A DNA stretch of 64,000 nucleotides from an uncultured Acidobacteriota bacterium (GCA_963805975.1 CAWDVR010000003.1:544001-608000); one strand, 5' to 3'; positions 1-64,000 are shown, numbered from the stretch's first letter. Notes: generated by a model not told the origin, from the sequence alone. Numbers and translations: made by a program.

Positions 1-479
1 GCGGCGCTCCGGGGGCGCACCACGAGCCACAGCAGCAGGGCCAGGGTGGCGAGGGCCAGGGCCGCCGCCGGCACGTCCGCCAGGAGGTCCGGAGCGTGAT
101 CGTAGACCAGGCGGGCGTAGAAGAGTGGCGAGGCCGCGATCGCCCCGCGCACGGCCGAGCCCAGGTAGGCGCCGGCCGCCAGCCCGAAGCCCACCACCGC
201 TCCCAGGTAGAGGGCGAGGTGGAAGTAGGGAATCGATTCGAGGCCGCCGGGCAGGCGGCGCGCCACCTCGAGCAGTACCGGGTAGCCCAGGGTCCGCCGC
301 GAGGCGAGGAGTGCGGTCGCCGTGCCGCGGGAGGTCAGGAGCGTCGTGTACTCGAAGGAGTCGGGGCTGTAGCGCCGGGTCTCGGGTCTCCACAGCGTCG
401 CGGCGAGCAGGAACAGAACGACCGCCTGGCCGAGCAGCCAGAAGGCGGGCGAGCGCCAGACCGAGAGCAGGCCCTTCAT
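1..479 (-). CDS. Polytopic membrane protein (GT-C-like), paralog of 476..1879; 3' end runs off the window
   Basis: Not in the ORF track; translated by hand from ATG at 479 (ATGA overlap with the upstream stop): MKGLLSVWRSPAFWLLGQ...SPDSFEY...RRTLGYPVLL...LPGGLESIPYFHLALYLG...SPLFYARL...LLADVPAAALAL, collinear with the neighbouring gene. Confidence 0.8.
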   Translation of the reverse strand, partial: MKGLLSVWRSPAFWLLGQAVVLFLLAATLWRPETRRYSPDSFEYTTLLTSRGTATALLASRRTLGYPVLLEVARRLPGGLESIPYFHLALYLGAVVGFGLAAGAYLGSAVRGAIAASPLFYARLVYDHAPDLLADVPAAALALATLALLLWLVVRPRSA

Positions 480-1879
480 GGCGCGGGCGCCGGTCGCCAG
501 AGATCGGCGGCGAGGGCCACGAGCCCACTCGGCAGCAGCAGCTCGGCCGCGAACACGTAGCGGTCGATCGGCGACTCGACCAGCACCACCAGCAGCATCG
601 CCGCCGCGGTGTAGGCCAGTGCGACCAAGGCGACCCCGGCGCCGCGCGGACCGGGCCACCCGGCCCACGACGACCCTGCCCTTCCTCGGGCCACGGTGGC
701 GACCACGCCGGCCGCCACCGCGCTCAAGGCGGTGAAGAGCGCCGCCGCCCGGAGCCACCGGCTCGAGGCCATGCGGCCCACGAAGGTGCCGCTCGCGTCG
801 CGGAGCCAGCGGGCATAGAGCCCCGGCTCGAGCCGGATCAGGGCCCATGAGAGGCCGGTGAAGCGCCGGTTGGCGTCCACCCACAGCCCGCCGGGTTCGC
901 CGCGCTGGCGGTCGGGCAGCTTCCGGGCCGCCTTGAGGGCGATGTAGAAGATGTTCGCATTGTAGAGGCGCCGCCACTCCTTGTAGTCGTAGGCGGGCGC
1001 GATCTCGAAGCCCACCTCGCGCCGCCGTTCGAGAATTCCCTGGGCGAGCGGCTGGTGCTCGGCAGGGAGGCGCGGCGCGTTCTCCGTGGTCAGCATCGAG
1101 CTGGTGATGCCGATCAGGTTGAAGCCGCCGAAAGACACCAGCCCGAAATGGCCGGCCACGGCCCAGCGAAACGTGCTCCAGGCGAGAAACGGCAGGAGCA
1201 CGACCGCGGTCATCCCGGCGGCGAAGCGCAGCGCGCTCGGGCGTCGCTCCTGGGTTCGGCACCCTGTACCGGCGAGCCGGAACAGCACCAGGCCCAGGAG
1301 CGGGAGGAGGGGCAGCAGGAAGAGGTAGGCCGGCCGGAGCTGGTAGGCGGCGAAGGCGCCGGCCCCCGCGGCGGTCCACGCCAGGGCCCGCGCCACCCTG
1401 CCGGCCGGCCGCGCGGCGGCGGCGAGCAACCCGGCCAGCGCGATCAGGGCGCAGGCGGCGGCGGGCAGATCGGCCAGCACCCCGGTCACGTAGGGGGCGA
1501 TCAGCCGGGAATAGAAGAGCGGCGTCGCCACCAGAAAGCCCTTCCAGCCGGCGCCGAGGTAGAGCCCCGCGGCAAGCCCGAAGGCCACCACCGAGCCGAG
1601 GTAGAGGCCGAGCTGCACGTGCGGCAGCCACGCCAGGCCGCCGGGAAGCGCTTGCACCGCCTTGAGGAAGAGCGGGTAGCCCGGCGTGCGGCGGTGCGAG
1701 AGCTTCTGCGCCAGGGTCTCGCGCTCGAGCACCTTCACGTAGCCGCGGCTGTCGCGGTAGGAGACGGTCGCGAGATCCGTCCGCGCAACGTGGAAGGCGA
1801 AGACGCCGGCCGCCTGCAGCAGGAGCCCCGGTAGCAAGAACCAGCGGGCGGGCCGGCTCCACGGCCGGCGCAGCGTCAC
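476..1879 (-). CDS. Polytopic membrane protein, putative GT-C fold glycosyltransferase
   Basis: Many hydrophobic segments; loop DSRGY...RTPGYP after the first TM. Start placed at GTG 1879 (GTGA overlap with the GT2 stop). Confidence 0.65.
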   Translation of the reverse strand: MTLRRPWSRPARWFLLPGLLLQAAGVFAFHVARTDLATVSYRDSRGYVKVLERETLAQKLSHRRTPGYPLFLKAVQALPGGLAWLPHVQLGLYLGSVVAFGLAAGLYLGAGWKGFLVATPLFYSRLIAPYVTGVLADLPAAACALIALAGLLAAAARPAGRVARALAWTAAGAGAFAAYQLRPAYLFLLPLLPLLGLVLFRLAGTGCRTQERRPSALRFAAGMTAVVLLPFLAWSTFRWAVAGHFGLVSFGGFNLIGITSSMLTTENAPRLPAEHQPLAQGILERRREVGFEIAPAYDYKEWRRLYNANIFYIALKAARKLPDRQRGEPGGLWVDANRRFTGLSWALIRLEPGLYARWLRDASGTFVGRMASSRWLRAAALFTALSAVAAGVVATVARGRAGSSWAGWPGPRGAGVALVALAYTAAAMLLVVLVESPIDRYVFAAELLLPSGLVALAADLWRPAPAP

Positions 1880-2754
1880 TCCCGGCCCCCGAAGAGCATG
1901 CGCAGCAGGTCGGCGACGAACCCCATCCCGGTCAGCAGGCAGGCGGTGAGGAGCGACTCCACGGCCAGCGAGAGCCCCGCCCGCCACGGCGTCACGATGC
2001 CCAGCACCAGGCAGGCGAGGCCCACCGCGGCGACGAAGGCGGCGAGCAGCAGGAAGAGCTTGATCGGGTTGTAGACCAGGATCGCTTCGGAGATGTATTG
2101 CAAGGTGCGAAGCGAATCGCGGAACAGGCGGACCTTGGTGGTGCCGACGCGGGCGCGGTACGGCACCTCCACGTACGAGACCAGCCGGTGCGAGAGGAGG
2201 AGCCCGAGGGTCAGCGAGGTGGTGAAGCTGAAGCTCTCCGACAGGTGCCGGAAGTAGGGCGTCACCACCGGGCGGGAGAAGACGCGGAAGCCGGAGTTGA
2301 CGTCCGGGATGCGGCGCCCGGCCGTGAACTCGACCAGGAACTGGAGCACCCGCCGGAGGAGCGACTTGCCGAGCCGCTCGCGGTGGTCCTGCTTCCGGCG
2401 CGCTCCCACCACCATATCGAAGCCGCGCCGGTGCTCAGCCAGGAGCCGTGGCAGCTCCTCGGCCGGGTAGGTGCCGTCGGCGTCGGAGATCACGATCGTG
2501 TCATAGCGCGCGGCCAGGATGCCATCCTTCAACGAGCGGCCGTAGCCCTGGTTCTGCGGGTGGGAGAGCACCCGCGCCCCGGCCCGCAGGGCCTCGGCGG
2601 CGGTCCCGTCTGTCGAGCCGTCGTCCACCACCAGGATCTCGAACGGCTCCACCTCGCCGTTCTCGCCGGGCACGCTGAGAACGGCAGCCAGCGTCGCCAC
2701 CGCGTCGGCCACGGCGCGCTCCTCGTTGTAGGCGGGGATGACGACCGAGATCAC
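1876..2754 (-). CDS. Glycosyltransferase family 2 (polyprenol-phosphate glycosyltransferase/DPM1-like) with two C-terminal TM helices
   Basis: SVVIPAYNEE, VVDDGSTD, NQGYG, DADG (DxD), DVNSGFRVF; GTG 2754 overlaps the upstream TGA. Confidence 0.92.
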   Translation of the reverse strand: MISVVIPAYNEERAVADAVATLAAVLSVPGENGEVEPFEILVVDDGSTDGTAAEALRAGARVLSHPQNQGYGRSLKDGILAARYDTIVISDADGTYPAEELPRLLAEHRRGFDMVVGARRKQDHRERLGKSLLRRVLQFLVEFTAGRRIPDVNSGFRVFSRPVVTPYFRHLSESFSFTTSLTLGLLLSHRLVSYVEVPYRARVGTTKVRLFRDSLRTLQYISEAILVYNPIKLFLLLAAFVAAVGLACLVLGIVTPWRAGLSLAVESLLTACLLTGMGFVADLLRMLFGGRE

Positions 2755-3653
2755 GGCGTACCCCAAGCCATCTCATCGGGAGAGCCGTCGCCGGGGCTCT
2801 CCGAGCGTAGCGTGGGGCGAAGTCCGGAGAGCCCCGGCGACGACTCGGAAGCTCGCTTCACCCCCGACAGGCTCCAGGAGACGCCGGCGTAGCGGCGGAT
2901 GGAGATCGAACCGGGCTCGAAGCGCTCGGGCGAGAACCACGTTTGCGCCGTGGCGCGGGTGGTGAAGCGGGTCTGCGGCGCGTTCAGCTTGTCGAACACG
3001 TTGAGCATGTTGCGCTCGAAGGACAGGCGGCGGAAGTTCCGGAAGTACTCGTAATAGGGGAGAAACGAGAGGAACGGCAACCGGTAGACCGTGTGCGTGA
3101 AAGGGTAGAGCGCCGCCGTCACCGCGCGCGACAGGCCCACCAGGCTGCGGCGGGACAGGCGGCGCAGGAAGAGCTTGCGGATCGGCTCCACGCCGTGCCG
3201 CACCAGGGCGTTGCCCTCCGCGCTGTAGGTCCAGATCACCATGCGTCCTCCGGGTCGCAAATGCGCGAAGAGAGTATCGAAAGTGCGGTCCGGGTCGTCC
3301 GTGTGGTGGATGACGCCGATCGAGATCACGTCGTCGAACCGCTCGGCGAGGTCCATGGTGGCGAGGTCGGCGGTCACGAAGCGCACCCTCGCGGCCTCGC
3401 GGTTCCAGCCTGCGGCGATGTCCGCGGTGTTCAGATCCACCGCCGTGACCTCCGCCCCCGCCGCCGCCAGCATCGCCGTGTGCTGGCCGCCCCCGCAGCC
3501 GCCCTCCAGCACCCGGCGGCCGGCGAAGCTCTCGAGCGTCACCGGCGCGATCCACTCGCGGAGCAGGAACTCCTCGCGGTCGTGGAACATCGTCCACTGC
3601 TCGCGCCACTCGCTCGACGGCTGCTGCACTCCAGGTTCGGGAGGCCGGCTCAT
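2751..3653 (-). CDS. Class I SAM-dependent methyltransferase
   Basis: C-terminal part of track ORF 2751..5603; ATG 3653 overlaps the asnB stop; VLEGGCGGG, VTAVDL, FDDVISIGVIHH, LRPGG. Confidence 0.88.
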   Translation of the reverse strand: MSRPPEPGVQQPSSEWREQWTMFHDREEFLLREWIAPVTLESFAGRRVLEGGCGGGQHTAMLAAAGAEVTAVDLNTADIAAGWNREAARVRFVTADLATMDLAERFDDVISIGVIHHTDDPDRTFDTLFAHLRPGGRMVIWTYSAEGNALVRHGVEPIRKLFLRRLSRRSLVGLSRAVTAALYPFTHTVYRLPFLSFLPYYEYFRNFRRLSFERNMLNVFDKLNAPQTRFTTRATAQTWFSPERFEPGSISIRRYAGVSWSLSGVKRASESSPGLSGLRPTLRSESPGDGSPDEMAWGTP

Positions 3654-5545
3654 GCCACGCCGTACCTCTTCGCCCAGAGCGCCAGGTTCAGGAGCCCGAA
3701 GAGCTTGTAGCCGTGGTCCGCGCGACGCCGGGCGTGCTCGTCGAGCAGCCGGCGCACGAAGCGCTGATCGAACGGCAGGGCCGCGCCCGCGGGCGCCAGC
3801 AGCTCCGCCTCCACCAGCCGCGCGAGCGACCCGCCCAGCCAGTGCGAGACCGGAGCGTTGAAGCCGGCCTTCTTGCGGTGCGTCACCTCGCGCGGCAGGC
3901 GCCGCGCCTGGCTGAGCTTGAAGACGTGCTTCTTTGCCAGGCCCTTGAGCTTCCACGCGGCCGGGAGCGAGGCCGCCAGCTCCACCAGCCGATGGTCGAG
4001 GAGCGGCGCCCGCGGCTCGAGCGCGTGTGCCATGGCGCAGCGGTCCACTTTCACCAGGATATCGTCCGGCAGCCAGGTCTTGGCGTCCACGTAGAGGTGC
4101 TGGTCGAGCGGGTCGAGATCCTCCACGTCGCGGTAGTGGCGCGCGAACGGCTCGAACGGGTCCACGGCGGAGAGCTGCGTCGCGAGGTCCGGCAGCAGCT
4201 CCGCCTGCTCCTCGCGCGAGAAGATCTCCCGCCAGAAGACGTGTGCCCGCGGGCCCGAGAGGCGATGCCCGGCAAGGAGGCGCCGCAGGCCGTAATCGAA
4301 CGTCACCTTGCCGCGCGAGGCGGGAACCAGGGCCGAGAGGCCGCGTCCGGCGCCCCGCACCAGCCAGCCGGGCAGCCGGCGCGTCAGGCGGTGTGCCCGG
4401 TCCGCGAGGTAGGTGGGGTAGCCGGCGAACAGCTCGTCGCCGCCGTCGCCGGAGAGCGCCACCGTCACGTGGCGCCGGGTGTGGCGGGCGAGGTAGTAGG
4501 TGGGAATCATCGAGCTGTCGGCGAACGGCTCGTCCGCGGCGTAGACGATGTCCGCCAGCTCCTCGGCCACCGTCTCTCCCACCACCTGGTCCCGATGCTC
4601 GACGCCGAGGAGCGACGCCACGCGGCGCGCCTCCGCGAGCTCGCTGTAGCCGGGCTCGGCGAAGCCCACGCTGAAGGTCTCGTTCTCGGCCGGGGGCCGC
4701 AGGCGGCACATGGCGGCCACGATCGCCGAGGAGTCGATGCCGCCCGAGAGAAAGGCGCCCAGCGGCACGTCCGCCACCAGGCGCAGGCGCACCGCGTCCT
4801 CCAGTAGCTCGCCCACCGCCTCGGCCGCCTCCGCCTCGGAAGCGAAGCGGCGCTTCTCCCGGAAGTGGGCGGCGAGGTCCCAGTACGGCGCCGGGATCGC
4901 CGGCTTGCCCTCTTCGAGCACCAGCACGTGCGCGGCTGGGAGCTTTTCGACCCCGGAGAAGATCGCCGCCGCGGTCAGCGTGTAGTTGTGGGAGAGGTAG
5001 TGGCTGAGCGCCTCCGGGTTGAGCTCGCGGCCGACGGCCGGGTCTTCCACCAGGGCCTTGAGCTCCGAGGCGAAGACCACGCCGCCGCCCGCGAGCCGGG
5101 CGTAGTAGAGGGGTTTCTTGCCCAGGCGGTCGCGGGCCAGGACCAGCCGCCGCGCCGGCTCGTCCCAGAGCGCCAGGGCGAACATGCCGTTCAGCTTCTC
5201 GAGCGCCGGCAGGCCCCAGCGCTTGTACGCTTCGAGGATGACCTCGGTGTCGCTCTGGGTGCGGAAGCGCGCGCCCAGTGCTTCGAGCTCCCGCCGCACC
5301 TCGCGGAAGTTGTAGATTTCGCCGTTGAAGATGATGAACGCACGGCCGTCCACGTCCGCCATCGGCTGGTCGCTGGCGGCGCTCGGCTCGATCACCGACA
5401 GGCGCCGGTGCCCGAAGGCGAGCGGTCCGCGGAACAGGAATCCCTGCGCGTCCGGCCCGCGGTGCACCAGCTTCGCCGTCATGCGCTCCACCACCCCCCG
5501 CTCCGGGGGCGCCGTCCAAGAGAGCTTGCCGCAGATTCCGCACAT
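3650..5545 (-). CDS. asnB: Asparagine synthase (glutamine-hydrolysing) / AsnB-type amidotransferase
   Basis: N-terminal MCGICG (Ntn Cys), HRGPD, HRRLSVI, NGEIYNF, FLSGGIDSS, LSGDGGDELFAGY. Confidence 0.96.
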   Translation of the reverse strand: MCGICGKLSWTAPPERGVVERMTAKLVHRGPDAQGFLFRGPLAFGHRRLSVIEPSAASDQPMADVDGRAFIIFNGEIYNFREVRRELEALGARFRTQSDTEVILEAYKRWGLPALEKLNGMFALALWDEPARRLVLARDRLGKKPLYYARLAGGGVVFASELKALVEDPAVGRELNPEALSHYLSHNYTLTAAAIFSGVEKLPAAHVLVLEEGKPAIPAPYWDLAAHFREKRRFASEAEAAEAVGELLEDAVRLRLVADVPLGAFLSGGIDSSAIVAAMCRLRPPAENETFSVGFAEPGYSELAEARRVASLLGVEHRDQVVGETVAEELADIVYAADEPFADSSMIPTYYLARHTRRHVTVALSGDGGDELFAGYPTYLADRAHRLTRRLPGWLVRGAGRGLSALVPASRGKVTFDYGLRRLLAGHRLSGPRAHVFWREIFSREEQAELLPDLATQLSAVDPFEPFARHYRDVEDLDPLDQHLYVDAKTWLPDDILVKVDRCAMAHALEPRAPLLDHRLVELAASLPAAWKLKGLAKKHVFKLSQARRLPREVTHRKKAGFNAPVSHWLGGSLARLVEAELLAPAGAALPFDQRFVRRLLDEHARRRADHGYKLFGLLNLALWAKRYGVA

Positions 5546-5675
5546 GGTCAGGAGCCGGCCCAGCCGGCGGCGCCCTTCTATCAGAGCGGGTGGGGGGCGT
5601 CAAAAACGTGGAGGCCGAGGCGGAACCCGGCTGCGAGAGTCTCGCCCGAGACGCCGGCTGCTAGGATCGCCGCCG

Positions 5676-6458
5676 ATGGCCGCTTCCCGCGCCGCGCAGG
5701 GCGCCCCGCTCGCTTCCTCGATCGGCCTCTCCACCATGGCGCCGGCCATGGCCGAGGCCACGAACTACTACCGCTGGATCGCGGATCGCATCGCGCCGGC
5801 GGTGGGTCGCCGCGTGCTGGACGTGGGCGGCGGGCGGGGGAGCCTGCTGTCCTACTTTCTCGACCGCGAGCGCCTCGTCGCCCTGGACCTCTCGCCCGAT
5901 GCCGTGGCGTATCTCCGCGAGGCGTTCCGCGCTCATCCGCACGTCGAGGCCCTGGAGGGAGACGTCACCAGCCGGGCCCTCCAGGCGCGCCTCGCAACCG
6001 AGGGCATGGACACCATCCTCTGCACCAACGTGCTGGAGCACGTGGAGGACGACCGCGCCATGCTGGCGAGCTTCGCCGCCATCCTGAGCGCCACGGGCGG
6101 GCGCCTCGCGCTCCAGGTGCCGGCGCACGCCTGGCTCTACGGCTCGCTCGATGCGGCGGCCGGCCACCACCGGCGCTACACCCGTCGCGAGGTGCGCACC
6201 AAGCTCGAAACCGCGGGCTTTCGCGTGGACCGCGTCTCCTACATGAACGCCGCCGCAGTGCCCGGCTGGTGGGTGGCCGGCCGGGTGCGCCGCCAAGGCC
6301 TCGCCGATTCGGCGGACACGAACGCCCAGGTGCGCTTCTACGACCGCTACCTGATCCCCGTGGCGCGCCGGCTCGAAGCCCTGGTGCCGCCGCCACTGGG
6401 CCTCTCGGTGCTGGCCCTGGCTCATGTCCCGCCGCGGCATGCCGACGCTCCCGGCTGA
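5676..6458 (+). CDS. Class I SAM-dependent methyltransferase
   Basis: NYYRW, VLDVGGGRG, DTILCTNVLEHVEDD, VPAH...D...GHHRRY; TGcTAGGAT -10 box at 5659-5667. Confidence 0.88.
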   Translation: MAASRAAQGAPLASSIGLSTMAPAMAEATNYYRWIADRIAPAVGRRVLDVGGGRGSLLSYFLDRERLVALDLSPDAVAYLREAFRAHPHVEALEGDVTSRALQARLATEGMDTILCTNVLEHVEDDRAMLASFAAILSATGGRLALQVPAHAWLYGSLDAAAGHHRRYTRREVRTKLETAGFRVDRVSYMNAAAVPGWWVAGRVRRQGLADSADTNAQVRFYDRYLIPVARRLEALVPPPLGLSVLALAHVPPRHADAPG

Positions 6459-6687
6459 AGACGACGACGGTTGGGCGCGGCTCGTCAGCCGACCCGGCCT
6501 CTGCCGTACCTGCCGGCACGCACGCCTCCTGGCCTCGGCCCGGAGCGTCTTCCTGCGCTGCGACCTCTCCGACTCGGACCCCCGCTTCCTGCGCTACCCG
6601 CCGTTGCCGGTGCTGACATGCGGGGGATGGGAATCCTCCGCCTTGCCCCCCACCTCCACGAACGAGGGCTCGTCGATGCCGCGGTAG
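6439..6687 (+). CDS. Small Cys-rich hypothetical protein
   Basis: GLCRTCRH...FLRC...DPRFLRYPPLPVLTC pattern; start overlaps the methyltransferase end. Confidence 0.6.
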   Translation: MPTLPAEDDDGWARLVSRPGLCRTCRHARLLASARSVFLRCDLSDSDPRFLRYPPLPVLTCGGWESSALPPTSTNEGSSMPR

Positions 6688-7721
6688 GTGACCACAGCTT
6701 CCGCCCCTTCGGCGAGGCAGCGGGCGGAGTGAGCGGGCTCGCCGCAGTCCACGCAGGCCCCGCCGCCGTCCGCGCCGCCGGCGAGGCAGCGGGCGATGAG
6801 CTCGGGGCTGGCGTCGGCCACCGACCGGCGCTCGATCCGCTCGCCGTCCGGGCCGCCGACCAGCTTCTCGACGAAGGCCGCGTAGTGAAGCTTGTAGTCG
6901 ATCTCGGCGCCGGGGCTCTCGACGACTTTCTCCGTCTGGAAGAAGCCGTACTGCGCCAGCGCAAGCTCGAAGCGCAGCTCGCCGCTCTCGAGGCGGAAGA
7001 AAAATCTCTCGCCGCGCTCGCTGTAGTCGCCACCGGCCGGGTCCCACTCTCCGATGCCGGCGAGCACGATGCGGCCGCCGTCGCGCCGCGACACCGCGGT
7101 CAGGCGATGGTTGGGCAGGATCTTGCCTTGCGCGCGCTTGTGGACCGGCGAGAAGGTCCACACGTCCTGCCGGCGCCCGTTCTCGTAGAGCGCCCAATAG
7201 AGCTCTTGGATCCGCGACTCCGGCCAGGCGATGACCTGGCGCAGCACCAGGACCGGCTCGCCCTCGGCGGCGGGAATAGGGAAATCTTCGACCTTCACCA
7301 GCGGCTCTTCCTCGGTCGGCGGCTCGCCAGCAGGCTCCGTCGGAAGCTCGGTGGCGGGCACCTCCGGGGCAGCTGGTCCTGTGGCGTCTGCCGGAGCAGG
7401 CTCCGGGGTCTCCGCTGGAGCCAGTGCCTCTGTGGAAGCCGGTGCCTCTGCGGAAGCCGTTGGTTCTATGGAAGGCACCTCTGCAGGGCCAGGTGGCTCC
7501 GTGGGGACCGGCGCTGCCGGCTCGAGTCGGGCCGGCAGGGGCAGCGGGAGGCGCTCGCCGGTCTGTGGGTCGCTCGTGTACCGTCTCTCGAGGTCCGTCA
7601 CGCGCTCGAAGTAAAGCCGCTCGAGGCCGGAGAAACGCGCTCCGGCTGCGGCCGGGAGGGCGGTCACCACGGAGAACGCGCAGAGGACGAGTACGAGGGC
7701 GAGGCGCAGCGGGCTGCTCAT
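6594..7721 (-). CDS. Secreted hypothetical protein with Pro/Ala/Glu/Thr linker
   Basis: Signal peptide (LALVLVLCAFSVVTALPAAAG), low-complexity linker, globular C-terminal part with Cys cluster. Confidence 0.75.
   Translation of the reverse strand: MSSPLRLALVLVLCAFSVVTALPAAAGARFSGLERLYFERVTDLERRYTSDPQTGERLPLPLPARLEPAAPVPTEPPGPAEVPSIEPTASAEAPASTEALAPAETPEPAPADATGPAAPEVPATELPTEPAGEPPTEEEPLVKVEDFPIPAAEGEPVLVLRQVIAWPESRIQELYWALYENGRRQDVWTFSPVHKRAQGKILPNHRLTAVSRRDGGRIVLAGIGEWDPAGGDYSERGERFFFRLESGELRFELALAQYGFFQTEKVVESPGAEIDYKLHYAAFVEKLVGGPDGERIERRSVADASPELIARCLAGGADGGGACVDCGEPAHSARCLAEGAEAVVTYRGIDEPSFVEVGGKAEDSHPPHVSTGNGG
7421..7474. repeat. Three imperfect 18-bp tandem repeats within the linker
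   Basis: ccagtgcctctgtggaag / ccggtgcctctgcggaag / ccgttggttctatggaag. Confidence 0.7.
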
Positions 7722-7837
7722 GGGCGGGATGGCCTTGGGCTCGTGGGCTTTCTACAGCATAGCCGGTTGGCGCGTACTTTCCTCGAGGGCTGCTAGCCTT
7801 CGGCCGTTCGTCACCCCCTGGGCCCTGGAGAGATCTC

Positions 7838-9136
7838 TTGGCAAAGCTCGACGGTACGAAGAAGCTGCTCTTCTCCGCGCTGCTGCTCCTCGGCGTGGTG
7901 GCGGTGCTGGAGGTGAGCTCGGCCCTCGCGCTCCGCGTGCGGGACGGGAGCTGGCCCTCGCCCTCGCGTTTCCGCGAGGAGCGCGAGCGGGTCGCGGGCG
8001 TGGCGAGCGCGGCGGGCGCTCCGCGTGCCGTGGACGCTCCGCCCGCCGCGGACGCTTCGGGCCAGGTTCTCCACCCTTTCCTGGGCTTCGTGCAAGACCC
8101 CGCGGTGAGCCAGCCGTACTGGGGGGTCGACGAGCAGGGCTTCCCCGTAGTGCCGCTGCCTGCCGAGGCGGGGGGCCTCGAGCGGTTCGACGTCGCGGTG
8201 TTCGGGGGCTCGGTCGCCAACGGGTTCTGCTTCGGCGGCAGCAGCGCCTTCCGGCAGGTCCTCGCCGAGTCGCCGCTGGTGCATGGCAAGGCCATCGCCA
8301 TTCACTGCTTCGCGCTCGGCGGCTTCAAGCAGCCGCAGCAGTTGATGGCGCTCAACTGGGCGCTCTCGCTGGGGGCCGAGTTCGACCTCGCCATCAACCT
8401 CGACGGCTTCAACGAGGTGGCGCTGTCGGTGGCGGAGAACGCCAAGGTCCATACCCACCCGCTCTATCCGCGCTGGTGGCCGGCGCGGGTCGCCGGCATC
8501 CAGGCCGCGAGCACGATGCGTATCCTGGGCGCCATCGAGCTCTTGGCGGAGAAGCGGCGCGAGCGGGCCGGCCTGTGTGGCCCTCCGCTCCTCGCCTGGA
8601 GCCCCACCTGCCACCTCGCCTGGAGCGCGCTCGACCGGTCGCTCGCCGGCCGGCTCGCCGCCGCCCAGCGGCAGCTCGGTGCGGAGGTGCCACGGCGCAA
8701 GAGCTTCCTCACCCGGGGCCCGCGGCTCGAAAGCTGGGAGGAGAACGAGATCTATCCGCTCATCGCCAGGCACTGGGCCGAGAGCTCGAGCCTGATGTTC
8801 GAGCTGTGCCGCGCCCGGGGCATCCCGTACTTTCATTTCCTCCAGCCCAACCAGTATCTGGCGGGCTCGAAGCCGATGGGCCGCGAGGAGCGGCGGATCG
8901 CCATCGACCCCGATCAGATCTACCGGCCCCCGGTCGAGAAAGGCTATCCGCTGCTCATCGCGGCCGGCCGCACGCTGGCCGCTCGTGGCGTGCCCTTCTT
9001 CGACCTGACCGGGATCTTCCTCGACCACCCGGAGCCCCTCTACAGTGACTCCTGCTGCCACTACACCCGGCCCGGCAACCTGATGGTGGCGGAAACGATC
9101 GGCAAGATCGTGGTCGGTGGGCTGCCCGCTCCCTGA
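7838..9136 (+). CDS. Membrane-anchored SGNH/GDSL-like hydrolase or acyltransferase
   Basis: N-terminal TM; VFGGSVA (block I), LDGFNE (block III), DSCCHY (DxxH, block V), FLQPNQY. Confidence 0.7.
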   Translation: MAKLDGTKKLLFSALLLLGVVAVLEVSSALALRVRDGSWPSPSRFREERERVAGVASAAGAPRAVDAPPAADASGQVLHPFLGFVQDPAVSQPYWGVDEQGFPVVPLPAEAGGLERFDVAVFGGSVANGFCFGGSSAFRQVLAESPLVHGKAIAIHCFALGGFKQPQQLMALNWALSLGAEFDLAINLDGFNEVALSVAENAKVHTHPLYPRWWPARVAGIQAASTMRILGAIELLAEKRRERAGLCGPPLLAWSPTCHLAWSALDRSLAGRLAAAQRQLGAEVPRRKSFLTRGPRLESWEENEIYPLIARHWAESSSLMFELCRARGIPYFHFLQPNQYLAGSKPMGREERRIAIDPDQIYRPPVEKGYPLLIAAGRTLAARGVPFFDLTGIFLDHPEPLYSDSCCHYTRPGNLMVAETIGKIVVGGLPAP

Positions 9137-9223
9137 GCCTGTCGTGAGGGCTGACCGGCTGGCCCTCGTTTCTGTGGCTTCCTCCACAGCCTTGTGGTGC
9201 TCGCGTGGCCTAGCATCGCAGCG

Positions 9224-10273
9224 ATGCCGCCCTCCCGAGCCTGCGCCACGCTGTTTCTGCTGGGTGCCTGTGCCAGCGCCGCGGCCCTCGCACAGCCGCC
9301 GGCCGGGCACGGCCCGTACTTTCCGCTCGACGCGCCCTGGTACACGGACATCTCGAACGCGCCGGTCGATCCCCAGTCCACGGCGGTGATCTCCTGGCTG
9401 TCGAGCGTCGGCGGCTGGGGAGGCGGCGCGATGCAGATCGACTTCACGATCGAGGTGCTGGAGGCGAGCTCGATGACGCCGTTTCGCACCTTCGTCCCGA
9501 CGGACGATTTCTACGAGCCGGATTGCGACGAGGCGGCCGTGCCGGTGCCCGCGGGTGGCGCGCTCGAGGGCGAGACCGGCTACGAGTGCGAGAGCGACGG
9601 CGACTGCCACCTGCTCGTCGTCCATCCGGAAAGCCGGAAGCTCTACGAGATGTGGCGGGCCAACATCGTGGGCGCCAACTTCTTCGGTGGCTGCCTCGCG
9701 GTGTGGGACATGTCCATCACCTACCCGGAGAACGGCCGCGGCCAGGACTGCACCAGCGCCGACGCGGCCGGCTATCCCATCGCGCCGTTGCTGTTCTCTG
9801 CCGACGAGGTGGCGGCGGGCGTGATCGGCCACGCGATCCGTTTCATCCTGCCCAACGGCCGCATCCGCGACGGCATCTACGTCTATCCCTCGACGCACTC
9901 GACGGGCCCCACCAGCGGCCCGCCGACGGCGCCGCCCTACGGCGCACGCCTCCGGCTGCGCGCCAACTACCCGCTCGCCAGCCTGCCGAACGAGGGCGCC
10001 CGCGTGGTGGCCCGTGCGCTCCAGAAGTACGGCATGCTGCTCGCCGACGGCGGCACCATCGCGCTCACCGCGCAGAGCGACCAGTTCACCGCCGCGAAAT
10101 GGAACGGCCTGCTGGGGCCGCACGACCTGGCCGCGCTCCAGGTGAGCGACTTCGTGATGGTCGACGGCGGCGAGCGCTTCCTCTACACCGGCGACTGCGT
10201 GCGCCAGCACCCGATCTTCACCGACGGCTTCGAGCTCGGCGATCTGTCGAAGTGGGGCTTGGTGGTGGAGTAG
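9224..10273 (+). CDS. Secreted hypothetical protein with C-terminal IFTDGFELGDLSKW tail
   Basis: Signal peptide; GDCHLLVV, TSADAAGYPI, HAIRF, YGARLRL, ALQKYGMLLADGG; TAGCAT -10 at 9211-9216. Confidence 0.8.
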   Translation: MPPSRACATLFLLGACASAAALAQPPAGHGPYFPLDAPWYTDISNAPVDPQSTAVISWLSSVGGWGGGAMQIDFTIEVLEASSMTPFRTFVPTDDFYEPDCDEAAVPVPAGGALEGETGYECESDGDCHLLVVHPESRKLYEMWRANIVGANFFGGCLAVWDMSITYPENGRGQDCTSADAAGYPIAPLLFSADEVAAGVIGHAIRFILPNGRIRDGIYVYPSTHSTGPTSGPPTAPPYGARLRLRANYPLASLPNEGARVVARALQKYGMLLADGGTIALTAQSDQFTAAKWNGLLGPHDLAALQVSDFVMVDGGERFLYTGDCVRQHPIFTDGFELGDLSKWGLVVE

Positions 10274-10416
10274 CGGCGGGACCTTTGCCGGCCGAATGGG
10301 CAGAGCAGGAATTCGCCGCGGGTCGAATCAGCACGACTGCAGGCTCTTGAGCACTGAGTCTGCATAGCCTGCCTCCATCCAGCGGCGAATCCGAGCAGCC
10401 GCCATGGCCTCGACGC

Positions 10417-10445
10417 TTGACTTGGAAGACATTTGTCCATACATT
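10417..10445 (+). promoter_or_regulatory. Sigma70 promoter of brnTA, probably leaderless, with operator-like inverted repeat
   Basis: TTGACT-17 bp-TACATT ending 7 nt before GTG 10453; GACA-tt-TGTC in the spacer (10428-10437). Confidence 0.75.
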
Positions 10446-10452
10446 CCTCCGT

Positions 10453-10731
10453 GTGCGGATCGAGTGGGACCCCGCCAAGGCGGAGGCCAACCTCCGGGCT
10501 CATGGGGTGCCGTTCTCCGAGGCGGCAACCGTTTTGGTGGACGAGGTTGGTCTGACGCGGGAGGATCCGGCCGCCGAGGGCGAGCAGCGATTCGTGACTT
10601 TGGGTTGCAGTGATCTCGGAGATCTTCTGGTGGTGATCCACACGTTTCGCGAGCCCGATACCGTGCGCATCATCTCCGCCTGGAAAGCCAATCGACGGCA
10701 GAGGTCAGAGTATGAAAAAGGCCATCGCTGA
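10453..10731 (+). CDS. brnT: BrnT family toxin (ribonuclease)
   Basis: IEWDPAKAEANLRAHGVPFSEAATV...EQRFVTLG...RIISAWKA. Confidence 0.9.
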   Translation: MRIEWDPAKAEANLRAHGVPFSEAATVLVDEVGLTREDPAAEGEQRFVTLGCSDLGDLLVVIHTFREPDTVRIISAWKANRRQRSEYEKGHR

Positions 10732-11026
10732 GCCGTATCGCGATATTGACTTCTCCCATGCCCGGCGTGGGCCGGTCATCCGGCCGGAGCCGGGGAAGAC
10801 CAAGGTGTCGATCCGCCTCGACAAGCGCGTGCTCGATCACTTCCGTGCGATGGTGGAGAAGGCGGGTGGGGGGAACTATCAAACGCTGATCAACAATGCG
10901 CTGGTGGCCCACATCAATCAGGAGTCCATGGTCGAAGCAGTTCGCAAGGTCGTCCGCGAGGAGCTGGGGAATAAGGCAAAGGCAACCCACCGCGCCGCGC
11001 GGCCGAAGGTGGCGATCGGAGCCTAG
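10712..11026 (+). CDS. brnA: BrnA family antitoxin
   Basis: IDFSHARR, KTKVSIRLDKRVLDHFR, YQTLINNAL; overlaps brnT. Confidence 0.9.
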   Translation: MKKAIAEPYRDIDFSHARRGPVIRPEPGKTKVSIRLDKRVLDHFRAMVEKAGGGNYQTLINNALVAHINQESMVEAVRKVVREELGNKAKATHRAARPKVAIGA

Positions 11027-14000
11027 CGGCCGGGGATCGAGTATCGACATTCCCCCACCTCCGCCACCAGCTCTTCGAGCGAGCGGGTGGAGGCGGGGAG
11101 GGGTGCCAGGTCCAGCTCCGTGGCGAGCCGGGCGGCGGTTTCGCGGCTCTCGCGGGTGGCGGCCGGATGCGCGGCGGCCGCGGCGAGGATCTCTCGCGCC
11201 GTGGCCGTGGCGCCTCCTTTCGCCACCAGCGGCACCGCGGCCACCAGTGCCGCGAGCACGTGCGGTGTGGTCTTGAGGTCGCTCGCGACCGCGAGCGCCG
11301 CCTGAAGGTGCTCCCAAGCCTCGCTCTCCGCACCGCGCCGCGCCGAGACCTGGCCGAGACCGATCAAGGAGACCAGCGCACCGCGCCGGTCGCCGATCTT
11401 GCGGCAGAGGCGCAGGCTCTCGCCCAGGTAGGAAGCCGCCTCGTCGAGCTCGCCCGCCTTTTCCGCCATCGCACCGAGCCTTTGCAGCGACAGCGCGATG
11501 CCCCATTGGTCCTCCACCTGGCGTGAGGTGGCGAGGCCTTCCTCGAAGAGCCGCCGGGCTTCCTGGTGACGGCCGGAGAGGAACGCGATGCGGGCGAGCC
11601 CGAGGAGCATGCGCGCGATCATCCGGCGGTCCCCCAGCTCGCGGAAGAGGTCGAGGCTCTCTTCGAGGAGGGGAAGGGCCTCGAGATACTGGCCGCTGCC
11701 GTAGGCCATCTCGCCCAGCGAGTGGAGCGCGAGCGCCCTCGCCCAGCGGTGCCGGGTGGAGGAGAGGAGATCCACCGCCTCCTCAAAGCAGCGCAGGGCC
11801 GTGCCGTAGTCGCCCAGCACCTTGCTCGACAGGCCGACCCCGATCAGCGCGAAGCCGTGGTCCGGTGTGGACGCGATGGCCGCGGCTGTGGCCCGCGCTT
11901 CGCGGAAGAGGGTGCGTGCACCCTCGTAGTCACCGAGCCGGAACGCGAAGGAGGCGCGGCCCACGGTGCAGCGGGCGAGGGCGCACCGCGCCGTCCGCTG
12001 CTCATCTTCGGGCGCGATCCGCTCGCCGAGGCCCTTGCACGCGGCGTCGAAGGCGGAAGCCCCCTCCTGGAACCAGCCGCGAAGCTCGTAGAAGTCGAAC
12101 AGCGCCTCGGCGGCCCGCAGCAGCTCGTCGTGGCGGCCACGCGCGGCGGCGAAGCGCCAGGCGGCGCGCACGTTCTCGAGCTCGCCGGCGATCTCCTCCA
12201 GCGCCTGCCGCTGGCGGTCGCCGCGGAGCGCGGTCGCTCGTTCCGCCAGCCACGCCGTGTAGTGGTCGGCGTGACGCTCGGCGGCGCGCTCGGCCTCCTC
12301 GGGAAGGCCGGCGAGCTTCTCCGCTCCGCACTGGCGCAGCAGCTCGTGGACCTCGTAGCGCCCGCCGGCCGCCGGCTTGACGAACGACTTGTCGGCAAGG
12401 GCGGCGAGGAGAGGGAGAGCGGCGCCCGCCACCTCTTCGGCCGCGGCGCGGCCGAAGCCGCCGCGAAAGACGCTCGCCTGCCGGAAGGCCCGGCGCTCGT
12501 CGTCGTCGAGGTGAAGCCAGGACTCCTCGAACACCGCTCGCATGCTGCGGTGGCGCTCCGGCGCGTCACGGCGGGTGGTGGCGAGGAGGTCGAGGCCGGC
12601 GGCGATCTCGCTCCCGATGTCGGCCAGCGGCAGCACCCGCACCCAGGGCGCCGCGAGCTCCAGGGCGAGAGGCATGCCGCGGGTGAGCCGGCAGAGGCGC
12701 AGCACCTCCTGCAGGTCCTCGGGGCTCGAGGCGACGTCGGGCCGCACCTTGCGTGCGTGCGCGAGGAAGAGCCGCACCGCGCCGTAGGCCGTGGGATCGC
12801 CCGCCTCCTCCGTCTCGGGGAAGTCCAGTCCCTCGACCTCGAAGCTCCACTCGGGCTCGATGGCGAGCCGCTCGCGCGAGGTCACCAGGAGCTTGACCGA
12901 CGGCGCCTGGCGCAGGATCTCGCCGAGCAGGTCGATGCCGCCGAGCAGGTGCTCGAAGTTGTCCAGCACCAGGAGGAGCCGCAGCTCGCAGAGCACCGCC
13001 AGCAGCTCGGCGCGCGGATCGCGGTCGCCGGGGATGGCGAGGCCCAGGGCGTTGGCGATCGCCGGCACCAGCAGCTCGGGCCCGGCCACGGCGGCGAGGG
13101 GCACCGCCACCACGCCGTCGGCAAAGGCGGTGCGTGCGGACTCCGCGGCCTTCGCGGCGAGCCGCGTCTTGCCGATCCCGCCGGGGCCGAGGAGGGTCAG
13201 CAGCCGGCAGGCGCGGGTCGCGGTCAGCAGCTCGCCCAGAGACCGGAGCTCGGCGGCGCGGCCGACGAAGCCGTCCTCTTCCGAGGGCATGAGAGGGTCG
13301 TGCGCGCGGCTCTCGACCGTGCCGGAGTCGCCGGCCGGCGAACCGGCCAGGAGGCCAGGGTCCTGGAGGCCAGGGCCGGGGACGGTCGGGGTCGGCAGCC
13401 GTCCGGATCGGATCTCCTCGTAGAGGGCCACCGTCGCCGGTAGGGGTGGCGCGCCCAGCTCCTCGTCGAGCAGCCGCAGGCACTCCCGGTACTGCCGCAG
13501 GGCCGCGCTCCGCCGGCCGGTCCAGGCCAGCAGGCGCATCAGGTGGCAGTGCGCCGTCTCGCTCGAGGCATCGAGCGCGACCCAGCGCCGGGCGTAGGCC
13601 ACCGCCTTGTCCCAGGGGCCGTGCTCAGTGTGATGGCAGACCAGGCGCTCGTGTGCGGCCAGGGCCTCGGCACGCAGGCGGTCCGCCTCGCCGAGCAACC
13701 AGTGATCGAACCCGGGGCTGTCCTTGAGCGAGAAGCCGGCCAGCAGATCGCCGCGATACAGCTCGACCGCCTCGGCCAGCGAGCCGGCGCCGGCCGCGCA
13801 GGGCTCGTTGCCGGGGTGGCCGTGCTGCCGGCAGGCGCCGGTCATCCGGCCGAGCTCGGCGACGTCCGTCCAGCAGCCGGGCGTTTCCTGGCGCAGGCCC
13901 ACGGTCTCCTGATCCGTGTCCAGCCACTCCGGCCCCGCGCTCTGGCGGATCGCGGCCAGCGTGCGGCGCAGGGCGCCGCGGGCCTGCGCGGCGCCGGACT

Positions 14001-14160
14001 CGGGCCACAGCAGCGCGGCGAGCGAGTCGCGCCGGTGGGCGTGGCCGGTCACCGCCAGGTAGGCGAGGAGCGCGGTGGCCTTGCGGGTATCGAACTCTAC
14101 GGCCCGGCCGTCGCGCTCGATGCGCGGCGGGCCGAGGAGGTACAGGGCGAGGGAGGGCAT
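11023..14160 (-). CDS. AfsR/SARP-family regulator: winged helix + BTAD + NB-ARC ATPase + TPR repeats
   Basis: LLGPP...KATALLAYL...LLWP, LYRGDLLAG, FVGR, Walker A GPGGIGKT, LVLDNFEH, GMPLALELAA, C-terminal TPRs; ATG 14160. Confidence 0.93.
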   Translation of the reverse strand: MPSLALYLLGPPRIERDGRAVEFDTRKATALLAYLAVTGHAHRRDSLAALLWPESGAAQARGALRRTLAAIRQSAGPEWLDTDQETVGLRQETPGCWTDVAELGRMTGACRQHGHPGNEPCAAGAGSLAEAVELYRGDLLAGFSLKDSPGFDHWLLGEADRLRAEALAAHERLVCHHTEHGPWDKAVAYARRWVALDASSETAHCHLMRLLAWTGRRSAALRQYRECLRLLDEELGAPPLPATVALYEEIRSGRLPTPTVPGPGLQDPGLLAGSPAGDSGTVESRAHDPLMPSEEDGFVGRAAELRSLGELLTATRACRLLTLLGPGGIGKTRLAAKAAESARTAFADGVVAVPLAAVAGPELLVPAIANALGLAIPGDRDPRAELLAVLCELRLLLVLDNFEHLLGGIDLLGEILRQAPSVKLLVTSRERLAIEPEWSFEVEGLDFPETEEAGDPTAYGAVRLFLAHARKVRPDVASSPEDLQEVLRLCRLTRGMPLALELAAPWVRVLPLADIGSEIAAGLDLLATTRRDAPERHRSMRAVFEESWLHLDDDERRAFRQASVFRGGFGRAAAEEVAGAALPLLAALADKSFVKPAAGGRYEVHELLRQCGAEKLAGLPEEAERAAERHADHYTAWLAERATALRGDRQRQALEEIAGELENVRAAWRFAAARGRHDELLRAAEALFDFYELRGWFQEGASAFDAACKGLGERIAPEDEQRTARCALARCTVGRASFAFRLGDYEGARTLFREARATAAAIASTPDHGFALIGVGLSSKVLGDYGTALRCFEEAVDLLSSTRHRWARALALHSLGEMAYGSGQYLEALPLLEESLDLFRELGDRRMIARMLLGLARIAFLSGRHQEARRLFEEGLATSRQVEDQWGIALSLQRLGAMAEKAGELDEAASYLGESLRLCRKIGDRRGALVSLIGLGQVSARRGAESEAWEHLQAALAVASDLKTTPHVLAALVAAVPLVAKGGATATAREILAAAAAHPAATRESRETAARLATELDLAPLPASTRSLEELVAEVGECRYSIPGR

Positions 14161-14238
14161 CCCGTCTTTCACGCAGTGTGCCAGCAAGACGCCCCGGTAT
14201 GTAGCCCGGTGCGCAAGAAAGGTTCACCGGGGGCCGCT

Positions 14239-14285
14239 CTCGTAACGCTCTCCGCACACCCTCGTAACACCCCACCCCCTACGCT
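14239..14285 (+). promoter_or_regulatory. Putative SARP-activated promoter
   Basis: CTCGTAAC direct repeats at 14239 and 14261 (22-bp period), then TACGCT at 14280-14285. Confidence 0.5.
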
Positions 14286-14362
14286 CGCGGCCAGACGGGA
14301 ACTGCGACCGCCGGATCCGGCGGGCGGAGAGCGGTCCCCGAACCACACTACGGAGATTCGAG

Positions 14363-14790
14363 ATGAGACCGAGACAGACCCGATGCCTCCTGGCGGCGCT
14401 CCTCCTGGCCGCGGCCCCCTCCCTCGCGGCGGACGAGCTCGGCGTGCCGATCAGCAGGGACAGGGCGCCGACTACGAGGAGTACACCTGGGACCAGAGCT
14501 ACATCTACCTGATCCGCGACACGAGCTGGCAGCAGGAGCACTGGTGCGACGGCCAGGAGACGAGCTTCGAGCTATGGAACGGAGGGGTCAACCGCGGGGC
14601 GCGCTTTCCGGACGTGATGCGTGTCCGCATCACCGGTGGCGTGGGCACGGGCGAGACCTACTACTTCACGAAGACGCTGGGCTTCGTGGTCTACGCCGCC
14701 GCCGCGGGCCTCGAGGAGGTGGAGGCGCGGGTCTACTGGCACGACCGCGCCTACATCAAGCACGGCCAGATGCGCATCTGCGAGCAGTGA
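14363..14790 (+). pseudogene. Frameshifted or internally deleted secreted-protein gene
   Basis: ATG 14363 after GGAG gives signal peptide MRPRQTRCLLAALLLAAAPSLAA then an early stop; the protein-like sequence GADYEEYTWDQSYIYLIRDTSW... continues in another frame from about 14455 to 14790. Confidence 0.6.
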
Positions 14791-14854
14791 TCTCGGCCAC
14801 TCGACACCGGCCGCCGCTCACGCCGCGGCGCGCCGGTGGTAGCCTCCCCGCCCA

Positions 14855-16378
14855 GTGCCCCCGAGTACGAGGTCCGTCGCCGGCCACTACGTGGCCCTGG
14901 CAGCCTGTGTGCTGTTCGCGGCCGCGCTGTTCTTCGTCGCCGGCCGCCGGTCGAGCTACCTCGACATCGACTCCGGGCCCTACCTCTCGATGGCCCATCA
15001 CACGATGACCAGCGGGGTACCCCGGTCGAGCTTCCAGTTCGTGGACGGTGCGCCGCACCTGCCGTCGCTCGCCGGCTTCGTGCCGCCGGTGCTGGGGTTC
15101 GCGGTAGGCGTCGCGGCCCTGCCCTCGGGGAACGTGATGACCGGGGTGAAGACGGTCCTGTTGCTGGCGCTGGTGGTGACGGCCCTGGCCTCGTTCCTCT
15201 ACGTGCGCCGCTTCGCCTCGCCCTGGGTGGCGGTGGCGGCGTCCGGGCTGCTGGTGACCTCGCCGGTGATCGAGCCCTTCGAGGCGCTGGCGCTCTCGGA
15301 AGTGCCCTTCGTGGCGGCGGTGCTCCTGGCGCTCCTCGCCGCTGCCCGGGTGCTGGAGGAGCCGGGAAGCTCCCGGCGCTGGCTGCTGCTCACCCTGGCC
15401 GCGGGCCTGGTGCCCATGGTGCGCTATCTGGGGATCTTCTTCGTGCCCGGCTTCCTGGCGGCGTTCCTCGCCGCGGGTGAGCGCCGGCGGGACTGGCGGC
15501 GCCACGCGCTGCCGCTCGCCCTTTTCGCGACGTTCGCCTACCTGCCGCTCTCGCTCTGGGCGCTCGTGCTCCTGCGGCTCGATACGCCCATGCTGCCGTT
15601 GCGACCTCCGGCCGAGCTCGGCATCGCGACGGCCTGGGCCGGGGCCGCGGGGTATCTGCTGTCGTGGTGCTGGCCGTATCTCGCGGCGGCCACGGTGCTG
15701 TGGCTGCTGGCCAGGCTCACCTCTCGGCGGTGGGGCGCTGCGCCGGAGACCGAGGTGGCGGGCGTCGATCCAATCCGCCTCCCGGCGCTTCTTCTGCTGG
15801 CCTACCTGGCGGTACTGATCGCCGCCCGCACCCGCAGCTTCTACTATCCGCCGGAGGAGATCGGCTTTCGCTTCATGGTCCCTGCCTGGCCGCTCGCGCT
15901 GCTCACCGGGACCGCGGCCTTCTGCCGCTGGGTATGGAGCCGGCGCACGCGGGCGACGAGCGCGGCGGCGGCGCTGGCCTGCGGCGCGGCCCTGGCATTC
16001 GGTGTGGCGCAGGCCGCGGCGCTGCGCCTGCCCGAGACTTTCCCGGCCGGCACGGCCACTCTGGCGGCGGCGGTGGCCGCGCTGCCGGAGGACGGCGTGG
16101 TGCTGGCGAACTTTGGGCAATCGCTGGCGGCGCACCGGCCGCGGGTGTCCGTGCTGGGCCTGCCCTCGAAGGAGGACTTCCTCTACGACCTCGACCTGCC
16201 GGCGCTGGTCGAGCAGCAGCACGTGAGCTGGATCGTGCTCTGGGCGCTGCCGGACATGGAGCAGCTCTACGGTCCGGAGGTGGCGGCCTGGCTCGAGCGG
16301 CCGCCCCGCGGCTTGACCGTGCTCGGCCGCGCTCGCCTGGCCGACGGCGTGATCTACGAGGTGGCCGGAGCGCGGTAG
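14855..16378 (+). CDS. Polytopic membrane protein, GT-C (ArnT/PMT-like) glycosyltransferase
   Basis: TM1 followed by DSGPYLSMA, ALSEVPF, VRYLG, about 11 TM segments, RFMVP, periplasmic C-terminal domain. Confidence 0.72.
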   Translation: MPPSTRSVAGHYVALAACVLFAAALFFVAGRRSSYLDIDSGPYLSMAHHTMTSGVPRSSFQFVDGAPHLPSLAGFVPPVLGFAVGVAALPSGNVMTGVKTVLLLALVVTALASFLYVRRFASPWVAVAASGLLVTSPVIEPFEALALSEVPFVAAVLLALLAAARVLEEPGSSRRWLLLTLAAGLVPMVRYLGIFFVPGFLAAFLAAGERRRDWRRHALPLALFATFAYLPLSLWALVLLRLDTPMLPLRPPAELGIATAWAGAAGYLLSWCWPYLAAATVLWLLARLTSRRWGAAPETEVAGVDPIRLPALLLLAYLAVLIAARTRSFYYPPEEIGFRFMVPAWPLALLTGTAAFCRWVWSRRTRATSAAAALACGAALAFGVAQAAALRLPETFPAGTATLAAAVAALPEDGVVLANFGQSLAAHRPRVSVLGLPSKEDFLYDLDLPALVEQQHVSWIVLWALPDMEQLYGPEVAAWLERPPRGLTVLGRARLADGVIYEVAGAR

Positions 16379-16398
16379 GAGAAGGAGCCGCCTGGCGG

Positions 16399-17421
16399 CT
16401 AGGGAGGCGAGGCGACGCTCGCCGGCGGCGGCACGCGGGCGGGCGCGTCGGAGCCGTCCTGCATGAGGTAGAAGACCAGGCCGGCGACCAGGAGGAGAGT
16501 GACGATCAGCGCGGCCAGAAAGAAGCCCGGGAACTTCACCCCGTTCGCCGGGCTGCCCGGGCTGCCGAGCAGGCGGCGCGTGGTGCGGGTCAGGCCCTCG
16601 ATCTCGGCGGCCAGGCGCAGCCGGTTCTCCTGCTCCAGGCGGTCGATGTCGGCGAGCAGCGCGCGGGCGCTCGCATAGCGCTGGTTGCGGTCCTGGGCCA
16701 GGAGCTTGAGGACGATGGGATCGAGCTCGGAGGGCAGGTCGGCGACGAGCTGGCTCGGGAGCGCGATGCGGCCGGAGGGAGCGCGGCCGGTCAGCATCTC
16801 GTAGAACAGGACGCCCAGCGAGTAGAGGTCGGCGCGCGCGTCGGCCGGCGCAGTGCCGTGGGCCACCTCGGGCGAGGCGTAGTGCACGTTGCCGACCGTC
16901 ATCTGGCCGGTGGTGATGGTGCCTTCTCCCACCTTGGCGCTGTCCAGGCGGCCGCTGCCGAAATCGGCGATCTTGACGATCGAAAGATCGTCCGAGACCA
17001 GGACGTTCTTCGGCTTCAGGTTGCCGTGGAGCGCGCCCAGGTCGTGGGCGTAGGCGAGGCCCTGGGCGACGCCCTTGACCACGGTCAAGGTCTCCGGCAG
17101 GGACAACCGCCGCTGGCCCAGGAGACGGTCGAGAGAGACGCCCTCGACGTGCTCGTGGGAGACCCACGGATCCTCGCCGTGCATGCCGGAGGCGAGGGTG
17201 CGGGCGACGTTGGGATGCGCGAGGTTCTTCGCCCGCTCGCCGTCGGCGAGGAAGCGTTCGGCGGCAGCCGCGTTGCCGCGCAGCTTCGGGCCGCCCATCT
17301 TGAGCGCCACGAGCTGGCCGGTCCGCGGATCCCGAGCCTTGAGCACGCTCGCCAGGTTGCCCTTGGCGATCGTGCCCTCGACCTCGTAGGGGCCGATCGA
17401 AAGCACAGGCTGTTCAGACAT
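16399..17421 (-). CDS. Hanks-type Ser/Thr kinase domain protein with C-terminal TM; probable pseudokinase
   Basis: VALK, HPN, HGNLKPKN, DFG, YASPE, DLYSLG; C-terminal hydrophobic helix. Confidence 0.9.
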   Translation of the reverse strand: MSEQPVLSIGPYEVEGTIAKGNLASVLKARDPRTGQLVALKMGGPKLRGNAAAAERFLADGERAKNLAHPNVARTLASGMHGEDPWVSHEHVEGVSLDRLLGQRRLSLPETLTVVKGVAQGLAYAHDLGALHGNLKPKNVLVSDDLSIVKIADFGSGRLDSAKVGEGTITTGQMTVGNVHYASPEVAHGTAPADARADLYSLGVLFYEMLTGRAPSGRIALPSQLVADLPSELDPIVLKLLAQDRNQRYASARALLADIDRLEQENRLRLAAEIEGLTRTTRRLLGSPGSPANGVKFPGFFLAALIVTLLLVAGLVFYLMQDGSDAPARVPPPASVASPP

Positions 17422-18688
17422 CTTGCTCGAAGATTACCACGGTATCACCCACCGAGATGCGGTCGAGATCGGCCAGCGCCTGGGGTGCGGCCAGGGCCTG
17501 GCCGTTGACCTGGGTGCCGTAGCTCGAGCCCAGGTCGCTGGCCACGAAGGAGCGGCCGTCCCACTCGATCTTGAAGTGCTCTTTGGAGGTTTGCGGGTCG
17601 GTGAGCAGGAAGGCGCACGAACGAGAGCGTCCGACGACGACGGCGCCGGCCGCGAAGTCGAAGCTCCGGCCGCGGTCCGGCCCCTCGGCCACGTAGAGGT
17701 GGCCGCCCGGCACCTCGTCGGCCGGGCGGCGCTTGCCGCGCGGCGCCAGCTCGAGCGTGCGGATGGGGTAGGGGATCGAGATGCCGTGCTGCTTGAACGC
17801 CTCCCAGATGCGGCTCCGGGCATCGCTCGCGATGCGCGGCACAGTCGCCATGTCCTCCACCCAGATGCGCAGCTCGTAGGTGATGGCGCTGTCGTCGAAG
17901 GAGAGCAGGAAGACCTCGGGCGTGGGGTTGTCGAGCACGCCGTCCAGGCCCTGGACGCAGTCGATCAGCACCCGCCGCACCCGGTAGGGCGGCGCCTTGT
18001 AGTCGACGCCGACCCGGATGCGCTCGAGGTGCAGCGGATGCGGCCGGTAGTAGTTGAAGAGCTGGTCCTCGGCCATCTTGGCGTTGGGGATGATCAGGTT
18101 GTCGTTGTTGCGGGTACGCAACTGGGTGGTGCGCCAGGTGATGCCGGTCACCCGCCCCTCGGTGTCCCCGATCTTGATCCAGTCGTTGATGCGGAACGGG
18201 CGCTCGGCGGCGATCACCAGGCCGGCGAAGAAGTTGGTCAGGATCGGCTGCAGCGCGAGGCCCAGGACCAGCGAGCCGACGGCGCCGCCGGCGGCGAGCG
18301 CCGTGAGCTTGGTCTCCGGGAAGATCACCCGGAAGATGACCAGGCCGATGACGAAGTAGGCGGCCCAGGTGGCGACGCCGGAGATCATGGTCGGCAGCGT
18401 GACCGCCCGCCGGACCTTCAGGTGATAGTCGAAGAAATAGAGCGCCACCAGGCGCAGGACGAGCGCCACGGGCACGAAGAGCCAGGCCCACAAGATGTAC
18501 TTGCCGAGCTCCTCGGGGTGGGGCACCACCAAGAGGCGAAAGACCTCTCCGGCAGAGGCCAGCGCGGCCAGGAAGAGCGGCGCGGAGAGCTGCCGCACCA
18601 CCTGGAAGCGACGCGCCAGGGCAAGGAGGACGACGGCGGCGACGGCCGCCACCCCGAAAGCGGCGAGAAGCGCGACGGGAGCTTGCAC
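17414..18688 (-). CDS. MscS-family mechanosensitive channel fused to a C-terminal FHA domain
   Basis: LGLALQPILTNFFAG, RPFRINDWI, ITWRTT, IIPN, FDDSAITY, GISIPYP; then VVGRSRSC...QTSKEH...DLGSSYGTQVNG. Confidence 0.92.
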   Translation of the reverse strand: MQAPVALLAAFGVAAVAAVVLLALARRFQVVRQLSAPLFLAALASAGEVFRLLVVPHPEELGKYILWAWLFVPVALVLRLVALYFFDYHLKVRRAVTLPTMISGVATWAAYFVIGLVIFRVIFPETKLTALAAGGAVGSLVLGLALQPILTNFFAGLVIAAERPFRINDWIKIGDTEGRVTGITWRTTQLRTRNNDNLIIPNAKMAEDQLFNYYRPHPLHLERIRVGVDYKAPPYRVRRVLIDCVQGLDGVLDNPTPEVFLLSFDDSAITYELRIWVEDMATVPRIASDARSRIWEAFKQHGISIPYPIRTLELAPRGKRRPADEVPGGHLYVAEGPDRGRSFDFAAGAVVVGRSRSCAFLLTDPQTSKEHFKIEWDGRSFVASDLGSSYGTQVNGQALAAPQALADLDRISVGDTVVIFEQDV

Positions 18689-18778
18689 GGAGGGATCTCT
18701 CTCGAGGGTTCAGAGGGTTGGAGTGGGCGGGAGATTAGCACGGCGCCCGGTGGTAATCGGGCAGGTAGCTCGGGCATC

Positions 18779-19204
18779 TCAGGCGTTTCCCGTGCGCTTC
18801 TGCGCCCGGGGCTTGTTGTAGAGCACCGGCTGGTCTCGAACCTTGCGCAGCACGGCATCTGCAGTGACCAGGGTGCAGTCGTAGACGCGGGCGGTCGCGG
18901 CAATGAAGCGATCCGCCGGATCGCTGGTCGGCACTTCGAGGCGCCGACTCTCGAAGGCCACCGAGAGATTGAGCGGAGCTTCCCGAAGCCCCAGACTGGC
19001 GACCGCCGCGTCGGTCCAGCGGATGGCATCCGGAGACAGGCTGATCCGGCCTCGCTCAGCGAGCAAGGCCAGCTCCCAAGCACTGATCGGCGAGAACCAG
19101 AGCTCGTTGTCGGGAGCGGCGATCTGCTCGGCAATCAGTGGGTTGAGGCGCGCCGGGTCGGCCACGGCCCAGACGAGGATGTGCGTGTCGAGCAGCAGAC
19201 GCAT
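18779..19204 (-). CDS. vapC: VapC family PIN-domain toxin
   Basis: MRLLLDTHILVW, SPISAWE, DPADRFIAATA, LVTAD. Confidence 0.92.
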   Translation of the reverse strand: MRLLLDTHILVWAVADPARLNPLIAEQIAAPDNELWFSPISAWELALLAERGRISLSPDAIRWTDAAVASLGLREAPLNLSVAFESRRLEVPTSDPADRFIAATARVYDCTLVTADAVLRKVRDQPVLYNKPRAQKRTGNA

Positions 19205-19206
19205 GC

Positions 19207-19446
19207 CTAAACCAGCGACGCCCACTCCTCGAGGGATGCGGCCGGAGCCACGATGTCGCCTTGTATGACCGTCCGATCCGAGAGAGCGCCGAGGACCCGC
19301 TTCGAGGAGGCCAGTGGTGCTGTCGGCACCACGTCGGCGACCGGCCGGCCGAAACGCGTCACCCGGACGGGCTGTCCTGTACGACGGACGCGATCCATTA
19401 CCGACAGGCAGGTCGCCTTGAACTGGGTGATCGGAATGTGATCCAT
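19207..19446 (-). CDS. Phd/YefM family antitoxin
   Basis: ITQFKATCLSVMDRV...VTRFGRPVADVVP...GDIVAP. Confidence 0.9.
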   Translation of the reverse strand: MDHIPITQFKATCLSVMDRVRRTGQPVRVTRFGRPVADVVPTAPLASSKRVLGALSDRTVIQGDIVAPAASLEEWASLV

Positions 19447-19452
19447 GGGGCG

Positions 19453-19481
19453 ACTCTAGTATGGTCAGAAAGAATGGTCAA
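19453..19481 (-). promoter_or_regulatory. Leaderless sigma70 promoter of phd-vapC with a repeated operator
   Basis: TTGACC-17 bp-TAGAGT ending 6 nt before the ATG; ATGGTCA repeated at 19461 and 19474. Confidence 0.75.
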
Positions 19482-21504
19482 TCTGGGCCGTGCCCGGCCT
19501 CGGCCAGGACGCGGAGGATGTCCTCTCCGTGCTGGCGCACGCGGGTGGGGCCCATCCCGGCCACGGCGAGGAGCGCCGCCTCGTCCCGCGGCCGGGCGGC
19601 TGCCAGGGCGCGGAGAGTGCTGTCGTGGAGGATCACGAAGGCCGGCACCTTGCTCTGCCGCGCTGCACCCAGGCGCCAGGCTCGGAGCGCCTCGACCAGC
19701 TCCGTGGCCGGCTGCGCCTCCGGCGGCGTGGTCTTCGAGGCTCGGGCCTTGCGCTTCTTCGGGACCGCCTGAGCCTCCTCGGGCAGAAGGACACCGGTGG
19801 TGGCCTCCGGGCCGCTCTGGAAGCCGAGCGGCGTGAGGCGGACGCGCTGGAAGGAGATCAGCTTGCCCTCCTTCTCGAACGAGTCGGCGGCGAGCCGTAG
19901 CAGCCCCGCCCGCACCAGCCCTCCGAGCAGCCGATCCAGCACCTTGCGGTCGAGCGCCCCCGTCTCGCCGCCCAACTGGCGGTGGAGCTGGCCGGTCGAG
20001 AGGCCGTCGCGCTCGCGCAGGCCGTCGAGGACCTGCTGCATCAGCCTGGCCTCCTGGGCGCTCGCCGGCCGGAAGTGGCGGACCGTCGAGGTCTCCGGCA
20101 CGCAGGCGTCGCACAGGCCACAGGGCGCGCCCGAGTCCTCCTCGTCGCCGAAGTGGCGCACCAGGTGCAGCATCCGGCAGCCGTGGGCATCGGCAAAGCG
20201 GAAGACGAGGTCGAGCTGCGCCAGCTTGTGGTCGCGCTGCGCGCTGTAGGGAGTCGGCCAGTCTTCGGAGCCGAGCGCGGCGTTGCCCTCCGCATCGACC
20301 ACGGCGCCGCCGTGCTGCCACAGCTTCTCCAGGGCTTTCTCGAGTACCTCCGCATCCAGTTTCAGCGCCGTGCGCAGCCGTTCCGCGGGCTGCGGCTCCG
20401 CTTCGAGCCGGCGATGGATCGATGCGAGGACCGCCGGCTCCGGGTAGTCCCGGGCATGGAAGAACTCGTGGGTGCGGCGGTCGGCCCAGGAGTAGAGCAG
20501 GATGGCCCGCGACGGCTCGCCGTCGCGCCCCGCGCGGCCGATCTCCTGGTAGTAGCCCTCGAGGCTCCCGGGCAGCCCGGTGTGAAGGACGGTGCGGACG
20601 TCCGGCTTGTCGACCCCCATGCCGAAGGCGATGGTGGCGACGATCACCTCGAGCGCGCCCGCGAGGAAGGCCGCCTGCACGCCGTCCCGCGCCGCGGCGG
20701 TCATGCCCGCGTGGTACGCCGCAGCAGCCAACGTCGGCTTGAGCCGGGCCGCCAGCTCCTCGGCCTCCTTGCGCGTGGGCGCGTAGACGATCGCCGGCCG
20801 CCGCGCCGGGCTCGGCCAGCAGCCGCTCGACGACCGCGTGGCGCTGCGCGGGGGGCAGCTCCACGACCTCGACCGCGATGTTGGTGCGCCGGAAGCCGTG
20901 GATGAAGCGGGCCGCGGGCGCGAGGCCGAGCTGCTCGACGATGTCGTTCTGCACCCGCGGCGTGGCGGTGGCGGTGAGGGCGATCACCGGCGCCGGCCGC
21001 AGCAGGGGGAGGCGCTGGCCGAGCAGCCGGTAGTCGGGCCGGAAGTCGTGGCCCCACTGGGAGATGCAGTGCGCCTCGTCGATCGCGATCAGCACCGGCT
21101 TGCGCCTGCGCCAGCAACTCCGGGAAGCCGGGAACCCCGAGGCGCTCGGGGGCGATGAAGAGGAAGTCGAGCGCGCCCGGCGAGGTAGTCCTGGCAGGCC
21201 CGGCGCGAGTCTGCGCGGTCGCGGCCGGAGTGGATGCGCTCGGCGCGGAGCCCGAGGCGCTTGAGCTTGGCGACCTGGTCCTCCATCAGCGCGATGAGCG
21301 GCGACACCACCAGCGTCGTGCCCGCCGCGGGCCAGTCCCGGGGAGCTGGTAGCAGAGCGACTTGCCGGCCCCGGTCGGCATCACCAGCAGCACGTCCCGG
21401 CCCTCGACCACCGCCCGGCAGACGGCCTCCTGGTAGGGCCGGAACGCGGGAAGCCGGAAGACCGAGCCCAGCAGCTCATGAAGGGTATCCGGCGACGTGA
21501 GCAT
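19478..21504 (-). CDS. recQ: ATP-dependent DNA helicase RecQ with HRDC domain, split by five +1 frameshifts (probably sequencing errors)
   Basis: [71 protein letters not shown], zinc-site Cys, [13 protein letters not shown], spread over several frames. Confidence 0.9.
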
Positions 21505-21577
21505 GGCCGCCATCTTACCGGGGAGCCGGTGCCTCGCTGCTAGCATCGGGCTCGCCCATGCTCGCACCACTCCTCCG

Positions 21578-22276
21578 ATGAACCAGCCTGAGCAGGGGCC
21601 GCTGCTCCCCATCCTGTTCCAGGACTCCTCGCTTGCCGTCGTCGACAAGCCGTCCGGCCTCGCCGTGCACCGGGGCGCGGCGCGCGACGCGGTGGTCGCG
21701 CTGACCCTCGCCCGCCGGCAGCTCGGCCGTTTCGTCTATCCCGTGCATCGGCTGGACCGCGCCACCAGCGGTGCCCTGGTCTTCGCCTTCGACCCCGGCA
21801 CGGCGCGCTCGCTCGGCGAGGCGTTCGCCGAGGGTCGGGTGGAGAAGAGATACCTGGCGCTGGTGCGGGGCCTCGCGCCGGAGAGCGCGGTGATCGATCA
21901 CCCGCTCCCGCGTGAGGAGGGCGGCCCGCGCGTGCCGGCGGTGACCGAGATCCGCCGGCTGGGAGTGTTCGAGCGCTACTCGCTGGTCGAGGCCCGGCCG
22001 GCCACCGGCCGCAGGCACCAGGTGCGGCGACACCTGAAGCACCTCTCGCTGCCGGTGATCGGCGACGTGCGCTACGGCAAGGGCGAGCACAACCGCCTGT
22101 TCCGCTCCCGCTTCGGCCTCCACCGCTTGGCTCTCCACGCGCTCGAGATCGGCTTCGAGCACCCCGCGGGCGGTGGCAGGCTGAGAGTCGTGGCGCCGGT
22201 GCCCGAGGACCTGGCGGCGCCGCTCCGGGTAATGGGTTTGCCCCATGAAGTAGGATTCTCAGCCATCGATGCCTGA
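21578..22276 (+). CDS. truC: RluA-family pseudouridine synthase, TruC-like
   Basis: DKPSGLAVH, catalytic [35 protein letters not shown]. Confidence 0.8.
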
Positions 22277-23588
22277 TCGACCCCTTGCCCCGCACGTGGC
22301 CCGCGCGCTGGGCTCGAGCCCGCCGAAGGCTCTTCCGGCGGGCGGCGGCAGTACAGCCGCCGCGTTGCAGCGTCAACCCGCTGCGCCTGCGCTGCCGCGG
22401 CCCGCCGCACACGTGGCTGCGGCGGTCACGCGAGGCCGGCTCTCGGTGCCCTCCGCCCAGGCCAAGCTCGCCGCGGTCTCGGCCGCGTCCGGGCACGAGG
22501 CGCCGGCCCGTGGAGCCCTCCCAGTCTCAGTTCCACCTCTCGCGCCGCACGTGGCGGCCGTGGTGCGGCCCTCCGTGGCTCGGAACGCGCTACGGCCGGG
22601 CGCTGCACCTCCGCTCCAGGCCAGGCCGCTGCCGGACCACGTACGGCGAGCGCTGGCTCCTCCCCCGGCCGGGCTCTTGCAGCCGATGAAGCGCCCGCGG
22701 CGCGCGGCTTCGAAGGGAGTGAACTACAGCGACGAGCAGGCGTTCGCCGTCGTCGACCGCGTGGAGCAGAAGGACCAGGAAAACTACGAGAAGAACCTGG
22801 CCGAGGTGCAAAAGGCCTACGGGCGGCTGGAGGCCAAGCGGAAGAAGCGACGGGTCGGTGACCAGGGCGAGTCGCAGACCATCTACTACGTCAAGGGCCC
22901 GGAGAAGAACCCGGAGATCCAAGAGGTGACGGCCTTCTCGGTGGACAAAGTCCGGGTCCGCGATGCCTACGAGGACGCGCAGTACGGCAGGCTCCAGCAG
23001 CAGTACTACTTCGTGCCCAGCACCTCCGGCGAGCAGTTCTTCTCGCTCCAGAGCGGGAACGACTTCGTGTTCTACAGCCTCAAGCAGCAGGAGATCGAGG
23101 TCCCGAGGCCGGACAAGAAGAAGAGGAAGCCGAAGAAGACCATCGGTTTTCGTCGCGAGGGAAACACCGGACCGTCCTACGCCGAGGTTGCCGCCACCGC
23201 CGACCTGGCGGTGCAATGGGTGCTCGACAACATCGAGGGCTACGACACCCTCAAAGACGCACGCGAGCGGGTGGGCAGCGACATCAATCGCCTGGCCGGG
23301 CGCCTGGAGCCCAGGATCGCCTATCCGGGCAAGTACCTCTGGACTCGGGCCGGTCTGAAGAGCTTCGCGTTCATCATCCGCGCCGACAAGAGCCGAGTGC
23401 CGGAGGCCACGCCCTACATCGAGAGCGTGCTCAAGGGGCGCACGAAGAGCTTCACCGAGCGTTTCGGCAACGACAAGCCGATCTACGTCGGCACCGGCTC
23501 CGGTGTGGGCAGTGGCCCCTCCCGCCTGCGCGAGCAGGCCTCCGAGGATGGCTACGACTCCGAGTACTCGGGCGACGAGAAGGACTGA
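22269..23588 (+). CDS. Hypothetical effector-like protein: PHV/xQx repeat leader plus a basic/acidic C-terminal domain
   Basis: 439-aa ORF with coding-like codon use; four P..HV units followed by a compositionally distinct domain. Confidence 0.8.
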   Translation: MPDRPLAPHVARALGSSPPKALPAGGGSTAAALQRQPAAPALPRPAAHVAAAVTRGRLSVPSAQAKLAAVSAASGHEAPARGALPVSVPPLAPHVAAVVRPSVARNALRPGAAPPLQARPLPDHVRRALAPPPAGLLQPMKRPRRAASKGVNYSDEQAFAVVDRVEQKDQENYEKNLAEVQKAYGRLEAKRKKRRVGDQGESQTIYYVKGPEKNPEIQEVTAFSVDKVRVRDAYEDAQYGRLQQQYYFVPSTSGEQFFSLQSGNDFVFYSLKQQEIEVPRPDKKKRKPKKTIGFRREGNTGPSYAEVAATADLAVQWVLDNIEGYDTLKDARERVGSDINRLAGRLEPRIAYPGKYLWTRAGLKSFAFIIRADKSRVPEATPYIESVLKGRTKSFTERFGNDKPIYVGTGSGVGSGPSRLREQASEDGYDSEYSGDEKD

Positions 23589-23672
23589 TAGCCCAGGGTG
23601 TCTTCGCCCGGCCCAGCGGATCGCGGGGCGTAGGGCGCTTCACCAAAGCTTCAGGATCGCTTCAGCCGGGTT

Positions 23673-23927
23673 TCAGCGGGCCCGAGCCTCGCCGAGCACA
23701 TCGCCGACAACACCTTCCCGCGCGTCGGTCGAGGATCTCTTGACCATGAGCTCGCTCCTGGAGTGCGACGACGACAACCAGTTCTCCGTTGGCTCGATGA
23801 AGAGATCGAGGCCTTGGGTCGCGCGTGGCCTGGCGTGGAAGGCCACGGCGTGGGCGCCGACGACGAGATACCTAACGCCATGCTCGTTGAGCGACGCGAG
23901 CAACTCTTCGTAGTCGCGGGACGGCAT
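23673..23927 (-). pseudogene. Truncated nucleotidyltransferase (TA-type)
   Basis: DYEELLASLNEHGVRYLVVGAHAVAFHARPRATQGLDLFI; expected DxD reads GLD; similarity is lost after about 50 aa. Confidence 0.7.
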
Positions 23928-24039
23928 CGATCCCTCGCGTCTTCAGGCAAGAGAGCAGGCAATCTTCGACGGCACGTACGCGCGCTTCGGGGCCCAAACC
24001 TTCGTAGCAGAACCGGAAGTCGGCTTCGGCGGCCCCCCG
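23872..24039 (-). pseudogene. 5'-truncated small partner gene of the nucleotidyltransferase
   Basis: Open frame AAEADFRFCYEGLGPEARVRAVEDCLLSCLKTRGIDAVPRLRRVARVAQRAWR* begins right after the peptidase stop without a suitable start and overlaps the NTase start. Confidence 0.5.
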
Positions 24040-26754
24040 TCAGCGGGGAGAGGGGCTCTCCAGCAGCACCCGGAACCCGCGGTACTCCTCGCCTGCCTCG
24101 CCGGAGCCCTTGGCGTCGGCCGGGCGGTCGGCGCTGCCGCCCAGGAGCTTGGGTTTCCCGTCGGTGCCCCGCACCCACTCCGCGGCGTTGCCCCCGAGGT
24201 CGAAGACGGGCGGCTCGCCTGTCTGGTCCGAGCGTCCGACCTCGGCGAGCAGCGGGCCGACCTCCGGCAGGTTGCGGGTCTCGAAGCGCAGCGCCTGGGC
24301 CTCGGCCGGGGTCGGCGGATAGCCCGCCCAGCGATCGAGCGTGTTGGCGCCTGCCGCGCTGTCGTAGAACGAGCCGACCTCGCTCTCTTTGGGCAGGCGG
24401 AAGGTCAGCTTGAGCTTTTCGGAGAGCCAGGCCGTGTAGCGCTCGGCCTGCTCCGCGCTCAGGCCCGTCACCGGAAAGTCGTCGGTGCCGACCGGGACCG
24501 GATAGGCCGGGTCGAAGGCCGCGTACTGCGCGCGCGTCACCTCGAAGCGGCCGAGCTTGATCCCGCGGAAGGTCACCATCTCGGGGGTGAGGATCCCCGC
24601 CGCCGTCACTCCCAGGCGGGCCCCGGAGCGGGCCACGCGGCTCCTCGCCAGGAGCCGGGCGAGCGGCGAGCCGGGCTCGAGCGCCTCGCTCGCCGAGGGC
24701 GCGGCGTCGAAGAGATAGCGGTCGAACCAGGCGAGGTCCTCTTCCACCTTGCGTCGCTGGTGGGCGAGCTGGCCCAGGCCGTGCGGCTCGCCGGGGAAGA
24801 GCACCAGCCGCACCGGCGCCCTGCCGAGCTGCTGCAGGGCGCGGAACAGCGACCAGCTCTGCGACGGCGGCACGTTCCGGTCCTCGGTGCCGGTGTAGAC
24901 GATGGTCGGCGTCTGCACCTCGCCGAGGCGAAAGAAGGGCGATTTCTCGATGTAGAGCCCGGGGTTCTCGAGCGGCGAGGCGCCGAAGTAGTAGTTGTCG
25001 AAGGAGGCGCCGAAGTCCACGTTGCCCCAGTCGCTGATCCACTCGACGTCGGCGGCGCCGATCGACGCCGCGCGGTAGCGCTTGCTGCGCGTGATGAGCT
25101 CGACCGAAAGGATGCCGCCGTTCGACCAGCCGAGGGTGCCCAGGCGCTTCTGGTCCACCAGGCCCCGCGCCACCAGGTGATCGACCCCGGCCTCGAGGTC
25201 GGGGATCTCGAGGTCGTAGTAGTGGCCGGCGATCGACTCCACCCAGGCGAGGCCGTAGTCGCTCGAGCCGTGGTAGTTCACCTCGAGCACGAAGGCGCCC
25301 TTCTGCTGCAGGAGCAGCATGGGCTTCGAGACGCGGTCGTTCCAGGCGTCGTGGTCGGCGGCGGCCGGGCCGCCGTGGATGGCGAGCACCAGGGGCCGCC
25401 GCTCGCCCGGCCGGTAGTCCGTGGGGTACCGGAGGATGCCCTCCACCTCCTCGCCGCGGGCGCCGGGGTAGCGCACGATCTCGGCGGCGGGCAGCGGCTT
25501 GCCGTCGTAGCGCCGGTTGAGGCGCGTGAGCTGGGCGGGGCCTTCGATCTTCGCCCCGGAGAGCCGGGCCCGGAACCACTGCGCCGGGACGTTGGCCTTC
25601 GAGTGCTGGTAGACCAGGCTCGTGCCGTCCGCCGCCACCGCCCAGTCCCACAAGTTGCGGGCGTGCGCGCCTTCGAGGAAGGCGCGGCGCCAGCCGCCGC
25701 CGGCGCGCGTGTAGCGCGCCGGCTTCGAGTAGACGCCGTCCGCCAGCAGGGCGAGGAAACCGTCGCGGGTGGGCGCCACCTGGGAAGCGAGGCCGCGCTC
25801 CCAGTCGAGCGCCACCTCGGCGCTCTTCCCGGCCGCGAGGTCGAAGTGGTGGAGCCGGCTGACCGTGGCGGTGAAGTACTGCGGGTGGCTCGAAAAGCCG
25901 GTCGTGAAGTAGAAGCCCTTGCTGTCGGGCTGCCAGGCGACCGAGGTGGGGAAGAGCCGCCCCTCGAGGATGCGCCGCGCCTCTCCCGTCGCGAGGTCGT
26001 GGAGGAAGGCCTGCGGCACCACCGCGTGGTCGAAGGCGAAGGACAGGCTCTGCTGATGGAGGGCCACGGCCCAGCGGCCGTCCGGCGAGACCTCCAGGAG
26101 CTGGATCCAGTCCCGGTTCTCGGTCAGGCGCTCGACCTTGCCGCTCTCGACCGCCAGCCGGAAGAGACGCACCGGGGGCTGGCGCTCGCGGTCCTCCACC
26201 ACCTGCGTGGTGTCCTTTTTCTTCTCCCGGTCGCGCTCCAGGCGGGTGGGGTCCTCCTCGGCGGCGAAGACGACATGGTCGGGGTCCTGCCAGCCGTAGC
26301 CAACGATGCCTCGGGCCAGGCTGGTGACGCACCAGGGCTCGCCGCCGGCGAGCGACAGCAGCCAGAGCTGGCTCTTGGCGAGCTCGTCGCCCTCGTCCTT
26401 CTTGGCCTCGGGCCGCGGCCGGTCGGAGAGGAAGGCGAGGCGCTGGCCGTCCGGCGAGAACTGAGGGTCGGTGTTGCGGTCACGCCCGCGGGTGAGCTGG
26501 AGCGGCTCCGCCGCGCCGCCGTCCAGGCGCGAGAGGAAGAGGTTCGAGGCCCGCCGTCCCTTCTCCTCGTCCATCGCCGCCTTCACCCACACGGCGAGCT
26601 TGCCGTCCGGTGACAGGCGCATCGTCTCGACGGTCTCGGCGAGCAGCAGGTCGTCCGCGGTCCACGCCGTCGCCGTCGCCAGCGGCGGGGGCGCGGCGAG
26701 GCTCTGGGAACCAAAGACCAGGGCAAAGAGCAGGGCGAGGCGGGTTCGCGGCAT
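24040..26754 (-). CDS. Secreted S9 prolyl oligopeptidase/DPP-type peptidase with C-terminal FGE-sulfatase (SUMF1-like) domain
   Basis: Signal peptide, PD40-like SPDG repeats, HGGP, GWSNGG, EDRNVP, GEPHG; then EVTRAQY, RLPKESE, DLGGNAAEW, GFRV. Confidence 0.92.
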   Translation of the reverse strand: MPRTRLALLFALVFGSQSLAAPPPLATATAWTADDLLLAETVETMRLSPDGKLAVWVKAAMDEEKGRRASNLFLSRLDGGAAEPLQLTRGRDRNTDPQFSPDGQRLAFLSDRPRPEAKKDEGDELAKSQLWLLSLAGGEPWCVTSLARGIVGYGWQDPDHVVFAAEEDPTRLERDREKKKDTTQVVEDRERQPPVRLFRLAVESGKVERLTENRDWIQLLEVSPDGRWAVALHQQSLSFAFDHAVVPQAFLHDLATGEARRILEGRLFPTSVAWQPDSKGFYFTTGFSSHPQYFTATVSRLHHFDLAAGKSAEVALDWERGLASQVAPTRDGFLALLADGVYSKPARYTRAGGGWRRAFLEGAHARNLWDWAVAADGTSLVYQHSKANVPAQWFRARLSGAKIEGPAQLTRLNRRYDGKPLPAAEIVRYPGARGEEVEGILRYPTDYRPGERRPLVLAIHGGPAAADHDAWNDRVSKPMLLLQQKGAFVLEVNYHGSSDYGLAWVESIAGHYYDLEIPDLEAGVDHLVARGLVDQKRLGTLGWSNGGILSVELITRSKRYRAASIGAADVEWISDWGNVDFGASFDNYYFGASPLENPGLYIEKSPFFRLGEVQTPTIVYTGTEDRNVPPSQSWSLFRALQQLGRAPVRLVLFPGEPHGLGQLAHQRRKVEEDLAWFDRYLFDAAPSASEALEPGSPLARLLARSRVARSGARLGVTAAGILTPEMVTFRGIKLGRFEVTRAQYAAFDPAYPVPVGTDDFPVTGLSAEQAERYTAWLSEKLKLTFRLPKESEVGSFYDSAAGANTLDRWAGYPPTPAEAQALRFETRNLPEVGPLLAEVGRSDQTGEPPVFDLGGNAAEWVRGTDGKPKLLGGSADRPADAKGSGEAGEEYRGFRVLLESPSPR

Positions 26755-26764
26755 GGATGAGCTC

Positions 26765-26786
26765 TCCTCCGGCGGCGGATTCTATG
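26765..26786 (-). repeat. 22-bp direct repeat, copy 1 (-10 box + leader + SD)
   Basis: tcctccggcggcggattctatg, identical to 29952-29973. Confidence 0.85.
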
Positions 26787-26809
26787 ACGACTGTCGTAGG
26801 ACCCCGGCC

Positions 26810-29800
26810 TCAGGGCCAGACGACGCGGCCGGTGTCCAGCATGAAGTCGAGCTCCAGCGACAAGGGCAGGCGCACCGGCACCACCACTTCGTCCCCTTGT
26901 CGCCGGCCCACGAGACCGAGCCGGCTGGCGATGGGGAAGCCGGGATGGTCGCGCACCACGAGCTCGTAGTCGTGGCCCAGCATCCCCCCGGCGAGCCCAC
27001 CCGTCTGCCGCACCTCGGCCTCGACGATCGCCTGGTAGCAGGCCCGGGTGGGGTCCGCCACGTCGCGGAACTGTTTCAAGAAGACCATGGGAACCACCCC
27101 CGCGGCCAGGTCGCCGGCCGACCCCGCGAGCTCGGCCAAGCCGGCGCCCAGCACGTCGGCGAAGAGCGCGACCAGGAGCTCCGCCGGCCCCCGCGCGTCA
27201 CCCACGGCGCGCGGCGCCTTGGCGGTCGGCCGGGCCTCGACGAGGCGCCTCGTCACCCAGCTTCCGGCCCCCGAGCCGGCCCCGGGCTCGGCGACCATGC
27301 CGTCCACCGAGAAGACGCCGCCATCGCCTTCAGGCATCCCGAGCGTGCCCTCGGCCTTGGGGTAGCCGTAGATCTCCCGCCCGGCCCGGCAGGCGAGCTC
27401 GGTGTCCACCCACAGGTAGGGCGCGAGGGTGACGATGCGCGCGGCGCCGTCGGGCGGCGTGGCGAGGAGCGGGATCAGGAAGCCGAAGTCCAGCTCGCGG
27501 ATGGCGGCCCGCGGCGCGGACGATTCCATCAGGGCGTTGTCCTGGCAGTAGAAGAAGGCGAGCGGCGCCGCCGGCCGGTAGCGTACCGGGCCGCCCAGGT
27601 GGAGGAGACGATGGCAGAGGGCCGCGAGGCTTCCGAGACGCGCCTCGACCGGGAACACGAACATCCGCGTGCGGCGGGCGATGAACGGCGGCACCGGGGT
27701 GTCGTTGCCGTCGAGCGGCACGTAGGCCGGGAGCTTGGACGCGGCCGGGCCGCTCAGGTCCGGCAGGCCGCTCACCCAATCGCCGGGGATGTGCTTGGGC
27801 TCGCCGGAGATGGTGCGCGCGGCGAGCAGGCCGGACATGGTGGCCGCCTCCACGCAGCCGGCGTTGATCGGGTTGAGCGTCCAGTCGCCGGCCAGCACCA
27901 GGTTGCCGTAGCCGGAGCCGCCGGCCGGCAGGCGCGAGGAGACCGTGCCGGGCAGCGAGAGGTTGTAGCGGTCCGAGAGGTTGGTGGGCACCGCGACGTG
28001 CTGGGCCTCGAACCGCGCGGCGCCGGTGCGCTCCTCGCGGTCGACGAGCAGCGACCAGTCGAAGCCCGTGCCGGAAGGCCGGCCCGCGGCCCGCGGCCAG
28101 AGCCAGCCGGCGTGACGCTCCAGCCAGCCGCGCGCGTTGGCGGCGGCGCGGGCGTGCTGCCGCCGGGCGTAGCCGTGGTCGCCGGGCGGTGGGATGGGCT
28201 CTTCGTCCGCCATCGGCGAGCAGAGGTAGGCGATGCCGCCGACCTCGCCCTGGCGCCAGCTCTCGCGCGGGACCAAGTGCGCCATGTCCGTCCAGGTGTC
28301 GTACGGCTCCTCGTAGGGAATGGTGATCGAGTTCCCGTGCCTCCAGCCCAGGCCCTCGAGGCTCGGCTTGTGCCAGAGCTGCATGGCCTGCGTCTGTGTG
28401 GTGCGGAGAGCCGCCAGCATCTGGCGGAAGCGCGGGTTGGTGGGATCGTCGGCGAGCTCGCCGCAGAGCCCGGGCAGCGCGCCGAGCGAGATGCCGAGCA
28501 CCACCAGGTCGAAGTCCCGGCCGTCCTCGAGCACGCGGGGAGGGAGCGCGTCCGGCCACGCCGTCCAGGCGTCCTCCAGGCTCTCGCCGCTGGCCCGCAG
28601 GCGCTCGCCGTCCACGAGCTGCTCGTAGAGCGGCTCGCTCGGCCAGCAGGGCAGGCCGTTGACATCGAAGAGCGGCTCGTAGGCTCCCCGTGCCACGGCC
28701 ATCTGCCGGCCGACGACCACGCGGGCGATGCGGCGGTGCCCCGGGTCGAGCTCCAGGCGGTCCACGCGGTGGAAGAACTCGAAGCGCACGCCGCGCCGGC
28801 GGAGCACCTGGTAGAGCGGCGCGAACACCACGTCGCCCATGCCGGCCTGCATCTTGTAGAGCACCGCGCCGCGGTAGGCGAAGAGCATGCGTAGCGTGTA
28901 GTGCAGCATGGTGCCGGCGCCGACCTCGTGCTCCACCGAGAAGATGCCGGCATACATGCCCTGGATCAGCGCGCAGTCAGCGGTCTCCGGCGCCGCGCCG
29001 TGCTTGGCGAGCCACTTCTTGAGGTCGATCGAGTCCATCTTCCGCCAGTCCTCCGGCAGGTAGACGACCTCGTCCTCGACCAGGCCGATGATGGTGGCGA
29101 TGGCAAAGTCGAGGAGCACCAGCGCGCGGCGGAGGGAGGGGACCTCGCGCAGCCGTTGGCCCAGCCAGCGCGCGCTCTCCCGCACCACGCGCGCCCGGCG
29201 CACGAGCTGGGCGAGGGCCAGGCGGTCGGCGCGCCGGCTCGGGTCCGGGTCGCCGAGAACGGCGTCCGCGGAGCGCATCAGGGCGTCGATCACCTCGCGC
29301 ACCGCGTTGAAGGCGGAGCGGCTGTTGCGCTGCCAGAGGCGGTCGATGAGCGGCGGCAGCACCACTTTGTCGAGCACCGCGTCGAGGGGCCTGCCGAGCG
29401 GCCCGCCGAGGTCGGGCGTCCAGGCCCCGAGGCGCGCCTTGAGGTCGGTGGGGGTGTCGGCCACCACCTGCTCGTACCACTCCGTCATGTGGCGCAGGAG
29501 GAGCTTGACGTAGCCCCAGGGCGTGGGGATGGGCCCGCCCTCGCCCAGGCGATGCTCGTTGGCCGGGAAGTCCCACGGCCACACGGACCACTGGCCGTTC
29601 AGTTTCTCGGTGAAGGTGATGCGCGGGTAGGGCTTGAAGGCGTCGGTGACCCGCGCGAGCGGCGCTCCTGCCGGCCGCCCCAGCTCCTCGTAGCACTCTT
29701 TCATGATGCGGAAGGCGTTGTCGTAGAAGCCGAAGAACACGTGGATGCCGTGCTCTTCGATGCGGTTGGCGAGCTCGCGGTTGCGGCCGCTCGCCCCCTT

Positions 29801-29941
29801 GCCGCCGAGCCGGAAGCCCATCTGGTAGACGGTGATCTCGTAGCGGCTCTGCCAGTCCGGGCGGCTGGTGAGGGAGTAGGCCGTGGCGAGCGAGGAGATC
29901 CCCCCGCCCAGGATGACGATGCGCTGCTTGCGTTCTTCCAT
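26810..29941 (-). CDS. FAD/NAD(P)-binding desaturase-like oxidoreductase (COG3349 type) fused to an acetoacetate decarboxylase-like domain
   Basis: ILGGGISSL, RLGGKGASGR, EHGIHVFFGFYDN, LAGDWT, GCVEAATMSG; C-terminal GREIYGYPK, VFLKQFRD. Confidence 0.85.
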   Translation of the reverse strand: MEERKQRIVILGGGISSLATAYSLTSRPDWQSRYEITVYQMGFRLGGKGASGRNRELANRIEEHGIHVFFGFYDNAFRIMKECYEELGRPAGAPLARVTDAFKPYPRITFTEKLNGQWSVWPWDFPANEHRLGEGGPIPTPWGYVKLLLRHMTEWYEQVVADTPTDLKARLGAWTPDLGGPLGRPLDAVLDKVVLPPLIDRLWQRNSRSAFNAVREVIDALMRSADAVLGDPDPSRRADRLALAQLVRRARVVRESARWLGQRLREVPSLRRALVLLDFAIATIIGLVEDEVVYLPEDWRKMDSIDLKKWLAKHGAAPETADCALIQGMYAGIFSVEHEVGAGTMLHYTLRMLFAYRGAVLYKMQAGMGDVVFAPLYQVLRRRGVRFEFFHRVDRLELDPGHRRIARVVVGRQMAVARGAYEPLFDVNGLPCWPSEPLYEQLVDGERLRASGESLEDAWTAWPDALPPRVLEDGRDFDLVVLGISLGALPGLCGELADDPTNPRFRQMLAALRTTQTQAMQLWHKPSLEGLGWRHGNSITIPYEEPYDTWTDMAHLVPRESWRQGEVGGIAYLCSPMADEEPIPPPGDHGYARRQHARAAANARGWLERHAGWLWPRAAGRPSGTGFDWSLLVDREERTGAARFEAQHVAVPTNLSDRYNLSLPGTVSSRLPAGGSGYGNLVLAGDWTLNPINAGCVEAATMSGLLAARTISGEPKHIPGDWVSGLPDLSGPAASKLPAYVPLDGNDTPVPPFIARRTRMFVFPVEARLGSLAALCHRLLHLGGPVRYRPAAPLAFFYCQDNALMESSAPRAAIRELDFGFLIPLLATPPDGAARIVTLAPYLWVDTELACRAGREIYGYPKAEGTLGMPEGDGGVFSVDGMVAEPGAGSGAGSWVTRRLVEARPTAKAPRAVGDARGPAELLVALFADVLGAGLAELAGSAGDLAAGVVPMVFLKQFRDVADPTRACYQAIVEAEVRQTGGLAGGMLGHDYELVVRDHPGFPIASRLGLVGRRQGDEVVVPVRLPLSLELDFMLDTGRVVWP

Positions 29942-29951
29942 GACGCGGGAA

Positions 29952-29973
29952 TCCTCCGGCGGCGGATTCTATG
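29952..29973 (-). repeat. 22-bp direct repeat, copy 2 (-10 box + leader + SD)
   Basis: Identical to 26765-26786; minus strand reads caTAGAATccgccgccGGAGGa. Confidence 0.85.
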
Positions 29974-29976
29974 GCG

Positions 29977-30093
29977 CCCCTCACCCCTTCCCTCTCCCCG
30001 CCGAGGCGGGGCGAGGGCGCCACCGCCCTCCCGCGGCACCGCAGCCCTCCGATCCCCTCGCCCCGCTTGCGGGGAGAGGGCTAGGGTGAGGGG
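29977..30093. repeat. Inverted doublet of REP-like palindromic elements
   Basis: cccctcaccccttccctctccccgccgaggcggggcgaggg (29977-30017) and the reverse complement of cccctcaccctagccctctccccgcaagcggggcgagggg (30054-30093). Confidence 0.8.
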
Positions 30094-30133
30094 CTGTACT
30101 ACTATCCACCCCCTTCTTTGGAGAGGAGTGCCC

Positions 30134-31036
30134 ATGGGGTTGCTGTCCGGTTCGGTGAGTGTCACGCGGTTCCAGGTCGCGCGGTCGGCGGGGCCCGATT
30201 TCGAGGCCGCGGCGTTTCGCGAGATCGCGCCCGGCTCCGAGGTCCGGGAGTCAATGGGCTTCGTGCCCTTCGAGCCCGAGGGGCCCTACGAGATCGGCGC
30301 CGGCCTCTACGCCTTCCGGGTGCGCATCGACAAGCTGCGGCCGGACCCCACCGCCGTCCAGGAGCGGCTGAAGCAGCTCGTCAAGACCGAGCTCGAGACC
30401 ACCGGCGCCGCCTTCGCCGGCCCCAAGAAACGCCGCGAGCTGCGCTTTCTGGCGGAGGCGGAGCTCCTCTCCCGCACCTCCCCGCGCTCGAAGATCGTCG
30501 AGTGCGCGCTCGACGGCACCGTGGTCTACGTCGGCTCCACGGCCCGCGGCGTGCTCGGCACGGTGCGCCTGCTCCTCTCCCGCGCCGGCGTCGATACCGC
30601 GCCCAAGACGCCGTGGCACGACCGCGGCCTGCCGGAGCTGCTCTCCGAGATCGTCGAGGTCCAGGACCAGGCCGAGTCGGTCTACGGCTGCCGGTTCCTG
30701 AAGGCGCTGGTCGGCGACCCGGACTTCCTGGTCGAGCCGGAGGAAGGCCGCGTGCGCCTGGCGACGCGCGAGGCCAGGATCTCGCTCACCGGCGAGGTGC
30801 TCGCCGACCTCCACCGCTACCTCGAGCGCGACGCCGAGGTGGTGGCCGCGAAGCTCCTCTCCGGCGACACCCGCTTCACCCTCGACGCCCCCGGCTTCCG
30901 CATCTCCGGCCTGAGCCTCGCCCCCTCCCGCACCGGCCATTGGACCAACGACCTGCTGCAGAGGATCGAGCAGATCTCAGACCTCTTCGAGCGGCTGGAG
31001 AAGAAGTTCGTGGAGCTGGGGGTGGCGGAGGGCTGA
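30134..31036 (+). CDS. RdgC-like recombination-associated protein
   Basis: MGLLSGSVSVTRFQV, ESMGFV, FRVRIDK; RBS GAGGAG before ATG 30134. Confidence 0.6.
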   Translation: MGLLSGSVSVTRFQVARSAGPDFEAAAFREIAPGSEVRESMGFVPFEPEGPYEIGAGLYAFRVRIDKLRPDPTAVQERLKQLVKTELETTGAAFAGPKKRRELRFLAEAELLSRTSPRSKIVECALDGTVVYVGSTARGVLGTVRLLLSRAGVDTAPKTPWHDRGLPELLSEIVEVQDQAESVYGCRFLKALVGDPDFLVEPEEGRVRLATREARISLTGEVLADLHRYLERDAEVVAAKLLSGDTRFTLDAPGFRISGLSLAPSRTGHWTNDLLQRIEQISDLFERLEKKFVELGVAEG

Positions 31037-31088
31037 CGGCGGGCCCGCAGCGGCGCTTGATGTAACCTACTCGCCGAGGACGAGCGCC

Positions 31089-31325
31089 ATGGGCGATTGG
31101 AAACAGCATCTCGAGGTCGACACTGCCGTCTGTGGCGGCAGTCTGCGGGCCAAGGGCACTCGGGTTCTGGTCACCAACATCCTGGACAGCTTTGCCGAGG
31201 GCGCCAGTCGTGAGCAGATCCTGGCGAGCTATCCGACCCTCCGTCCCGAGCACCTGGACGCGGCCCTCGCCTATGCCGCCGAGCTCGCCCACGAGGAGGC
31301 GCTCCTGCCCCTCCTCGCCTCATGA
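31089..31325 (+). CDS. DUF433 family antitoxin-like protein
   Basis: VCGG...KGTRVLV..ILD...G.SREQILASYPTL...AALAYA. Confidence 0.92.
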   Translation: MGDWKQHLEVDTAVCGGSLRAKGTRVLVTNILDSFAEGASREQILASYPTLRPEHLDAALAYAAELAHEEALLPLLAS

Positions 31326-31672
31326 GATTCAAGCTCGACGAGAACCTGCCGATCGAGATCGTCGAGGATCTCCGCGAGGCCGAGCACGACATCGACTCGG
31401 TGTACGACGAAGGTCTCGCGGGCGCGCCCGACGAGATGGTTGTCGCCCATGCGCTCTTGGAGAGCCGAATCCTGCTGACGATGGACAAGGGCATCGGCGA
31501 TCTGCGGGGTCTTGCTGGCTCGGGCTCGCCGGGAATCGTGCTCTTTCGGCCCCGCGCGACAGGCCGCAGCAGCGCTCTTGCCTTCGTGCGCCGTCACCTG
31601 CCGGCGGTCCTGCGCTCAGACATCGAAGGCCGCTTGGTGATCGTCAGCGAATCCAGCCTGAGAATTCGCTAA
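31322..31672 (+). CDS. DUF5615 family PIN-like toxin
   Basis: MRFKLDENLP, GLAGAPD, RILLTMDKG, PGIVLFR; ATGA overlap with DUF433. Confidence 0.9.
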   Translation: MRFKLDENLPIEIVEDLREAEHDIDSVYDEGLAGAPDEMVVAHALLESRILLTMDKGIGDLRGLAGSGSPGIVLFRPRATGRSSALAFVRRHLPAVLRSDIEGRLVIVSESSLRIR

Positions 31673-31684
31673 CCCCTAAGAGAA

Positions 31685-31713
31685 ACGCCCCCTCCCGCGA
31701 GGAGAGGGGGCGT
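31685..31713 (-). terminator. Intrinsic terminator downstream of the metalloprotease
   Basis: acgccccctc...gagggggcgt stem, T-run on the minus strand. Confidence 0.65.
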
Positions 31714-31733
31714 GATGCGAGGCCGTTACTGCC

Positions 31734-34700
31734 TTACGGCACGCAGGCGGTGACGTTGACGTTATCGAGGAACCAGCCGTCGCCGGTCACCGAACAGTCG
31801 GTCATCGAGGTGAAGCCGATGCGGACCGCCTTGCCGGCGCAGCCGCCGACGTTGCCGGCGATCGCGTTGCAGGCCGCGTCGAGGTCGACCGTGGTGGTCG
31901 AGAACGCCGCCGCCGTGCCGGTGAAGATCGAGGCGCCCGCCGCGCCTGCCGGCGCGCAGGACGCCAGCAGCGTGCCGCCGTAGGTGGTGCCGCTGATGAT
32001 CGCCGACGCCGGGACGAAGGTGTAGTTCGTGCCGTCGGTGGAGATGGTCAGCGTGCCGCCGTCGTAGTTGGTCTCGAAGTTACGGCGGTGGCCGAAGGAG
32101 AGCCGCGCCGTAGTCGAACCGGCCGGGATGCTGATGCCGCCGGCGCCGTTCGGCTGCGCGTAGGTGAAGTTGTTGTTGCCGTAGTCGCTGGTGCAGGTGG
32201 TGCCACCGTAGCGGAAAACCTTGGTGCCGGTCTGCGCGGTGCAGGTCTGGATGCCGCGCCAGGAGGTGGTGCTGCCGCCGGAGAGGAACGTGCCCTTGGT
32301 CCAGTTCGACATCCCGCTGCCGGTTTCGAAGCCGTTGGTGTAGAGCGTCTGCGTGGTGCAGGTCGGACCGGTCAGAGTGGTGGCCGAGGCCTGGTTCGAG
32401 TTGCCCGACTCGCAGGTGGCGCTGTTCGCCGCGCGCACCACGTAGTAGTAGGTCGTCGAGGACGCGAGGCCGGTGTTGTTGAAGGTCGTCGTGACCGAGG
32501 TGCCGATCGACGAGTACGGCCCACCGGAGGTGTTCGAGCGGAAGACGTGGTACTCGGTGGCACCGCCGACGGCGGTCCACGAGAGGTTGATCTGGCTCGA
32601 GCTGACGGCGGTCGCCGTCAGGCCGGTGGGTGCCGACGGCGGCACGCAGGGAGCCGGCGACGGGGTGACCGACACGCAGGCCGAGGGCGCGGAGGCGCAG
32701 GCCTCGTTGCCGGAGGGCTGGGCGACCACCTGGTAGTAGTAGGTGAAGCCGTTGGCCACCGCGTTGTCGGGCTGCGAAGTGCCCGGGAGGTCGTTGAACA
32801 CCTTGGTGAAGCCGGCGTTGCAGCCGGTCTCGTTACGGTACAGGTCGTACACCGAGGCACCGCTCGCGGTCCAGCTCGCGGACACCGAGTTGCTGGCGCC
32901 GGTGAGCGACAGCGTCGGCACCGCCGGCGGCGAGCAGGCGGCGAAGGTGACGTTGGCGCCGGTGTCCGTCGCGCAGGCCATGCCGTGGCGGTTGGTGGCG
33001 GCGAAAATAGCGCCCGCGTGCGGCGTGCCGTCGCTCAGGTTGCCGTTGTCGTCGTCCACCGCCCGCATGACGCGGAACGTCGAACCGGAAACGCAGCCAT
33101 CCGAGGTCCAGGTGGCCGGGGTGGTGTTGCACTGGAAGGCCGAGGTGGCCGTCGAGCGCGACAGGTACCAGAGGCGGTCGGCGGTGGTCCATGCCGAGCC
33201 CGTTCCCGGGCTGGGCAGGTCGCGGTTGGCGAGGTCCCAGAGGGCTTCGGAGGAGACGTAGGACTCGCAGTGGCCCTCGCGCTTCTTGGTGGAGGTGCCC
33301 TTGGCGATGGCGTCGCGGCCGCAGGCGCCGACGTAGTTGGGATTGAAGACGGAGGGCTGCGGGCACTTGGTCTGGGTGAAGTTGGCCACCGTCGAGGGCG
33401 TGTTCAGAGTGTGCTTGGCGAAGTCGATGTCGCGCACGCCGGTGCAGGAGGTGCAGGGGTTGCCGTAGCCGCCGCAGTTCGAGCCCAGGAAGCCGGCGCC
33501 GACGCACGAAGTGTGGGTGGCGAGGGCGGCGGTGAAGTCGCCGTAGGTCTCGCCGGTGCCGTTCTCCGGCGGCGAGCCGTTGCCGTCGTTGGAGTCCAGG
33601 CCGTGGCCGTACTCGTGGAGCGACACGCCGGCCAGCTCGCCGGTGTTGCCGCAGCCGCCGCCGGAGCGGAAGAAGTTGATCGTCGAGCCGTTCCAGTAGG
33701 CGTTGCAGGTCTGGTTCAGGTTGACGTTGACAGTGAGCTTGGCGTTCAGCCACGAGTTCGCAGGCAGCCAGCCGCGGCCCACTTCCTTGGCCCGATTGAC
33801 GTGGTAGTACTGCATGCGGGAGGAGTGGGTGTTGCCGGCGCCGCCGGTGCCGGGCGTGGTGCAGTCGGTGCCCGCCGAGGTGCCCATGGCGATCAGGCCC
33901 GAGGCGTCCGCGGCCTTGGAGATCGAGCCGCAGTTGTCCGAGATGCCCACGTACTGACCGGAGAGCGTGGTGGTGCCGGAGGTGCCGCTGAAGACGCCGC
34001 CCGAGTTGGCGAAGACGCCGGCGGCCACGTTGGCGAACGGCATCGGCCGCACCACCTCGGCGCCGGTGGTCGGCGAGTTCAGATAGACGCCGCCGGTCAC
34101 CTGGCCATAGTCATTGATGTCCAGGAACTCGGTCACCAGGCCGGTGGTGGCATCGACGCGCGCGCGCCAGGTGCCGGTCACGCCCGGGCGGTTGAAGACG
34201 AGCTGCCAGACGGCCACCAGGCCGCGGCCCTTGCCGGGCTCGAAGAGCTCGGCGGAGGCGTTGTTGATCGTGGCCGGCAGCAGGTGCAGCGAGCCGGGGT
34301 CGCTGAAGCGGTCACGCCCCTGGTTGCCGCCACCCAGGAAGATGGCGAGGGCCTGGCGCGCCTGCTCCTGCGAGTAGTTGATCGACGGTACCGCTGCATC
34401 CACCGGCGGCAGGTTCTCGCTGCCGAACTGGATCATGTTGCCGTGGTTGACGCGGAAGAAGACGCGCGCGCCCTCGACCGGCATGCCACGCCGCGTGACG
34501 TCGTAGTCGACGAACCAGAGATAGTCCGAAGGATGCTCGGAGCGCCCCTTGTTCAGCACCAGGGAGGCAAGGTCCAGGCCCATCATCGGCGCGACGCGCG
34601 CCAGGAAGCCGCGGGCGATGCGGTCGAGCGTCGCAAGGTTGATCTCGCCGCCCGGCGCGAGATGGGCGGCGACGTCGGCCGTGCGCAGCGAGTTGCCGCG

Positions 34701-35018
34701 GCCGGGCACCCAGGGGATGCCGGCGCCTTCGGCGTAATGGACGTAGCCGGTCCGCTTGTCGACATAGCCTTGCCAGCCGCCGGGATCGGCGGCCAGGAAG
34801 CTCGCCCAGCCCGCGCGCACCGGGTCGGCCAGGGAAGTCTCGAGGTTCGATACCAGCTCGACTTGTTCGTGCGTCACCAGTCTCTCGTCGATCATGGATC
34901 GAGTGCTCAGGTCGTCGGCAACGTCTCTGAGAACCTGTGCCGTCACGGCACTGCCGAGAGTGAACGTGATCAACACGGCCCAACCGACCGACCAAGGCAT
35001 GAGGCGTCTAAAGGTCAT
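31734..35018 (-). CDS. Large secreted zinc metalloprotease (M36/M4-like) with propeptide, FN3 domains and a C-terminal beta domain
   Basis: Signal peptide, PepSY-like ARVDATTG, CNAYW, HEYGH, GETYGD, FN3 (APTGLTATAVSSSQINLSW...YYYVVRA), GWFLDNV; Cys-rich. Confidence 0.88.
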   Translation of the reverse strand: MTFRRLMPWSVGWAVLITFTLGSAVTAQVLRDVADDLSTRSMIDERLVTHEQVELVSNLETSLADPVRAGWASFLAADPGGWQGYVDKRTGYVHYAEGAGIPWVPGRGNSLRTADVAAHLAPGGEINLATLDRIARGFLARVAPMMGLDLASLVLNKGRSEHPSDYLWFVDYDVTRRGMPVEGARVFFRVNHGNMIQFGSENLPPVDAAVPSINYSQEQARQALAIFLGGGNQGRDRFSDPGSLHLLPATINNASAELFEPGKGRGLVAVWQLVFNRPGVTGTWRARVDATTGLVTEFLDINDYGQVTGGVYLNSPTTGAEVVRPMPFANVAAGVFANSGGVFSGTSGTTTLSGQYVGISDNCGSISKAADASGLIAMGTSAGTDCTTPGTGGAGNTHSSRMQYYHVNRAKEVGRGWLPANSWLNAKLTVNVNLNQTCNAYWNGSTINFFRSGGGCGNTGELAGVSLHEYGHGLDSNDGNGSPPENGTGETYGDFTAALATHTSCVGAGFLGSNCGGYGNPCTSCTGVRDIDFAKHTLNTPSTVANFTQTKCPQPSVFNPNYVGACGRDAIAKGTSTKKREGHCESYVSSEALWDLANRDLPSPGTGSAWTTADRLWYLSRSTATSAFQCNTTPATWTSDGCVSGSTFRVMRAVDDDNGNLSDGTPHAGAIFAATNRHGMACATDTGANVTFAACSPPAVPTLSLTGASNSVSASWTASGASVYDLYRNETGCNAGFTKVFNDLPGTSQPDNAVANGFTYYYQVVAQPSGNEACASAPSACVSVTPSPAPCVPPSAPTGLTATAVSSSQINLSWTAVGGATEYHVFRSNTSGGPYSSIGTSVTTTFNNTGLASSTTYYYVVRAANSATCESGNSNQASATTLTGPTCTTQTLYTNGFETGSGMSNWTKGTFLSGGSTTSWRGIQTCTAQTGTKVFRYGGTTCTSDYGNNNFTYAQPNGAGGISIPAGSTTARLSFGHRRNFETNYDGGTLTISTDGTNYTFVPASAIISGTTYGGTLLASCAPAGAAGASIFTGTAAAFSTTTVDLDAACNAIAGNVGGCAGKAVRIGFTSMTDCSVTGDGWFLDNVNVTACVP

Positions 35019-35215
35019 CTATTTCCCCTCCTTCGTGGGGGCCGTCTCGGCATGAGACGGAAAAGTGGCGGAGACGAATTCCGAATCGATCCTGATACGC
35101 GGATCGCAGTACCATCTCTTCGCTGGACCGATCGACACTGGCCCGGATTCGGTTGGAGCACCGAGAGCTATAGTGCAGGTCGTGACTAGGAAGTAGACGC
35201 TCCCGAGGGGGAAGA

Positions 35216-37336
35216 GTGAAGAAGCGTGATCAATTGTTCTCGATGATTGCGGCGCTCGCTCCAGTTTTTGTTCTTTTTGTGACTGCAAACGAGAAAACGT
35301 TTGCAGTTCCCGCTGCAGCGCGGCCGAACCTGCTGCTCGTCACGCTCGACACCACTCGCGCGGACCACCTCGGCGCCTGGGGTTGGCGCGATGCGAGGAC
35401 GCCGAACCTCGACGCCCTCGCCGCGCGCGGCACCCGTTTCTCCCGCTGCGACACCGCGGCGCCGATCACCCTTCCCAGCCACTCGACGATCCTCTCCGGC
35501 CTCTTTCCGCCGCGTCACGGCGTGCGGGACAACGGCACCTTCGTGCTCGACGCCAAGGTCGAAACCGTGGCCGAGAGCCTGGGAGCGCGCGGCTACGACA
35601 CCGCGGCCGTGGTCTCGGCGGTGGTGCTCGCGCGGCGGCACGGGCTCGACCAGGGCTTCCGCCTCTACGACGACGATCTGGGAGGCGGCTACGCGGCCGG
35701 CACCGAGGTCTCCGAGCGCCAGGCCGAGGCCGCCACCGAGGCGGCGCTCGCCGCGCTCGGCCGCCTGAAGCCGCCGTTCTTCCTCTGGGTCCACTACTTC
35801 GATCCGCACGAGGAGTACCGGCCGCCGACCCGGTTCGCCGACACCGCGAAGGGGCCGCACCGGCTCTACGACGGCGAGATCACCTACATGGACTCCGAGA
35901 TCGGCCGCCTGCTGGCGCGCCTGCCCGCGGACACCTCCGTGGTGGTGGTGGGCGACCACGGCGAGATGCTGGGCGAGCAGGGCGAGACCTCGCACGGCCT
36001 GCTGCTCGCGCCCGGCGCGCGGCGGGTGCCGCTGATCCTCGCCGGACCGGGCGTGCCGGCGAAGACGACCTCCGACTGCCTGGTGCGCACGGCCGACGTG
36101 GCGCCCACCCTGCTCGGCCTCGCGGGGGTGCCCCCGGCCGCCGGGCTCGACGGCCTCTCGCTGCTCCCGGTGCCCGGCGGGGCAGGCTGTGACCGGCCGA
36201 GCTACAGCGAGAGCTTCCTGCCCTTCTTCGCCTACCGCTGGTACCCACTGCGGTCGCTCTCGGACGGCAAGCTCCTCTTCCTACAGGCACCCAAGCCTTC
36301 CCTCTTCCGGCTCGCGGGCGACCCCGCGGAGACCCGCGATCTGGCCGCGGCCGAGCCGGCGCTCGCGCGTGCCTGGGGCGAGCGGCTGGCGGGCCTGCTC
36401 GCCGCTGCGGGGGAGAAGGTCGAGACCCGTGTCGAACCGCAGAACGTGCTCACCGCCGACCAGCGGCGGCAGCTCGAGAGCCTCGGCTATCTGGGCGGCG
36501 CGGTTGGAGGAGGCGGCACGACCGCGGCGGTGGTCTCCGCCGATCTGCCGGACCCGCGGCAGATGACGCAAGTGGCGCTCGACCTCCACGAGGCCGCCCG
36601 CAAGGTGCAGGAGAACCGCTTCCGGGAGGCGCTGCCGGTGCTCTCCGCGATCGTCAAGCGGGACCCGCACAACTTCCCCGCGCTGTCGCTCGCCGGGCTC
36701 TGTCTCAAGGAGACGGGCAAGCTCGAGCCGGCGCTCGCCCTGCTCCAGCAGGCGAGCCGCGAGAACCCGCTCTCCGCCGTGCCGGTGGCGAACGCGGCCG
36801 GCGTGCTGATGGCCCTGGGACGCAAGGCCGAGGCCGAGCGCGAGTACCGCCACGCCCTGGCTCTCGACGCCTCGCAGCCGGCGGCGGCCTCGAACCTCGC
36901 GCGCCTGCTGCGCGAGCGCGGGGCGGGCCGGGAGGCGCTCGCCGTGCTCGACGGCGCGCTCGCCGCCGGCGCCTTCTCGCCGGAGCTCCACCTCGAGCGC
37001 GGCGTGACCCTGGCCGAGGCGGGGCGCCTGCCGGAGGCCCTCGGGAGCTTCCGCGAGGCGGCCCGCAGGAACCCGACCGACCCCGTGCCGCTCGAGAACG
37101 CCGCCCGCGCCGCCTACCAGCTCGAGCGCTTCCGCGAGTCCGCGCAGTTCTACGAGCAGCTCCTGCGGCTCGCGCCCAACCGCCTGGAAGCCTGGAAGGC
37201 CCTCGGCGCGATCTACCTCTACAGCCTGGACGAGCGGCCGGCCGCCCTGACGGCCTTCCGCCGCGCGCTGACGCTCGAGATCGATCCGGCCGAGAAGGCG
37301 AAGCTCGTCGAGGTGATCGACGAGCTGGGGGGCTAG
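35216..37336 (+). CDS. Sulfatase-like hydrolase/transferase with C-terminal TPR repeats
   Basis: LLVTLDTTRAD, TPNLD, TLPSH, HYFDPH, YDGEI, GDHGE, LESLGY, then TPRs. Confidence 0.92.
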   Translation: MKKRDQLFSMIAALAPVFVLFVTANEKTFAVPAAARPNLLLVTLDTTRADHLGAWGWRDARTPNLDALAARGTRFSRCDTAAPITLPSHSTILSGLFPPRHGVRDNGTFVLDAKVETVAESLGARGYDTAAVVSAVVLARRHGLDQGFRLYDDDLGGGYAAGTEVSERQAEAATEAALAALGRLKPPFFLWVHYFDPHEEYRPPTRFADTAKGPHRLYDGEITYMDSEIGRLLARLPADTSVVVVGDHGEMLGEQGETSHGLLLAPGARRVPLILAGPGVPAKTTSDCLVRTADVAPTLLGLAGVPPAAGLDGLSLLPVPGGAGCDRPSYSESFLPFFAYRWYPLRSLSDGKLLFLQAPKPSLFRLAGDPAETRDLAAAEPALARAWGERLAGLLAAAGEKVETRVEPQNVLTADQRRQLESLGYLGGAVGGGGTTAAVVSADLPDPRQMTQVALDLHEAARKVQENRFREALPVLSAIVKRDPHNFPALSLAGLCLKETGKLEPALALLQQASRENPLSAVPVANAAGVLMALGRKAEAEREYRHALALDASQPAAASNLARLLRERGAGREALAVLDGALAAGAFSPELHLERGVTLAEAGRLPEALGSFREAARRNPTDPVPLENAARAAYQLERFRESAQFYEQLLRLAPNRLEAWKALGAIYLYSLDERPAALTAFRRALTLEIDPAEKAKLVEVIDELGG

Positions 37337-38118
37337 AGCATCCGGCCGGCGAGCTCTTTCACCAGCTTCGCCGCCACCGCGGCCGTGACTCCCAGCGGGT
37401 CCCGGCTCGGGTTGAGCTCCACCACGTCGACACCGACCAGGGGGCCCGGCGCGCGCTGGATCAGCTCCAGCACCTCGCGCACGGTGAGGCCGCCGGGCTC
37501 GCGGTGCGCCACGCCCGGCGCGAACGCCGGGTCGATGCCGTCGAGATCGATCGAGATGTAGAGCGGCCCGCTGAGGTCGGGGCGGGCTCCGGCCTGCCAG
37601 GCGGGCATGTCGATCGTCTCCACACCGAAGCGTTCCGCCTGCTCTCTCTGGTGCTTCGTCCCAGCGCGGATCCCTACCTGCACGAGCCGCGAGGCGAGGC
37701 CCTCCTCCATGATCCTGGCGAACGGGCAGGCGTGCGAGAACCGGTCGCCCTCGAACTCGTCGTAGAGGTCGGGGTGCGCGTCGACGTGGAGGATCGAGAC
37801 CGGCCCCAAGAGCCTCGCCACAGCGCGCACCACGGGGTAGGTCACCGAGTGGTCGCCACCCAAGGCGATCGGCCGCGCGTCGCTCGCGAGGAGCGCCGCG
37901 ATGCCCGATTCGATCACCGCCCGAGCGTCGGCCGGCTCGGGAAACGCGAGGTCGCCGGCATCGCCCAGTGGGCTGGTGTCCACGAGACCTTCGCTCCAGC
38001 GATTCCCGCCGGAAGAGTGCAGGATCTCCCGGATCGCCGCCGGCCCGGCCGCCGACCCGCGCAAGAAGGACGAGCTCCCGTCATACGGGAGCCCGATCAG
38101 TCGAGGAGCCGCCGCCAT
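37333..38118 (-). CDS. speB: Agmatinase / arginase family ureohydrolase
   Basis: GGDHS, DAHPD, SHACP, DLDGIDPAFAPG, VELNP. Confidence 0.85.
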   Translation of the reverse strand: MAAAPRLIGLPYDGSSSFLRGSAAGPAAIREILHSSGGNRWSEGLVDTSPLGDAGDLAFPEPADARAVIESGIAALLASDARPIALGGDHSVTYPVVRAVARLLGPVSILHVDAHPDLYDEFEGDRFSHACPFARIMEEGLASRLVQVGIRAGTKHQREQAERFGVETIDMPAWQAGARPDLSGPLYISIDLDGIDPAFAPGVAHREPGGLTVREVLELIQRAPGPLVGVDVVELNPSRDPLGVTAAVAAKLVKELAGRML

Positions 38119-38128
38119 GCCGGGACGC

Positions 38129-38575
38129 CTACTCCGCAGGCGGGGCCTCGGCCTCCGCTTCCTTCTGCCGCTCGGCCACCAGGCGGCGGAGCCTCTTCTC
38201 GTCGAAGCCGTGGATCACGGTGCCGTCGAAGTCGATCAGCGGCACCCCGGAGTAGCCGCGCCCCTTGGCCTCGTACTCCTCCCGGGCGGCGGCGCTCTTC
38301 TCGATGTCCTTGTCCTCGAACGGCTCGCCGAGCGCGGTGAGGAGCTCGCGGGTCTTCCGGCAATAGCCGCACCAGGTGGTGGTGTAGAGGACGATCGGTC
38401 CGGGCTCGTCGGCGGAGCTCGCGACCGCGGCAGAGCCCGCACCCCGGGTCTCGACCGCCCTGCCGTCGCGGGTCGCCAGCCAGTCGGCGTGGGCGGGAGC
38501 GAGAAGGGCTGCGAGGAATAGAGCTAAAAGACAGCACCCCATCCAGAGGTTCGCCGCGTGACCTGGTTTCGCCAT
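38129..38575 (-). CDS. Exported glutaredoxin-like protein
   Basis: Signal peptide (APAHA), LYTTTWCGYC, GVPLI, GFD; GGAGG before ATG 38575. Confidence 0.85.
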   Translation of the reverse strand: MAKPGHAANLWMGCCLLALFLAALLAPAHADWLATRDGRAVETRGAGSAAVASSADEPGPIVLYTTTWCGYCRKTRELLTALGEPFEDKDIEKSAAAREEYEAKGRGYSGVPLIDFDGTVIHGFDEKRLRRLVAERQKEAEAEAPPAE

Positions 38576-38649
38576 TCTCGCCTCCGTGATTCCGTTGGTC
38601 CGAGCTCGCGGGCATCCTATGCCTGGCCCGAGGTCTCCGCAAGATTCCA

Positions 38650-38678
38650 TTGACAGCACGCAGCCCGGGGTTTAGCTT
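38650..38678 (+). promoter_or_regulatory. Leaderless sigma70 promoter of the DUF2270 gene
   Basis: TTGACA-17 bp-TAGCTT, 6 nt before GTG 38685. Confidence 0.75.
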
Positions 38679-38684
38679 TCCGCC

Positions 38685-39389
38685 GTGCCCGAGCCGGAAC
38701 ACGCCTCGTTCGAGGACTATCCCCTCACCCGCATCGAGTACATCACCGCGGTGGTGCACTACTACCGCGGCGAGAGGAGCCGCACGGATGCCTGGCGGGC
38801 GCGGCTGGACCCCACCACCAACTGGGCGGTGGTGACCACCGGCGGCATGCTCTCCTTCGCGTTCTCGAGCGCGGAGCACTCGCACGTCACGCTGCTCCTG
38901 GGCAACCTCCTGGTGGTGATGTTCCTGGGCTTCGAGGCGCGGCGCTTCCGCTACTTCGACGTCTGGCGGGCGCGCGTGCGGATGATCGAGGAGAACTTCT
39001 TCCTGCCCATCTTCCGCCGCAACCTGGTGAGCCCCAAGTCCGGCTGGCGCGAGATGGTGGCCGCGGACCTGGACGAGCCGAAGTTCAAGCTCTCGGTGCT
39101 CGAGGCGGTCTCGATCCGGCTGCGCTTCAACTACGTATGGATCTTCCTCGTCATCCTGCTCGCCTGGCTCGCCAAGCTGGCGATGCATCCCTTCGAGGCC
39201 CGGAGCGCGGCCGAGGTCTACGAGCGGATGGCGGTCGGCCCAGCCGGCAGCTTCCTGGTGCTCGCGGCCGTCGTCGCCTTCTACTCGACAGTGATCTGGC
39301 TCGCCATCTGGGGCGGCCGCCACGGCCGCGGCTCGGACGAGGTCAAGGGCGTGCTGAAGACGAAAGAAATGGTGGAGTGGAAGACGTAG
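38685..39389 (+). CDS. DUF2270 family integral membrane protein
   Basis: HYYRGE...WRARLDPTTNWAV, EARRFRYFDVWRARVR. Confidence 0.88.
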   Translation: MPEPEHASFEDYPLTRIEYITAVVHYYRGERSRTDAWRARLDPTTNWAVVTTGGMLSFAFSSAEHSHVTLLLGNLLVVMFLGFEARRFRYFDVWRARVRMIEENFFLPIFRRNLVSPKSGWREMVAADLDEPKFKLSVLEAVSIRLRFNYVWIFLVILLAWLAKLAMHPFEARSAAEVYERMAVGPAGSFLVLAAVVAFYSTVIWLAIWGGRHGRGSDEVKGVLKTKEMVEWKT

Positions 39390-39563
39390 ATCTAGCCCTC
39401 AGCCAGTCTCCGGTTCCCAGCCGAAGCGGTGCTCGTCGGCGCTGAGCGGCTGGCCAGCGAGCGCCCCTCGAGCCGGGGAGCGAAGCTCTGGACCCTGGCC
39501 TCGGCCAAGGCGGCGAGGATCCCTGCTGGGACGGCGGCAGGGCGGCCCGCGATCGACACCCGC

Positions 39564-39905
39564 TCAGCCGAGATACGTCAGGAGGACGATCAGGAACCCG
39601 GCGACCGCCACCAGTGCATGGACCGCGATCAGGGGCTTGGGCAGCACCTTACCCTGGGCATGCAGCGCGAAGAGCACCAGCCCGCCGATCGCCGCCACCA
39701 CGAACAGGCCGATGGCGATCGGCAGGCGCCCGACCGCGCCGCCGGCCATCACCACCCGGATCACCACGACCAGGCCGAGCACCGCCAGCAGGCCGTGGAT
39801 CAAGGCCACCGCTATGGGCGGGGGGCTTCCCTGCCAGTGGCGCGAAGCCAGGTACAGGCCTCCCACGGCCGCGAGCGCAAACAGCAAGACGGCGTAGAGC
39901 AGCAT
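39564..39905 (-). CDS. Small four-TM membrane protein with internal duplication
   Basis: Two halves, FALAAVGGL...HGLLAVLG and FVVAAIGGL...HALVAVAG; SD AAGGAGGTGA. Confidence 0.85.
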   Translation of the reverse strand: MLLYAVLLFALAAVGGLYLASRHWQGSPPPIAVALIHGLLAVLGLVVVIRVVMAGGAVGRLPIAIGLFVVAAIGGLVLFALHAQGKVLPKPLIAVHALVAVAGFLIVLLTYLG

Positions 39906-39929
39906 GCTTCACCTCCTTGGGTTGCCGTC

Positions 39930-39978
39930 AAGGTAGTACTCGTCTCAAGAATATGCAAGAAAATAGCTGTAAAATTAT
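39930..39978 (-). promoter_or_regulatory. Sigma70 promoter with AT-rich UP-like element
   Basis: TTGCAT-17 bp-TACCTT on the minus strand; AT-rich tract 39959-39978. Confidence 0.65.
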
Positions 39979-40036
39979 GGGGGCCTGAGTCGTTCCGATC
40001 CGACCGAGGTCCAGAGATCCCTTCCCAGTGCTCAAC

Positions 40037-41038
40037 TCAATAGTTGAGCTTACCCTTCGCCTCCGCGATCGCCTCGTCGATCTTCTCGATCGAAAGGTTC
40101 TCGGTGCCGCGGCCGGCTGGATAGAAGCCCTGCCTGTACATGGGGAAGGTCTCGGTACGCAGGTGGGCGAGGGTCTGGTGGCCGCGGCGGGTGGCGCGCT
40201 CGTGGCGGAGAGCGGTGATGTCGATCGGGGCCACGACGATCTTCTCGCCGGCTCCAGGGTCGGCCTGGGCGAGGAGGCGGCCCTCGTAGTCCACCACCAT
40301 GCTGCCGCCCGGCCAGGAGAAGGGCGGGTAGTGGGAGAGGCTCGCGGCCTGGTTCGAGGCCACCACGTAGGCCACGTTCTCGAGCGCCCGGCAGCGGTTG
40401 ACCACCGTCCACCAGTCCATGGGCGCGGTGGCCCCCCAGGGGTCCATGTAGGCCGAGACGCGGATCAGCACCTCGGCGCCGTTGGCGGTGAGCTGGCGCA
40501 GCGTCTCCGGGAACAGCCAGTCGTAGCAGATGGCGCAGCCGAGCTTGCCGATCGGCGTGTCGGCCACCGGGTAGATCTCCTCGTCGTAGCCGGGGAGGTC
40601 GTGCGGGCTGGCGTGCACCTCCCAGGGGATCCACGGGTTCACCTTGCGGTACTTGGTGAGGATGCCCTCCGGGCCCACCAGGCAGGTGGCGTTGAACACC
40701 GCGCCGGGCCACTTGGGGTCGCGCTCGATGAAGGAGCCGGTCTGGATGTAGACGCCGAGCTCGCGCGCCTTGGCGACGTAGCGCTCGGTGTGCTCGTTCG
40801 GGATCTCGACGGCGAGCTTGTCGTCGAGCTCGCGGGCCGTCGAGTAGACCGGCGCCGCGTGCGCGAACTCCGGGAAGGTCAGGAGCTTCACCGGCAGGAA
40901 GGGCGCGTAGCCCTCGACCGCCATGTCGATCATCGCCAGCATGCGGTCGGTGTGCGAACGGATGCCGCCGCGCTCGGTGGGGTTGCCGAAATCGACCTGG
41001 CAGGCGGCGGCGGCGTAGCGGAGGGGCGGCTCGGCCAT
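40037..41038 (-). CDS. Nitrilase-superfamily carbon-nitrogen hydrolase
   Basis: Triad motifs FPE, YRK, ICYD; TATACT -10 and AGGAG upstream. Confidence 0.93.
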   Translation of the reverse strand: MAEPPLRYAAAACQVDFGNPTERGGIRSHTDRMLAMIDMAVEGYAPFLPVKLLTFPEFAHAAPVYSTARELDDKLAVEIPNEHTERYVAKARELGVYIQTGSFIERDPKWPGAVFNATCLVGPEGILTKYRKVNPWIPWEVHASPHDLPGYDEEIYPVADTPIGKLGCAICYDWLFPETLRQLTANGAEVLIRVSAYMDPWGATAPMDWWTVVNRCRALENVAYVVASNQAASLSHYPPFSWPGGSMVVDYEGRLLAQADPGAGEKIVVAPIDITALRHERATRRGHQTLAHLRTETFPMYRQGFYPAGRGTENLSIEKIDEAIAEAKGKLNY

Positions 41039-41224
41039 GGGCTCTCCTCGTGGGAGGCGGAGTATACGAGCCGCTCAGGGTTCGCTTTCTCCTCGGCGGG
41101 GCTTGGCATTTCCTCATACGTCGGCTCGCTGATCGAAGCTTCGCTATAGACTGCGCCGATCCCGGCTCCGGATCGAGACACGAGGGACGACCGCGGGCTC
41201 CGCGGGCCGGTGGGGGAGCACCCA

Positions 41225-42478
41225 ATGAGCGAGGCGGAGCGAGGGCAGTCGAGCGGGCGCGGGGGCGAGCTGGTGCCCCGTTTCGAGGACCAGGGCTACG
41301 AGCCGGAGGCGCTCGCGGCGCGCCGTGCCTGGATCGAGGAACGGACCGGTACGACCCTGCCCCTGGTGGGGGCGAGCGCCATCCCCAGCCGCGAGATGCG
41401 GGGCAACATCGAGAACCCGATCGGCGCCGTGCAGGTGCCGCTCGGCATCGCCGGCCCGCTCGCGGTCTCCGGCGAGCACGCGGACGGCACCTTCTACGTG
41501 CCGCTCGCCACCACCGAGGGCGCCGTGGTGCGCTCCTACGAGCGCGGCATGGTGACCCTGACGCGCGCCGGCGGCGCCACGGTGCGCATCGTCCACGACG
41601 AGAACCAGGTGGCCCCGGTCTTCCTGTTCGACGACGTCGAGAGCGCCATCGCCTTCGCCCGTGATCTGCCGCGCCAGCTCGAGGCCGTGCGTGCCACCGC
41701 CGAGGCCACCACCCGCCACGGCAAGCTGCTACGGCTCGAGGCGCTACCGCTCGGCCGTGAGGTGGTCGTGCAGTTCGTCTACTCGACGGGCGATGCGCAC
41801 GGCATGAACATGATCGTCAAGGCCACGGACGAGGCCTGCCGCGCGCTCCTCGAGCGGTCGGCGGCGCGGCGCTATCTGATCTTCTCCGGCGCCGAGTCCG
41901 AGAAGCGGGCGAGCGGCTCGCTCTTCGCCGGCGGCAAGGGCAAGAAGGTGGTGGCGGGAGCGCGCATCCCCGAGCGGCTGGTGCGGGCCTACCTCCGCAC
42001 CACCTGCGACGAGCTCGTCCAGATGTGGCACCACACCGTGCTCGGCCACCTCCAGGCGGGTACCCTCGGCTACAACGGGCACTATGCCAACGGCCTCGCC
42101 GCGCTCTCGATCGCCCTCGGCCAGGACGTCGCCAACCTCGCCAACGCGGCGGTGGGGATCACCCATCTCGAGCGCACGCCGGAGGGCGACCTCTACGCCA
42201 GCGTCACGCTGCCCTCGCTGACCCTGGCCACGGTGGGTGGGGGCACGGCCCTGGGCACGGCCCCGGAGTGCCTGGCGATGCTCGGCTGCCTGGGCCCCGG
42301 CAAGGCGCCGAAGCTGGCAGAGATCGTCGCCGCCACGCTCCTCGCCGGCGAGATCTCGATGGCCGCCGCCGTCGCCACGGGAGATCTGGTCGGCGCGCAC
42401 GAGGCCTATGGCCGCAACCGGCCGGAGGCGGCGGGCGCGCCGCCCGAGGTTGCGCCTCCCGGAGACCCGGGTACTTGA
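41225..42478 (+). CDS. HMG-CoA reductase (class I-like)
   Basis: ENPIG, VPLATTEGA, TGDAHGMNM, GQDVA, ATVGGGT, C-terminal His (GAHEAYGR). Confidence 0.9.
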   Translation: MSEAERGQSSGRGGELVPRFEDQGYEPEALAARRAWIEERTGTTLPLVGASAIPSREMRGNIENPIGAVQVPLGIAGPLAVSGEHADGTFYVPLATTEGAVVRSYERGMVTLTRAGGATVRIVHDENQVAPVFLFDDVESAIAFARDLPRQLEAVRATAEATTRHGKLLRLEALPLGREVVVQFVYSTGDAHGMNMIVKATDEACRALLERSAARRYLIFSGAESEKRASGSLFAGGKGKKVVAGARIPERLVRAYLRTTCDELVQMWHHTVLGHLQAGTLGYNGHYANGLAALSIALGQDVANLANAAVGITHLERTPEGDLYASVTLPSLTLATVGGGTALGTAPECLAMLGCLGPGKAPKLAEIVAATLLAGEISMAAAVATGDLVGAHEAYGRNRPEAAGAPPEVAPPGDPGT

Positions 42479-44035
42479 TGCGCCGCCTGTTCCGCCCCCT
42501 CGATCGCCCGCCCGAGGCGGCCTACGACGTGGTGATCATCGGCTCCGGCATCGGTGGCCTGGTCACCGGCAACCTCCTGGCGCGGGAGGGCCTCAAGGTG
42601 CTGATGGTCGAGCAGCACTACATGGCCGGCGGCTACTGCAGCACCTTCCAGCGAGCCCGCTACACCTTCGATGCCGCCACCCACTTCTACCCGCTGCTCG
42701 GCAACCCCGAGACCCTGACCGGCAAGCTCCTCGCCGATCTCGGGGTCGAGACCCAATGGGTGAAGATGGACCCGGTCGACACCTTCCATTTTCCGGACGG
42801 CTCGCGCTTCACGGTGCCGGCGGACTTCGAGACCTACCTCGCCCGCTTGCGGGCGGGGTTTCCGGAGGAGGTAGCGGCGCTCGACGGCTTCTTCGCCGAG
42901 GTGCGCCAGGCCTACCTCTTCGGCCTGATGCACTACTTCCGCGGCCGGCCGCTCGCGCAGTTGGGGCGCCTGGGCGAATACCGGCGGCTGACCGTGGGCG
43001 AGGTTCTGGACCGCACCTTTCGCAGCCCGAAGCTCAAGCTGCTCCTCACCGCCGACTGCCCGCACTGGGGCTCGCCGCCCGGGCCGCACCTCGTTCGTCT
43101 TCGACTCCATGCTGCGCCTCTCCTACTTCCTCGGCAACTACTACCCGCGCGGCGGCTCGCAGGCCTTCGCGGACGAGCTGGCGCGGCGCTTCATCGAGCA
43201 GGGCGGGCACCTGCTGCTGTCGACCTCGGCGCGGCGGGTGGTAGTGGAGGACGGGCGGGCCACGGGTGTCGAGCTCGAGGTGGAGCGCGGCCGTCTCCTG
43301 GCGCAGTACCGCGGCGGCCTGGTGAAGGCTGGGGTGGTGATCTCGAACGCCGACCTGGTCGAGACCTGCGACCGGCTGCTGGGGCCGCGGCACGTGCCGG
43401 CCTCTACCCTGGAGCGCCTGCGCCGGCTGCGGCCCACTTTCCCCTGCTGGCTGACGCACCTCGGGCTCCGAGGCGTGCCCGCCGCGGTGCTCGACGAGGC
43501 TCAAGGCTACTACTGGGACTCCTGGGACTTCGATCGCGTGGGCCGCGACGCGCTGCGCTTCAAGCTCTTCGTGCCCACGCTCTACGAGCCGGCCATGGCA
43601 CCGGACGGCGAGCAGGTGCTGATCGTGCAGAAGGTGCTCGACGTCGACTACGAGGCGGTCACCGACTGGGAGCGCCACAAGGCGGAGGTCGAGGCCTTCA
43701 TCTTCTCGAACCTCGAGCGCGTGCTGCCGGGGATCGGCGAGAAGATCGTCGTCAGGACGAGCGCCACCGCCCGCACCTCCTGGCGCTACACCCGCAACCT
43801 GAGGGGTGCCATGCTGGGCTGGGAGATGTCGCCGGACCAGCTCGGAGACGGCCGCCCGCCGCAGGATCTGGGCGTCGCCAACCTCCACTGCGTGGGCCAT
43901 TGGACCCAGCCGGGGGGTGGCGTGACGCCGGTGATCGTCTCGGCGCAGCAGGTGGCGGCCACGGTGCTGGCGGGGGCGAGTGTCACGAATCCTGCCGGCA
44001 GGCACATGAAGGAGTGGGAGATCGCCGAAAAATGA
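42478..44035 (+). CDS. Phytoene desaturase (CrtI)/retinol saturase-like FAD oxidoreductase; one +1 frameshift near 43082
   Basis: IIGSGIGGL, GGYCSTF, FD...H; after the shift YYPRGGSQ, SNAD, GHWTQPGGGV; removing one G from ggg restores PPGRTSFVFDSMLR. Confidence 0.88.
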
Positions 44036-47000
44036 CGAGCCGCTGTCTCTTGCTGCTGGCCTGCTGCGCCGCGCCCGTCTTCGCCGCTTCGACGGAAGAG
44101 CAGCTCTGGCACCACCGCAACCTCGGCAAGGCGTTCTACGAGAACCCCACCACCAAGAACGAGGCGATCGCCGAGCTGAAAGCGGCGCTCGACCTGGCAC
44201 CCGGATCGGCCCGCGAGCGCATCAACTACGGACTGGCGCTGCTGCGGGCGGAGCGGACCGACGAGGGGGTCGCCGAGCTCGAGCGAGCCCAGAAACAGGA
44301 CCCGTCGATCCCCCACACCTGGTTCAATTTAGGGATCGCCTACAAGCGCGCCGGCCGCTACACCGAGGCCCTGGCCCAACTCGAGGGCATGGTGCAGCGG
44401 GCGGCGGACGATGCCATCGCTCACTACAACCTCGGCGTGCTCTACAACCTGGCGGGCAAGCCCGAGCAGGCGATCGCCGCCTTCGAGCGCTCGGCGCGCG
44501 TCGATCCCAACCTCGCCGGGCCCCACTTCCAGCTCGGGACCGCGTACCGTAAGGCGGGCCGCGCCGCGGACGCCCAGAAGGCGATGACCACCTTCCGCGA
44601 GGCCAAGCAGAGGAGCGCCAACGCCGCCTTCCCCGAGGACCTCGAGTGGAGCTTCTACTCGGAGATCTTCGACGTGGTCGAGCCCGGGCAGAGCGCGCCG
44701 CCGCCGGCCGCGGCAGAGGTGAAGCTCACGCCGTCGAAGCTCGCCTCCGGCCTCGACCCCGCCACCGCCGGCCTGCTGGTCCTCGATGCCGACGGCAACG
44801 CCAAGCCGGACCTGCTCGCCTTCTCGGCGGCCGGCACCAAGCTTTTCCGGGAGGGCCGCACCGAGGTCCCGGCGGGCCTCGAAGGCGTCCAGGGCCTGAC
44901 GGGCGCCGCGGCCGGCGACCTGGACAACGACGGCCTGCCCGAGCTCTGCCTCCTGACCCGGAGCGGCGCCAAGCTCTTCGCCAACCGGGGAGGCAAGCTC
45001 GCCGCCCATCCTGCGGCGCTGCCCGCCTCGGCTTTCGACGCGGCGCTCTTCCTCGACTACGACCACGACTACGATCTCGATCTGCTGCTCCTGGGCGCCG
45101 CCTCGGTCCTGCTGCGCAACAACGGCGACGGCTCCTTCGCCGACCAGACCTCCGCCTTTCCGTTCCGCAAGGGGCGAGCGGTCGCCGCGGCGAGCCTCGA
45201 CGTGGTGGCCGACACCCAGGGCACGGACCTCGTGGTGGGCTACGAGGACGGCAGCGCCGTGCTCTACCGCGACCGGCTCGCCGGGCGCTACGAGGCCGTG
45301 CCGCTGGCCGCGTTGACTTTCGAGGCCGGGCCCATCCTCGCCGCCGACGGCGACAACGACGGCTGGACCGATCTCTTCGCCAGGACCAAGGCCGGCCTCT
45401 CTTTCCTGCGCAACGACCGCAAGGGAGGCTTCCGTGCTGTCGCGATCGCCGGGGCTGCTGCCGGGCCTTTCGCCGTCGCCGACCTCGAGAACCGCGGCGT
45501 GGGCGACCTGTTGACCGGGAGCGGGGCGCTGGCCGCGGACGGCCGCGGCGGCTTCGCGGCGGCGAGGTCGGTGGCCGGGCTCGCGGGCGTCGTGGCCAGC
45601 GCCGCCGAGGACTTCGACGGCGACGGGCGCACGGATCTCGCCGCCGTCGACGGCCAGGGAAACCTGTCGCTCTTCACCAACGCGGTGCCGGGCGGCAACC
45701 GTTTCCTGCGGGTAGCGCTCGAAGGGGTGAAGAACCTGAAGCTCGCGCCGGGCTCGGAGGTGGAGGTCAAGGCCGGCGCGAGCTACCAGAAGAAGCTCTA
45801 CCAGGGCCGGCCGCTGCTCTTCGGCTTGGCGTCGGCGGCGGAGGTGGACACCGTCCGCATCACCTGGGCGAACGGCCTCATCCAGAACGAGACGCGGCAG
45901 GCGGCGGGCGGCTCGCCACGGTTCAAAGAGGCGCAGCGGCTCTCCGGCTCCTGCCCGATGATCTTCACCTGGAACGGGCGCGAGATGGAGTTCATCACCG
46001 ACGTGCTGGGCGTGGCACCGCTCGGCGCCTCGGCCGGCAACGGCCAGTACTTCCCCGTGGACCACGACGAATACGTGCAGATCGCCGGCGAGTCTCTCGC
46101 GGAGCGCGACGGCGCCTACGAGATCCGCATCACCGAGGAGCTGCGCGAGGTGGCGTTCCTCGACCAGGTGCGCCTCACGGCCGTGGATCACCCGGCCGAG
46201 GTCGAAGTCTTCACCAACGACAAGTTCAAGGGCCCGCCGTTCCCCGAGTTCCGGCTCTTCGGCGTCTCCCGGCGCCTGCCGCCCCTGACGGCCCGCGACC
46301 ACCAGGGCCGCGACGTGACCGAGCGCCTCGCGGCGCGGGACCGCACCTACCCGGACGCCTTCGCGCGCGACTACGCCGGCGTCGCCGAGCTCAACTGGCT
46401 GGAGCTGGACTTCGGCCCCGGGGCCGTGGCCGGCAATCGTGCCGTGCTGGTGCTCTCCGGCTGGGTGGACTGGGCGGACGGCTCGACCTTCCTCGGCGCC
46501 GCCCAGGCCGCCGGGGGCGGCCTGGTGATGCCCTACCTCCAGGTCAAGAACGAGCGCGGCGAGTGGCAGACGGTGATCGAGGACATGGGCCTTCCGGCCG
46601 GCAAGCCCAAGACCATCGCCATCGACCTGACGGGAAAGTTCCTGTCGGCGTCACGCGAGGTGCGGATCGTCACCAACCTCTGCATCTACTGGGACGAGAT
46701 CTTCCTCTCCGAGGAGCCGAGCGCGCCGCGGGTGGCGCTGGCGGAGCTGCCGCCGCAGACCGCGGACCTCCACTTCCGAGGCTTCTCGCAGGTCGAGATC
46801 CACCCCGAGCGCAAGCAGCCGGAGCGCTTCGTCTACGCCGAGAAGCGGCCGCTCTCGATGTGGAACCCCACCCCCGGCCTCTACACGCGCTACGGGCCGG
46901 TGGCAGAGCTGCTGGCCGAGGTGGACGACCGCATGGTGATCCTGGGCTCCGGCGACGAGATCCGCCTGCTCTTCGACGCCACAGCGCTCCCTCCCCTGCC

Positions 47001-47283
47001 GGCCGGCTGGAAGCGGGACTTCCTGCTCAAGGTGGACGGCTGGGCCAAGGACGCCGACGCCAACACCGCCCACGGCCAGACCGTCGGGCCCCTGCCCTAC
47101 CACGGCATGCCGCAGTACCCGTACGAGGCCCCGCACGCCTTTCCCGACGATCCGGAGCACCGCCTCTACCAGGAGCAGTACAACACTCGGCCGGCGCTGC
47201 GGTTCATCCGGCCGCTGGCGGAGGAGCGGTGGCAGGCGGGTGGCGAAGGTCCGACCGATGCAGGAGAGGAGGGTTTGCGGTGA
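44032..47283 (+). CDS. Secreted TPR + FG-GAP/VCBS repeat + ASPIC/UnbV-like (CRTAC1-related) protein
   Basis: Signal peptide from ATG 44032, TPRs, DxDxDG repeats, LLFGL...VRITWANG, GSCP, C-terminal KD.D.NT domain. Confidence 0.88.
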   Translation: MTSRCLLLLACCAAPVFAASTEEQLWHHRNLGKAFYENPTTKNEAIAELKAALDLAPGSARERINYGLALLRAERTDEGVAELERAQKQDPSIPHTWFNLGIAYKRAGRYTEALAQLEGMVQRAADDAIAHYNLGVLYNLAGKPEQAIAAFERSARVDPNLAGPHFQLGTAYRKAGRAADAQKAMTTFREAKQRSANAAFPEDLEWSFYSEIFDVVEPGQSAPPPAAAEVKLTPSKLASGLDPATAGLLVLDADGNAKPDLLAFSAAGTKLFREGRTEVPAGLEGVQGLTGAAAGDLDNDGLPELCLLTRSGAKLFANRGGKLAAHPAALPASAFDAALFLDYDHDYDLDLLLLGAASVLLRNNGDGSFADQTSAFPFRKGRAVAAASLDVVADTQGTDLVVGYEDGSAVLYRDRLAGRYEAVPLAALTFEAGPILAADGDNDGWTDLFARTKAGLSFLRNDRKGGFRAVAIAGAAAGPFAVADLENRGVGDLLTGSGALAADGRGGFAAARSVAGLAGVVASAAEDFDGDGRTDLAAVDGQGNLSLFTNAVPGGNRFLRVALEGVKNLKLAPGSEVEVKAGASYQKKLYQGRPLLFGLASAAEVDTVRITWANGLIQNETRQAAGGSPRFKEAQRLSGSCPMIFTWNGREMEFITDVLGVAPLGASAGNGQYFPVDHDEYVQIAGESLAERDGAYEIRITEELREVAFLDQVRLTAVDHPAEVEVFTNDKFKGPPFPEFRLFGVSRRLPPLTARDHQGRDVTERLAARDRTYPDAFARDYAGVAELNWLELDFGPGAVAGNRAVLVLSGWVDWADGSTFLGAAQAAGGGLVMPYLQVKNERGEWQTVIEDMGLPAGKPKTIAIDLTGKFLSASREVRIVTNLCIYWDEIFLSEEPSAPRVALAELPPQTADLHFRGFSQVEIHPERKQPERFVYAEKRPLSMWNPTPGLYTRYGPVAELLAEVDDRMVILGSGDEIRLLFDATALPPLPAGWKRDFLLKVDGWAKDADANTAHGQTVGPLPYHGMPQYPYEAPHAFPDDPEHRLYQEQYNTRPALRFIRPLAEERWQAGGEGPTDAGEEGLR

Positions 47284-49034
47284 TGGGTGAGCTTCGCCAG
47301 TCGCTCTTGGGGATCGGCCTCTTGGCTGCGGTGGTGGGCGGCACGATCTTCCTTTCCTGCCGCCCCAGGGAGGAAGCGCCGGGACAGGCGGTCGAGGCGC
47401 AGGGGCCACCCGAGGTGCGCTTCACCGACGTCGCGGCGGCCTCCGGCATCGACTTCGTCCACTTCAACGGCGCCTACGGCGACAAGCTGTTGCCGGAGAC
47501 CATGGGCGGCGGTGTTGCCGCCTTCGACTACGACAACGACGGCGACCAGGATCTGCTGTTCGTCAACAGCATGCGCTGGCCGTTCGCCAAGGACGGCAAC
47601 GGGCGGCACACCTCGGCGCTCTACGCGAACGACGGCCAGGGGCGTTTCACGGACGTTTCGCGCCAGGCAGGGCTCGACGTCGAGATCTACGGCATGGGCA
47701 TTGCCGTGGGCGACTACGACGGCGACGGCTGGAGCGACCTCTACCTGACCGCGGTGGGCACGAACCGCCTGCTCAGGAACGAGCGTGGAGTGTTCCGGGA
47801 CGTGACCGAGGCCGCCGGTGTCGGGGGCGAGGCCGGCCAATGGTCCACCGGCGCCGCCTTCCTCGACACCGACAACGACGGCGATCTCGACCTCTTCGTG
47901 GCCAACTACGTGCAGTGGTCGCGGGAGATCGACTTCGAGCAGGACTTCCGGCTGACCGGGATCGGCCGCGCCTACGGTCCGCCGCAGAGCTACCAGGGAA
48001 CCTACCCCTACCTCTACGCCAACGACGGCGACGGCACGTTCATCGACGTATCGAAGAAGGCCGGCATCCAGATCGACGACCCGGCGCTCGGCAAGCCGCT
48101 GGCCAAGGGAATGGCACTCGCGCCCATCGACGCGGACCGCGACGGCTGGATGGACTTGCTGGTGGCCAACGACACGGTGCGGAAGCTCTTCTTCCACAAC
48201 CGGGGCGATGGCACCTTCGAAGAGGTGAGCGAGCTCTACGGGCTGGCCTACGACCGCGACGGCAACGCCACCGGCGCGATGGGCGTCGACTCCGGCTATT
48301 TCGCCAATGACGACAGCCTGACCTTCATGGTGGGCAACTTCGCCAACGAGATGACCTCGGTCTACGTCAGCCAGGGCGACCCCACCTTCTACGTGGACGA
48401 GGCGATCGGCTCCGGCATCGGCGCTCCCAGCCGGCGGGCACTGAAGTTCGGCCTCTTCCTCTTCGACTACGACCTCGACGGCCGCCTCGACATGCTGCAG
48501 GCCAACGGCCACCTCGAGGAGGAGATCAACAAGGTCGATCCCAGCCAGCAGTTCCGCCAGCCGGCGCAGCTCTTCTGGAACGCCGGCCCGGCCGCGCCGC
48601 AGAGCTACGTCCTGGTGCCCGAGGCCTCGATGGGCGATCTCGCGCGGCCGATCGTCGGCCGTGGCGCCGCCTATGCCGACCTCGACGGCGACGGCGACCT
48701 CGACGTGGTGCTGACCGAGGTCGGCGGCCGGCCCCTGGTGCTGCGGAACGACCAGGCTCTCGGCCACCACTGGCTGCGGGTGAAGCTCGACGGCAAGGCC
48801 CCCAACCGGGAGGCCATCGGCGCCTGGATCGAGCTCACCGCCGGCGGCGTCACCCAGCGCCGCCAGGTGATGCCCACCCGGAGCTACCTCTCGCAGGTCG
48901 AGCTCCCGGTCACCTTCGGCCTCGGCCAGGCGACGAAGATCGACTCCCTCAAGGTGAAGTGGCCGGACGGAACCACCCAGGAGGTGCCGGAGGTGGCGGT
49001 GGACCAGGTGCGGGTGGTGGAGCAGGGCGGGTAA
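47283..49034 (+). CDS. CRTAC1 family (FG-GAP + ASPIC/UnbV) protein, probable lipoprotein
   Basis: FLSC lipobox-like motif, FTDV, LPETMGGG, DYDNDGD repeats, SYLSQ, TFGLG, VKWPDG. Confidence 0.92.
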   Translation: MGELRQSLLGIGLLAAVVGGTIFLSCRPREEAPGQAVEAQGPPEVRFTDVAAASGIDFVHFNGAYGDKLLPETMGGGVAAFDYDNDGDQDLLFVNSMRWPFAKDGNGRHTSALYANDGQGRFTDVSRQAGLDVEIYGMGIAVGDYDGDGWSDLYLTAVGTNRLLRNERGVFRDVTEAAGVGGEAGQWSTGAAFLDTDNDGDLDLFVANYVQWSREIDFEQDFRLTGIGRAYGPPQSYQGTYPYLYANDGDGTFIDVSKKAGIQIDDPALGKPLAKGMALAPIDADRDGWMDLLVANDTVRKLFFHNRGDGTFEEVSELYGLAYDRDGNATGAMGVDSGYFANDDSLTFMVGNFANEMTSVYVSQGDPTFYVDEAIGSGIGAPSRRALKFGLFLFDYDLDGRLDMLQANGHLEEEINKVDPSQQFRQPAQLFWNAGPAAPQSYVLVPEASMGDLARPIVGRGAAYADLDGDGDLDVVLTEVGGRPLVLRNDQALGHHWLRVKLDGKAPNREAIGAWIELTAGGVTQRRQVMPTRSYLSQVELPVTFGLGQATKIDSLKVKWPDGTTQEVPEVAVDQVRVVEQGG

Positions 49035-49045
49035 GGCGTTACCAG

Positions 49046-49116
49046 TTGATCCGTCGCCTGTATTTGACAAAAGCTGTCGAATCGTCTTGACATTCGTCGA
49101 TTTATGGCTATATCGT
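49046..49116 (+). promoter_or_regulatory. Promoter/operator region of lrp-eamA
   Basis: TTGACA at 49064 and 49087, TATCGT at 49111; repeated TTGA...GTCG imperfect palindromes. Confidence 0.55.
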
Positions 49117-49139
49117 CTGCCGTCATGGGGGCGACACCA

Positions 49140-49640
49140 ATGATCGACGACACCGACATCCAGATCCTGGAGATCCTCCAGACCAACTCCCGCACTCCCA
49201 ACGCCGAGATCGCGCGCCGGGTCGGCATCGCCGCCTCGGCGATCTTCGAGCGCATCCGCAAGCTCGAGGAGAAGGGAGTGATCGGCGGCTACTCGACGGT
49301 GGTCGATCCGCGGGCGGTGGGCATGTCGCTGACCGCTTTCATCTTCGTGCGCACCGACGAGCCCGTGGGCAAGGCCGAGGCGCCGGACGCCATGGCTGCC
49401 ATCCCCGAGGTGCAGGAGCTGCATCACATCGCGGGGGAGGACTGCTACCTGCTGAAGGTCCGCGTCCGGGACACGCAGAGCCTGGGCCGCCTGCTGCGGG
49501 AAAGCCTGGGCGCCATCCCCGCCGTCAAGTCCACCCGGACGACCATCGTCCTCGACACGATCAAAGAAAGCGCGGGTTTTCCCCTGAGCGCCGAGCCACG
49601 GGGCCTCGAGCACGCCAGACTGGAGAAGGTGCCGGCATGA
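49140..49640 (+). CDS. Lrp/AsnC family transcriptional regulator
   Basis: DDTDIQILEILQ, ERIRKLEEKGVIGGY, HHIAGEDCYLLKV. Confidence 0.95.
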   Translation: MIDDTDIQILEILQTNSRTPNAEIARRVGIAASAIFERIRKLEEKGVIGGYSTVVDPRAVGMSLTAFIFVRTDEPVGKAEAPDAMAAIPEVQELHHIAGEDCYLLKVRVRDTQSLGRLLRESLGAIPAVKSTRTTIVLDTIKESAGFPLSAEPRGLEHARLEKVPA

Positions 49641-50626
49641 GCAGCCTGTCGTTTCGCGCCAAGCAGGTGGCCGCGTTTGCCGCGGTGTACGTGATCTGGG
49701 GCTCGACCTTCCTCGCCATCCGCTATGCCATCGACAGCCTGCCGGGCTTCACCATGGCCGCGGCGCGCTTCCTGGTGGCCGGTGCGCTATTTCTCGCCTG
49801 GGCCCGCGTCCAGGGACAGCCCTGGCCTTCGCGCCGCCAGTGGCGGGATGCCTTCGTGATCGGCGGTTTCCTGCTGCTCTGCGGCAACGGTGGCGTGGTG
49901 TGGGCCGAGCAGCACCTGGCCTCGGGCCTGACGGCGTTGCTGGTGGCGACCGAACCGGTGTGGGTGGCGGTCCTCCTGTGGATGACCTCGCGGCGCGAGC
50001 GGCCGCGGGCGCGCACCGTGGCGGGCGTGCTGCTGGGCTTCGCCGGCGCCGCGGTCCTGGCCGCACCCGGGCTACCGGACATGAACGGCGACCGTGTGCC
50101 GCTGCTGCCGGCGCTGGTGGTGGTGGCGGCGGCGCTGGCCTGGGCGGCGGGCTCCCTCTACTCGCGGCGCGTCGACCTGCCGCGCTCGGTGCCGCAGAGC
50201 TCGGGGATGCAGATGCTCGCCGGCGGTGTGCTGCTGGGCCTGGCGGGCGCCGCCACCGGCGAGTGGCAGAGCTTCCAGCCGGGCGAGGTCTCCGCCGCCT
50301 CCTGGTGGGCGCTCGGCTACCTGATGGTCTTCGGCAGTCTGATCGGCTTCACCGCCTACAGTTGGCTGGTGCGCACCACGGCCCCGACGCTGGTCGCCAC
50401 CTACGCCTTCGTCAACCCGGTCGTCGCGGTGCTCCTGGGCTGGCTCGTGGCGGGTGAGCCGGTGGGCTGGCGGACGCTCGCCGCCAGCGCCATGGTGGTG
50501 GTCTCCGTCATCCTGGTGAGCGCGGGGCATGGCTCGAAGAGCAGCCCGGCCGAGATGCCGGCAAGAGAGGGAAGCGAGCCTTGTGGTTGTGCGGCCGGCC
50601 CACCGGCGATCTCCGAGACTGCTTGA
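49637..50626 (+). CDS. EamA/DMT family transporter (YedA-like)
   Basis: VYVIWGSTFLAIR, GNGGVVWAEQ, TYAFVNPVVAV; 10 TM. Confidence 0.95.
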   Translation: MSSLSFRAKQVAAFAAVYVIWGSTFLAIRYAIDSLPGFTMAAARFLVAGALFLAWARVQGQPWPSRRQWRDAFVIGGFLLLCGNGGVVWAEQHLASGLTALLVATEPVWVAVLLWMTSRRERPRARTVAGVLLGFAGAAVLAAPGLPDMNGDRVPLLPALVVVAAALAWAAGSLYSRRVDLPRSVPQSSGMQMLAGGVLLGLAGAATGEWQSFQPGEVSAASWWALGYLMVFGSLIGFTAYSWLVRTTAPTLVATYAFVNPVVAVLLGWLVAGEPVGWRTLAASAMVVVSVILVSAGHGSKSSPAEMPAREGSEPCGCAAGPPAISETA

Positions 50627-50637
50627 AGCCAAGGCGG

Positions 50638-50666
50638 TTGCAATCTCCGGCAGGCCCTGCTACAGT
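50638..50666 (+). promoter_or_regulatory. Cold-shock gene promoter
   Basis: TTGCAA-17 bp-TACAGT with extended TGn; implies a 5'UTR of about 205 nt. Confidence 0.7.
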
Positions 50667-50878
50667 GAAGCTCGTCTGTGCAGAACCGGCATTGAGACCA
50701 GCACTCGGACGAACGTACCTAGAACCAAGACTTCCCCGCCGGCCCGCACCACAGAACCTCTCGCGTACTCCTCAAGCTCAAGCAGTGATCCCGTTGCAGT
50801 TTTGCCCCTCCCCTTTTCCAACGTGCCGCACCCGTTCCGGATGCGGTGAATATCAACACCCGTAGGTAGGAGTAGTCC

Positions 50879-51082
50879 ATGACCGAGCAGGGAACTGTCA
50901 AGTGGTTCAACGATGCGAAAGGCTACGGCTTCATCTCTCGCGAGAACGGGCCGGACGTCTTCGTCCACCACACCGCCATCATCGCCGAGGGCTTCCGCAC
51001 CCTCAATGAGGGAGACCGAGTCGCATTCGAGGTCGGCGACGGCCCCAAGGGCCCGCAGGCGCGCAACGTCACCCGCGCCTGA
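50879..51082 (+). CDS. cspA: Cold-shock protein
   Basis: GTVKWFN, RNP1 KGYGFI, RNP2 VFVH, GPQARNV. Confidence 0.95.
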
Positions 51083-51110
51083 TCCGGCGGCTTAGATCCG
51101 TCTATTCTTG

Positions 51111-51142
51111 CGCCCCGTCGGGTCTCCCGGCGGGGCGTTTTT
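51111..51142 (+). terminator. Intrinsic terminator of the cold-shock gene
   Basis: cgccccgtcggg-tct-cccggcggggcg followed by ttttt. Confidence 0.9.
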
Positions 51143-51166
51143 CATTTGTAGACCTGGTGTGCCGGC

Positions 51167-54100
51167 CTACGCCGCCTCGTCCGCGGCCACGCCCGGGCGG
51201 GTCTCGTCGAGAGCCGACTCGGCATGGGCAGCGAGCGCGGCGGGGCGGTGCTGGTCGCGCGGCGCGAGCGAGGTGAAGACCGCCGGCACGATGTAGAGCG
51301 TGAGCAAGGTGCCGATGGTGAGCCCGCCCACCACCGCGATTCCCATCGGGGCCCGGGACTCGGAGCCTGCCCCCAGCGAGAGCGCGATGGGCAGGATGCC
51401 CAGGATGGTCGAGAAGGTGGTCATCAGGATCGGGCGCAGGCGCTGGGACGCGGCGTCGAGCGTGGCCTCCACGAGAGCGGCACCCTGCTCGCGGCGCTGG
51501 TTGGCGAACTCGACGATCAGGATGCCGTTCTTGGTCACCAGGCCGATCAGCATCACCATGCCGATCTGGCTGAAGATGTTGATCGTCATGCCGAACGCCC
51601 AGAGCGCGACCAGGGCGCCGGCGAGGGCCGGGAACAGGGTCGTGAGCAGGATGGTGAACGGGTCCCGGAAGCTCTCGAACTGGCCGGCGAGCACCAGGTA
51701 GAGCAGCGCCGCGGCGAGGACGAAGACGAAGAGCAGGCTCTGCGAGCTCTCGACGAAGTCCCGCGCCTGGCCGGACACCGCGGTCGAGAACGACTCGTCC
51801 AGCACCTCCGTCGCGATGCGGCGCATGGCTTCGACACCGTCGCCGATCGTCTTGCCGGGAGCGAGGCTCGCCGAGACCGTGCCCGCGACGTAGCGGTCGA
51901 AGCGGTAGAGCTGCGGCGGGCTCGCCTCTTCCGCCACCGTCACCAGCTTGTCGAGCAGGATCGGCGCGCCGCCGCCGCCGCGCACGTAGAGATTCTGCAG
52001 GTCGAAGGTCTCGTCGCGGTTGCCGCGATCCACCTGCGCGATGATCTCGTACTGCTTGCCGTCGAGGAGGAAGAACCCCACACGCTGCTCGGCGAGCGCC
52101 ATCTGGAGGGTCTGCGCCACGGTCTGTGCCGAGATCCCGAGGTCTCGGGCACGGCCGCGGTCGATCGACAGGAGGAGCTCCGGCTTGTTGAACTGCAGGT
52201 TGACGTCGACGAAGGTGAAGGTGGGGTCGCTCTCCGCCGCCTCGACGAAGCGGGGCAGCGCTTCCTTGAGCTTGTCGAGCGTCGGCGCCTGGAGCACGAA
52301 CTCCACCGGCAGGCCGCGTCGCTGGCCCACGGACACCGTCGGCTCCTGGGTGATGGAGGTGCGGGCCTGGGGGAACCGCTTGGCGAGCTTCTCGAGCTCC
52401 GCGGCAATCTCCATCTGGCTGCGCCCGCGCTCCTCCGGGTCCTTGAGCACCAGCCGGATCGAGGCCGAGTTCACCGAGCTCGAACCGCCGAAGCCGGGAG
52501 AGGTGACGGTGATCAAAGAGTCGATCTCCGGGATCGACGCCACCACCTGCGGCGCGATCTCGTCCACGAAGCGGTCCATGTAGTCGAAGGTCGCGCCCTC
52601 GGGGCCGCGCGAGCTCATGCGGACTCCGCTCCGGTCCTCGAGCGGTGAGAGCTCCTTCGGCAGGCGCACCCACAGCAGGGCGATAGTGGCCAACGTGACC
52701 AGGATCGCCACCCAGGCGAGCCAGCGCACGCCGAGGAACGCCTCGAGGCTGCTGCGGTAGCCGCGGGAGAGCCCCTCGAAGAACGGCTCGGTCACGCGGT
52801 AGATCCACGGCTGGTGCTCCCGGTGCTTCAGGAGGCGGGAGGCGAGCATCGGCGTCAAGGTGAGCGCCACGAAGGCCGAGATCACCACCGAGCCGGCGAG
52901 CGTGATGCCGAACTCACGGAACAGGCGCCCGGTGAGGCCGCCCAGGAAGAGGATGGGCAGGAACACCACCACCAGCGACAGGGTCGTGGCGATGACCGCG
53001 AAGAAGATCTCCTTGGTACCGGCGATGCCCGCCGTGATCGGGTCCTGCCCGGCCTCGACCTTGGTGTAGATGTTCTCGAGCACGATGATCGCGTCGTCCA
53101 CCACGATGCCGATCGCGAGCACGATGGCGAGGAGCGTCAGCACGTTGATCGAGAAGCCAGCCAGGTAGAGCACGAAGAAGACACCGATCAGCGACACCGG
53201 GATCGCCAGGATCGGGATCAGCGTCGTCCGCCAGTCGCGCAGGAAGGCGAAGATGATGAAGATCACCAGGCCGAGAGCGATGAAGATCGTCTCCCGTACC
53301 TCGAAGATCGAGCGGCGGATGAAGCGCGTGTTGTCGAAGCCGTCCGCCACCTCGACGTCCGGGGGCAGGTCCCGCTTGATCAGCTCGACGCGGCGGCGGA
53401 ACTCGTCCACGATCTCGATGTGGTTGGCGCCGGGCTGCGGGCTCGCCACCACCGCCACCATGGGCACGCCGTTGCGCTTGAGCACCGAGCGCTCGTTGCG
53501 CGCCCCGAGCTCGGCGCGGCCGATGTCCGAGAAGCGGACCACGCGCCCTCCCTCTTGCTTGAGGATGAGGTCGTTGAAGTCCTCCACGGTGTTGAGCCGC
53601 GACATGGCCCGCACCGGCAGCTCGACCTCGCTGCCCTCGATGCGGCCGGCCGGCAGCTCGATGTTCTCGCGCGCCACGGCGTCGCGCACGTCGAGCGGCG
53701 AGAGCTGGTAGGCGGCGAGCTTGACGGGGTCGATCCACAGCCGCATGGCGTAGGTGCGCTCGCCGTAGATCTGGATGCGCGCCACGCCGGGGATGGTCTG
53801 CAGGCGCTCGGCGAACACGCGGTCGGCCAGCCGGGTGAGCTCGAGCAGGTTGCGGCCCGAGCTCGACACCGTGATCTGCACGATGGGCTGCGAGTCCGCG
53901 TCGGCCTTGGAGACCTCGGGCGGGTCGATGTCCGGCGGCAGGTTGCCGACGGTCGAGAACACACGATCGCGGACGTCGTTGGCCGCCCGTTCGAGGTCGG
54001 CGCCGAGATCGAACTCGACGGTAATGGTACTGCGCCCCTCGCGCGACACCGAGCTCAGCGTGCGGATGCCGTCGATGCCGTTGACCGCCTTTTCGAGCGG

Positions 54101-54295
54101 CTCGGTGACCTGCGAGTCGATGACGTCCGCGTTGGCGCCGCGGTAGTTGGTCGAGACCGTGATCACCGGCGGGTCCACCGCCGGGAACTCGCGCACGCCC
54201 AGGTAGCTGAAACCGATGGCGCCGAAGAGCACGATGGCGACCGAGAGCACGATCGCCAGCACGGGGCGGCGGATGGCGAGGGCGTAGAGGGTCAT
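51167..54295 (-). CDS. RND efflux transporter permease (AcrB/AcrD/AcrF family)
   Basis: RRPVLA, GIVVDDAIIVLEN, LTLTPML, GLVTKNGILIVEF, RLRPILMT. Confidence 0.97.
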   Translation of the reverse strand: MTLYALAIRRPVLAIVLSVAIVLFGAIGFSYLGVREFPAVDPPVITVSTNYRGANADVIDSQVTEPLEKAVNGIDGIRTLSSVSREGRSTITVEFDLGADLERAANDVRDRVFSTVGNLPPDIDPPEVSKADADSQPIVQITVSSSGRNLLELTRLADRVFAERLQTIPGVARIQIYGERTYAMRLWIDPVKLAAYQLSPLDVRDAVARENIELPAGRIEGSEVELPVRAMSRLNTVEDFNDLILKQEGGRVVRFSDIGRAELGARNERSVLKRNGVPMVAVVASPQPGANHIEIVDEFRRRVELIKRDLPPDVEVADGFDNTRFIRRSIFEVRETIFIALGLVIFIIFAFLRDWRTTLIPILAIPVSLIGVFFVLYLAGFSINVLTLLAIVLAIGIVVDDAIIVLENIYTKVEAGQDPITAGIAGTKEIFFAVIATTLSLVVVFLPILFLGGLTGRLFREFGITLAGSVVISAFVALTLTPMLASRLLKHREHQPWIYRVTEPFFEGLSRGYRSSLEAFLGVRWLAWVAILVTLATIALLWVRLPKELSPLEDRSGVRMSSRGPEGATFDYMDRFVDEIAPQVVASIPEIDSLITVTSPGFGGSSSVNSASIRLVLKDPEERGRSQMEIAAELEKLAKRFPQARTSITQEPTVSVGQRRGLPVEFVLQAPTLDKLKEALPRFVEAAESDPTFTFVDVNLQFNKPELLLSIDRGRARDLGISAQTVAQTLQMALAEQRVGFFLLDGKQYEIIAQVDRGNRDETFDLQNLYVRGGGGAPILLDKLVTVAEEASPPQLYRFDRYVAGTVSASLAPGKTIGDGVEAMRRIATEVLDESFSTAVSGQARDFVESSQSLLFVFVLAAALLYLVLAGQFESFRDPFTILLTTLFPALAGALVALWAFGMTINIFSQIGMVMLIGLVTKNGILIVEFANQRREQGAALVEATLDAASQRLRPILMTTFSTILGILPIALSLGAGSESRAPMGIAVVGGLTIGTLLTLYIVPAVFTSLAPRDQHRPAALAAHAESALDETRPGVAADEAA

Positions 54296-54308
54296 CGGGT
54301 CTCCGCGG

Positions 54309-55436
54309 TCATTGCACTTCGACGGGGGTGCCGGGCTTCACCTGCAACAGGCCGGAGGTGATGACCTGCTCGCCCCCCTCGAGCCCGGAGGTGACCTCCA
54401 CCAGATCCTCGGTGCGGATGCCGGTCTCGATGATGCGCGGCTGCGCGAGCCCGTTCTCCACCACGAACACCTTCTTGCCGGCGAGCTCGGGAACGATGGC
54501 GATCCCCGGCACCGCGAGCGCGTCCGGGCGCTCGCGCACCGTCACCTCCACGTCCGCGAACGCCCCCGGCAGCAGGGCGCCGGACGGGTTGGGGCTCTCG
54601 GCGCGGAGCTGGAGCGAGCGGGTCTCGAAGTCGACGGTCGGCTGGATGGCGTAGACGCGGGCGCGGAAGGCGGTCTCGCTCCCCTTGACGCGGAAGATCA
54701 CCTCGCGCCCGACCTTCACCTCGCCGGTGTAGCGCTCGGGCAGCGAGAAGTCGAGCTTGATGGGCTCGATGTCCTGGAGCGTGGTGATGCGGGTCTGCGG
54801 CGAGAGGTAGGCGCCGAGAGAGATCTCGCGCAGACCCACGGTGCCGGCGAAGGAGGCGCGGATCTCGGTCTTCTTGAGCTGCGCCTCGATCAGCTTCTGC
54901 TCGGAGTCGAGCACGTTCCTTTCGCTCGCCTGGCGGTCGAACTCCTCCTGGCTGATGATGCCTTCGTCGAACAGGCGCTTCTGCTGCGCCTCGCGCTCGG
55001 CGGCGAGCTTGCTGCGGAAGCGGGCGCGCTCGAGCTGGGCCAGGAGCTCGGAGTCGTCGATCTTGACCAGGAGATCACCCGCTGCCACGCGGCCACCCTC
55101 GGTGAAGCGCACCGCGACCACCTTGCCGGAGATCTCGCTCGTCACCGCGACGAACTCGTTGGCGCGGAGCGACCCCGTGGTGGAGAGCGTCTCGGCCACC
55201 CTCTGCCGGCGGACCGGGACCACAGTGACCGGCACCCGAGTCGGCGCGGCAGGTGCCACGGTGGCGGCAGCCGCAGCCGGCTCCTTGCTCCGCGACTGGA
55301 GGCGGGGCCAGGCGACGGCGGCCGCGAGGACGAGGGCAATGCCGGCCACGACGAGCCACCGTACCCGGCGGCCACCGCTCTTCTCTTGCAGCTCGAGGTT
55401 GCTCTCGGCGGCGGCTTGCTCAGCAGTTTCTGGCAC
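54309..55436 (-). CDS. RND periplasmic adaptor (membrane fusion protein)
   Basis: N-terminal TM, EISGKV, coiled coil, IRASFAG, LLPGAF, GLEGGEQVIT. Confidence 0.95.
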   Translation of the reverse strand: MPETAEQAAAESNLELQEKSGGRRVRWLVVAGIALVLAAAVAWPRLQSRSKEPAAAAATVAPAAPTRVPVTVVPVRRQRVAETLSTTGSLRANEFVAVTSEISGKVVAVRFTEGGRVAAGDLLVKIDDSELLAQLERARFRSKLAAEREAQQKRLFDEGIISQEEFDRQASERNVLDSEQKLIEAQLKKTEIRASFAGTVGLREISLGAYLSPQTRITTLQDIEPIKLDFSLPERYTGEVKVGREVIFRVKGSETAFRARVYAIQPTVDFETRSLQLRAESPNPSGALLPGAFADVEVTVRERPDALAVPGIAIVPELAGKKVFVVENGLAQPRIIETGIRTEDLVEVTSGLEGGEQVITSGLLQVKPGTPVEVQ

Positions 55437-55563
55437 GAAGGAGGTCTCCCGCTTTGAATCGAGGGTGTTTCAAGCAAGACGCGCACCCGGCGCGGAAAGA
55501 GCCTACTACAACATTAGGTGAAGGGGCGTGACAGCCGGATGGCGGCGTGTCAGCCCCCTCTGT

Positions 55564-56661
55564 TCACCACCTCCCGCTCGCACCACGGCCGGAGAAGCTG
55601 CCCCCTCCCACGGAGCGGCCCCCGGTACTCGAGGACGAGGACCTGGTGAGGACCGGCGTCGAGCGGGCGTAGGTCTGGGAGTAAGAGCAGGCGGCGCAGC
55701 GCTCCTCGATGCGCACTCTCCCGGCCTGGCTGTAGGTGGCTGCGGCGAGCGTCGTCTTGGTCTCGTTCTTGGTCTTGGCGCCGCATTGGGGGCATCTGGA
55801 GTACCTGGAGAACCAGCGGCCACGCTGGCGCTTGACCACTTCGGTGCAGGAGCTGCACGCCCAGACGCGCCAGTTGGCGCTGCCCACGCGCTCCTCGGCC
55901 AGCTCGCCGGGCGTGAGATGGGCGTCGTCCGCCGCCTCGTCCAGCTCGACCATCGGCTGCCGGCAGCGTGGGCAACGCTCGTTGCCGGGGGTCAGCTTGC
56001 GAACCAGCCAGACCCCGCCTCCCAGCAGGCCCGCTGCGAGCGCCGCCAGCAGGCCTCCCGTGACCGGGTCTGTCTTGCGACCGGAAGAGCCTTCACTTCG
56101 TGCCCGGGCCGGTTGGCGCGCCGGGGTCTCGAGCAGGGATTGCCGGTCCTCGAGCGCCCCCAGACCGAGGATGCGCTCGGCGCAGGCCGTGGCCCCTTCG
56201 AGCATCGCGGCTTCGGGGTCTCCGGCGCGGAACTTGGGGACCATCACGCCCTGCATGATGGCCTCGCTGCTGCGCACGCTGGCGTCGGAGTCGATGCCGT
56301 CACCCAGGAGGATCTCGGCGGCGCGGTCGTCCAGGGCCGCGAAGACCAGCAGGCCGTCGTCCCGCTCCGAGCTCGCCAGGCCCCAGCGGTTGGCGAGATC
56401 GAGCGCGAAGCGGTGCGCGTCCACGCCGCCGGTGGTGTCGACGACGACCACGGCCAGCTCGGCGCCGGTCTCGGCCTTGACGCGGTCGCCCAGCCGGCCG
56501 AGCTCGGCCTCGGTCGCGGCGGACAGCGCACCGGCCTGGTCGACGACCCAGCCGTTGGGACGGGGGTCCGCGAGCTGGCCGAGCTCGACCGCCAGGCCCG
56601 GCCCGGCGAGGGCGGCGCTTGCGACCAGAAGAGCAGAGAACCAGGGCGGCCTACGAGCCAT
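55564..56661 (-). CDS. TPM domain protein with TM, four CxxC motifs and Gly/Ser tail
   Basis: WVVDQAGALS, ELAVVVV, DGLLV, EILLGDG; CPRC/CSSC/CPQC/CAAC; GGGSFSGRGASGRW. Confidence 0.9.
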   Translation of the reverse strand: MARRPPWFSALLVASAALAGPGLAVELGQLADPRPNGWVVDQAGALSAATEAELGRLGDRVKAETGAELAVVVVDTTGGVDAHRFALDLANRWGLASSERDDGLLVFAALDDRAAEILLGDGIDSDASVRSSEAIMQGVMVPKFRAGDPEAAMLEGATACAERILGLGALEDRQSLLETPARQPARARSEGSSGRKTDPVTGGLLAALAAGLLGGGVWLVRKLTPGNERCPRCRQPMVELDEAADDAHLTPGELAEERVGSANWRVWACSSCTEVVKRQRGRWFSRYSRCPQCGAKTKNETKTTLAAATYSQAGRVRIEERCAACSYSQTYARSTPVLTRSSSSSTGGRSVGGGSFSGRGASGRW

Positions 56662-56733
56662 CGGACCCTCCTTCCCGGCTGGCGATGACGAGCCAGTGGT
56701 GCTCGATCCTACGCACCGCGACCGCGTTGATTC

Positions 56734-57964
56734 CTACCACTTCCCGCTCGCCCCGCCTCCCGAGGAACTGCCGCCGTCGGAGTCCGAAGAGGAAGGTCCC
56801 GAGGGGGAAGGTGAGGAGTGTGCCGGGCCAGTGGTCGACCTTCGATAGACTGGGGGAGCGGAGCTGGCGAAGCCCCAGCGCCGGCGAGGCCGGTGGTCGT
56901 GCACCAGCCGCGGCACCATCTGGCTCGAAGCGGTGGCGTAGCCGCAATGCGCGCAGCTCTCTCGGATCTGGACCACGCCTTCGCTGTACCGGGTTGGGTG
57001 GTCGACGGTGTCCCTCGTGATGTCCAGCGTGGCGTAGCCGCACTGCGGGCAGGGTTTGAAGCGGGTGAAGAAGCCCGCCTTGCGGAGCTTCTCGGCGTAC
57101 TGGCAGCTCGGGCAGCACCATACCTGCCAGTCGGCGCTACCCGCCCGCTCCTCGGCCCGCTCGCCGGCTTCGAGCCGCCGAGTCGTCGCCGACCTCGTCC
57201 ATCTGGACCATGGCGGCCTTGCACCTCGGGCAGGCACGGGGCCGGCGGCGGAAGATCCGGCGCAGGAGCCACAGGAAGGCGAGGACGGCGGCGGCCAGTG
57301 CCACCAGGCAGGAGCAGCCGGCGAAGAGGTCGCCTCCCGAGGCCGGCCGCCGTGGGGCGGGAGCCGGGGCGGGCACCGCTCTTTGGGCCGGTGGCGCCTC
57401 CACCGGTCCGGGAGGCGCCGCAATCGGACCGGCTCCCGGCGACGTCTCGGCCGCCAGCGGCACGGCGCGAAGGATCTGCTCCGCGCAGGCCCGGGCGCCG
57501 GCGACGAGAGCGCCCTCCGGGTCGCCGCGCCGGAAGAGCGGCACCATGCTCGCCTGCATGATCCGCTCGGAGAGGCTACGGTTCTGCGTCGAGTCGATCC
57601 CGTCGCCGAGCACGATCTCGGCGGCGCGGTCCTCGATCGCCGCCAGCAGCAGCAGGCCGTCGTTGCGCCGGGAGTCACCCAGGCGCCAGCGGTTGAAGAG
57701 CTCGACGGCAAAGGCATGGGGATCGCGGCCGCCGGTGGTGTCGATCGCCACCACCACGATCTCCGCGCCCGTCTCGGCCTTGACGTGGCGGCCCAGGCTC
57801 TGGAGCGCGGCCTCGGTGTCCGCCGAGAGCGCACCTACCTGGTCCAGGACCCAGCCGCCGGGACGGGGATCGCGGAGGTCGCTCAGGGGAACCGCGAGTC
57901 CCGGCTGCGCACCGGCCAGGGCGAGAAGGAGGAGTGGGGCGAGAAGCGGCTGCTTCAGAGCCAT
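56734..57964 (-). CDS. TPM domain protein paralog; one +1 frameshift near 57179
   Basis: ATG 57964 signal peptide, WVLDQVGALS, NDGLLL, CPRC; after the shift CPSC/CPQC/CAHC, GGSSSGGGASGKW. Confidence 0.85.
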
Positions 57965-58044
57965 CGAGAACCTCGCTGTCGAGCGGGGACGGGGCGTCGC
58001 TAGTCGCCAATACGCGAGCCGCTCTGCGGCATTCCGGGTCGCTC

Positions 58045-58320
58045 CTACCCCCGCAGCTTCTCGACCTTCGCGTCCCGCTCGGACTCCATGCGGCTCTTCT
58101 CGCGCCGGTAGTAATCCTCCTGCTCGGCGCGCTTCAGGGGATCGCCCAGGGTCTTGATCTTGTCCTGGTGCAGGATCTCCAGCTCGGCCAGCTTGGCGCC
58201 GGCCAGGCGGCGGATCTCGGCCATCTGCTCGCGGGCCTCGGCCGAGAGAGCCTCCTCGCGCGGCGCCGCGATCCCCTGGGACTCCATTTTTTCGAGCGCC
58301 AGCTCGTAGGCGGATTTCAT
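58045..58320 (-). CDS. Small helical hypothetical protein
   Basis: MKSAYELALEKM...AKLAELEI; TAGACT -10 box 8 nt before the ATG. Confidence 0.8.
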   Translation of the reverse strand: MKSAYELALEKMESQGIAAPREEALSAEAREQMAEIRRLAGAKLAELEILHQDKIKTLGDPLKRAEQEDYYRREKSRMESERDAKVEKLRG

Positions 58321-58456
58321 AGCGGGCCAGTCTACCCCTTGCGCCCGTCTTCCTGTAGCCTCGGGGACCGCCGCGAGGCACTGAATTTGCTTTCCGCGCC
58401 CGCGGAGCCCGAGCACCAAGCCGTTTTGACACGATTTTCGGAGGGTCCGTTCCGCC

Positions 58457-59440
58457 ATGATCGAAGCGCAGCACCTGTCGCGCCGCTACGGCGATTTCAC
58501 GGCCGTGGACGACATCTCCTTCGCCATCGACGAACGCGAGATCGTCGGCATCCTCGGCCCCAACGGGGCCGGCAAGACCACCACCATCCGCATGATCACC
58601 GGCTTTCTCCCCCCGAACCAGGGGCGGGTGGTGGTCGGAGGGCAGGACCTCTTCGCCAACCCGGTGGCCGGGCGCCGGCAGATCGGCTACCTGCCGGAAA
58701 ACGTCTCCCTCTACGGCGAGATGCGGGTCGAGGAGTACCTCTCCTACCGTGCCGCCCTCGAAGGGATGAAGCGCGGCGCGGCGCGGCAGGCGATCGGCGA
58801 GACGGTGGAGAAGTGCCTGCTCACGGACGTCCGGCGGCAGATCATCGGTACCTTGTCCAAGGGCTACCGCCAGCGCGTGGGCCTCGCCACCGCCATCCTC
58901 CACCAGCCCAACGTGCTGGTGCTCGACGAGCCCACCGTGGGCCTCGATCCCAAGCAGATCATCGCCATCCGCGACCTGATCCGCGAGCTGGGGCGGGAGC
59001 GGACGCTGCTCCTTTCGACACACATCCTGCCCGAGGTCGAGCTGCTCTGTAACCGGGTGCTGATCATCGATCGCGGACGGATCGTGGACCAGGGCTCGCC
59101 GGAAGCGCTGCGGGAGCGCTGGCGCGGCAACGCCCAGCTCCGGGTGGTGGTCAAGGGCGACCCGCCGCAGGCGCAGTCGGCGCTCGCGAGCCTCGAGGGC
59201 GCCAAGGCCGTGCGGGCCGACGGTGCCGGCGCCTGGCTGGTGGAGAGCGACGGCGGCCGCGACCTGCGCGAGGCCGCCTTCCGGCTCGCCGTGGAGCGCG
59301 GCTGGGTGCTGCTCGAGCTGGCGGAGCGCAAGGCTTCGCTCGAAGACATCTTCGTCCGCCTCACCACCCACGACGCCGCGGCGCACGACGACGTGCCACC
59401 TGAGGGCGTGGCCCAGGAGAGCGGGGAGGTGCAGGCATGA
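58457..59440 (+). CDS. ABC transporter ATP-binding protein (GldA-like)
   Basis: GPNGAGKTT, LSKGYRQRVG, LDEPT, STH. Confidence 0.95.
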   Translation: MIEAQHLSRRYGDFTAVDDISFAIDEREIVGILGPNGAGKTTTIRMITGFLPPNQGRVVVGGQDLFANPVAGRRQIGYLPENVSLYGEMRVEEYLSYRAALEGMKRGAARQAIGETVEKCLLTDVRRQIIGTLSKGYRQRVGLATAILHQPNVLVLDEPTVGLDPKQIIAIRDLIRELGRERTLLLSTHILPEVELLCNRVLIIDRGRIVDQGSPEALRERWRGNAQLRVVVKGDPPQAQSALASLEGAKAVRADGAGAWLVESDGGRDLREAAFRLAVERGWVLLELAERKASLEDIFVRLTTHDAAAHDDVPPEGVAQESGEVQA

Positions 59441-60177
59441 GCGGCATCCTGGCAACGTTCCAGCGCGAGCTGCGCGCGTACTTCTTCTCACCGCTCGCCT
59501 ACCTGGTGGCGGCGTTCTTCCTGGTGATCAACGGCATCGTTTTCGGCATCATCGTCGGCTACCTGGCGGACCCGACCTTTCCCGCCGGCCGGCCGCTCGA
59601 CTACTTCTTCGGCGGTACCTGGCTCTTCTGGCTGGTGCTGATCTGCATCGTGCCGATCCTCACCATGCGCCTGATCTCCGAGGAGCGGCGCAGCGGCTCG
59701 ATCGAGGTGCTGATGACGGCGCCGGTGACCGAGACCCACGTGGTCACCGGCAAGTACCTGGCGGCCCTCACCTTCTACGCCTTCCTCTGGCTGCCCACCG
59801 TGCTCTACGCGGTGATCGTCGACGTCTACAGCGACATCGACTGGCGGACGGTGGGAGCCGGCTACCTCGGCATCCTGGGCATCGGCGCGGTCTTCCTGGC
59901 GCTCGGCACCTTCGCCTCGGCGATGACCAAGAGCCAGCTCGTGGCGGCGATCGTCACCTTCGCGCTCATCCTGGGCTTCTTCTGCGTCGTCTTCCTGGAG
60001 GGGCTGGTCAACGGCCCGGTGGCCAAGCAAGCGATGGAATACCTCTCGGTGCGCAAGCAGATGCAGGACTTCGCGATGGGCATTGTCGACACCCGCTACC
60101 TGGTGTACGACCTGTCGGTGACGGTCTTTTTCCTCTTTCTGACTACCAAGGCCCTCGCGGCCCGGAAGTGGAGGTGA
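59437..60177 (+). CDS. ABC-2 permease (GldF-like)
   Basis: RELRAYFFSPLAY, TMRLISEERRSGSIEVL, GKYLA, SQLVAA. Confidence 0.92.
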   Translation: MSGILATFQRELRAYFFSPLAYLVAAFFLVINGIVFGIIVGYLADPTFPAGRPLDYFFGGTWLFWLVLICIVPILTMRLISEERRSGSIEVLMTAPVTETHVVTGKYLAALTFYAFLWLPTVLYAVIVDVYSDIDWRTVGAGYLGILGIGAVFLALGTFASAMTKSQLVAAIVTFALILGFFCVVFLEGLVNGPVAKQAMEYLSVRKQMQDFAMGIVDTRYLVYDLSVTVFFLFLTTKALAARKWR

Positions 60178-60181
60178 GGCG

Positions 60182-61663
60182 ATGAGCACGGTTCCCGCCT
60201 CGAACCGCCGCCCCTGGCTCGAAGGCTCGATGCTGGGCGCCGGCGTGCTGCTCGCCGCGCTGCTGCTGGTGGCCGTGAACTACTTCGGCTGGAAGTACCA
60301 CCAGCGCTTCGACTGGACCAAGACCCGGCTCTACTCGCTGTCCGAGAAGACCCACAACGTCGTCCGCACGCTCGACAAGGACGTCAACGTCTTCGTCTTC
60401 ACCAGCCCCGGCGCCACGCTCTCGGAGGAGGTGCAGGAGATCCTGTCGCGCTACCAGGCGGCGTCGCCGCGCATCAAGGTGCGGGTGCTCGACCCGGTGA
60501 AGAACCTCTCCGAGACCCAGCGCCTGCTCCAGCAGTACCAGACCCGCTACGCCCAGGGGTCGATCAAGGTGGTGTTCGACGATGGCACCGAGCGGCGCAT
60601 CTTCGACGAGGCCAACCTCGCCGAGCTCGACTACTCCGCCATGCAGATGGGCGGGCCACCGCAGATCCAGGCCTTCAAGGGCGAAGAGGTGTTCACCGGC
60701 GCCCTGCTGGAGCTGACCTCGGGCAAGAAGCCGAAGGTGCTCTTCGTCACCGGCCACGGCGAGAAACGGCTCGACGACCCGGCCTCCGGCTTCCAGGGCC
60801 TGTCGCAGCTCCTGTCGCGCAACAACGTCGAGACCGGCACCTGGGCCTCGCTCGGCCAGGCCGCGGTGCCGGACGGCACCGACCTCCTGGTGGTGGCAGG
60901 CCCCACGGCCTCGTTCGTGCCGCCGGAGCTGGACGCCTTCTCCGCCTACCTGGCGCTGGGCGGCCGCATGCTGTGGCTGCTCGATCCGCCCCTCGACCCG
61001 GAGGGCGGGATCGCCGACCTGGGAGTCGAGGACTGGATGCTGCGGCTGGGGGTCAAGGTCGGCCGCGACGTGGTGATCGACCCCGACAAGACCGTGCCCT
61101 TCTTCGGCGCCGAGACCTTCTTCCTGGAGTCGTTCGGCGACCACCCGGTGTGCAAGGCGCTCTCCGAGGCGCAGCTCGCGGTGATCGTCTCCCTGGCCCG
61201 CTCGGTGACCAAGGCGAGCGAGGCGCCCGGCTACACGGCGACCGAGCTGATGAAGACCTCGAACGACGGCTGGGGCGAGACCAACCTGGCCGCGCCTGCG
61301 GCCAAGGACTCCGGCGAGGTCGCGGGGCCGGTCTCGGTGGGCGTGGCGGTCGAGGCGATCGGCAGCGGTGCCGAGACCCCCGGCGAGAGTGCCAAGCCCA
61401 AGGCGCGCCTGGTGGTGCTCGGTGACTCGAACTTCGCCGGCGACGACCTCATCGCCTCCAACGGCAACGCCGTGCTGCTCGACAACGCCTTCAACTGGCT
61501 CCTGAAGCGGGAGTCCTTCCTCGGCATCCCGCCCAAGAAGCCGGAGCAGGCGCGGCTCAACGTCACCGGGGACCAGTTGCTCAAGGTCTTCCTGTCGATC
61601 GCTCTGCTGCCGATCGCGGCGGTCGCCGCCGGCGTCGCCGTCTACTTCAAGCGGAGGCGCTAA
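60182..61663 (+). CDS. GldG-like ABC auxiliary component
   Basis: DWTKTRLYSLSEKT, FVTGHGE, LVVAGPT, GGRM, LVVLGDSNF, N- and C-terminal TMs. Confidence 0.9.
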   Translation: MSTVPASNRRPWLEGSMLGAGVLLAALLLVAVNYFGWKYHQRFDWTKTRLYSLSEKTHNVVRTLDKDVNVFVFTSPGATLSEEVQEILSRYQAASPRIKVRVLDPVKNLSETQRLLQQYQTRYAQGSIKVVFDDGTERRIFDEANLAELDYSAMQMGGPPQIQAFKGEEVFTGALLELTSGKKPKVLFVTGHGEKRLDDPASGFQGLSQLLSRNNVETGTWASLGQAAVPDGTDLLVVAGPTASFVPPELDAFSAYLALGGRMLWLLDPPLDPEGGIADLGVEDWMLRLGVKVGRDVVIDPDKTVPFFGAETFFLESFGDHPVCKALSEAQLAVIVSLARSVTKASEAPGYTATELMKTSNDGWGETNLAAPAAKDSGEVAGPVSVGVAVEAIGSGAETPGESAKPKARLVVLGDSNFAGDDLIASNGNAVLLDNAFNWLLKRESFLGIPPKKPEQARLNVTGDQLLKVFLSIALLPIAAVAAGVAVYFKRRR

Positions 61664-61666
61664 GCC

Positions 61667-63121
61667 GTGAAGCCGCGGACCCTGCTCGTCCTGCTCGTGC
61701 TGGTGGCCGGCCTCGGCGCCTTCATCTGGTTCCACGAGCGCAAGCTCCCCACCTCCGAGGAGCGGGCGGAGCAGGCGAAGAAGGTCGTCCGCCTCGAGGC
61801 GGACGAGGTCAAGGCGCTGGCGATCGAGGTCGACGGCAAGAAGGTCCGCCTCGAGCGCGAGGCGGCGCCGGCCGCCGAAAAGGGCGAGAAGAAAGAAGAC
61901 GAGGCGACCGCCTTTCCGCCACCGGCACGCTGGCGCCTGACCGAGCCGTTGTCCGCGGCGGCCGACGGTGCCGAGGTCGGGCGCCTGCTCGACTCGCTCC
62001 TCGGGCTCGACAAGCAGCGTACGCTCGACGACTACGACGCCACGGAGCTCGGCCTCGCGAGCCCGCGCGGCAAAGTCACGTTCGAGACCGCCGAGGGAAC
62101 GAAGGTACTCTCGATCGGCGCCCAGCTCCCGGAGTCGGACTCGACCATCGTCGCCATGAAAGGCGAAGAGGGCGCTTTCGTCGTCTCCTCGTTCTTCTAC
62201 AGCGACCTGGCCAAGGAGCCGGGCGACTGGCGGGACAAGTCGCTCTTCCCGGGCGAGAGGAAAGACATTCAGAGTGTGCGCCTCACTCCCCAAGGAGCAA
62301 CGCCCACAACTGGCGCGTCCGTGCTGCTCGCCCAGCGCGGCGAGGAGCTGTGGCTCGAGAGCCCGCTGGTCGATCGCACAGACCGCGAAGCCACCGACAA
62401 GCTCCTCACCCAGGTCTCGGGCCTCAAGGCGACGCGCTTCGTGGACCAGCCGCCGCCCGAGGGCCTGCTCGGGCTCTCGCCGCCGGCAGGCGTCATCGAA
62501 GTGGTGCTCCAGGGCCGGCCGGAGCCGCTCCGGATCGAGGTGGGGGCGCCGACAGCGGAGGGATCGCTCTCACGCTACGCGCGGGTGAGCGGCCAGCTCG
62601 TCGAGACGGACGCCGATCTCCTGCCGTTCCTCGGCCAGGCGGCCGACTCCTGGCGCTCCCTCGCCTGGACGGGTTTCGACTCGTGGGCCATCGAGAAGGC
62701 GACCGTCGAGGACCCGCAGGGCAAGCTCGAGCTGGTGCGCGACAGCGGCGAGTGGAAGAGGGACGGCGTCGAGATTCCTTACACGCCGGTGGGCGATTTG
62801 CTCGCCGCGCTCTCCGAGGCCCGCGCCGAGCGCCTGGCACCGCCGGAAGCGAGCTCGGTCCTCGGCGGCAAGGCGCCGCTGACCATCACCCTCGCGGGAC
62901 GGGACGACAAGAGCGAGACCCTGGGGCTCTATCCGGTGATCGACGGCGATTCGCCTGCCACTGTCAGCGGACGCCAGGCCGTGCTGCTGCTCTCCACCAA
63001 GACCGTCGAAGACCTCCAGGCCAAGATCGCCGCCGTGCGCGCAGCCGAGCCGGTGGCGAAGGAGGCCGAGGAGGACGGCGACGCGGCGGGGGTGGAGGTG
63101 GAGAAGGAGGAAGGGGAGTAA
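61667..63121 (+). CDS. DUF4340 domain protein
   Basis: N-terminal TM, repeated W.L..P...D / LGL..P / IG units, DWRDKSL; position after GldG. Confidence 0.82.
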   Translation: MKPRTLLVLLVLVAGLGAFIWFHERKLPTSEERAEQAKKVVRLEADEVKALAIEVDGKKVRLEREAAPAAEKGEKKEDEATAFPPPARWRLTEPLSAAADGAEVGRLLDSLLGLDKQRTLDDYDATELGLASPRGKVTFETAEGTKVLSIGAQLPESDSTIVAMKGEEGAFVVSSFFYSDLAKEPGDWRDKSLFPGERKDIQSVRLTPQGATPTTGASVLLAQRGEELWLESPLVDRTDREATDKLLTQVSGLKATRFVDQPPPEGLLGLSPPAGVIEVVLQGRPEPLRIEVGAPTAEGSLSRYARVSGQLVETDADLLPFLGQAADSWRSLAWTGFDSWAIEKATVEDPQGKLELVRDSGEWKRDGVEIPYTPVGDLLAALSEARAERLAPPEASSVLGGKAPLTITLAGRDDKSETLGLYPVIDGDSPATVSGRQAVLLLSTKTVEDLQAKIAAVRAAEPVAKEAEEDGDAAGVEVEKEEGE

Positions 63122-63151
63122 GGGCCGAGGCCCGCCTCCCCCGCTCTTCGC

Positions 63152-64000
63152 CTACCCTCGCTGGCGGCCGCCGCTGCGGTCGCCCATCGAGACCCTGAAG
63201 CCTCCCGTGCTCTGCCGGTCGGTCCGCTGCGGAGACGGACCCCGGCCCGGGGCCGCCCGTTGGCTGCGATCCCGTGCCGGCGCCGGCGCCTGGCCCCTGC
63301 GCTCGGCCTTCTTGGCCGCCCGCGCCCGCGCCTCGGCCTTCTCGGCCCGCATCTTGGCCAGCCGCTCGGCGAGCGGGATCTCGAGCTTTTCGGCCGCCTT
63401 GCGGTGGTAGTCGAAACCCTCGACCGTGCGGCGCGGCAGGCGGCTGCCGAGGACGCGCTCGATGGCGTTGAGGTCCGAGTTCTCGTGGTCGGCGACGAAG
63501 GTGAAGGCGTCGCCCACCGCCTCCGCCCGGGCGGTGCGGCCCACGCGGTGGATGTAGTCCTCCGGAACGCCCGGCACGTCCAGGTTGATGACGTGCGAGA
63601 TGCCCTCGACGTCGATGCCGCGCGCGGCGACGTCCGTCGCCACCAGCACCCGGTTGCGCCCCGTCTTGAACTCGGCCAAGGCCTGAGTGCGCTGCGCCTG
63701 CGAGCGGTTGCCGTGGATGCGGTCACAGGCGACGCCGTTCTTGGCCAGGAAGTCGGCCAGCCGGTTGGCGCGGTGCTTGGTGCGGGTGAAGACCAGCGCG
63801 CTCCGGACCTCGCTGCGGCGGAGCATCTCGAGGAGCAGGGCGGACTTCAAGTCCTCGCGCACCGGGAACACCGACTGCGTGATGCCGGTGGCCGGCGCGG
63901 CCTTGCGCTGGAGATTGACGGTCACCGGGTTGCGCAGCAGCTCGCGGGTGAGGCTCGCGATCGGCGGCGGCATGGTGGCGGAGAAGAACAGCGTCTGGCG
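63152..64000 (-). CDS. DEAD-box RNA helicase (RhlE-like), 5' part outside the window
   Basis: FSAT, LVFTRTK, IHGNRSQ, ATDVAARGID, YIHRVGRTAR, basic RG-rich tail. Confidence 0.95.
   Translation of the reverse strand, partial: RQTLFFSATMPPPIASLTRELLRNPVTVNLQRKAAPATGITQSVFPVREDLKSALLLEMLRRSEVRSALVFTRTKHRANRLADFLAKNGVACDRIHGNRSQAQRTQALAEFKTGRNRVLVATDVAARGIDVEGISHVINLDVPGVPEDYIHRVGRTARAEAVGDAFTFVADHENSDLNAIERVLGSRLPRRTVEGFDYHRKAAEKLEIPLAERLAKMRAEKAEARARAAKKAERRGQAPAPARDRSQRAAPGRGPSPQRTDRQSTGGFRVSMGDRSGGRQRG

Follow-up and report, generated by a model that had tools for sequence, protein, structure and literature searches.

In Acidobacteriota, the gene for an MscS-type channel with a C-terminal FHA domain and the gene for a membrane-anchored protein of the Hanks kinase fold form a conserved module, which is found mostly in Thermoanaerobaculia and is patchily distributed. 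The copy analyzed here lies in a 64,000-nucleotide stretch of the genome of an uncultured Acidobacteriota bacterium (GCA_963805975.1, CAWDVR010000003.1:544001-608000), called the window in the following. Its features, with coordinates counted from the first letter of the window and the basis of each call in brackets, are:

17414..18688, minus strand: MscS-FHA channel gene, 424 aa, GTG start (ORF call, Pfam, model)
18245..18292, minus strand: pore-lining helix TM3a of the channel, residues 133-148 (alignment to MscS, family conservation)
17774..18244, minus strand: MscS cytoplasmic cage domains, PF00924 at residues 149-214 and PF21082 at residues 224-305 (Pfam)
17423..17704, minus strand: FHA domain, residues 329-422 (Pfam, model, alignment)
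17414..17421, minus strand: 8 bp shared by the end of the channel gene and the beginning of the partner gene
16399..17421, minus strand: Hanks-fold pseudokinase partner gene, 340 aa (ORF call, Pfam, model)
17005..17028, minus strand: degenerate catalytic loop HGNLKPKN of the partner, residues 132-139, in which Asn134 replaces the catalytic Asp
16900..16920, minus strand: loop motif T168-I-T-T171-G-Q-M174 of the partner, candidate FHA docking site (conservation, model)
16447..16527, minus strand: single TM helix of the partner, residues 299-325 (model; hydrophobic peak starting at residue 301)
16365..16422, no strand: probable site of a recent deletion, where a ~94%-identical contig has 1545 other bases and the window 56

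A preliminary description of this DNA had proposed two overlapping genes on the same strand, the first of them an MscS core running on into an FHA domain. Both open reading frames were found on the minus strand with 8 bp in common, and the channel gene encodes three Pfam domains in a single uninterrupted frame, along with all of the motifs quoted at the time (GR, SKEH, and DLGSSYGT). The overlap of the two genes is consistent with translational coupling, and the spacing from channel to partner gene in the genome loci ranges from -38 to +50 bp. A promoter scan of the locus yielded no sigma-70-like promoter, and no NCBIfam model matched the locus proteins above its cut-off. In the Atlas, one 62-member cluster has the same domains, with nothing further above 0.82.

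A search with the junction region returned 393 proteins, the best 120 of which all contain MscS and FHA Pfam domains, and this shared architecture shows that the fusion is not a chance product. The expectation that a kinase gene would be conserved beside genes of the MS_channel-FHA type was confirmed, as such a gene lies directly behind the channel gene in 76 of 77 genome loci (the best 80 of 146 relatives, minus three with fewer than 300 bases downstream); in the lone exception the partner is located 2.9 kb further on, on the same strand. The same applies to all 66 metagenome loci that could be evaluated (80 kept of 264, minus four without the FHA end and ten without downstream room), with some organisms being common to both locus sets. 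Judged by record title, the hosts of the best 80 of 146 relatives are all Acidobacteriota (57 Thermoanaerobaculia, 17 without a class, 5 Holophagae, and 1 Vicinamibacteria), a host range that is partial because the query patterns were derived from the same family.

In the order, 14 of 61 genomes, that of the window among them, contain a full-length copy of the channel gene and one more contains a copy broken at a contig end. The partner follows in all 14 full-length copies, and in 14 of 14 genomes the best match to the window kinase is the neighbor of the channel (up to 35 candidates scored per genome). Ten of 301 genomes across the phylum gave a match, eight of these outside the class, and all seven distant loci with downstream room have the kinase partner. 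No third conserved gene of the operon was found among the 80 loci: a divergent gene of the DinB family lies upstream in 47 of them, and a GGDEF-EAL gene and an aldo-keto reductase gene are downstream neighbors in 23 each, while none of the three flanks the pair in the window. The neighborhood survey of the loci revealed no conserved trans-acting kinase near the pair, and a small sample of ten matches of 743-2120 aa contained no fusion of channel, FHA domain, and kinase in a single protein.

The channel has the hallmarks of the MscS superfamily, i.e., the TM3 pore helix, the beta-domain, and the C-terminal cage, with both MS_channel_2nd (PF00924, E 1e-20) and MS_channel_3rd (PF21082, E 6e-16) above their cut-offs, and its PDB matches by sequence as well as by fold are MscS, YnaI, and MscK. 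The model of the monomer (mean pLDDT 81.8) has five helices at the N-terminus, followed by the cage domains and an FHA domain built of beta-strands only, with a pTM of 0.39 that does not resolve the packing of the domains. The five membrane helices predicted in this way correspond to the helix count of YnaI. Structural homologs of the MscS type have seven chains per PDB entry, and by analogy the FHA channel is probably heptameric with its FHA domain in the cytoplasm. Pore helix and cage are homologous to those of E. coli MscS and YnaI; these two, however, lack both an FHA domain and a partner gene. Positions 139-141, 143-148, 150, and 152 of the pore helix are invariant in all 81 family members. 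They include Pro148, which occupies the position of Gly113, the hinge of E. coli MscS (PMC4560390). At positions 134, 135, and 138 of the pore helix the window copy has Gly, where most members have Thr, Ser, and Thr.

Among the relatives, the best five non-FHA matches of the channel are all MscS-cNMP proteins. In a tree of the channel core, the FHA group and the cNMP group each form one branch and together make up one side of a branch supported at 99/99. This tree comprises 65 sequences (20 of the 81 FHA members, 12 cNMP-type proteins, and 33 others chosen by hand among the hits), was midpoint-rooted, samples non-FHA proteins from one order, and does not fix the direction of the domain swap. 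The cNMP-type proteins in it were labeled by Pfam or by a profile derived from five tails that Pfam had verified, and characterized bCNG sequences are not among them. On this sampling, the core of the FHA channels is placed as sister to, and not nested within, the cNMP-binding, bCNG-type MscS channels. The two types have in common an MscS core with a cytoplasmic tail that reads a ligand, and the pore helices of both are rich in Ser, Thr, and Val. They differ in that the cNMP domain of the bCNG-type channels is replaced by an FHA domain with a dedicated partner gene, a Pfam search of the channel protein giving no match to PF00027, and in that the hinge after LQ is Asp in cNMP-type and Pro in FHA channels. 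According to section 6 of a 2026 review, overexpression of bCNG channels gave E. coli no protection against downshock, and the reference list of the same review names one bCNG member as gating under tension (PMC13591265). Since the nearest relatives are of the cNMP type and bCNG channels are described without downshock rescue, a link to membrane tension is less well founded than the preliminary description had supposed, and judging from these relationships, tension sensing by the FHA channel cannot be assumed.

The C-terminal domain was assigned as an FHA beta-sandwich by its match to PF00498 (residues 350-414, E 9e-14, 52 bits at a cut-off of 20.7), by the FHA domain of FhaA as best PDB match (E 5e-11), and by the beta-strands of the model. 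Five binding-site residues are conserved in FHA domains, which in Rad53 are G69, R70, S85, H88, and Asn107 (PMC5549992). The equivalents of the first four are all present in the window copy as G353, R354, S368, and H371. Over 122 distinct channel/partner pairs, G353 and R354 are kept in 121 each, S368 in 117, K369 in 120, H371 and T392 in all 122, and R356 in 103. The equivalent of Asn107 is Tyr390 in the window (17519-17521), and this position is Asn in only 5 of the 122 members, being mostly Phe (67) or His (30). Five of the six other FHA proteins of the window genome keep the canonical Asn. By its sequence, the FHA domain of the channel is partly canonical, with the loss of Asn as the chief point against a textbook reader of phosphothreonine. 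The SYGT stretch quoted in the preliminary description shows this substitution directly, although it was passed over there, with Tyr standing where the canonical S-x-N-G-T of FHA domains has Asn.

Four of the five FHA domains with Asn lie beside intact kinases. A co-evolution of Asn390 with intact catalysis looks strong in the raw table but is not significant in an independent-pairs test, which returned a p of 1. The same holds for R356 and the two-threonine motif of the partner, for which the raw table lists 101 pairs with both, 13 with neither, and 5 and 2 discordant ones, and the independent pairs (2 same, 0 opposite, 4 uninformative) gave a p of 0.5; from these tests L197 was left out because its core is short, and the long branch of L164 stems from a faulty extraction. 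T311 of the channel was considered as a ligand of the channel's own FHA domain. It is the only conserved Thr near the linker and looks structural, because cNMP-type and plain MscS proteins have it as well, and this candidate was discarded. The register of a comparison with the FHA domain of Dun1 was set by Arg60. Dun1 has a second phosphate site made up of Arg62 and Arg64 (PMC3146460), and a similar site in the FHA channel, for which at most one Arg equivalent is possible, is a lead only. GRSR is also found in another FHA protein of the window genome.

The product of the second gene had been read as a Hanks kinase domain with one C-terminal TM helix, and indeed it gave a Pkinase match (PF00069, residues 12-220, E 1e-30) and a single hydrophobic peak. 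Its model (pLDDT 87.8) shows a two-lobed kinase fold, followed by a long predicted helix (residues 252-286), the TM helix, and an outer stub of 15 residues. PknB is the best PDB match by sequence and by fold (Foldseek E 4e-20). Compared with PknB, the alphaC Glu of the partner is replaced by Asp60 and its Gly loop is degenerate, and together with the catalytic Asp of the HRD motif these features of active Hanks kinases are missing from the window copy; Lys41, Asn139, and DFG are retained. From this loss of motifs, the window partner is probably devoid of catalytic activity. In 77 partners (the window and 76 genome loci) the catalytic Asp is absent from 65, being substituted by Asn, His, Ser, Arg, Glu, and others with no shared replacement, and the full set of five residues (Lys, Glu, Asp, Asn, and the Asp of DFG) is present in only six. 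The earlier designation as a pseudokinase is thus upheld for the window copy with its Asn134 but does not extend to the whole family, given these six partners. The kinase domain of the partner is under purifying selection, with a dN/dS of 0.13-0.35 in nine of nine pairs, and its C-lobe and the helix that follows are strongly conserved (E263 invariant, R269 nearly so).

Two threonines of the activation loop are retained throughout the family, T168 in 74 and T171 in 75 of the 77 partners, and in 63 and 64, respectively, of the 65 partners without the catalytic Asp. In a ranking of 263 columns by conservation, T171 is 20th and T168 26th, the catalytic position being 235th. The loop (residues 162-174) is predicted to be disordered and is the sole segment of the model with a pLDDT below 50, which makes a linear motif likelier than a role of these threonines in folding. 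The motif T-h-x-T-x-x-h is found in 73 of 77 partners, a count that is partly so by construction, because the motif was defined on the same family. It is absent from the 22 other parsed kinases of the window genome (33 kinase-like ORFs at E <1e-8, of which 23 were parsed including the partner) and from the 51 kinases that rank next, each of them with the catalytic Asp. Five distant partners (families f38 and f20) contain the loop threonines without the spacing of the motif. Threonines in this loop are common in Hanks kinases. Disorder is likewise frequent in the activation loops of bacterial kinases with solved structures (PMC8339232), and since both features are common among kinases, the threonines may have been retained by inheritance and not by selection for docking.

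In a tree of the kinase domains rooted on eight ordinary kinases, 34 partners, most of them degenerate, form a group (SH-aLRT 95 by a quick method) outside which the six intact, long-tailed partners are placed. All seven long tails that were scanned carry TPR repeats, and 61 of 72 complete partners are short. From these sequences we infer that the ancestral partner was a receptor kinase bearing a TPR domain on the outside. It would have phosphorylated its own loop, and in many lineages the catalytic activity and the outer domain would then have been lost while the loop was retained.

As to how the two proteins work together, the reading we prefer, and to which we give an even chance, is that the partner loop is phosphorylated in trans and docks on the FHA ring of the channel, changing its gating or placement. 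Another Hanks kinase of the genome would phosphorylate T168 and T171, the phosphorylated loop would be bound by the predicted ring of FHA domains, and this docking would in turn alter the gating of the channel or its location. The FHA domain would occupy the place of the cNMP domain of bCNG-type channels, and this position makes it likely that the channel is controlled from the cytoplasm and is not a plain downshock valve. The 35-residue helix of the partner, which would span ~5 nm at 1.5 Å per residue, may hold the kinase fold off the membrane and near the bottom of the cage. We infer the phosphorylation, the contact between FHA domain and loop, and the effect on the gate; the reading is supported by the architecture of the proteins, the coupling of their genes, the loss of catalytic motifs, the retention of the loop, the purifying selection, and the sister relation to the cNMP-type channels. 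A bolder version, possible but tentative, is that the pair represents a new class of phospho-gated channel, sister to the bCNG channels, in which seven FHA domains read the doubly phosphorylated T-x-x-T loop of a dedicated pseudokinase and the wider Ser/Thr kinase network of the cell gates the pore, the partner then having changed from a receptor kinase into a plug-in handle.

Several other readings of the pair were considered. The partner could be a constitutive accessory subunit that binds independently of phosphorylation, through a remodeled FHA surface, the long helix, or the TM helix, with the loop threonines aiding the contact unmodified. The mostly Phe or His residues at the FHA Asn position, the intact kinases beside four of the five domains with Asn, the conservation of the C-lobe and its following helix around E263 and R269, and the near-universal gene overlap, which suggests a fixed stoichiometry, are all in line with such a subunit. 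However, the residues that face the phosphate in FHA domains, Arg354, Ser368, and Lys369, are almost invariant, and the link between Asn and intact kinases is not significant after phylogenetic correction, so that we regard a phosphorylation-independent subunit as unlikely. The flow of information might also be reversed, with the channel sensing tension and a change in the cage exposing, releasing, or shielding the pseudokinase loop toward the Ser/Thr network. The same parts and the same conservation are compatible with this, 23 of 80 loci have a GGDEF-EAL gene downstream, and MupFHA on the activation loop of PknQ, in a complex derived from docking and simulation, damped autophosphorylation (PMC4238996). 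On the other hand, the pore helix hardly varies, which is what a functioning conduit would show, the partner lacks an output domain and in most cases catalysis too, and the GGDEF-EAL neighbor is absent from the window and may reflect synteny of a lineage; a reversed flow thus appears rather improbable.

Still less probable is that the FHA domain reads other phosphoproteins or, in the manner of Rv1747, a site within the channel, with the neighboring gene only co-expressed. In favor of this, the genome has 33 kinase-like ORFs (E <1e-8) and six other FHA proteins, and the FHA domains of Rv1747 are joined by a linker with two threonines targeted by PknF (PMC8339232), but the one-to-one coupling of the genes across several families argues against it. 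Finally, the window partner would, through an unusual active site, have to phosphorylate itself or the channel if it were still an active kinase. Lys41, Asn139, and DFG are kept, and six of 77 relatives have all five catalytic residues; yet the family has no common substitute for the Asp, and the Gly loop and the alphaC Glu of the window copy are altered, which leaves residual catalysis very improbable.

Each part of the preferred docking model has an analog in a known system. In PknB and GarA, the phosphothreonine of the kinase activation loop binds to the pocket of an FHA domain (PMC8339232), and the docking proposed here would, by analogy, be of the same kind; there, however, a soluble substrate is recruited to an active kinase, whereas the present partners are mostly without catalysis and the FHA domain is part of a channel. 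Docking and simulation likewise place MupFHA on the activation loop of PknQ (PMC4238996), a further precedent. The pknF/rv1747 operon of Mycobacterium tuberculosis encodes a kinase and an FHA transporter (PMC8339232) and thereby resembles the present pair in arrangement only, as the gene of a Hanks kinase with one TM helix lies in an operon with that of a membrane transporter bearing FHA domains. Rv1747 is an ABC transporter with two N-terminal FHA domains, its kinase is active, and the target threonines are on the linker of the transporter, while the present pair, having neither an ABC transporter nor tandem FHA domains nor an active kinase, combines a channel and one C-terminal FHA domain with a mostly dead partner on which the candidate sites are located. 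The MviN pseudokinase of M. tuberculosis is phosphorylated on its tail by PknB and recruits FhaA (PMC12599244). As far as this source describes it, a membrane pseudokinase phosphorylated in trans there recruits an FHA protein for the control of a membrane protein, as is proposed by analogy here. MviN unites pseudokinase and membrane effector in one protein and leaves the FHA protein separate, a layout that is reversed in the present pair, and the site is on a C-terminal tail, whereas the candidate threonines of the partner are in its activation loop. The ActPs3 pseudokinases are actinobacterial, with complete motif degradation and a deleted activation loop (PMC12599244), and the partner does not belong with these or with MviN, having a loop of full length, the Lys, and DFG, and being hosted by Acidobacteriota.

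A full-text literature search, judged by titles and abstract openings, yielded no description of an MscS-FHA channel; its coverage of subscription journals is thin, and a mention in a domain survey may exist. The 2026 MscS review contains no mention of FHA domains, kinases, or phosphorylation, and a 2025 review of bacterial pseudokinases contains none of mechanosensitive channels or Acidobacteriota. The combination of the parts is thus apparently undescribed. According to the 2026 review, MscS members from outside E. coli are poorly explored and no bCNG structure is at hand (PMC13591265). The pair bears on the question of how MscS-like channels are controlled by their cytoplasmic cage and by added domains, and if the docking model is true, it would place a bacterial ion channel under the control of Hanks kinases and offer a natural sister of bCNG-type channels with a protein as ligand and T168 and T171 as its candidate site, in which peptides and point mutants would make ligand control of the MscS fold directly testable. 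Additionally, the partners range from intact receptor kinases to pseudokinases without a tail, next to a channel that stays the same, and this natural series lends itself to asking which features pseudokinases keep.

Beyond the TM helix, close relatives of the window partner carry a long TPR tail, which was overlooked in the preliminary description; a relative with 75% identity has 577 aa. The missing outer tail was not found elsewhere in the window genome, and the absence of its sequence rules out a frameshift as the cause of the short partner. The last seven codons of the partner lie beyond the deletion breakpoint, and by comparison with the ~94%-identical contig, the window partner is apparently short through a separate, recent loss of the tail. 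No contig bridging the junction at 16365-16422 was found, and the junction may instead be an assembly error. The dN/dS of the window copy (0.29-0.34) is at the upper end of the family range, and with its lost tail and deviant pore helix this suggests that selection on the window copy may be relaxing.

The neighbourhood of the MscS-FHA channel gene and its pseudokinase partner contains the following features in the window:

9194-10273 (+), protein of 359 aa, signal-like at the N-terminus and ending in a short C-terminal motif
10417-11026 (+), BrnT/BrnA toxin-antitoxin pair
14855-16378 (+), PMT_2 membrane glycosyltransferase-like gene (Pfam)
18779-19446 (-), PIN-domain gene (Pfam) and a preceding 79-aa ORF
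19478-21648 (-), RecQ-like helicase in at least three frames (Pfam domains)
22269-23588 (+), ORF of 439 aa, rich in Pro/Ala at the N-terminus, its C-terminal domain charged

The PMT_2 gene is convergent with the pseudokinase gene (-), and its final codons fall within the stretch that is replaced in the contig of a close relative. On the other side of the pair, the PIN-domain unit lies on the same strand as the channel gene, about 90 bases upstream of it, and the 79-aa ORF that precedes the PIN-domain gene looks like a putative antitoxin of the PIN protein. For the RecQ-like helicase, Pfam places the start of the DEAD domain in 21286-21648 (-), a further DEAD part in 19398-21095 (-), and Helicase_C, the zinc-binding domain and HRDC in 19478-20731 (-); this split over frames reflects either a pseudogene or sequencing indels. 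The Pfam scan yielded no match for the 439-aa ORF or the 359-aa protein.

Among the best 80 of 146 genome loci with relatives of the channel gene, 47 carry a divergent DinB-family gene about 100 bases upstream of the latter. Downstream, a GGDEF-EAL gene and an aldo-keto reductase gene are each found in 23 of these 80 loci. Frameshifts or stops apparently disrupt the channel or the partner gene in several copies from the distant family f38 (loci L243, L244, L245, and L249), owing either to decay or to assembly error.

In one subgroup of channels (P0056, P0064, P0091, P0099, P0105, and P0106) an additional low-complexity stretch of about 35-80 residues separates the cage from the FHA domain, and a rigid linkage of the two is therefore unnecessary in this subgroup. 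Two other proteins, P0242 and P0243, are about 850 aa long, the former being an MFS transporter fused to three FHA domains, a further type of FHA-bearing membrane transporter.
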